DNA from: Hormiphora californensis
Lineage: Eukaryota > Animalia > Ctenophora
Assembly (NCBI GenBank): GCA_020137815.1
Contig: CM035354.1
Span: forward strand, 5,332,001 to 5,396,000
DNA: 64,000 bases
Reading direction: 5' to 3'
In this document: positions 1-64,000 of the stretch, in pieces
Layout: each line of letters begins with the position of its first letter
Numbering within the stretch: position 1 is the first letter of the stretch
Made by a program: the position numbers and the translations under genes
Notes under the pieces: generated by a model
Told to the model about the DNA's origin: nothing
Seen by the model: the letters and a program-made list of their open reading frames with translations, nothing else
Database searches by the model: none

Positions 1-420
1 GGTTGGTAACCCAAAAGATTAGGTTCCAAAAGGGTTGTATCTACGCAATGCTGCTATCTCTGGGTACTCCCGTTGGCATTGTTCTGGGCGTGACCGTGGA
101 GGCGAAACTAAATGGCAGTATTTTAGATCTTGTCTCAGCAACCATACAGGTATGGAGCCACTACTCGAGTTCTTTTTGTTTAGAAACCAAGTATTGATGT
201 TCTAAAACCTGTCCTAATATTTCATCTTCCCATCCAGGCACTAGGAATTGGAATTTTCCTCTACATCACCTTTGCAGAGATCCTCTTCCCCGAACTAAAG
301 GACAAGCAGAACATGCACTACAAGATACCTATCATTTGTCTAGGGATACTGGTGATCGGGTGCGCCTCTCTGCTGCACGACCACAACCATGGCAGTCACG
401 AGGGTCATGATCACGATTAG
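1..420 (+). CDS. ZIP (SLC39) zinc transporter, last two exons (<1-149, 238-420)
   Basis: GT-AG intron 150-237. Translation ..TPVGIVLG..SATIQ|ALGIGIFLYITFAEILFPEL.. matches the ZIP TM6-TM8 signature (TPxGxxxG, GxFLYIxxxE). His-rich tail HDHNHGSHEGHDHD, stop TAG at 418-420. Confidence 0.85.
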
Positions 421-1025
421 GGAGAGAGACACATTAGTGTGTGCAGATAGAGACAGATAGAGTCAGAAGAAGATAGAAGATGGTAGAAGAAGAGAAAGAG
501 AGAGAGGGGAGAGAGATGTAGAAGAAGAGATAGATAGAGAGACAGATAGACCCACGAATCGCCTAATGACAGATAGCTAAAGTCTTGTCACCATACTTAA
601 ATCATTGATTGAAGCTCTAAGCTTTTTAGAAGCTTACCAACCTATTTTCTAACACAGCACCCTTTTTTGTTTTTTATGTACCTTTTCTTTTTTGTATAAA
701 AAGTGTTATATCTTTCTTATCTGTAGTATTTATAAATAGTACAATTCTCAACTTAAATTCAAAACTTAATATGTTAATCCATTCTTTTATCTGCTGTATT
801 TATTCCTGTTTTTTATGCTAACTTATAACATGCTGTGAAAAGTGTCAAATCTTTACACGCGCTGTTAACTTGTCTCTATGTAAAAAGTGTTAAGATAATA
901 TTTTCTAAATTGATTCAAAGAAATTCGTGTCTCAGTTTTCCACAGCCAGAACAAGACTGCATTCTGTAATTTCGGCCTGGTTAGGAGAGCCTCTCCAGGG
1001 AGAGGCAGTCTTTTGTGAGAGTGTA

Positions 1026-1255
1026 CAGTTCAGTTCAGTTCAGTTCAAGAATTAGTGAAAACACAGGATACATTAAAATAATAAAAACACACGGTCAGCT
1101 CAGCGAACATAAAATCACACAAGAATGTTACGAGCGCAGCACCACTCCAATATTGAATTGCTGTTGGCTTGAGCAGGGTAACCGCTGACAGGGGGTGTGT
1201 CAGGAAAAGTGGAGAGAAAACTACCCAACTGAGATTTGAACTGGTGAAGCCTCTT
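1026..1255 (-). mobile_element. 5'-truncated LINE (CR1/L2-like) 3' end
   Basis: Minus-strand translation FKSQLGSFLSTFPDTPPVSGYPAQANSNSILEW resembles the C-terminus of CR1-group ORF2. It is followed by a short UTR and a tandem (CTGAA)4 tail at 1026-1047. Confidence 0.6.
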
Positions 1256-1794
1256 TTACAGTTCGTGTACTATCATGGCCGTGGTATAACCAGACCGGCG
1301 ATGCAATTCTTCGTTCATGTCAACTCTCATCCAAGTCCAGGCTGTCCAATAACACAGTGCAGCACACGAATGTACAATGTATTCCAGCGCGCACCACCCA
1401 GTTTGGATGTCACCGCGCGTCACATAACAACACCTCACAATACAACCTGATCCGATCAGTTTCATAACATGAGCATTACATTGAGAATATTTTGGCGTAA
1501 CTCGGTTTGGTGAGAGGCCTGTTACACGATTATAGAATGGATAAATCAGTATTCCTATGACAACATGTATCCATATGAATCTACTAGCTGTTACCGGTCT
1601 CAGCTCGGCCAGAGTGTTCCTCCATGATAACAGTGTGGTCCCTAGCAACAAAATGACTTATCACAATTCATTCAATTTTCTCAACCATACCTTCATTTTA
1701 CACATTATAGCGCTCGTGTGTCTCCTTTCAGTTTCATGAGCCCTTAGTCCCCTGTCCAGACTGCATGTCATGTCTTTCAACCACACCAATCACT

Positions 1795-2080
<286 letters not shown>

Positions 2081-2322
2081 CCACTCTCGTGCAATAGTTT
2101 TATGTGATGGTGTAACAAGCACACAATGATTTTCTAACAGTCCTACACACGCTTATCTGCTACACTGGGCTTTACTCTGTCAAGTTCTGTTTTGTTATTT
2201 CTAACCCTGTGACTTCACCTGTTTTCGCAGGCAACAACCCGATCTGAGCGTACTATTTCAAAACGAGGTCTGGTGCCGCGAGACAGGTGAATTAACTATC
2301 ACCTCCAACGGCTCAGTATATC

Positions 2323-7603
<5,281 letters not shown>

Positions 7604-7929
7604 ATACTGAATATTATTATGTCAGTGGTTATTTTCTGGTAATTATTTAGAGATACTATTCTATACATGTATTTTCAATTCAATGTTGAACAATATTTGC
7701 GTTGTCGCCTACCTACTTGAGAATGGGACATGACCCAAAAAGTGAAAATAACAACAAATATCAAACTATTTTGAGAAAAGGCAAAGCTACCAATGCTAGA
7801 AATCCGATATGTCCTGCCATTTTGTATGAACTGTCAACTGCAAAGAAAATACAAATAATCAAATTCATTAGAAAATGGTGATATACACCTTCATCCAACG
7901 CGACTTTCGTCTCTGAAAGTATTCGAAAC

Positions 7930-8136
7930 GCTCGAAAAGTGGCACGCGCAAAAACGAAGTCAATGCGCGCTAAGAATATTTCGTGCGCGCTGAAAAATTT
8001 GAAACGAACTCGACCTCACAAAATCTCAAAATTTAAAAAATCTTTAACCTTTTCGTTGGAATGCGCTGCAGCCCCCTCATGCGCGCACCCCCGCAACGAT
8101 ATATTATATTATAAGGGGCCTGCAACGTATGCCAAA
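7930..8136 (+). promoter_or_regulatory. CpG/GCGC-rich putative promoter upstream of the first GK5-like gene
   Basis: Clustered GCGCGC motifs, plus GGGGCCTGCAACGTATGCCAAA (8115-8136), which recurs almost identically at 36097-36118 upstream of the V-ATPase gene. Confidence 0.45.
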
Positions 8137-8295
8137 CCTTTTCGTTTTTAGTCCGTCGTTTCCATCCTCATAAAGCGCCCTTTTATCATGATTCTTCATG
8201 TTGTGGTATATTTTTACGCCTGATTTTACGTCTATCGATTCTTTTTTAGGCGGTATGACTAGATAAAACTTAAAAAACGATGCTGAAAGAAGAAA

Positions 8296-9854
8296 ATGGT
8301 CAACCAGGGGAAAAAAGATCTGATTTTGTCTATCGATGTGGGCACTACAAACTGTCGAGCCGCTGTTATAGATAGTCATGGGAAAATATTAGCACTTGCT
8401 TTTGAGCCCATTGTTCTCTTGATGCCCCAGAAAGGCTGGTTTGAGATTTGTCCCCACAAACTATGGAGCGACATATTGCGGTTGATCGAAACTGTAACTG
8501 CGTCTTACAAAAGCAGAATTCTAACATGTGGTCTGTCGGTACAAAGGAACACGTTTATAACTTGGCACCGTGAGACAGGGGAATACTTGCACAACTTCAT
8601 CACGTGGCTGGACATGAGATCCACGGGAATGTGTAATAACTGGAACAACAGCTACATGATAAATGCAGGGAAATGGATAGCATGGGCTCTGGGTTGTGTA
8701 GTCAGATCACGACACATGATATGTGCTTCCACATTTGCAGTGAAAGGAGAAAGCGATCCCTATGCGGTTAAAATGGGTCATGGACAACATCCCCCGGGCT
8801 CGACACCTCGCAAACGAAAATAAGCTGTGTTTTGGGACAATTGAGACATGGTTAGTTTGGAAACTAACTGGAGGGACGGTGTGGGCTACAGACTACAGCT
8901 GTGCCAGTAGTACTGGGATATTTGATATTTGGAAGAAATGTTGGTGTCCCAATAATGACCTTTCTGTTCTCCAACCCCCGAGAAATACTCCCTGAGGTTC
9001 GGGACTCTGACTCGAACTTTGGAAAGATAGCCAAAAGCCATGGACTGGGTTTTTCATGTCCTATAACGGGTGTTATAGGAGACCAACAGGCGTCAATATT
9101 TGGGAACCTGCTTTTTAACGAGGGAGATATAAAGTTGACACTCGGTACTGGGATTGCGTGTAATGTGAACACTGGACCTCGAACACACCCTACTTCCCAC
9201 TCCATCTACCCGCTAATAGGATGGAAGTTGGTCGGGCAGGATACCTCTTACATTGCCGAGTTACTAGCAGCAAACGGTGGTAGAGCAGTTGAATGGGTGG
9301 TAAAATCAGGTCTAATTGATCAAATTGAGAATGTTGATAAAGTAGCTAGATCAGTACCGAACTCAGCTGGTGTTTCCTTCATCCCAGCGTTCAATGGTAT
9401 GGAGGTACCCTATCGAGACCCATTTGCTGGGACATCCCTGTTTGGGATCTCTCTCCGCACCAAAACCAGCCACATAGTCCGTGCTGTCCTCGAGTCCCAG
9501 GGGTTTATCAGTAAGCACGTGTTAGACCTGGTGTTTGGGTACTACGGGAAACCATCCCATATCCGGGTGGATGGGGGTGCCTCCCAGTCTGGATTCATCC
9601 TGGAACAAGTATCATCTCTATCAGAGGTGGAGCTGGAGAGGAGTGAGTGTGTTGAGGGGAGTCTGATGGGGGCAGCACTATTGGCTGGGTTGGGTGTGGG
9701 GTTGTATACCTCACTAGACGACATCAGGAGGAATGTGGTGTTGCAGTGTTCCAGGATTGACAACACAGGAGGTAGTGATGAGCTGAAGGAGGGGTATGAG
9801 GCGTGGAGAGAGAGTGCTGAACGGTGTGTAGACTGGACCAAGAAACTGCCATAG
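8296..9854 (+). CDS. GK5: Glycerol kinase 5-like FGGY kinase, intronless, two +1 frameshifts (~8750, ~8949)
   Basis: DVGTT, SVQRNTFITWHRETGEYLHNFITWLD (GK5-type), FGTIETWLVWKLTGG, TDYSCASSTG, GDQQASIFG, KLTLGTG, RAVLES, VDGGAS. Both frame breaks are one extra base in a homopolymer (GAAAG, TCCCA). Confidence 0.85.
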
Positions 9855-9861
9855 CCAATTT

Positions 9862-9970
9862 CAGGAACCGACCGAAGTAGGAAATACTGGTCCCTGATTG
9901 GCTGATAACCAGTCACGTGACCTAAATAACGAGTTCTGATTGGTTGTTTACTTATTTCGGTCGGTTCCTG
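9862..9970. mobile_element. 109-bp hAT-like MITE
   Basis: TIRs CAGGAACCGACCGAA / TTCGGTCGGTTCCTG. 8-bp TSD GCCAATTT at 9854-9861 and 9971-9978. Confidence 0.85.
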
Positions 9971-10552
9971 GCCAATTTCCTCGTTATTACCTGGAGAATC
10001 TAGAAGGCGCTGCTGCAGCTGAGTAGGAGAGATGATCTAAAATCAATTTTGTTACGGGGGGATAGTTATTACATACATTAGCTATAGCAATTATTAGTTT
10101 GTGTGTGTGTTTTTTGTTATACTGTTAATTTGTTGTATTTATGTGTTTTATAACTTCTCTATTCAGGACATCCGATTATTATATATTTATCAGAAAGTTA
10201 GAATGTACAATGTGAGTAAAAGTGAGATTGTTAGGTGAGATTGTAGAGAGTCAGAGAAAACAAAACAAAACAATGAAAAGGTAGTAGTCGAGTGTGTGTA
10301 AAAGTGTGCCCTTTTTTACAAATCAAAGAAGTATGTGAGAGTGTGATTTCTCTGTATTGTTGTTATTGATGATCTAGTTTGTACAGTTACATTTAGTAGT
10401 TTTAGCTACACACCTCGTTTCCTACCACCTATCCCCTCAATCTTCTTAGTTCTTCCCCCGATACCTATTCTCTCCAACAACTCCATGGCCCACTCCCTTT
10501 TCTCTCGATCAATATCCCCATTCCCCACTCAGCTCCTCTCCCTTTTCCCTAA

Positions 10553-10812
10553 ATTAATAACCCCACTCCACTCCCTATTCCCTCTATTAATATCCCCACT
10601 CCACTCCCTATTCTCTCCAATAATAACCCCACTCCACTCCCTATTCTCTCCAATAATAACCCCACTCCACTCCCTATTCTCTCCAATAATAACCCCACTC
10701 CACTCCCTATTCTCTCCAATAATAACCCCATTCCACTCCCTATTCTCTCCAATAATAACCCCATTCCACTCCCTATTCTCTCCAATAATAACCCCACTCC
10801 ACTCCCTATTCT
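10553..10812. repeat. 33-bp minisatellite (~8 copies, degenerate copies back to ~10460)
   Basis: Unit CTCCAATAATAACCCCACTCCACTCCCTATTCT repeated head-to-tail with no spacers. Confidence 0.95.
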
Positions 10813-10873
10813 AGGTATCATGGGAGGCTGGTGGGAGTGCGGTTAAATTCAAAACAAACAAACCTTCTTTAAA

Positions 10874-12361
10874 ATGCCTCAAACTATCATAGCCCTTGAT
10901 ATCGGCACAACTAACATCAAAGCAGCCCTAATATCATCCTCCACTGTCCACTTATCCCGGTCCTGTCCTCTCAAAACCGTGATATCTGGAGACCGGGTGG
11001 AGATAGACCCGCTCCTCCTTTGGGTCGATGTCCAGAGGTTGATACGCGAGGTCGGGGATGGGGCTGAGGTTGTTGATGGGATTGGGATCTCAACTCACCG
11101 AGGTACCTTTGTGACATGCGATAGGGAGACTGGAGTTCCTCTTCATAACTTGATAACCTGGGCCGATAGGAGAGCTGTTGGGTTGTGTGATCAGTATAAT
11201 GCCAGTTATACAAGTAGGATTGGTAAATCGTTGCTATGGTTACTTGGGAAAGTCACTGGCTCCTCTCACCTGACCTGTCTATCGACGTTTGATGTTAGTG
11301 CTGCAAATGTGCATTTTAGGTACGCCTGGGTTCTTGGAAATGTGGCCAAAACTCAGGAACTGATAGCAAAGGATCGGTTAGTTTTTGCAACCCTCGACTG
11401 TTGGCTAGTGTACAAGCTAACTGGTAACTGGAGGACTGATTACTCAAATGCTGCTGCAACGGGGCTGTATGATATGTGGGGTGGTATGTGGGGAATGGAT
11501 TGGTGTCCGTTAATGTCCGTTGTATTTGGACACCCTCGCTCCCCCTTTCCCGAGGTTCTCCCTAGTGATGGACACTTTGGGGTGACTCGTGTCCTTGGTA
11601 ACCCATCTGTTCCAGTGTGTGGTATTATAGCTGATATGCAATCATCCCATATTGGTAACTGTGTAACTGATCGGTTGCACCTCAAGGTAACCATGGGAAC
11701 GTGCATCTCTTGTTCCCTAGTAACAGGTCCGGATATCCACCCTAGTGCCAACACGATATTTCCACAGCTCGCCTGGAAGTGGAGAGGAGAGGAGCCATGG
11801 TACCAGGCGGAGAGCATGACCAAGAAGTTAGAAGGTTGGAAGATTGATATCTTGGTATCGAGTGGATTGGTTGAAAGCCTATCGGATGTGGATGATATAG
11901 CTAGCTCAGTGGATATCGAGGAATGTCCCTATTTTGTTGCGGATAGTCCACTGGACGACCCTCGTAAAGGCATGAGAGAGCTACAAGATCACCATTCCCC
12001 AGCCCACCTTGTAAGAGCGGTTCTAGAAGCCCATGCCTTCACTGCTGCATGTCTGGTTATGGAGTTAAGGGAGTTCTACACCACCTCCCCTCCCTTAGTT
12101 GTTGTTGATGGGGGTGCCAGTAAGTCCCGTGTTATCCTGCAGACTATAGCTGACGTGACGGGAGTGGAAGTTCAACAAGCGAGGAGGGTTGATGGTGCTC
12201 TTTATGGTGCTTACAGGGTGGCAGCCAGGGGTCTGGGAATCGAAGTTGGGGAGGAGCAAAAGGAGACGACTTCAGGACGGGTATTTGAAAGTGTAGACGG
12301 GGAGAGAAGAAACGGAATTTTGAAACGGTTTAATGTATGGCGTGATTTTAGTGGTTTTTAA
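10874..12361 (+). CDS. Second, divergent GK5-like FGGY kinase, intronless, 495 aa
   Basis: Intact ORF with DIGTTNIKA, ISTHRGTF..LHNLITWADRRA, FATLDCWLVYKLTG, TDYSNAAATG, RAVLEA, VDGGASKS. Confidence 0.88.
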   Translation: MPQTIIALDIGTTNIKAALISSSTVHLSRSCPLKTVISGDRVEIDPLLLWVDVQRLIREVGDGAEVVDGIGISTHRGTFVTCDRETGVPLHNLITWADRRAVGLCDQYNASYTSRIGKSLLWLLGKVTGSSHLTCLSTFDVSAANVHFRYAWVLGNVAKTQELIAKDRLVFATLDCWLVYKLTGNWRTDYSNAAATGLYDMWGGMWGMDWCPLMSVVFGHPRSPFPEVLPSDGHFGVTRVLGNPSVPVCGIIADMQSSHIGNCVTDRLHLKVTMGTCISCSLVTGPDIHPSANTIFPQLAWKWRGEEPWYQAESMTKKLEGWKIDILVSSGLVESLSDVDDIASSVDIEECPYFVADSPLDDPRKGMRELQDHHSPAHLVRAVLEAHAFTAACLVMELREFYTTSPPLVVVDGGASKSRVILQTIADVTGVEVQQARRVDGALYGAYRVAARGLGIEVGEEQKETTSGRVFESVDGERRNGILKRFNVWRDFSGF

Positions 12362-12686
12362 TTTGTATTTTTTTATTATCAAGCGGGTTTTAGTAGACTG
12401 TAGATTTAATCTGTGTATTTTAATTGAGTGTATAAATAACTACGATTATATCTGTATCTGTATTTTATCCTAGCATCGGGTTTTTAAATCATATCTAAGT
12501 CTGGAGTTTTTTATCATACCTATGAAGTTTATCGTCATGTAGTAACATGGTTTTTATCTCACACTGGAGTTTCATGTTAACTAATCTGGTTTTATATTTC
12601 ACATTTGTATTACGCAAGAGTTTTTATTCTCCAATTCTCTAATTTCAGTTCTACACTGTTCTTTGTTATTCTACCTCGCCCCTCCC

Positions 12687-13134
12687 AGTAGTATAGTGTG
12701 CACAGTAGGGACCCCTTTTTGACGCGAACAGGGGGAAACTGCCTCATGACGTCACAAGTAACGTGATATGAAACACCTGTGCACCGTGAATATTTCTTAA
12801 CATGTTGCGCTGGCTAGATGAAATATTGCGCTGACAAGGGCCACCGAGTGTGAGCACTTAAAATGAGCACTTTTTTGTGCTCCGATAACAATTTTTGATC
12901 TTGGAGATAAAATAAGCTTGTTCGCAACCTAGCAATAGACTCGATAATAGTAAAACGCTGACAAGGGCCACAGGATTGGCCGTGTGAATACAGAGGGAGT
13001 ATGACGTCACTCGGCATATTATGAAGTAATCATGAATGATCATTCAGTGACAGTGAATGATCATTAATGATCATGAATGATCATTTTAAGGTCATTTTAG
13101 AGGTAGAGACAAACAAGCAACTCGTTTTTTAAGG
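12687..13134 (+). repeat. Left terminal inverted repeat of mini-Polinton
   Basis: Reverse complement of 15785-16230, except a 36-bp block (12975-13010) and a few inner-end mismatches. Confidence 0.95.
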
Positions 13135-13158
13135 GTTATTCAAATTTATATTTTAAAA

Positions 13159-13575
13159 TTAAATTTCTCGAAAATGCAACGCTATCACAGTCGGGAAGTC
13201 CTGTATAATCTCATTTGAAAATTTTAAATCTTGATTTTTGACATTGCGTATATCGAATTCCATTTCAATTATAGCTGAGCGAGAGACAGTTCTGTATGTT
13301 GGGTTAGTAAACTCGTGATGATTGTAGCCCTCATTCAGTCCAAACGGGAAGATACCCATAAATCTCCGCTTTTCATGATTTACGTTTGTGGGATGAACCA
13401 TATTAGAGTAGATAAGTCCTAATTTCCTTCCCGCAGGTAAGTCATCATTTGATGGAGTTGCAATCGATATACTTTTTATTGCAACTTGATACATTTTAGA
13501 TAGATCAAGAGCTTCTTCTAGCTCAACCGTGAAGTTGGCGGGATTTTGTTCATTACTGCATACGATTACATCCAT
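13159..13575 (-). CDS. Polinton minor capsid protein (penton, single jelly-roll), 138 aa
   Basis: NPANFTVELEEALDL..YQVAIKSI; IYSNMV..NV; FTNPTYRTV..IIEMEFDIRN..L.F; TVIALHFRE. This follows the Maverick/adintovirus penton pattern (NxxxxFTxxL..YEVAL; IYxDxV; PxYxxV; IxIxIRD; LHFR). Confidence 0.85.
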   Translation of the reverse strand: MDVIVCSNEQNPANFTVELEEALDLSKMYQVAIKSISIATPSNDDLPAGRKLGLIYSNMVHPTNVNHEKRRFMGIFPFGLNEGYNHHEFTNPTYRTVSRSAIIEMEFDIRNVKNQDLKFSNEIIQDFPTVIALHFREI

Positions 13576-13611
13576 CTTTCTTTTGTATTGACTTATTATA
13601 TGTACTTAAAT

Positions 13612-14030
13612 ACTAATTACTGTGCCCAGAACTCTCCCTTGAACTGTCGCTTCTGCCTTCAGAATCGTATTCTTCACTTGAAGTTGAATCGGGATCACCA
13701 GGTGAATTGTACGACTTACTCGGACTGTCGAATATTAGGGTGGGAAACTTTTGTTTGACCAATTTAATGATCAGTTTGATTGCTAGCTCAAGATTTTTGT
13801 CAAATACTTCGCTGAGGCTTTTTTCGCAATCAACAATTTGATGGCTTTAACCGTTCCTTTTCCGCCGTTGTTAGTACAATATCCCCATCTAGAACTGCTT
13901 TCATCATTAACATGATTAACGATTCATTGCTCTCGCATTCCGATCGGAAATCAGTATTGTGGTATCGGCTCTTATGTGTAGCCAGGCTGTGTTTAGTTGA
14001 AAACATTCGATTGCAATACATACACTCCAT
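13612..14030 (-). CDS. C2H2 zinc-finger protein of the element (66-aa ORF 13830-14030; probably ~140 aa across a frameshift at ~13846)
   Basis: CMYC-x12-HKSRYH zinc finger. Adding one A at TTAAAG joins an open frame AIKLLIAKKASAKYL...SSEEYDSEGRSDSSRESSGHSN*. Confidence 0.65.
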
Positions 14031-14068
14031 GACAAATGACGACGATGATCATTTGATGAACATCCAGG

Positions 14069-14080
14069 CTATATATATAG
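14069..14080. promoter_or_regulatory. Bidirectional TATA-like element between the divergent element genes
   Basis: Palindromic CTATATATATAG lies ~27-40 nt from both the minus-strand ATG (14030) and the plus-strand ATG (14107). A further TATAAAAG at 14421-14428 precedes the capsid ATG. Confidence 0.55.
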
Positions 14081-14106
14081 GACTTACAGCTAAAAAATAA
14101 TCAATC

Positions 14107-14418
14107 ATGCGTGTGCCTTATGTCGATGTTACTCCCAATCCCGCAGTCTACGACCAAGCACTTTCACGGGAACTCGGTGTCTATTCGAATCAATCAGGTG
14201 CTGGAATAGGAGGTTTTTTGAAAAAAATATTCAAAACTGTAATTCCAATCGGGAAGACTATTCTAAAACAAGGATTTGAAATAGCAAAACCCGGTTTACA
14301 AGAAGCTGGACATCAGCTTGTCGGAGCAGCTAGTAATTATGCAGCAAAGCAAATTGAGACTGGAACTAATAAACTTACTAACAAGCTTGGAAAAAGAAGA
14401 TATGGTCAGTTATCATAA
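14107..14418 (+). CDS. Small Polinton virion protein with glycine cleavage motif and amphipathic helix (adenovirus pVI/pX-like), 103 aa
   Basis: NQSGAGIGG followed by the amphipathic FLKKIFKTVIPIGKTILKQG and a basic C-terminus (KLGKRR). Lies directly upstream of the major capsid gene. Confidence 0.7.
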   Translation: MRVPYVDVTPNPAVYDQALSRELGVYSNQSGAGIGGFLKKIFKTVIPIGKTILKQGFEIAKPGLQEAGHQLVGAASNYAAKQIETGTNKLTNKLGKRRYGQLS

Positions 14419-14454
14419 ACTATAAAAGGCTTGCAATGGGACAGAGGAGTAACT

Positions 14455-15753
14455 ATGACTAAGTATATTAAGTCTGCAGAGGGATTTCCCTCTCAACTAC
14501 ATCTATGGGATCCTCAGCCCACCCAGGCAGCCATTGTAGAGACAAAATGGGTAGATGTTTATCCCTCCAACTCACTTGAGTACTCTGATGAAATAAATTT
14601 TACAATCCCATCTATGGAAAGTTTCATGTTGGAAAGTGTTGACATTTTCACAGAACTTCGGGTTCTTACAGCAACTGGGACAAATCCAGCAGCTGATCAA
14701 AATGTGTCAACTGCACCACATCTTGCTGCAAGTTTGTGGAGGAATGTTGAGGTTGAGGTTGGCGGTGTACCGTTAGTTCAATCTTATGAGAATGCCTACG
14801 GGATGTTCAAGTTCTGGGATGATGTTATTCACAACAGTCACGATTCGAAACCTTTGATTAAGAGGAGAGAAGGATTGCTCCTTGATACTGTGGGCGATAA
14901 AGACGGAAGTGAAAACTTGGTCTTCTATCCAACAACAGGAAGCCCCAAAAATGCAAGTGGCCAAGAAAGAGCTAAAGTTATTGAAGAGGGTAAGAAAGTT
15001 TACCTGAGATCGGAGTTCAATATACCTTTGTTCAAGCAAGGAAAACTTCTTCCATCGGAGGTAACGTACCATGTGAAGTTAACGAAAAACAACTCTGGTT
15101 ATATTCTCCTGGCGGCTGATACTAACACTGATGAAGTTCATTTCAACAAAGTAATTCTAAGATGTACTTTCCAGCGCCCTAGAGATGCTATTATTTCTGC
15201 TATAGAAAGACGACTTGTAAAAGAAAGGGCGATTTATCATGCAGATAAGAAAATCATGACTACCTTCCCAGTTTCAAATGGAACCACCAACATTCAAATT
15301 GATAATCTCCTTAATGGACCACTACCTTATTTCTTTCTCGTCTGTGTACAAGATAGAAATGCTCTCATTGGAAATAAGCGTAGTAAAAATCCCTATTCTC
15401 TCCGTTTAGTAAAATCAGCTCAACTTTATGTCAATGGAAAAGAGCATTTTCCCCGAGCTTTGGAAATGACCGATCATTTAGAGACAAATATGCTGGCTGA
15501 ATTTGTTCTGGAAACTGGTAGCAAAGCAGATTCTTTGGTTTGTCACCATTACCGAGTTTATCCTGCATTGGCTTTTGATCTAACGCAAGACAAAACGCAG
15601 AATCAACATGGGTTAAACTTGGGACGAAGTGGGAATGTTAGTTTATCTTTGGAAATGCTTCGGGAGCCAACTGAAGATTTGGTGGTTATTGTTTTGGCTT
15701 GGTATGAACAAATTATTGAAGTTAACAAAAACCGTCAGTTCTTTATTGTATAA
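14455..15753 (+). CDS. Polinton/adintovirus major capsid protein (double jelly-roll, hexon-like), 432 aa from the first ATG
   Basis: LHLWDPQPTQAAIVETKWVDVYP..INFTIP; SLWRNVEVEVGG; LFKQGKLLPSEV; DNLLNGPLP..NKRSKNPYSL; AFDLTQD; GNVSLSLE; IVLAWYEQIIEVNKNR. These are colinear with the Maverick MCP motif series. No internal stops. Confidence 0.9.
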   Translation: MTKYIKSAEGFPSQLHLWDPQPTQAAIVETKWVDVYPSNSLEYSDEINFTIPSMESFMLESVDIFTELRVLTATGTNPAADQNVSTAPHLAASLWRNVEVEVGGVPLVQSYENAYGMFKFWDDVIHNSHDSKPLIKRREGLLLDTVGDKDGSENLVFYPTTGSPKNASGQERAKVIEEGKKVYLRSEFNIPLFKQGKLLPSEVTYHVKLTKNNSGYILLAADTNTDEVHFNKVILRCTFQRPRDAIISAIERRLVKERAIYHADKKIMTTFPVSNGTTNIQIDNLLNGPLPYFFLVCVQDRNALIGNKRSKNPYSLRLVKSAQLYVNGKEHFPRALEMTDHLETNMLAEFVLETGSKADSLVCHHYRVYPALAFDLTQDKTQNQHGLNLGRSGNVSLSLEMLREPTEDLVVIVLAWYEQIIEVNKNRQFFIV

Positions 15754-15784
15754 CCTTAGATTATGTGAAATATATATTTGATAT

Positions 15785-16230
15785 CCTTTAAAAAAAAGAG
15801 TTGTTTGTTTGTCTCTACCTCTAAAATGACCTTAAAATGATCATTCATGATCATTAATGATCATTCACTGTCACTGAATGATCATTCATGATTACTTCAT
15901 AATATGCCGAATATCTCTCTATCCCTCTCTCACACTCTCTCACCTGTGGCCCTTGTCAGCGTTTTACTATTATCGAGTCTATTGCTAGGTTGCGAACAAG
16001 CTTATTTTATCTCCAAGATCAAAAATTGTTATCGGAGCACAAAAAAGTGCTCATTTTAAGTGCTCACACTCGGTGGCCCTTGTCAGCGCAATATTTCATC
16101 TAGCCAGCGCAACATGTTAAGAAATATTCACGGTGCACAGGTGTTTCATATCACGTTACTTGTGACGTCATGAGGCAGTTTCCCCCTGTTCGCGTCAAAA
16201 AGGGGTCCCTACTGTGCACACTATACTACT
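15785..16230 (-). repeat. Right terminal inverted repeat of mini-Polinton
   Basis: Mirror of the left TIR; 15911-15942 is a TC-rich block instead. Confidence 0.95.
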
Positions 16231-16271
16231 CCTCCCTCCCCTAGCTCTGATTTAGTAGTAGTTGTTAAGAG

Positions 16272-19200
16272 ATGCGCCGACGAGGTATGCCGGGTGCGTC
16301 CCGAAACAGCCAACAGAAGGTCCTTCTGATGGGACGGAGTGAGGCTGGTAAGTGGGGATTTCTGGGTTTGTGTTAGGGCTGGTAAGTGGGTAAGGGGGCT
16401 GGTAAGTTGGGGTTTCTGGGATTTGTCTTATAGCAGAGTCGATAACTACATCGACCTCTCCCAATTGTTCCAGTTTTTGTCCCATCTGTTTGGAGCCTCG
16501 ACACGACCTCTAAACAGGTGTTACTTTTTCACAAACTGTTTTCATCTTGGTGTAATCAGCAGTTGAAATGTTGCTGATCATAACAAAAACCTGACTAAAT
16601 TTTTTCAACTTGGGGTAAAACCATGGGTGTCAAAAGTTAGCTCTAGGTCCCCTGACTAACCATCCGGAGACTCTAAGAGATATTTCAAGCCGTTCTCCCG
16701 TAATCATTAATCCCGGTAGAGCACATATTTGAGTATGGACGTACGTGCAATTGCCTACAACCTCAACTTTAATGTATAACGTTAATGTGCGTCTCTCTCT
16801 TTTCTCCCCCTTGAGAAAGAGTTATCTCGCGCGGCGCAACCGCACGTGCGGTTTTTCCAGAGAGAGTGAGAGACATACAATAACATGTAAACAGCCTGCC
16901 AGCGCTCACGTACGTCCGCATTGTATTTTTTTCTCCACCGGGATTAATGATTACGGGAGAACGGCTTGAAATATCTCTTAGAGTCTCCGGATGGTTACTC
17001 AGGGGACCTAGAGCTAACTTTTGACACCCATGGTTTTACCCCAAGTTGAAAAAATTTAGTCAGGTTTTTGTTATGATCAGCAACATTTCAACTGCTGATT
17101 ACACCAAGATGAAAACAGTTTGTGAAAAAGTAACACCTGTTTAGAGGTCGTGTCGAGGCTCCAAACAGATGTGACAAAAACTGGAACAATTGGGAGAGGT
17201 CGATGTAGTTATCGACTCTACTATTATAGGAGCGAACTTTTAGTATCCACTATCCACCCGGATCCCTGTAATGTCCCTATCTCACCAGGTAAGACAAGTA
17301 TGAGAAGTATTATATTTGCCAACTACATTGCCAGTGATACCCGCCGGTTGGGGGCAACTATCGAGGTGGAGCAATCTAATGTTCGGTTCCTGGACAACTT
17401 GGTGTTAAATATCTGGGATTGTGGTGGCCAGGATGCCTTCATGGACACATTCTTTACCACCCAGGCAGACATCCTCTTCTCCCACGTACAGGTATGTAAT
17501 ATGTCTGGGTAATGGGTATTGGGTGTATTGTTTATTGCTTACCCCGGTATGAAATAGGAATTCTATTCTTCCTCAAAGTGGCAGTAAGAGCTTTTGCCGC
17601 GTTAAAATGCATTAGTACAGTTTGGTAAATGCACATTTACAATGCGAATATATTTTATGCTATAGAGTGCTATTTTCAGCATTCATCTCTTCACAATATA
17701 TTCCGCTTTAAATAGCGGCTATTTAATTAGTACTGTCCGTAGTAATGCATCCGATACACACTACCCACATCACAGTCGTTCATTTAAAACGATTTAAATT
17801 GCCATTTAATTCCAAGAAGCATTCATCTCTCTCATGCTCTATCCAGGTGCTGACTGCACTGGTATAACCTCATTTCCCTCCAGGTGTTGATATTCGTGTT
17901 TGATGTCCAGAGTAGTGATGTAAAGAAGGACCTGGAGGTATTCCAATCCTGCATAGAAACTGGAATCCTGAAACACAGCAAAGATGCAAAAGTAGGTTTT
18001 GTACCTTCGAACACACGTGTAAATAGAAGATTGTATTACATATCATGATTATATTTCCATCGGTTTAAAATCGGTTTAAGTTTCTCTACAACTAAACATG
18101 TTCCCCCCTCCTCAGATTTACTGTTTAATTCACAAGATGGATCTGATACCTAAAGCACAGCGAGACGAAGTATTCACTGCACGGAGGAAAGAACTGGAAT
18201 TCCTCTCAAAACCTCTTCAGGTAACATGCCCCCACAATAAATCTTCTCCATGATAATAGTCAGGACCACTATTGGTGCGCGGTCGTGCCCACGGAAGGAG
18301 TGCTTGGATCATCTTGAAACCGGTTTTAAGTTCACTAATGCATACCCAAAAGTGTCCGTAGCCATTTGGGTGATGTTCTGACAATCCAATCACGAGTTAT
18401 GACCGAAAAACAGTCAAAAAAGACGTTTTAAAGTGACAAAAAGGAGGATCTGAACACAGCCCTTATATGAAGGGCTGGGGCTTTGAAACTTCTTGTGTGA
18501 ACAGAGAATCGTCCAAATTTGCAGTGTCAACTTTCAGATAGTTTCTATCTTTTGTAGTTATCTAATTAGAGCCATTCAAACATGTGAGACGATCTGTATG
18601 ACCCTGCAAAACAGAGTGATTAGGTACTTCTTCCGTCTCATATTGCTTGCTCTCACCGCTTGTATGCTTTAATCCGCTCTCTAATTGGGCAAATCTCGTC
18701 AAGTGATCACTTCACAAGCAGTATCATAGGCCCCTTTAGCAACTTCTCACATGTTTAAACGACTCTAATTAGATAACTACAAAAGATAGAAACTATCTGA
18801 AAGTTGACACTGCAAATTTGGACGATTCTCTGTCCACACAAGAAGTTTCAAAGCCCCAGCCCTTCATATAAGGGCTGTGTTCAGATCCTCCTTTTTGTCA
18901 CTTTAAAACGTCTTTTTTTGACTGTTTTTTGGTCATAACTCGTGATTGGATTGTCAGAACATCACCCAAATGGCTACGGACACTTTTGGGTATGCATTAG
19001 TGAACTTAAAACCGGTTTCAAGATGATCCAAGCACTCCTTCCGTGGGCACGACCGCGCACCAATAGTGGTCCTGACTATAATATATGCCCCCCCCCCCCC
19101 ACACAATAAAGCTTCTCCATGATAATGTATCATGTATGTGATTTTCTACAATAACTCCTTTAAATTTGGGGAAACAGGGTCGAGCAAGACAAGAGATTCT

Positions 19201-20240
19201 AATTTCCGTCCCCCTTCCCCTGGCCCTGTTCGACGCTATCTCTCCACGTCCTGGGGCCTGGGTTAGAACATAATGTTATTAACAACTCCGTCCCCCCCCC
19301 AGATCTCATGTTTTGCAACCTCTATCTGGGATGAAACTCTGTACAACGCTTGGAGCACGATCATGTCCCTGTTGATACCGAACAGTGGGGCTCTCACTCA
19401 CAATTTGAAGAAGTTCGCTGATCATATAGATGCTGATGAGGTAGGTACTGCATGTACCCTGTGTATGTGGATAAACCATCAAAATTCAAAGGGTTTGAGC
19501 AGTCTGTATAAGATGCGAGAACTGCCCCCACTAGTAATCACTGCATGGTTCAAAGTTTGAAGAACGTTTGAACAAACAGCACACCCGATATATCTGTACT
19601 CCAAACACCCTGTTAATGTCCCCCCAACACCCACTTTATCCCCGCGCAGGTATTGTTGTTTGAGAAGGCGACGTTCCTAGTTGTGGCACACCACATGAGA
19701 AAAGAGCACAGTGATCCGAACAGATTTGAGAAGATATCCAATATTATCAAACAGTTCAAATTGAGCTGTACCAAGATGCAGAGTACCTTCACTTCTATTG
19801 AGGTATGAGTTGGTAACCAGGTAACTTGTTACTAGACGGTAACCATAGTAACCACTTGTTTTTGTAACTAGAATGTAACCAAGGTTACCACTTGCAAGTC
19901 ACAAGTCACAACTAGAAGCACGAAGGTTAACAGTTACTGTTTCAGATTCGGAATAGTAGTTTTGCAGCCTATATTGACCTCTTTACCTCTAACATGTACA
20001 TAATGGTAGTTACCAGTGATCCTGCGGTGAGTCCCTTGTTATGTGTCTCTTTGGTTATGACTTGGGTCTAAATTCAAACATTAGTTAGGCCCATTGTCCA
20101 ATATATTTGTTTTCTATTGTTCTACTACTAACTTTACTCTCTAAATAGTGTTGCTAACCCCTCATTCTCTGCAGGTGTGTTCGGATGCAGTAAAGATGAA
20201 TATCAACACTGCCAAACAGTTCTTTAAGGAGCTCTCCTAG
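16272..20240 (+). CDS. RRAGA: Ras-related GTP-binding protein RagA/B (exons 16272-16347, 17289-17491, 17884-17991, 18116-18220, 19303-19440, 19650-19802, 19946-20026, 20175-20240)
   Basis: [11 protein letters not shown]|[66 protein letters not shown]. All introns are GT-AG. Confidence 0.95.
16431..17223. mobile_element. Non-autonomous foldback DNA transposon (TAG...CTA ends, TTA TSD) in RagA intron 1
   Basis: ~290-bp near-perfect inverted arms. TTA at 16428-16430 and 17224-17226. Confidence 0.85.
18257..19078. mobile_element. Non-autonomous foldback DNA transposon (TAG...CTA ends, TAA TSD) in RagA intron 4
   Basis: ~330-bp near-perfect inverted arms. TAA at 18254-18256 and 19079-19081. Confidence 0.85.
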
Positions 20241-20832
20241 TCCTCTCATACCGCTCCTAGTAGTATGATCTTGGGCTAATGTGTGATCTCTTCGTGGTGG
20301 TTCATTGATGACTTAATATCTTGAGTGTCTCTCCGCTGGCTGGAAATACGGGACAAAAGACTTGAAAAAACTCAGAAAATTTTATCGGACAGAATGGGGT
20401 GGGAATATCGTTACGAAAAAGCGAGAATTGAGAAAGTGAAATTGATGAGAAAAAGGGCCAAGGGGCGAGAAAGCAGGTTATAGTGAAGAAAATTATAATA
20501 TAGAGATCAGAGAGAGATTGAAGTGTCTCTGTTTTGTATTGTCCGTTATATTGATTTTGTATTACGTGTACCTGGTACTTTCTTTTTATTGACTTTTTTA
20601 TGTTGAAATTAATTATTGAAAAGACAACGAACCGAGTTATAATTGTCTTTTATTTCCCCGCTATCCCCTCATTTCAAAGTGTTTTCCCCTCATATGTCCC
20701 ATTTTTTCTACATCTCCTAATTCTCTCTGTAGCCCACATTGACCCCCCTCCTGTCTTGTTTTTAGCCCACATCCACCTCAGCTAATTCCCCTATCTGCAG
20801 CCCCTCATCTCCTACCCTTCTTCGTAGCCCAG

Positions 20833-23800
20833 ATGCCGCTGCGGTTTGACATCAAAAGGAAGCTCAGTGCCCGATCCGACAGGGTTAAAGCACTTGATGT
20901 CCATCAAAATGAGACGTGGCTTCTTGTAGCTCTATACAGGTAAACATCACAAACAGAAACAGAACATTTGTGTGTAAAACAGTTTGAAAACAGTATGAAT
21001 ACAAGTCAAACTCTCCTTTTCTCTCCCAGTGGTCATTTGAACATTTGGAACTACGAGACCCAATCGTTGGTAAAGACTATAGAGGCTACCAGCAATGACC
21101 TCCCTATTCGAGCTGCCCGATTTGTGGAACGCAAATCGTGGGTCATCTGTGGTGAGTTAAGTAGAGAGTCAGATGGTTCAGGTTTTATGTTTATAGAGTG
21201 AGTCTTGTATTGAACAACCCCCCCCCCCTCCCCGGGACCCCCATGCAGTTTTGCCACGCCCCTGACCCCTGTGTGTGTGTGTTTCAGGTGCGGATGATAT
21301 GCAGGTTCGGGTGTACAATTACAACACAATGGATAAAGTACACTCCTTCGAGGCCCATGCTGACTACATCAGGTGTGTTTTTTGTTATCTCTAGCCACCC
21401 CAGGCTGGGGCCACCACTGATCTCTATCCCTGCTTTCTTTGTTAATCCCTCTCTCTCTCCCTCTGATCAATGTATGGTGTCACTCCGTGTATAACACAGG
21501 CCATGTCACAAACAAATTGTGTGTTTTTGTTACGGGCAACTGTTACAGTTGTTATGTAGTAGCTGCAGCAATAATAGCTGTAGCTACTGGCTCAATACAC
21601 GCAGCTAACGTACACATATACCTTGCTGCAGCATACAAACACACCGCATAGCGTGGTTTGTATTACACCCCCTTCACTAACTCTCATCCCTCCACTTCCT
21701 AACCTCCCCTCCCTCCCCCAGGTGTATAGCAGTCCACCCAACCCAATCCTACATTCTGACCTGTTCTGACGATATGTCCATCAAGCTGTGGGACTGGAGT
21801 AAGAATTGGACTTGTGCCCAAACCTTCGAGGGGCACACCCACTATGTGATGCAGGTGGTCTTCAACCCTAAAGATACCAACACTTTCGCTAGTGCCTCCC
21901 TCGATCGATCCATTCGGGTAAGAGATGAGAAATATTAAATTACTTTTTCGTATGGATGTTCAACTGGCAGGATTTTACTCTACCTCCCCCCTTCAGGTCT
22001 GGCAATTAGGCTCCACCCAACCTAATTTCACCCTAATGGGCCACGAAAAAGGTGTCAATTGTGTGGATTACTATCGGGGTGCTGATAAACCCTACCTGAT
22101 CTCCGGTGCTGATGATTTCACGGCCAAGATTTGGGACTACCAAAACAAATCATGTGTCCAGACCCTCAGCGGTCACACCCAAAACATTACGAGCGTGTGT
22201 TTCCACTCTGATATGCCCATTATAATCACTGGTTAGTAGCGCTGACAAGGGTCACTGAGTGTCATTATCTTCCACGTGTAATGGTATTGGGAGCCACGCG
22301 ACTAGCAGACATTGTCCAGTGAGGCGATAGGACGAGGGCGCGGACAGTGCGCGTTCGGTGATGACACCGGCACGCGCGCACCCGCTCCTTGAAACCTGGA
22401 ATTGTGGTGTAGTGGAGTGATTCACTCACTGCAGCAGTGATTTTATTCAAAGTTGGCCCAATTCTAACTCTACCTCCCTTCTCCCCTCAGGTTCGGAGGA
22501 TGGTACAATCAGATTGTGGCATGCCAACACCTACCGACTCGAATTCACCCTAAACTACGGATTTGAGAGGGTATGGTGTGTGGCACAGCTGGCCAGTTCC
22601 AATACTCTCAGTATCGGATATGACGAGGGTACTATTATGATCAAACTTGGCAGGGAACAGCCTGCCATAACCATGGACAATAGTGGAAAAATAATCTGGG
22701 CTAAACACTCCGAGATACAGCAGGCCAATGTAAAGGCACTGGGTGACCAGGATATTAAGGATGGTGAAATCCTGCCCCTGTCGGTGAAGGATCTTGGAAG
22801 TTGCGAGATCTTCCCCCAGACACTTATACACAACCCTAACGGAAGGTAGGATTTAATATTATCATCCAAATACGGGAATACTGTCTCCTACCCGATACGA
22901 GGTAGTATCCCCTGCCCGCATTGCAGTTTTCTTGACACTATTCCCCGTTAGGTTTGTGGTGGTGTGTGGTGATGGGGAGTACATTATCTACACAGCCCTG
23001 GCTTGGAGAAACAAGAGTTTTGGATCTGCGGAGGAATTCTGTTGGGCCGCTGATTCTTCCATGTATGCCGTGAGGGAGGGAAACAACAGGGTCAGAATCT
23101 TCAAAAACTTTAAGGAACAGAAGGTTTGTTTACTAAGTTTGTACTGTTTTTAACCTTTTATTTCATATAAATCGTTGCCTTTCGATCTTGTTGGGTGTAA
23201 ATCCTGTGTTTCTAGTTCCCCTAAAGGATTTATGTTTCTAATTCCCCCATGTTCTGCAGGATTTCCAGCCCGACTACGGTGTTGATGGGATATTTGGAGG
23301 CCAGCTGCTTGGTGTAAAGAGTGGCAGTGGACTCACATTCTACAATTGGGAAAACAGTGAACTTGTCAGGAGGATTGAGGTCACACCCAACCAGGTACTT
23401 GATTAGCTCAGCCCCTCTTATCTGATCAAAATAGGGTATAAGCAGGTCCATCTAGAGCAGTCTCTAAATTCCACAATCCACACCTGAGTTTCCTCTTCTA
23501 AACCCATCTTTATATTGTAACATCTCTCTCCCCCTCTACCCCACTCCCCGTGTATTATATCCCCCTCTCCCACCTCCAGGTATACTGGTCAGATAACGGT
23601 GAACTGGTGTGTATCGCAACAGAGGAGGAGAGTTACATGCTCCGGTTCTACCCTGAGAAGGTTGAGGGTACACCACCTGACGAGGATGGGTTCGAGGAGG
23701 CACTTGATGTGGTCGGAGAACTGGCTGACAAAGTTGTTACTGGTAATTGTGGGGGGATTTATTACAGCGTTATATCCAAATAATCACAGAATATAACCCT

Positions 23801-26800
23801 TCTTCTCTTCCTCTACCTAAACATACACTTACCTTCACCAGGTGCCTGGGTGGGTGACTGTTTCATCTACACCAACGGAGAGAACAGGCTGAACTACTTT
23901 GTGGGAGGGGAGATAGTTACTATCTCACACCTGGACAGACCCCAGTACATCCTGGGGTACATTGCCAAGGACAGTAAACTATATCTGGGTGATAAGGATC
24001 TTAATGTCACCAGCTTCGCCCTCAAAACTGCAGGTTTGTGTTCCAGTTATAGTCAAACGGCCTTCTTTGTTCCCCTCACATCTTGGTACTAACTATTTCG
24101 ATGTATCCTCTCTAGTTAAGCTTTTATACATCTTTACACATCCTCATCCCCCCCAGTTTTGGAGTACCAGACGGCGGTGATGAGACAGGACTTTGATGCA
24201 GCAAATGAGATCCTGCCTAGTATAGAGGAGGAGCACAGAACCAGGGTAGCTCAATTCCTGGAAAAGCAGGGATTCAAGGAGCAGGCGATGGCAGGTATGA
24301 AGATCTCATTGTTTCTAGGGGCACAGTGCAGCTTTGCATCACCAATTTCACATAACTATATGGAAATGTATCCTCTATTTCTTGTTGTATTAACAACCCC
24401 TCCCCCTTCCCCAGTGAGTGTGGATCCCTCTCACAAGTTTGAGCTAGCTCTCCAGCTGAATGACTTTGCCACCGCATTCAACCTTGCCGAGGAACACAGC
24501 AGTGAGAACAGGTGGAAGCAACTCTCTGACCTTGCCCTTAGAAACTCTGACTTCCAACTCGCTAAAACATGTGAGTAATGAATATTATCGAAGTCCAAAT
24601 AAAGGAGACCGACCCAATATAACTAGAATAACAGGTCCAAAAGAACCATATTGAAACTTCTACCCACCATATATCAGGTATGCTAAGAGCGAAGGACTAC
24701 AGTGGCCTGCTCCTCCTTGCCTCCTCTCTAGGAGATGCCGAGTGCCTGGAACAACTTGCAGAATCAGCTCACAGCGCTGGAAAGGAGAACATCGCATTCA
24801 CCGCCTACATGATGCTGAACAATATTCCCAAGTGTTTGGATCTGTTGATTGAGACTGAGCGGTATCCGGAGGCGGCCATCATGGCCAAAACTTACATGCC
24901 CAGCAAGGTAATATTTGCCTTGCTCGACCCTCTCTCACCAAGTATTGTAAAGCAGGGGGGGGGCGACATGTTAATTGTTAATAAATCACCTCTTTTTTTC
25001 GATTTTGTTAATTAACGTTAATTAACAAAATTAACAAAGTTAACAAATCAGCAAAAACTGTTCTTATTGGTTGATAATACGACTTTAACTGGTTTAATTT
25101 TATAGTTTAATGACTTTTCTAACACATATAAACCCAAACAAGGCCTCTTCCGATAACCAAAGTCCGACATACATGTTTTTTGGCTCAAAATCGATAAAAT
25201 CCAAAAGTTACAAATATTTCAATTTAGCGTATAAAATCTCACTTTAACGTGATTTTTTCATCGATAATCGATTCTTTGAACGAAAGAAGATGATGTACAA
25301 CGTTTCTGTCGGAAAAAGAAACAAAATATTTCCAAAATCAATTTTTTGGTCAAAAATTGAAAATTTGCTTCGCTACAAATCCTTGTGTTTTTTTAGAAAA
25401 ATTGATTTTTGGGATATTTTTGTTTTATGGTAAATTCATGAGTCTCAATTAGTTTTTAGGGTTTAAAAAAGGTGGATTAGGGTCAATTGACTTCAATTGC
25501 GGTTTAGTTTGGCTAGTTTTTATTAAAATTTACACAATGGAACAAATCGCTGTAGAAAAGCCGTAGTAGAGGTTAGTAGGAGTGTGCAAATCGTGCAAAA
25601 GGAACAACTTTGCTCGCAGAACAAGTGTTAAATACCAAAAACACGCGCTAAAGGTGATTTAGATGGCATAAATGGCATTTGTTAACGTTTGTTAACTTTT
25701 TGTTAATTTTGTTAATAAATCACCTGTTTTCTCGATGTTAATATTAACAAAGTTAACAAAATTAACATGTCGCACCCCCCAAAGCAGGGTTCATACTGTT
25801 CATACTGCCTCTTACCGGGACGAACGATTCAAGGAAAAAACCTATATTTTGAATATCTTCACCACGTTCATTGACAGGTATCCAGTATCCTGGCCCTGTG
25901 GAAAGATGACCTGAAGAAGACCAATGAAAAGGCAGCTGAGGCCCTGGCTGACCCCATGCAGTATGAGAACTTGTTCCCCGAACTTCAACTAGCCATGAAG
26001 GCTGAACGGGTAATGCCAACCAAATGGTTACCAGTCAATGTGCGGCTCACACCGTCATTTTGTAGATCTAACCGCCCAATGCCACTCTAAACTTTTAATC
26101 CGCAGTGTTGCACTAAACTAATGTAACTCCCTGACTTGTCCCAGGTACTGGAGAATGAGAGGAAGACTCTTGTTCCTGCAGCATCCTACCCCACTGTAAC
26201 ACCCAACTGGGAGAGGGACGTCCTAGCTGAGACTGAAGCAGCACTTGCAGGTATGTAACCAGTTCAATACCACCACCACCCACAGTTCAATACTCAATAC
26301 GTGCCTCGGGGATTTTATCACATACATACCATGTATGTATCATGTGGTCCCCTAGTTGTCCCCAAAGTGTAACACCACATGTTCCAATTTCACAGGTATG
26401 TCTGTTGAGATAGAGGCGTCTCCACCTGCCTCTGAAATGATAACTGCAGAACCAAAAGAGGACCACCCTGTTATTGGAGAGAAGCAGGACAAGGAGGTGG
26501 AGTTTGAAAAACAGGATGAACCTGTTACACAAGGTAAGTGAGTGTGTATTAATTAAATTGTGTGAAAACTTTTTACTAAAAAGCCTTTTTAATGCCGTGC
26601 GTCTGTTTGTGTGTGCTGATTTCTTACATACAAGTTTCTTCTTTTGAGTGTTATTCATTTACAGATTGTGTGTTTGATAATTTTGTGACACCCGCCATAT
26701 CACCACTGGCTGAGATCGCTGAACATGGTATTGTGGCTGAACCTGCTGATATAGCACCGCCTCAATTAGCACCTACCGCGGCTATAATAGCACCCACTGA

Positions 26801-27498
26801 AGATAGTGGTGTTGAATTAGCACCTGCAGTAACGGCTATAGCACCTTTAGGTGACGTGATACCACCCGCTGCTGAAGATGTGGCTAGTGAATTAGTGTCT
26901 GAATTAGAACTTCCTGAATCGTCTGAAGTGGCTGAGTCACCAGATGATGTTGCTAATCTGTCACCTGAGCCTGTGTCTGCTGATCTGTTTGATCTGCCAA
27001 CTCAAATAGCAGCTGTAGATGAGTCAGCAGATGATGTATCACAACACGTTGCTGAAGTAGAAATATCACAACACGTTGCTGAAGTAGCGCCTACTACTGA
27101 AGTAGCATCTGTAGATGTTGAAGTAGCACCTGCAGGCAGCAGCTGATATAGCACCACATGCTGCTGATGTAGCACCTGCTCAAGAGCCGCTAATTGGTGA
27201 AGATAATGACCCACTAATTGATGACGAATTTGATTGGCCAGTTGACCCAATTATGGAAGGATCTGATTCAGTTGATTCGGTTACTGAACCACCCCAAAAC
27301 ACCTCACCTCCCCCTCTCTCAGAACCACCGGCAGCAGTGCCCGCAGCAGCAAGTTTTGACACCTCTGAGGACGCAAAGTTATTCGGGAATTCCAGTACTG
27401 ACTTCCTGGAGGATGTGAATCAGGAAATAGCGGACCTGAACCTTGACGATATTAATGTCGATGACATCGATATTGATGACGAAAATCTCTTTGATTAG
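20833..27498 (+). CDS. COPB2: Coatomer subunit beta' (multi-exon; one apparent +1 frameshift at ~27135)
   Basis: [21 protein letters not shown]40 repeats ([27 protein letters not shown]), [44 protein letters not shown], acidic end [21 protein letters not shown]. Confidence 0.96.
24956..25780. mobile_element. ~825-bp non-autonomous DNA transposon in a COPB2 intron
   Basis: TIRs GGGGGG(G/T)GCGACATGTTAATT, subterminal TTAAC repeats, TSD AAAGCAG(GG) on both sides (7-9 bp, blurred by the G run). G-rich ends with a long TSD fit MULE/Merlin-type elements. Confidence 0.8.
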
Positions 27499-28253
27499 AA
27501 AACGGGAGCGGTAGAATGTATTCTCGAGAGATTGAGAATATTATTGTCTATCAAAGGGGACATAACTTGAATTTGTTTGGGAACTGTGTGCGGTGAGTTA
27601 AGTAGAGCTAAAATATCATTATGAAATGTGTGAATAGAATTTAGAGCAGGGCTCTGTAGAATCGTGGGGGACAGTGTTCTTGAAATACCAAGCTGGGATC
27701 TTGAAATACCAAGCTGGGATCTTGGATCTAAGTTAGAAGAGGGAGAGAGAAACCCACCTTCAGCTTCTCTTCTCTTGTTAATTTCGGGATACTATTTATA
27801 ATGTTTGAGTAAACCTGGGGTAAGACATATATACATACAGTGAGTGTACTTCATTTAAATTTAGTTAGTTTTTTGTCACATTCACGCTTTTGTGTTGTTC
27901 GATAGGTACCTTTGCACGCTATATACACTGTACAATTTTTAATGTACAATGCCAAATTGTACATCTTGTGAAAGAGAAGTGAAATCGAGATTTTTGCATT
28001 ATATTATGTGTGTGAGATACTTGATGTGTAATTTTGAGAGAGAGAAACACATAACTGCAATTAAATATCGATTTTCTTCTTGCAGAGCTATTGCGTTTCC
28101 TTGATCCTCCCTTACCTTGATCTACCGAACCCTCACAGAGATGATGTGAGCCTCACAAATCCTCCCTTGACTCACACTCCAATCAGCTTCTGTACCAAAC
28201 CCTGACACCAATATAATGTTATCCACTAATTCCCATTCTCTCGGTATAGCATA

Positions 28254-31200
28254 ATGGTAAGGTGTTGCGTTGAGGTATGTCACGTGCTAGATGCCGCCCC
28301 TGACTCCGCAGTCCTGCTATGTGACCCAACAGATCACGTGGTAGCTGTGATACGTGATCCAGGACATGTTGACACCGCTATCAGTTGCCTTCCTGTAGGG
28401 ACTAAACAGGCAGGTACATAGCTTGTTTATTGTTTGGGGCCACAACACGTGAGAACCCCTCCCCGTCACAACTAGAACAAGATCCTCTTAGTCAGTCCTC
28501 CTCAGCCGTCTATTGATTGGCCAGAATGTTAACAATTCAATTCCCTCAGGTACGAAGGGGGAGTTGACAGTTGAGATAGTTGATACGATACCTGATTTGA
28601 CGACAATAAAGGCCTCGCTGGGGGTAATGGTGGATAGGAAGAGTAGACAGTGTACCAAGGACTCCATCAATAGGGCAAGGTACAGACATTCTTGGAACTT
28701 AGTTAAAGTTGTCGAGAATGCTTTCTCAAACCCTCTCTCCCTACTTTTTCTACATGCTTTTACCTTGTCCCAATATATTGTCATCTTTCTAACTCGTACC
28801 AAGGCAGGTGCTACAAGAGGCGGTATTGATCAACAACACAACTGACTCAGTGTATCCTTTGGATTACAAGATGCTACCTACAGGAAACTACACTCTCGCC
28901 GCTACTCTATCCAGTCAGGTGGGTCTGAATTCTCCTTGAATCTTATTTTTATTTGCCTCGAATACAAAATGCCTGGTTATTTCACCAAGAAACTAACTGT
29001 TTTTCTATTTCAGAAAAGCGAAGCACCCTTATTGATAGAAGGAGAAGATTTAGAGAACTCACAACTCCACCTCTCCCTTGCTCTCTTCCCTGGTGTATCC
29101 TCCCTCCAAACCCATCTTCAGGACCTCCTACCTTCACCTTCCTCTCTCCACCGTCTACCAGGAGTAGCTGTTCCTGTGGCATTCCCTGGGGGCGACTGTA
29201 GTGAGATCAGAGAGACATTCTTACTACCTTCTTCCTTCAAACTTGTACCTTACAGGTAGGGCATTTGACAGTCGAGTTCCATTAATTGTAGTGAATTCCT
29301 AACCCTCTACTTCTCCGCCGGACCTACTCCTAGCACCCTCCCCCCTCATCTATAACGGATTCTACTGACTTCACCCCCAGCAACTAATCCTCCCCATCCT
29401 ATTATCAGGACAGATAAGTCTGACAGTGATGGTAGGCTGATAACACCACACACTACAGTACCTGGAGTTAGAAGGAGTGATGTGTACACTGTATTTGGGG
29501 ACTATTGCTATCACCACTACATACAGGTACTTGGTTCTATTTGTTCGAGCCTCCCTAACCGCGGGTTATAACATAGTGATTTGTACTGTAAGGTTGGTTT
29601 TGAGAGTGGGGATTGAATTCCAGTTGCTAAAACCTCCCAATCTCGACACAGGACAAGTTTAATGATAATGGTTGGGGGTGTGCCTACCGATCCCTGCAGA
29701 CCCTTTGCTCTTGGTACCTGTATAACGGTTATGCTACTACTCCCGTACCCTCTCACTCACAAATACAGGTTTGTTAGAAAGAAAGATTTAAAATGGGCAA
29801 AGAAATATATTGCAAAGTAAAACTCAAATTTTCGGAAACTGTAAAAACGGAGTATAGAAAAATCAAAGCAATTGATGAAAAACATTTATGTTTCACTGCT
29901 GAGTAGACAGCAGGGGGTGAGACAGCCCCATATCTTCCAGCCCCCGTACAGGGCCAAGTCTGTGGCATCCATTCCAGCGATTTTAGCAATCTTTTTTAAC
30001 GGCATTACCAGCGATTAATACAAGCGAGCAAATTGGAATGAATAATCCTCCTCCACTTCTTTTTTATGCTCATTGCCCGAGTGACATAAAATAAAATGTT
30101 AAAATTAAATCACAGATTAAAATCCGGGATGCTCATTGCACGAGCAAATGCTGCTCTCCAAGCCAGCGTGGCCGGTCCAGGTTCACCCGGTGGTGGAAGG
30201 ACTATAACATGGTCCATATCCGGTCACCCCTCCTTGAGTGGTCCATAAAGTCTGACGGGGTGGCGGTACTCCCCCTCTGCCTCCTCCTGTTGTTCCTCCT
30301 CTACCCTTCCCTCTCCTTCCTGCTATCCTCCCCTTCCTGGGCCACCTCCTCTTCTGCTACCTGCCCTTTCTGGGCCACCTTCCCTTCCTGGGCTGCCTCA
30401 TCCTCGGCATAAGTGGGCCTCCTCCTAGTCCACCCCAAGTCCTTTGGGGTGGGACAACCCTATCTTCCAGCCTCCGAACAGCGCTAAGCCTGTAGCGTTA
30501 GGTGCTCCACGCTGTTATCTGGTGGTGTTGATTTCGGACTCGTATTCCTTCTCCATCCTGCTGAGATCATATGCTTTCTCTTTCAGCTGGGTGTTCAGAG
30601 ATGAAACAGTGAAGTTCAGCTCATCAACGGTCATCTGAAGACGTACGTTCTCCTCCCTGTCATCTACCAGTTGTCTGTTCAGATCACTGACCCTTTGGTT
30701 GGCCTCCTTCAGGCTGCTCTCCAAGACGCTATCGAACTTGGGGGCTGGAGTGGGAGTGATTGGATCAACAAGGTTCTGTAGATCAACATTTACATCTCTC
30801 TGGGAGGAGAGCCTGCTTTCAAGATCTGTCAGGGAGTCGGTTTTATCGTGAAGATTATCCCGAAGAATATCGATCTCGTTCAGAGCGTTGTCGAGTTGCT
30901 GTTGTTTCAGGTTCAGCTGCACCTGGAGAGGGGATGCCGTCTCACGTCCTGATCTTCATCTCCGCAACTCAGTTGGGAGACTAGAGCATGGTGATCTTCG
31001 GTGAGCCGTTCATTTTGCTCCTTATACCGAGTATTCTCCCTCTCCAAATCCTTGACTTGGGTCCTGAGGTGCTCCAGGTGACATTCACTCCCTCCCACAT
31101 TTCCCGTATTCTCACCTCCTCCATCCCTTCTTCTACCCTCGCGGACTACCGCTTATGATCCATCAACATTCCTTTCAATGCTCCTCTTCTTGCTCGGCTT

Positions 31201-34200
31201 CATCGGCATCGGATTGGCCCTGCACCTCGAACGCCAAATTCTCGGTTTCACCCCAACAATTTCCATTCCCAAAAGCGATCCGCCTTATGATCCAGCGGAC
31301 AGATTTGGATCTCAGTGACTTCACACCTCTGTGATGACGACAACCTGAAATTGAAAGATTCCTACCAGTACCCTTCTCAGGCCTCCTACTTCACCCCCTA
31401 CAGGGCATAAACCGGATGCTATCGTCCTGGCATTCCCTGGGGCACTGTAGTGAATCAAAGAGAATTTTACTAACTGGTTCACTTTCTCAACTTGTACCCT
31501 ACAGGTATTGGTTACATTTGATAGTTCCATGGTTTCAAGTGGCCATCAATGATGTCCTAACCTCCCCCCAATCTTCTCCCTATCCCCCGTCTACTCTAGC
31601 CCACCATAATCCCCCCTCTCACCTAGAATGTTCACTGATTGCCAACTATCCTACTCTCTCATATAGGTATTGGAGTGAAAATGTAAAAACCCCATTTTAA
31701 CAACACTTACGTACCTTGGAGTTTAAAATGGACCTGTTTTGGACTACTGCTTACACCACTACTGCTGCTATTTGGTTCTTTTGTTCGAAACTTTACCTGC
31801 TGTTTTTAAATGTGAATTTGTCCGTGAGGATTGTTAAGATGGGAATGAATTTCCAGTATGTAATCCTTCCTAAGGTTCTCGCACAGAAACCCTTATGATA
31901 ATGGTTGGGGATGTGCCTATCGATCCCTACAGACCCTTTGTTCTTGGTACCTGTATAACGGTTATGCTACTACTCCCGTACCCTCTCACTCACAAATACA
32001 GGTACGGTTTGTTAGAAAGAAAGATTTGAAATGGGCAAAGCCCGGGCAAAGTAAAACTCAGATTTTCGGAAACTGTAAAAACGGAGTATAGAAAAATCAA
32101 AGTAAGATGAAAAACAAATGTTTCACTGCTGAGTAGACAGGAGGGGGTGAGACAGCCCCATCTGCATCTGTTGCGGCCGTTCCAGCGATTATAGCAATCT
32201 TTTTAACGACATTACCAGCGATTAATACAAGCGAGCAAATTGGAATGAATAATCCTCCTCCACTTCATTTTTATGCTCATTGCCCGAGTGAAATAAAATA
32301 AAATGTTAAAATAAAATCACAGATTAAAATCCGGGATGCTCATTGCTCGAGCAAATGCTGCTCTCCAAGCCAGCGTGGCCGGCCCAGGTTCACCCGGTGG
32401 TGGAAGGACTATTACATGGTCCATATCCGGCCACCCTGTCTTGGGTGGTCCATAAAGTCTGACGGGGTGGCGGTACTTCCCTTCCTCGTCCACTCCCTCC
32501 TCCAAAATCTCTTCCTGTTCAACTTCTTCCTCCTCAACTCCTCCCTGATCCTCCTCAGATCCTGCCTCCCCCAAAACCTCCTCCTATTCAACCTCCTGTT
32601 CAACCTCCTGTTCAACCTCCTCTTTCGTCTCCTCTTCCTCGGCATATTCTGGACGCCTTCTTGTCCACCCCAAATCTTCAGGGGTGGGACAACCCCACAT
32701 CTTCCAGCCTCCGAACAGGGCTAAGTATGGGCCGGGCACTTAGATCTGTAATCCGTCCATTCAGCCCGCTGATCTCCTCGTCTCGAATCTTCAGTATCCT
32801 CTGTGCGACGGATAATTGCTCCTCCAGCCCTGCTACAAAGGAGTCACTAAAGTCAATGACATCCTTGACGCCTTCAACCTGACTCTGCTCGATCTGGCTG
32901 TACAGCTCGGCGACCTTCTCTCTATAGCTGCTTTCTTTCTCCTGCCGCATGTTAATGTCTTCGCGGAGACCAGCGATGAGGTCGTCCCTGGCCTGGAGAC
33001 AATCCCTCAGCCGCTCTATCTCCCTGGCGAGGTGCTCCACGCTGTTGTCAGGGGGTGTAGAGCAGGACATGACTCGGTCGTGGAGGAGTTCTGCTGTCGT
33101 TATGAGATCGTGCAGTTCCGGGTGGGTACGCGGGGTAGCAATATTCCCCCTCCTCTTCAACCTCCTTGTCTGCCTCCTCTTTTGCCTCTACCACATCCTC
33201 TACGTCCTGGGCCTCCTCCCCTTTCGCCTCTTCTTCCTCGGCATATTCTGGACGCCTTCTTGTCCAGCCCAAGTATTCTGGGGTGGGGTAGCCCCATAGC
33301 TTCAATGCCCCGTACAGGGCTAAGCCTGTAGCGGCCGTTCCAGCGACATTACTGTGAGATCACAGATTAAAATCCGGTATGCTCATTGCTCATAGCTCGA
33401 GCAAATGCGGCTCTCCAAGCCAGTGTTGCCGGCCCAGGCTCTCCTGGTGGTGGGAGTACGATGTGCTTCACCTCTGGCCACCCCTCCTTTGGTGGTCCGT
33501 AGATCCTGACCGGGTAGCGGTACTCCCCGGTATCCTCAGTTTCATCCTCTTCTACTCCTCCTGCCTCCTCCCCTATCTCCACTTCTTCTTTCTCGCCTTC
33601 CTCCTCTTCCACCTCGGCGTTTACAGGCCGCCTCCTGGTCCACCCAAATTCCTCAGGGGTGGGACAACCCCACATCTTCCAGCCTCCGAACAGGGCTAAG
33701 CCTGTAGCAGCTGTTCCAGCCATAATAGCGATTGTTTTCAGCGACTGTGAAATCACAGATTAAAATCAGGTATGCTCATTGCCCGAGCAAAGTCAGTATG
33801 CCACACCAATGGAAGACGAAACCAAAGAAAGAGAAATTAAATGGAAATAATGAGGGGTTCCAGAAAGCTAATACTTTGATCGACTCCTTCATAAAACCAT
33901 TTTTTCCGTTTCTCCAATTGGCCCAAAAATTATGCGATGAGAATCCCCTCCAATATGTACCAGGGCAACAGTACAATTCTGCACGTGCATATTCATTACA
34001 ATTTGCTCGCTAGTACACGCTTTGTATTCATCGCTAGTAATGTCACTCAAAACCATCGCTGTCATCGCTGGATCTGCCGCCGCAGGCATAGCCCTGTTTG
34101 GGGCATGGAAAATGTGGGGAAGCCCCACCCCGGAGGACCTGGGCTGGAGGAAGATGAGGCCCATCCATGCCGAGGAAGACGAGGCAAAAGAAGTTGATGC

Positions 34201-35513
34201 CCTTGAGGAGGAATCTTTGGAGGAGGCCGGAGACAGGGAGGAGAGAGTAGAGGACGTGGAAGAAGGGACGGTGGGGGAGGGAGGAATGGAAGTGGAGGGA
34301 AGAGTGGATGAGGAGGGAGCGGACGAGGAAGGGGAATACCGCTACCCGGTTAGGATCTATGAGTATGGGCCACCGAAGGAGGGGTGGCCGGATATGGACC
34401 ATGTAATAGTCCTGCCACCACCGGGTGAACCTGGACCAGCCACGCTGGCTTGGAGGGCAGCCTTCGCTCGGGCTATGAGCATTCCCGACTTTAAACTTTG
34501 ATTTTACTTTTATATTTTATGATTTTATTTAATTTTATTTTACCTGTACACCCTGAGTATCTGAGTTTTACTTTGCTATTGCCTATTTTCTAATCAACTG
34601 CCCAGTGCCCGATGCATATAAAAGCTCCATTATATATATCTCTTCATACACCAGCATAGTCTTGGCGGGTTGGTGTATCTATAGTACGGGTGCAGTGCCG
34701 GGTATAGTATACCCTGTACTGTATAGTATACCTGGTATACTGTTATACTCCCTGCACTGTATAGTAATTAGTATACCCGGTAGACTGTTATAATACTCCC
34801 TGGTTATAACCGTGTCATTCCCTCAGCAAATCCTAGTGGATCTGGGAGATAAAGGTGACAAGTTTGTGGGATCCAAACAATGGATTGGAAGTGTTGAGGT
34901 TGGGATGGTTCTACAGGAATGGCTCTCTAAAAATGGGACTACTGCCGAGCACAGGATTCAATTTGTTAGCTCAGGTAGGTGACACAATATTTCTGGTTCA
35001 CTTCACTTTCTAGTTGAAATTTTCATACTGTATTCGACCCCAGAATTAAAATGGGTCGAAGGGTTCTTCATTCCTATAATCTAGACCGTTTCAGGTGAGG
35101 ATATGGCGATGCAGGGTGGGTTACTCTCCCATCACTTCAGGACTCAGGGGACCCCAGTTATGATTGGTGGCGGTGTCCTGGCTCACACCATCTTGGGTGT
35201 TAGTTACGATACTGTAACAGGTACGTAATATCTTACAGCTCGTCTCCATTCCATATCCTCTCCTACACAGTAACCCCCTCGGCCCTCCCTAACTCCTCCC
35301 AATGCCCCTCCATAATACCCCCTCAATAATGCCCCCTCCTAATCCCTCCCCCCTCATTCAGGTGATACCAAGTTCCTGATTCTGGATCCCCATTACACTG
35401 GGAAGGAGGATATCGCAACTATTTTAAAGGAGGGATGGTGTGGATGGAAGACAGATAACTTCTGGGTGAAGACAGCCCATTACAACATGTGCATGCCTCA
35501 GAGACCATCTTAA
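28254..35513 (+). CDS. UFSP2: Ufm1-specific protease 2 (catalytic exons 29409-29526, 29652-29768, 34827-34973, 35095-35220, 35362-35513; N-terminal exons less certain)
   Basis: YCYHHYIQ|[81 protein letters not shown]. Confidence 0.92.
30110..30495 (-). pseudogene. Frameshifted copy of the nested small acidic membrane-anchored protein family
   Basis: [65 protein letters not shown] recoverable only across several frame breaks. Confidence 0.7.
30515..31098 (-). other. Coiled-coil ORF fragment(s), unknown origin
   Basis: Two overlapping ORFs (30913-31098, 30515-30922) with heptad-rich E/L/Q/R composition, embedded between copies of the nested family. Confidence 0.5.
31340..32001 (+). pseudogene. 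Duplicate of three UFSP2 exons (tandem duplication or haplotype artefact)
   Basis: Homologous to ~29100-29768 at an offset of ~2.23 kb. The 5' part is garbled; the [17 protein letters not shown] exon is clean. Confidence 0.7.
32317..32724 (-). pseudogene. Disrupted copy of the nested small-protein family
   Basis: Same motifs as 34040-34501, with an in-frame TAG in the acidic tract and a frameshift near the N-terminus. Confidence 0.7.
32725..33350 (-). other. Chimera: family N-terminus and acidic tract joined to a coiled-coil ORF
   Basis: [29 protein letters not shown], then [34 protein letters not shown] in the adjacent frame. Confidence 0.55.
33367..33756 (-). CDS. Nested small acidic membrane-anchored protein, unknown family
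   Basis: Open 129-codon frame; paralog of 34040-34501; last residues altered by a small duplication. Confidence 0.65.
   Translation of the reverse strand: MISQSLKTIAIMAGTAATGLALFGGWKMWGCPTPEEFGWTRRRPVNAEVEEEEGEKEEVEIGEEAGGVEEDETEDTGEYRYPVRIYGPPKEGWPEVKHIVLPPPGEPGPATLAWRAAFARAMSNEHTGF
34040..34501 (+). CDS. Nested small acidic membrane-anchored protein, unknown family, 153 aa
   Basis: Intact intronless ORF: hydrophobic [27 protein letters not shown], Glu-rich linker, and a C-terminal block conserved among paralogs. Confidence 0.75.
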   Translation: MSLKTIAVIAGSAAAGIALFGAWKMWGSPTPEDLGWRKMRPIHAEEDEAKEVDALEEESLEEAGDREERVEDVEEGTVGEGGMEVEGRVDEEGADEEGEYRYPVRIYEYGPPKEGWPDMDHVIVLPPPGEPGPATLAWRAAFARAMSIPDFKL

Positions 35514-35944
35514 AGAACAATGATCATTGGATTTGGAACATTTGTGAACCAGTTTGATACTGGGAGAGTTTGATTGACTTTGAGTTTTGAGATGTGTGGT
35601 CTTTGTCTAAGTTATTTTATCGATTTTGTCAATTCTTTTCAATTCATACTTCAATCATATCATTTAGAGCTAAAAGAAAGCCCCAAGCAACAATAGCGCC
35701 AGCGGTAGCTCTGATAATCAGTGATAACTGATAAGTGATAGATAGGAAACTGATAGATACTTCATCTTTGGAGGGTAGATGAAGATCTTGTCGGGCAGTT
35801 TCCTCTGAAAGGCCTATTGTTTCTTGGGGCTTTCCTTATTTTGCGGGTGTTACTAAGGATGGGGTATCATCTGAATTGAACGGATATCATGGAAACGGTA
35901 AGTAAATAGATAGAAGATCGGTAAAATTTGAAAAATTCGGCGTC

Positions 35945-36118
35945 CAAAAATGTTGCGCGCAAAATAAAAACGCGCGAGTGTTTAAATTTTGAGGCGCGCG
36001 CGTCCTGAATTTTTCAAAATAAAAATGTCGCGACCACGAAATTTAAAAAAACGTCTTAATTTTTACTTGAAAAGCGCTGCCTTATCCCGCGCTGCGGGGG
36101 CCAGCAACGTTTGCCAAA
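35945..36118 (+). promoter_or_regulatory. CpG/GCGC-rich putative promoter upstream of the V-ATPase a gene
   Basis: Same motif order as 7930-8136: GCGCGC clusters, AATTTAAAAAA, GCGCTGC, GGGGCCAGCAACGTTTGCCAAA. Confidence 0.45.
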
Positions 36119-36395
36119 ATTTTTACAAAACGACAAAAAAACAGCAATTCTGTTGGTGGATGTGACTAAAACGGTCCAGATAATCCCCTTAGAGATTTTG
36201 CTTTACCTTTTCGTTTGATCGAATCCTATCGTAAACCGGTTAAACGCTAAAACTGGAATTTCCGTACTTGTCTACTGACCATTTTGAAAAGTGCTGCCTT
36301 ATCCCATCTGTAGCATATTCCAACTGGCCATGCCTTTTATTATTAGGACAAGTGCTACATTTCAAAGCTCTCTTTTTAGGTAGTTACTGTTGAGC

Positions 36396-39300
36396 ATGGC
36401 GTCCCACCCGTCGGAGGGTAACAAGCTCCTCCGGTCAACGGAGATGGCCATGGTACAGATGTTCCTGAATCAGGAGTGTGCGTACGATTGTGTTAAAGAG
36501 CTAGGAGAATTAGGAGCGGTACAGTTTCTCGATGTAAGTTGTTGACACAGTTGACACGGTATTAGAAGCCAGAAGTGTATCAATGAAATATACTCTTTGG
36601 TGATCTTTGGCAGCTAAAACTCATTTCCTCAGCTACAAAAAGGAGTGAATGTATTTCAACGGAGCTTCGTGTCAGAGCTAAAACGAGGCGATGAACTTGA
36701 GAGAAAACTGCGCTATCTAGCATCTGAAATCAATCAGGAAGGCATCACTGTTCCTCTTGAATTTGATCTCCCTCAAGCTCCAAACAGTACCATCACAGAT
36801 CTTGATATCGACGTAAGAAAACGATTTACTTTACACTCTTCCCCTATAAAGAAGTACTAATATCATCTTTGAACCCCTAAATCTATCATTTCTTTATTCC
36901 AGTCCATGACGACCAGCCTTGAAACGGAGTTGAGAGAAGTCAACAAGAACTTGGCAGCACTCCGACACAGCTATATCGACTTGATGGAGCTGAAGTGTGT
37001 TCTACACGCTGCCGACCAGTTCTTTGCGAAGGGTTCTGCGTGGAGTACCCAGTCTGTGTATACAGCCGAGGAGGGAGAGTCGAACAGGCACCTAAACTTT
37101 GTTACTGGTGTCATTGAAAGGGCAAAAGTTCCACTTTTTGATAGAGGTAATTACTACGTATATATGAGGTATCCAATCGTGCACCTAATTAGTCCTACAT
37201 CAGCTTTAACCTACTTATTTTCTAGTGATGTGGAGATCGTGTAGGGGTAACGTCTTTGTGAAGATTGTAGAGATCCCAGACAACATGATGGACCCTGACA
37301 CTAACGAAGAAGTAGAGAAGAGCGTTTTTATCTGTTTCTATCAGGGAAACCAACTCGAGAAACGGGTCAAGAAGATTTGCGATGGGTGAGTGTTGATATT
37401 TTCTTTTGTACATTGATCTACACAAATGGGCAGGGAAGTTTTAATAACATGATCTTTCATTTAGGTTGGGAGCCCGAACCTACCCTTGCAACGAGAAAGC
37501 CTCCAAGCGGCACACGGTGCGAGATGAAGTGACTACGAGGCTAAGTGAGATGGAGGATATTATCTCCCAGACTGTGGAATATCGGCTTAGGCAACTCAAC
37601 GACATGTCCATAGAAATTAGAGGATGGATTGTCAAGGTACATAGGGAGTGATTGAACTATGTCTAGCGACTAGCATAAATTAGAGCGAATAGAAAGTATT
37701 TGAGACCAGCTCAACCACTTTCAAATCGCTCAATGAGACAAAGTCAAGATAGAGAGAAGAAGCAAATCTAATAAAAGATTCATCGTGTTTAGATCAAGAA
37801 GTGGAGAGCAATCTACTACACAATGAGCAAGTTTAGTGTGAATGAGGCTCATACTGGTTTTGTGGCAGAGGGCTGGGTCCGGGTCAATGATCTAGAGAGT
37901 GTCCGACAGGCCCTTGTGAAAGGAGCGGTAAGTAACTTCTATACTTCTATAACTAATAACTTCTATTTTTCCTGTGTTTCCCGTTTCCCCAAAAGTCGGT
38001 AAACTTCCAAATCTAAACCTCTTGTCTGAGAAATTCTAACTGATTCTCAGACGATAGCAGGGTGTGCGGTAATGCCTATAATGAACAGAGTTGGGACGGC
38101 TGTAACCCCTCCTACCCACCACTATACCAACAAACTGACACACGGGTATCAAGTTATCATTGATGCTTATGGAGTCGCTAGTTATCAGGAAATCAATCCA
38201 GGTACGAGCGGGGAATTAAAATCACTGATATAATCACTGAAATTACGCATGATTGATGCAATTCCAAAAAAACTGTTTTAAGTTCATTGTTTTACTACAT
38301 ATACCCATTTCTTGTTTCAGCTATTTTCACGGTTATCACATTTCCGTTCTTGTTCGGAATTATGTTTGGAGATATGGCACACGGATTGTTCTTCTTCCTC
38401 TTTGGTCTGTACATGGTATACAAGGAGAAACACCTGGAACCCAGGAAGCATATCATGGACGAGGTGAGGTTCTCCCAGTTCTTTAATATCGCTCAAACAC
38501 CGGTGCTCATGCTCGAACCTCTCATCCAGATCAAATCCTAATGGGGGGGGGGTCCCCTCTTTAACATCACCCTGTCTCTCTGCTACAGCTGGTTTTCTTA
38601 TTATGCCACTTATTTGCCCAATGCCCGCCCTAGCCATCATACTTTCTTCAATTCTACTACTCGAGTGGTTGAATTGAAGAAAGCATCGATCTACCCATAT
38701 CTTTCCTGAGTCCAGACATAATACACTGTTAACACAAATCTACCCAGATTGCACTAATGTTGTACTATGGTCGATACATTATTCTCATGATGGGAATAGG
38801 AGCTTCCTACGCGGGACTTCTCTACAACGAGATATACAGCAAGGGCCTTGATATATTTGGTACCAGTTGGCTCATGCCCAACGATACTGAGATGTAAGTT
38901 ATCAAAACTGCTTTCAATACTTCTCCAGTGGAGTGGACCTCCACCCTTTATTGATATTTATCCATTCTTTCTTCTACTCACCGAACTCCCCTCTTTCTAA
39001 ATGCAGATATACAAGTGACGATACTGTGACACTGGACCCCTCTACGGACTACACCCAGCCGTACTTCTACGGTATTGATCCCATGTGGATCATGGCGGAA
39101 AACATGCTGACATTCCTCAACTCATATAAAATGAAGATGGCGGTTATTCTCGGGCTGTGCCAGATGACATTCGGTCTCTTTGTCAGTCTTGTGAACTATA
39201 AGTGAGTGATAGTCAACAGGTTTGAGAAGGGTGTTATAGTTCCTAAATAATACAATATACCATCTCTCATCCTTGCCTTGTTCGACCCTCTCCATGCAAA

Positions 39301-41311
39301 TTTAAAGAGGGTCAGAACTTAACACCATCATACCTGTATAATAATCGATCAATCCCACTTCAGATATTATGGTAAAATTCTCGATATCTGGTTTACCTTT
39401 GTGCCCCAGTTAATATTCCTGTGGTGTATTATCGGTTACATGTGCTTCCTCATCTTCTACAAGTGGTTCTTTATTGACAGTGGAAAGGAGCAGCCCTCTC
39501 TCTTGATCGCTATGATTGACATGTTCCTCAGTTTCGGGGAAGATATTTCCGAGGACGACCTCATCTACGAGGGACAGGTAAGAGCTCCACCAGATATCTT
39601 GGGATGTGAAATTATCTTTTATAGTGTCTCTTTTGGTCTTGAGCTTGGAACCTGCCTCCCGTAAAAGTTGTAGAAATGGGGTACGAGTGATGTTTGAGAG
39701 ACAGTTCATGAATATACGAAACATATCGTCCTGTCTCTTTATCATGCACTGTTGCGACATTATTCAACCTGCACATACCACATCTCTCACTACCCTTCTC
39801 TCTCACTACCCTTCTCTCTCACTACCCTTTCTATCACACACACAGCTCAAGCTTACAACTGTATGTAGCTGAGATTGTGTAAGCGCGTGGGTGTCCTCAA
39901 CATTCACACAGTTACTGCATAGTGCATACACACGAACAAACCAACAAACAAAACAGGTCTATAAAATAAACAGGATATGAATAACTTGCTGATATCAATG
40001 AATCTGCAACAATAAATTACCCTTACTGACTTGCTCCCTCAACTTCAATCAATGAATCAACAATGTACTACCCTAATACCCTCCTCAATTTCAGAAATAC
40101 GTACAGATGGTGCTAGTGGTGGTTGCGTTATGTATGGTGCCCATCATGTTTGCTGCTAAACCGCTTATCGAGCAATACAACAAGAACAAGGATACGGCAG
40201 TAAGTCGAGAGAGCAGAAGAAATACAACACTGATCTTGGCTGACTGTATTATTTGTTAGCTTTGATACAACTTATATGAGTCATGAGGGGCTGGCCGCTA
40301 GGTCGAACTAAATTGATTGATGAGTCTCCTCACATTCTATTCACATCACCACTTCTCAGAGCTACGAGAGATTATCGTATGATAGCGATGACGAAGAACT
40401 GATAGAAAGAGAGAGGAATGAGGCCCAGGCTAGATTGGACATGTGGGTCAACCAGGCGATCCATACTATTGAGTTCTGTCTTGGCTGTATCTCCAATACT
40501 GCATCATATCTCCGACTTTGGGCTCTGTCCCTGGCTCATTCAGGTAACTCGTTATCCAAGGGGTTTGTAAAATATCACCCTATTATTATAATATGGCCTA
40601 GGCGCACCCTTACCCAATATGTCACTGAAGACTTTTCAGGTCACAGTTTTGAAGTCAAATCGTTGTAGCGCGCGCCGCACTTTTAATAGTAAGTTGTGAG
40701 TGTCAGCAATGTAAACTCATGGTTCCCGTCGCGCGCGCACTATTTGAAAACAAACTTTTATTTCAGAGTTTCATTTCTGTTGGACTCGGGTCTCGGGGCA
40801 TTTTCTGTGATCTAAACTTGATCTTATTCCAAATTCTTTCAGAGTTGTCAGCCGTGCTGTGGGACATGACACTCTACTACGGATTCACCACCCTCCCCTG
40901 GGACGAGGGTGGTTTTATCCTCCTCTTTCTCATTTGGGCGTTCTGGGCTGTCCTCACAGTTGTCATTCTCCTGTGTATGGAGGGTCTCTCTGCATTCCTT
41001 CACGCTCTCCGTCTCCATTGGTACGTGCAATTTGAATTTTCTAGATCTTTAGCTTCCTAAAAACTTGTAGGTGTATTCTTGACCTATCAGCCCCCTATCA
41101 GTCGAACACATATACCAGCAAATCAAGCCCGTCCATATCAGTACCAGTTTCTTATATTTATAGTGGTTACATAATCTTAACATTGACCTCTGTCTTTAGG
41201 GTTGAGTTCCAGAACAAGTTCTATGGCGGGGAAGGATACAAATTCCTGCCCTTCTGTTTCCGACTGATCCTGGAAAATGAGGAAAACCTAGAGGAGATAT
41301 CTAATATGTAG
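36396..41311 (+). CDS. ATP6V0A1: V-type proton ATPase V0 subunit a (multi-exon)
   Basis: [95 protein letters not shown] (essential Arg present), [23 protein letters not shown]. Paralog identity is uncertain. Confidence 0.95.
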
Positions 41312-42206
41312 AACAGTTGAATGAATATCATTAGCCATTTTCGATTTTTCTACGGATGTTTAAAATTCTTGAATCTTTTTTTGAAAACTTTGATTTTGAG
41401 TGGACACATTAACATTTAACGGCTGTAGTAAGCGGCGATTAAGCCACAGCTAGAGTTGTTTCTTGTACAGAATTCTGACCGCATGATACAGCTCTCTACA
41501 TCAGAGATGACAGATTGATAAATTATTTGAATTTCTTTGTATATTTAGATTGCTGAATGCAGTTGTAGTTATAAGATAGCTTTTTTAAAGTAGTGAGTTT
41601 CAATTTGCCATGTTGATTTACAATAACTATTATAATATTCTCAACGAGACATATTATACAATCTAGCTGGGCATAAATATTGAACTAAAAGGTAGTCTAC
41701 CACTATGCACAAGTGGTTTATAGAATTGAGCCATCTTATAACCATATGCATTTAACTTGGGTAGGAGTTATACGAGTCTATCCTCTCCAGTGTTATATTT
41801 GCATAGAAACGAGACCATTTCAATATAAACTACAGTTTCTCTTTACCTTGGCCACTGCATGCATGAGTCACCTCTAGACTCCTAACCTCTTTTCCAAAGT
41901 ACACTAGGGATCAGTTCTACCGGTATCTGTTATACACAACTCCATACAGCTGAACTCTCGTTTTTTCCCTATTGTCTTCCACATTCCTCTCTTCCTTTCC
42001 TACTCTCATCCATCTACCTCTCTTAGATCGCTTTCCTTCTTGAACTCACTTCTTCTAGCTCTCTGACTTCTTGCTCTCTGAGTCTCTGAGCACACATTGA
42101 CTGGACTCCTGGAGAGACAGCTCGCTACGAGCTAATCCTGGGCCTCCTGTTGCTCTCTCTCTCTCTCTCTCTGAGTTATACACACGTGGGTTTAACGATC
42201 TAGCTG

Positions 42207-42345
<139 letters not shown>

Positions 42346-42521
42346 CCATCTCCCTGGTCACTGTTCTTGGTATTATACTGTGATAGTTGCTCTCCCACCT
42401 CTTGTGATACTCTCGGCCTACTCTTCTCGCTACTAGGCTGTATACTACTCGTATATAATTATAGGTGCGACGGAAAACTGGGACTACTGGGTTGTGAACT
42501 TTCACAAACTCGTTGTATACC

Positions 42522-44406
42522 ATGTCACCAAAAACCAAGTAAGGAATCTTTAGGTGGCTAGGTTTGGTAGAATGTATAGAACTAATTGTCTATTTTTAGA
42601 TCGGTTAAACTACCAAGAGGCAAGGACGGTTATGGGATTGTTATACGAGAGGTCAGTTACCTATCCGTTGTTGTTGTGTTCATGTCACGCCCTCACATGC
42701 GGCCAACCAATTATCTGACTAGTTAACGAGAATCATAGTGACAGACGACACTGTCGTCACGACAGTATCACTATAACTGACACTATTCAATTATTCTTAG
42801 TTGCCTAATATATTTAATACCGCTGTTTAGGTGTTTGCAGAGGATGCCAGCAAAGCAAAGCAAGAGTTCCCTAGCAACGCGATGGTGATCATGGTCACTG
42901 AATCAGCTTCTGAAGACACCGCCAAATCGGGCATCACTTGCCGTGATTTTATACTAGAGGTAATAGGAATATCGTCATGGTACTGGCTCCACTTCGTGTA
43001 ATGTTGTAGGGAATGATGAGAAAATATTAGCTATACATTTCGTTTCATTGTTTTCAGATTGATGATAAAGACGTGCGAAAGAAATCTCTCGATGAGATTG
43101 TCAAGATGGTACGAGACAAAGAGTCTAGTTCAGTTTTATCTCTCAAGTTGGTAGCCAGAAAACCATCCATCTCTGGCGCTCCTCCATCCAAGAAGCAGGG
43201 GGCAAATGAGGACCAACCTGAAAAATCGGAAAAAGTGAGAAAGCCGTTTTTAAAATCTGTGTTTTATTCTTTAATTTGACATTTTTATCAGCTTTTTTAA
43301 ATCAAATTTTACCCCTGATCTTTTGCAGGGTGGGCGGAGGGTGCGGATCAAAGTCCTCCCCAAGTCACATTCGGACGACCTGGATCCTGATGAGGTCTTC
43401 AGGCAGATTTCAGTGGCAAACAAAGGAATTGGAGATAACGGTCCCTCCAGTAGGGGCCTGAGTGGGGGTGGGGGTAAGTCTTTCCTTTCCATTCCCAGGC
43501 CACCCTGCTGTAAATTTCTATCTCTGTGCAGTGTGCCACCGCCCACCACCACCGCTACTAATTCACTATTTTGAATTCACTATTGGAAAATTCTTTGAAG
43601 AGTATGAAGAATACAAAGATCATACTTGTAATGTTCTAACCCTCCCTTTACATTTAGGGGCGACCGAAACACAGTCTAGCCAGGCAAGATCATACAACGT
43701 TTTATTTTGTCCTCTACTTTCAGCCCAGCCAGTTCGAATACTTCCTGTCAACTGTGATGCTGCTACGATTTGGGAGCAGGCCCGGAAAATGCAAGAAAAG
43801 CGGCGGGGCAGTAGCAGTGATGTAGGGTCAAATAGCACGAGCGGGGAGTTTTTACCAGAACAGAAACCTACCAACCAGGATCCTGGGGTCTCTCTCAAAA
43901 TGGTAGATTGGTCCTTCATTCTACTAGAATTCTAGTTCTCTTTAGCACATTCAATAGAATAAATTCGATTCTAAATCACTAAATCAGTCATAGTATGAGA
44001 ATGTAGTTATCTGTTAAATCTACATATCATCTCAGTGTCGAGACCACCCCTACAAATGGGACAAGCATCAGTTGGGAGAATGGCTGAAATCTGTCTCCCT
44101 GACACATGTGGCAACTGTGTTTGATAGTAACCACGTCAATGGGGAGAACCTTAGAACTATGTGGTAAGTTGAACTTGAATATGCGTGAGAATTCCAAATT
44201 TAATTTAATTTGAATACATTGTTCATGTTATTGTTAATCAAGAAAGGATTGGATTCGTGACTTCGTTGAATCTGGAGTTTCTAATCCTTCCCCTTTCCCA
44301 CAGTAGCGACACACTTGGAGAACTGGGACTCACAGAGAAGATAGATCAGATAATGAAGGAGCTAGTTACACTTCTGGAACGATATGGAAGTGCTGCAACA
44401 CTGTAG
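42522..44406 (+). CDS. Small PDZ + SAM domain protein (about 8 exons)
   Basis: PDZ: [28 protein letters not shown]|[29 protein letters not shown]: [49 protein letters not shown] junctions; stop at 44404-44406. Confidence 0.75.
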
Positions 44407-44762
44407 CGTGTTGTGACAGTGATGAATAGACGACCACAGACTTTTTTCAGTTCCACGTTTTACACTGTAAATTACAGTTACTTAAGTGAGAGTGAGTGTG
44501 AGTCTCACTGTGAGTGTGAGACTCAAGACTTACATTTTGAACCCTTTTAAAAAGACTGTCTTGCTTTAAGAAGTTCGGACGCTAAAAACTGGCATCTACA
44601 GCTGTAGTTTGACTTCGAGTTGTTAGTAGACCCACAGGCTGATAGTGTCACTGACAGTGACCAATTTGAACTTTTAGTTTCTTTCGTAGTTGAGTATTTG
44701 CTTTTTCAATTCAATATTTTTTGCTGTTTTGACCACAAAAAGTCTTATTTTTGTAAAACTTT

Positions 44763-44807
44763 GTCTGGGTTCGAACCAGGGACCTTCTGCTTGTTATGTG
44801 AGTGTGA
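44763..44807 (-). pseudogene. Degenerate tRNA-Val(AAC)-like 3' half / SINE head
   Basis: Minus strand TCACACTCACATAACAAGCAGAAGGTCCCTGGTTCGAACCCAGAC has a B-box (GGTTCGAACC) and resembles tRNA-Val from the anticodon arm on. No intact 5' half. Confidence 0.45.
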
Positions 44808-45399
44808 CGAATTGGGAGAACGCGCGCGCCGCGCGCACCACAATTTCAACTTAAATAGTTTTGCGCGCCACGATCGTCCACCATTTCGACTTGCACAGGA
44901 GGACATTAATTATTCGTACTGTAAAGTTGCTGCGAGTGACGTATCCTTCTTTGTACTCCTACCGAATAACCATGGCCGGATTTTTCTCGATCTAACGATA
45001 GCCTAAAATGCGCATAAAATATGCAGCCGTTTCCCCAATTTGTTTGTTTCTCACCCTGTCAGTCTGACAGAAGCCGCCTCTAGCAGGAACACAAGCCACT
45101 CAATGTGATAGAAGTGGTAGCATGGGAGTTTCCTTTGTGCAATGACACTGGCAATTCGCCAACTTCTCCCAGTTCGTGTGTGCACAAAGTTTCGGGACAT
45201 TTCATATCAGCTCCACCTGTTATTGCTAGTTTTACAGTCTCGTCGTGTCCTGTGTGACTGATGACCTTGTCTATATATTTGGGTCCGTGATGATGCCCTA
45301 ACTGTTAGCCTGAAAGAGATTTCTCGCGTTTCTCTCGATCTATGCTGCATATATTCATGGTCGCTCATTGCTGCGTGTGTTCCCCCTCTCTGCGTGTGA

Positions 45400-64000
<18,601 letters not shown>

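What the first reader, a model, noticed from the sequence alone, without database searches (positions are those of the whole stretch)
12687..16230. Capsid-only mini-Polinton: candidate satellite or genome segment of a multipartite polintovirus
Seen: a 3.5-kb element with AGTAGT ends, near-identical ~447-bp TIRs and a perfect 6-bp TSD. The interior is fully used by four genes (penton, Zn-finger, pVI/pX-like protein, major capsid). The penton and capsid stop codons lie only ~25-30 bp from the TIRs, and I see no relic of pPolB, integrase, ATPase or protease. Known: autonomous Polintons are ~15-20 kb, carry those enzymes and make 6-bp TSDs through their own integrase. Inference: this copy integrated recently using enzymes supplied in trans. 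A random deletion derivative would be expected to leave broken gene ends, whereas this keeps a clean virion module. That fits a dedicated structural segment of a segmented element, or a satellite that supplies its own capsid while borrowing replication, packaging, maturation and integration.
Basis: partly seen in the sequence, partly recalled or inferred. Interest (0 to 1): 0.95.

Follow-up and report, generated by a model that had tools for sequence, protein, structure and literature searches.

The report
Capsid-only satellite of ctenophore adintoviruses
This 3.5-kb virus-like element, inserted at a site that other chromosomes lack in what is likely a comb-jelly genome, keeps the shell-building genes of a Polinton-type virus but none of its enzymes, and it likely belongs to an old lineage of miniature satellites that would borrow copying, insertion, packaging and maturation from full-size relatives.

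Summary
The element is real: 3,544 bp, AGTAGT ends, ~467-bp inverted repeats, 6-bp target duplication. Empty-site contigs occur in two samples, and the interior is multi-copy. Predicted folds confirm a double-jelly-roll capsid and a single-jelly-roll penton; pX resembles adintovirus pX. No integrase, ATPase, protease or polymerase relic was found. One correction: this copy's zinc-finger gene is frameshifted.

It is not a one-off deletion. Relatives outside its clade have the canonical order, with protease directly after the capsid gene (17 of 17). This element needs two deletions, an inversion and loss of the penton insert. Its capsid belongs to a fully supported clade reaching down to 56% identity, with Pleurobrachia members, never seen on a contig over 6 kb (78 records). 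The short penton recurs at 68-87% identity. Capsid dN/dS is 0.14 (one pair).

Best reading (0.55): an old helper-dependent, capsid-encoding satellite lineage of adintoviruses. A segment of a multipartite virus (0.15) is not excluded: no genome was available, and neither helper nor partner segments were seen. Virions and expression are untested. Ten literature searches found no description.

The parts
12681..12686 (+). Left target-site duplication CCTCCC
   Evidence: empty-site contigs hold one copy
12687..13153 (+). Left terminal inverted repeat, starts AGTAGT; outer 288 bp identical to the right arm; arm-specific patch about 12975-13010; 10-bp tandem array 13029-13085
13159..13575 (-). Penton (minor capsid protein), 138 aa, single jelly roll lacking the ~120-aa insert of canonical relatives
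   Evidence: alignment; model; fold matches
13613..14030 (-). C2H2 zinc-finger gene with a middle part resembling the ~107-aa ORF that lies between ATPase and penton in canonical relatives, and an acidic tail; frameshifted near 13840 in this copy
14069..14080 (.). Palindromic TATA word between the divergent zinc-finger and pX genes; likely a bidirectional promoter (untested)
   Evidence: 16 of 16 canonical loci shown have a TATA word before pX
14107..14418 (+). pX-like basic core protein, 103 aa, with the QSGAG glycine motif shared with canonical relatives
   Evidence: 29-48% identity to the gene before the capsid gene in 21 canonical loci
14421..14426 (+). TATA word before the capsid gene
   Evidence: 20 of 21 related loci shown have one (read by eye)
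14455..15753 (+). Major capsid protein (hexon), 432 aa, double jelly roll
15768..16230 (-). Right terminal inverted repeat, ends ACTACT
16231..16236 (+). Right target-site duplication CCTCCC

Best explanation
This is an integrated, multi-copy 3.5-kb element with Polinton ends that encodes a predicted capsid, penton, core protein and zinc-finger protein but no enzyme, and it is likely one member of an old lineage of helper-dependent satellites that would be copied, inserted, packaged and matured by enzymes of full-size adintoviruses in the same, probably ctenophore, host. Shown: ends, target duplication, empty site, gene set, clade membership, and constraint on the capsid gene. Inferred origin: the lineage kept the contiguous block between ATPase and protease of a canonical adintovirus, lost everything on both sides, inverted the zinc-finger/penton half so two transcripts diverge from one palindromic TATA word, and in this sub-lineage trimmed the penton insert. 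Inferred cycle: a helper's protein-primed polymerase uses the AGTAGT ends, its integrase makes the 6-bp duplication, and its ATPase and protease fill and mature a shell built from the satellite's own proteins. The own shell would give the small genome priority, and might be too small for the helper genome. Particles, expression and the helper are untested.
For: (1) (AGT)2//(ACT)2 ends and 6-bp TSD are Maverick hallmarks (PMC8097293 section 7); empty sites in two samples. (2) In X3 interior depth is 334-350 against 86 for the flank and 58 for the empty site, roughly 6-8 haploid copies; the contigs join TIR directly to penton and to capsid. (3) 17 of 17 out-of-clade loci that extend past the capsid stop have the protease gene there; the window has a TIR. 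(4) Capsid clade with full support, down to 56% identity; 78 contig records, longest 5,953 bp; for the closer sub-clade 67 records, longest 4,857 bp; 0 of 11 against 23 of 68 representatives over 6 kb, p=0.016. (5) Eight other insert-less pentons, 68-87% identical, with the same junction; intact zinc-finger homologues down to 61% between themselves. (6) Capsid dN/dS 0.14, 36 synonymous and 18 non-synonymous changes, p 9e-12. (7) Confident folds.
Against: No helper was seen: no genome is held. Short contigs are common in metagenomes, the outgroup count includes host chromosomes, and the 6-kb threshold was chosen after seeing the data. Linkage of short penton to clade capsids rests on equal longest-contig lengths, not on seen DNA. 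dN/dS is one pair. This copy's zinc-finger gene is frameshifted. X3 outer-TIR depth is 0.9 times the interior, not 2, which is unexplained; the tool warns that depth is no copy number. Insert-less pentons also occur in ordinary adintoviruses (10.1101/2024.03.25.586562 section 16).
Confidence: 0.55

Rival explanations
1. Structural segment of a multipartite adintovirus-like virus: other short segments with the same ends carry polymerase, integrase, ATPase and protease, and no full-size genome is needed.
For: Clean module, old clade with a length ceiling near 5-6 kb. Precedent for 3.3-5.8-kb segments with shared terminal repeats in the polB-bearing Vesanto virus (PMC8363768 passages). In X5 and X6 the bin over the element's outer end is deeper (about 3,100) than the interior bins (about 500-2,600), which other elements with the same ends could cause.
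Against: No partner segment seen. In X3 the inner-TIR contig has 1.9 times the interior depth, leaving no surplus. Canonical elements with integrase, ATPase and protease exist among relatives, and a large cluster of related capsids lies on Mnemiopsis chromosomes, so helpers are plausible.
Confidence: 0.15
2. A young non-autonomous family deleted from an unseen full-length parent that already had the inverted layout and short penton; it spreads by transposition alone and its capsid constraint is inherited from the parent.
For: Non-autonomous, polB-less Polintons that stay mobile are reported (10.1101/2025.02.07.637071 passages). The zinc-finger gene is broken here. Clade gene content is not directly seen.
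Against: Contigs run unbroken from capsid into TIR in X3 and X5. The 96% relative L001 has the same sequence after the stop codon. No clade capsid on a long contig, even for seven sequences seen on 4-8 contigs each (longest 3.4-4.9 kb).
Confidence: 0.2
3. Host-tolerated interfering element: its capsid proteins and ends blunt helper adintovirus infections, like a defective-interfering genome.
For: Own capsid and trimmed penton could poison or divert helper assembly (inference). Multi-copy in two samples.
Against: The site is polymorphic and unfixed; nothing shows host benefit or expression. Compatible with, rather than alternative to, the satellite reading.
Confidence: 0.06
4. Single-copy decaying deletion relic or assembly artefact.
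For: Frameshift in the zinc-finger gene.
Against: Multi-copy depth, empty sites, unbroken contigs in two samples, dN/dS 0.14, diverged relatives with the same short penton.
Confidence: 0.04

Closest known systems
Adintoviruses / animal Polintons-Mavericks (PMC8502044; PMC8097293; PMC4028283)
   Same: AGT-repeat ends, long TIRs, 6-bp TSD, double-jelly-roll capsid, penton, pX-like core gene; capsid about 50% identical to canonical marine elements.
   Different: 3.5 kb against 12.7-24.6 kb for intact vertebrate elements; no pPolB, integrase, ATPase or protease; penton inverted relative to pX and capsid. PMC4028283 describes the opposite trend, concerted loss of virion genes.
Non-autonomous or polB-less Polinton derivatives (10.1101/2025.02.07.637071; Repbase non-autonomous Polintons, recalled)
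   Same: Retain ends and stay mobile in trans.
   Different: Reported cases are large elements with cargo replacing polB; here all enzymes are gone and a selected, rearranged virion module is kept across a deep clade.
Capsid-encoding satellites: satellite tobacco necrosis virus, capsid-forming PICIs, adeno-associated virus (all recalled, not read)
   Same: Own shell, borrowed functions from a helper.
   Different: No homology; here the satellite descends from the helper's own family, integrates in an animal germline and encodes no replication or packaging protein.
Drosophila Vesanto virus and bidnaviruses (PMC8363768)
   Same: Short linear units of 3.3-5.8 kb with terminal repeats in a polB-related group.
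   Different: Single-stranded, parvovirus-type capsid, not known to integrate with a 6-bp TSD; partner segments are not shown here.

Membership tests
Polinton/Maverick (adintovirus), autonomous | TIRs with (AGT)2//(ACT)2 or (AG)3 ends and 6-bp TSD | tested here: met
   definition from PMC8097293
Polinton/Maverick (adintovirus), autonomous | Double-jelly-roll major capsid protein | tested here: met
   model pLDDT 87, pTM 0.87; Foldseek E 6e-16 to 1e-14 to PBCV-1, Sputnik and mavirus capsids
Polinton/Maverick (adintovirus), autonomous | Single-jelly-roll penton | tested here: met
   Z 11.3, 10.9, 10.8, rmsd about 3.0, 127-131 aligned to PBCV-1, mavirus penton and Sputnik chains; top viral match a Drosophila adintovirus protein, TM 0.80
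Polinton/Maverick (adintovirus), autonomous | Protein-primed DNA polymerase B | tested here: not met
   no room (94% of interior used) and no relic
Polinton/Maverick (adintovirus), autonomous | rve integrase | tested here: not met
   relatives' integrases (Pfam rve) give no hit in the element
Polinton/Maverick (adintovirus), autonomous | Packaging ATPase and adenain protease | tested here: not met
Satellite virus of an adintovirus | Encodes own capsid, conserved by selection | tested here: met
   (one pair for dN/dS)
Satellite virus of an adintovirus | A helper with compatible ends in the same host, able to exist without the satellite | not testable with these tools
   no genome held
Satellite virus of an adintovirus | Encapsidated, transmissible genome | not testable with these tools
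   contigs cannot show free ends or particles
Multipartite DNA virus segment | Complementary segments with shared termini at matching abundance | tested here: inconclusive
   X3 inner TIR 1.9 times interior; outer-end depth low in X3 and high in X5/X6; terminal 18-mer absent from viral contigs

The most novel reading that the evidence does not exclude
The first multipartite double-jelly-roll DNA virus of animals: an adintovirus lineage in ctenophores split into separately packaged and separately integrating 3.5-6 kb segments, of which this is the structural one.
Probability: 0.15. Interest if true: 0.95.

Novelty: new variant of a known kind. Interest (0 to 1): 0.72.

Why it matters
Selection to keep a capsid on an element that cannot copy or insert itself makes most sense if particles are made and used. 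That bears on the open question of whether animal Polintons are working viruses. It would also add a satellite tier, or a segmented form, to the Polinton/adintovirus group in one of the earliest-branching animal lineages. The element defines a minimal virion module (capsid, 138-aa penton, pX) that suits structural study of capsid size control and helper hijacking.

Tried and rejected
No genome held, so TIR-bounded loci could not be listed. Viral-contig scans with two capsid alignments, the penton and the terminal 18-mer found nothing; prokaryote-genome scans found nothing. Pfam and NCBIfam do not recognise capsid, pX or penton; zinc-finger hits are below cut-off. Sequence search of solved structures gave only one unrelated-looking weak hit (TnsC) for the capsid and none for the penton. 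The Atlas gave high feature scores with recognition values under its threshold, leads only. No RNA holder listed. TIR-only depth and loose ends in further runs remain unexamined. The wide penton profile search was still queued at the last collection. The first tree run timed out. No Rfam match. No second Polinton-ended pair with a TSD in the window; a weak integrase hit at 27238-27321 (E 0.018) was not pursued. Exact look-up of the window's pX and of a flanking host gene failed, so the host is inferred only from viral relatives. Homology of the zinc-finger protein's middle part to the canonical 107-aa ORF is only suggestive: HHalign probability 65%, 38 columns; above all shuffles, but reversed sequences score 10-16 against 16-19 bits. 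Polymerase labels on fragments in L009, L015 and L021 are my reading; Pfam did not name them.
Full report
Observation. The element spans 12687-16230, begins AGTAGT, ends ACTACT and is flanked by CCTCCC on both sides; the duplication is exactly six bases. The inverted repeats align over 467 columns at 94.7%: 288 identical outer bases, an arm-specific patch, then a near-identical inner part. These ends and the 6-bp duplication are the hallmarks reported for intact Mavericks (PMC8097293, section 7 and passages). Four genes fill about 94% of the interior: penton and zinc-finger gene on the minus strand, pX and capsid on the plus strand, diverging from a palindromic TATA word at 14069-14080.

Reality and recency. 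Six of 17 listed runs hold half or more of the sampled words; they are two samples of one organism in two studies, and one may be the assembly's source. I laid four runs. Contigs in X3 and X6 join the two flanks with a single copy of the hexamer, so the site is polymorphic and the duplication was made on insertion. In X3 the interior depth is 334-350 against 86 for the flank and 58 for the empty site, about 6-8 haploid copies; the tool warns that depth is a poor copy count. One X3 contig runs from the left TIR through penton and zinc-finger gene, another from pX through the capsid gene into the right TIR. All four runs differ from the window by a short stretch near 13840: this copy's zinc-finger gene is frameshifted, and natural homologues of 133-168 aa match it in two frames.

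Gene identities. The 432-aa protein folds with pLDDT 87 and matches double-jelly-roll capsids of PBCV-1, Sputnik and mavirus. The 138-aa protein folds with pLDDT 86 and matches penton-type chains at Z 10.8-11.3, rmsd about 3, 127-131 residues aligned, well above unrelated folds at Z under 6; its best viral match is a Drosophila adintovirus protein. The 103-aa gene matches the gene before the capsid gene in 21 canonical loci. 'pX' and the reading of its QSGAG motif as a protease site are recalled labels, not tool results.

What relatives look like. The capsid has 81 homologues. Of 29 metagenome loci, 28 are 33-64% identical; where long enough they show the order integrase, ATPase, 107-aa ORF, basic ORF, penton of 249-304 aa, pX, capsid, protease. 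All 17 out-of-clade loci that extend past the capsid stop have the protease gene there. L001, 96% identical, has the window's sequence after the stop but ends 40 bases later. None of 153 ORFs from these loci finds an enzyme relic in the element. Deriving the element from this order takes a deletion on each side, an inversion of the penton half, and clean loss of the penton insert. The zinc-finger protein's middle part may descend from the 107-aa ORF, which would preserve adjacency to the penton, but support is moderate.

An old, short lineage. The window capsid falls in a clade with full support in FastTree (16 of 91 rows) and IQ-TREE (10 of 27 rows, 100/100), reaching down to 56% identity. 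Its named members are Pleurobrachia bachei proteins; Mnemiopsis capsids lie outside with canonical loci. The host is therefore probably a ctenophore, an inference. Across 40 clade sequences with contig data (78 records) the longest contig is 5,953 bp; in the sub-clade at 64% identity or more (67 records) it is 4,857 bp; seven sequences seen on 4-8 contigs top out at 3.4-4.9 kb. By representative, 0 of 11 in the clade and 23 of 68 outside exceed 6 kb (p=0.016; two rows without contig data dropped; threshold chosen afterwards; outgroup includes host chromosomes). Eight further insert-less pentons are 68-87% identical with the same junction. Equal longest-contig lengths pair short penton with a 79% capsid (4,308), zinc-finger with a 96% capsid (3,375) and short penton with zinc-finger (3,130, 1,436, 1,627), suggesting conserved linkage; the DNA was not seen. 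Window against L001 capsid gives 36 synonymous and 18 non-synonymous changes, dN/dS 0.14, one pair only.

Mechanism. Best reading (0.55): a helper-dependent satellite lineage that supplies its own shell and core protein and borrows polymerase, integrase, ATPase and protease from full-size adintoviruses. The target duplication shows an integrase acted in trans; the rest is inferred. Multipartite segment (0.15): no partner was seen; X3 inner-TIR depth is 1.9 times the interior, leaving no surplus, but the outer TIR is only 0.9 times in X3 and the outer-end bin is high in X5 and X6, so depth is inconclusive. Young deletion family from an unseen rearranged parent (0.2) stays open because clade elements were not seen end to end. 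Interference role (0.06) and relic or artefact (0.04) are minor.

Comparison with print. Ten searches listed no paper on a capsid-only, satellite or segmented Polinton, or on ctenophore Polintons. The library lacks most subscription papers and Repbase. Earlier notes of this scan describe capsid-only elements of 5.5-5.8 kb and gene-less palindromic satellites in other animal genomes. No sequence look-alike was found. They are unchecked leads that hint at a recurrent design, not support.

Verdict. The element is not an autonomous Polinton but a Polinton-derived, capsid-encoding dependent element from a deep, apparently short-genome clade: a new variant of a known kind, interest 0.72. The satellite-or-segment question is directly testable with a host assembly.

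Noticed in passing
window 13557, run X11 contig; proteins P0127, P0166: The penton slot looks variable. A seawater contig follows the window through the zinc-finger gene to the first penton codons, then runs on for 231 unlike letters. One P. bachei gene model places a long, insert-bearing penton (41-47% identical to the short ones in the jelly-roll halves) next to a clade capsid; another joins the zinc-finger start to a different penton-like end.
   Followed up: partly
window 14778-14832, runs X5 and X6: Contigs match only this short piece of the capsid gene and run on unlike on both sides, suggesting a second, more distant capsid family in that sample.
   Followed up: no
window 12975-13010 and 15911-15942: The two TIR arms differ in one internal patch, CT/AG-rich on the right arm, between perfectly matched outer and inner parts.
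   Followed up: partly
window 8287-9854 and 10874-12361: Two tandem FGGY-family kinase genes; the second is one unbroken 495-codon frame and ends about 325 bp before the insertion.
   Followed up: partly
window 16430-17224, 6635-7142, 18253-19082, 59924-61064, 46379-46507, 2615-2765: Several fold-back, MITE-like elements without Polinton ends; the first has very high depth in the host runs.
   Followed up: partly
window 16254: An AGTAGTAGT word 23 bp right of the element with no convincing partner end or TSD in the window.
   Followed up: partly
L004 454-2078; L021 224-2069: Two canonical relatives carry tandem duplicated penton genes.
   Followed up: no
P0137: A related capsid on 15.6-kb contigs is annotated as a Tenacibaculum MAG protein, probably a viral contig binned with a bacterium.
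   Followed up: no
P0064 cluster: Forty-member cluster of related capsids, including unannotated Mnemiopsis leidyi proteins on chromosome-scale contigs; it groups with canonical loci L009 and L010.
   Followed up: partly
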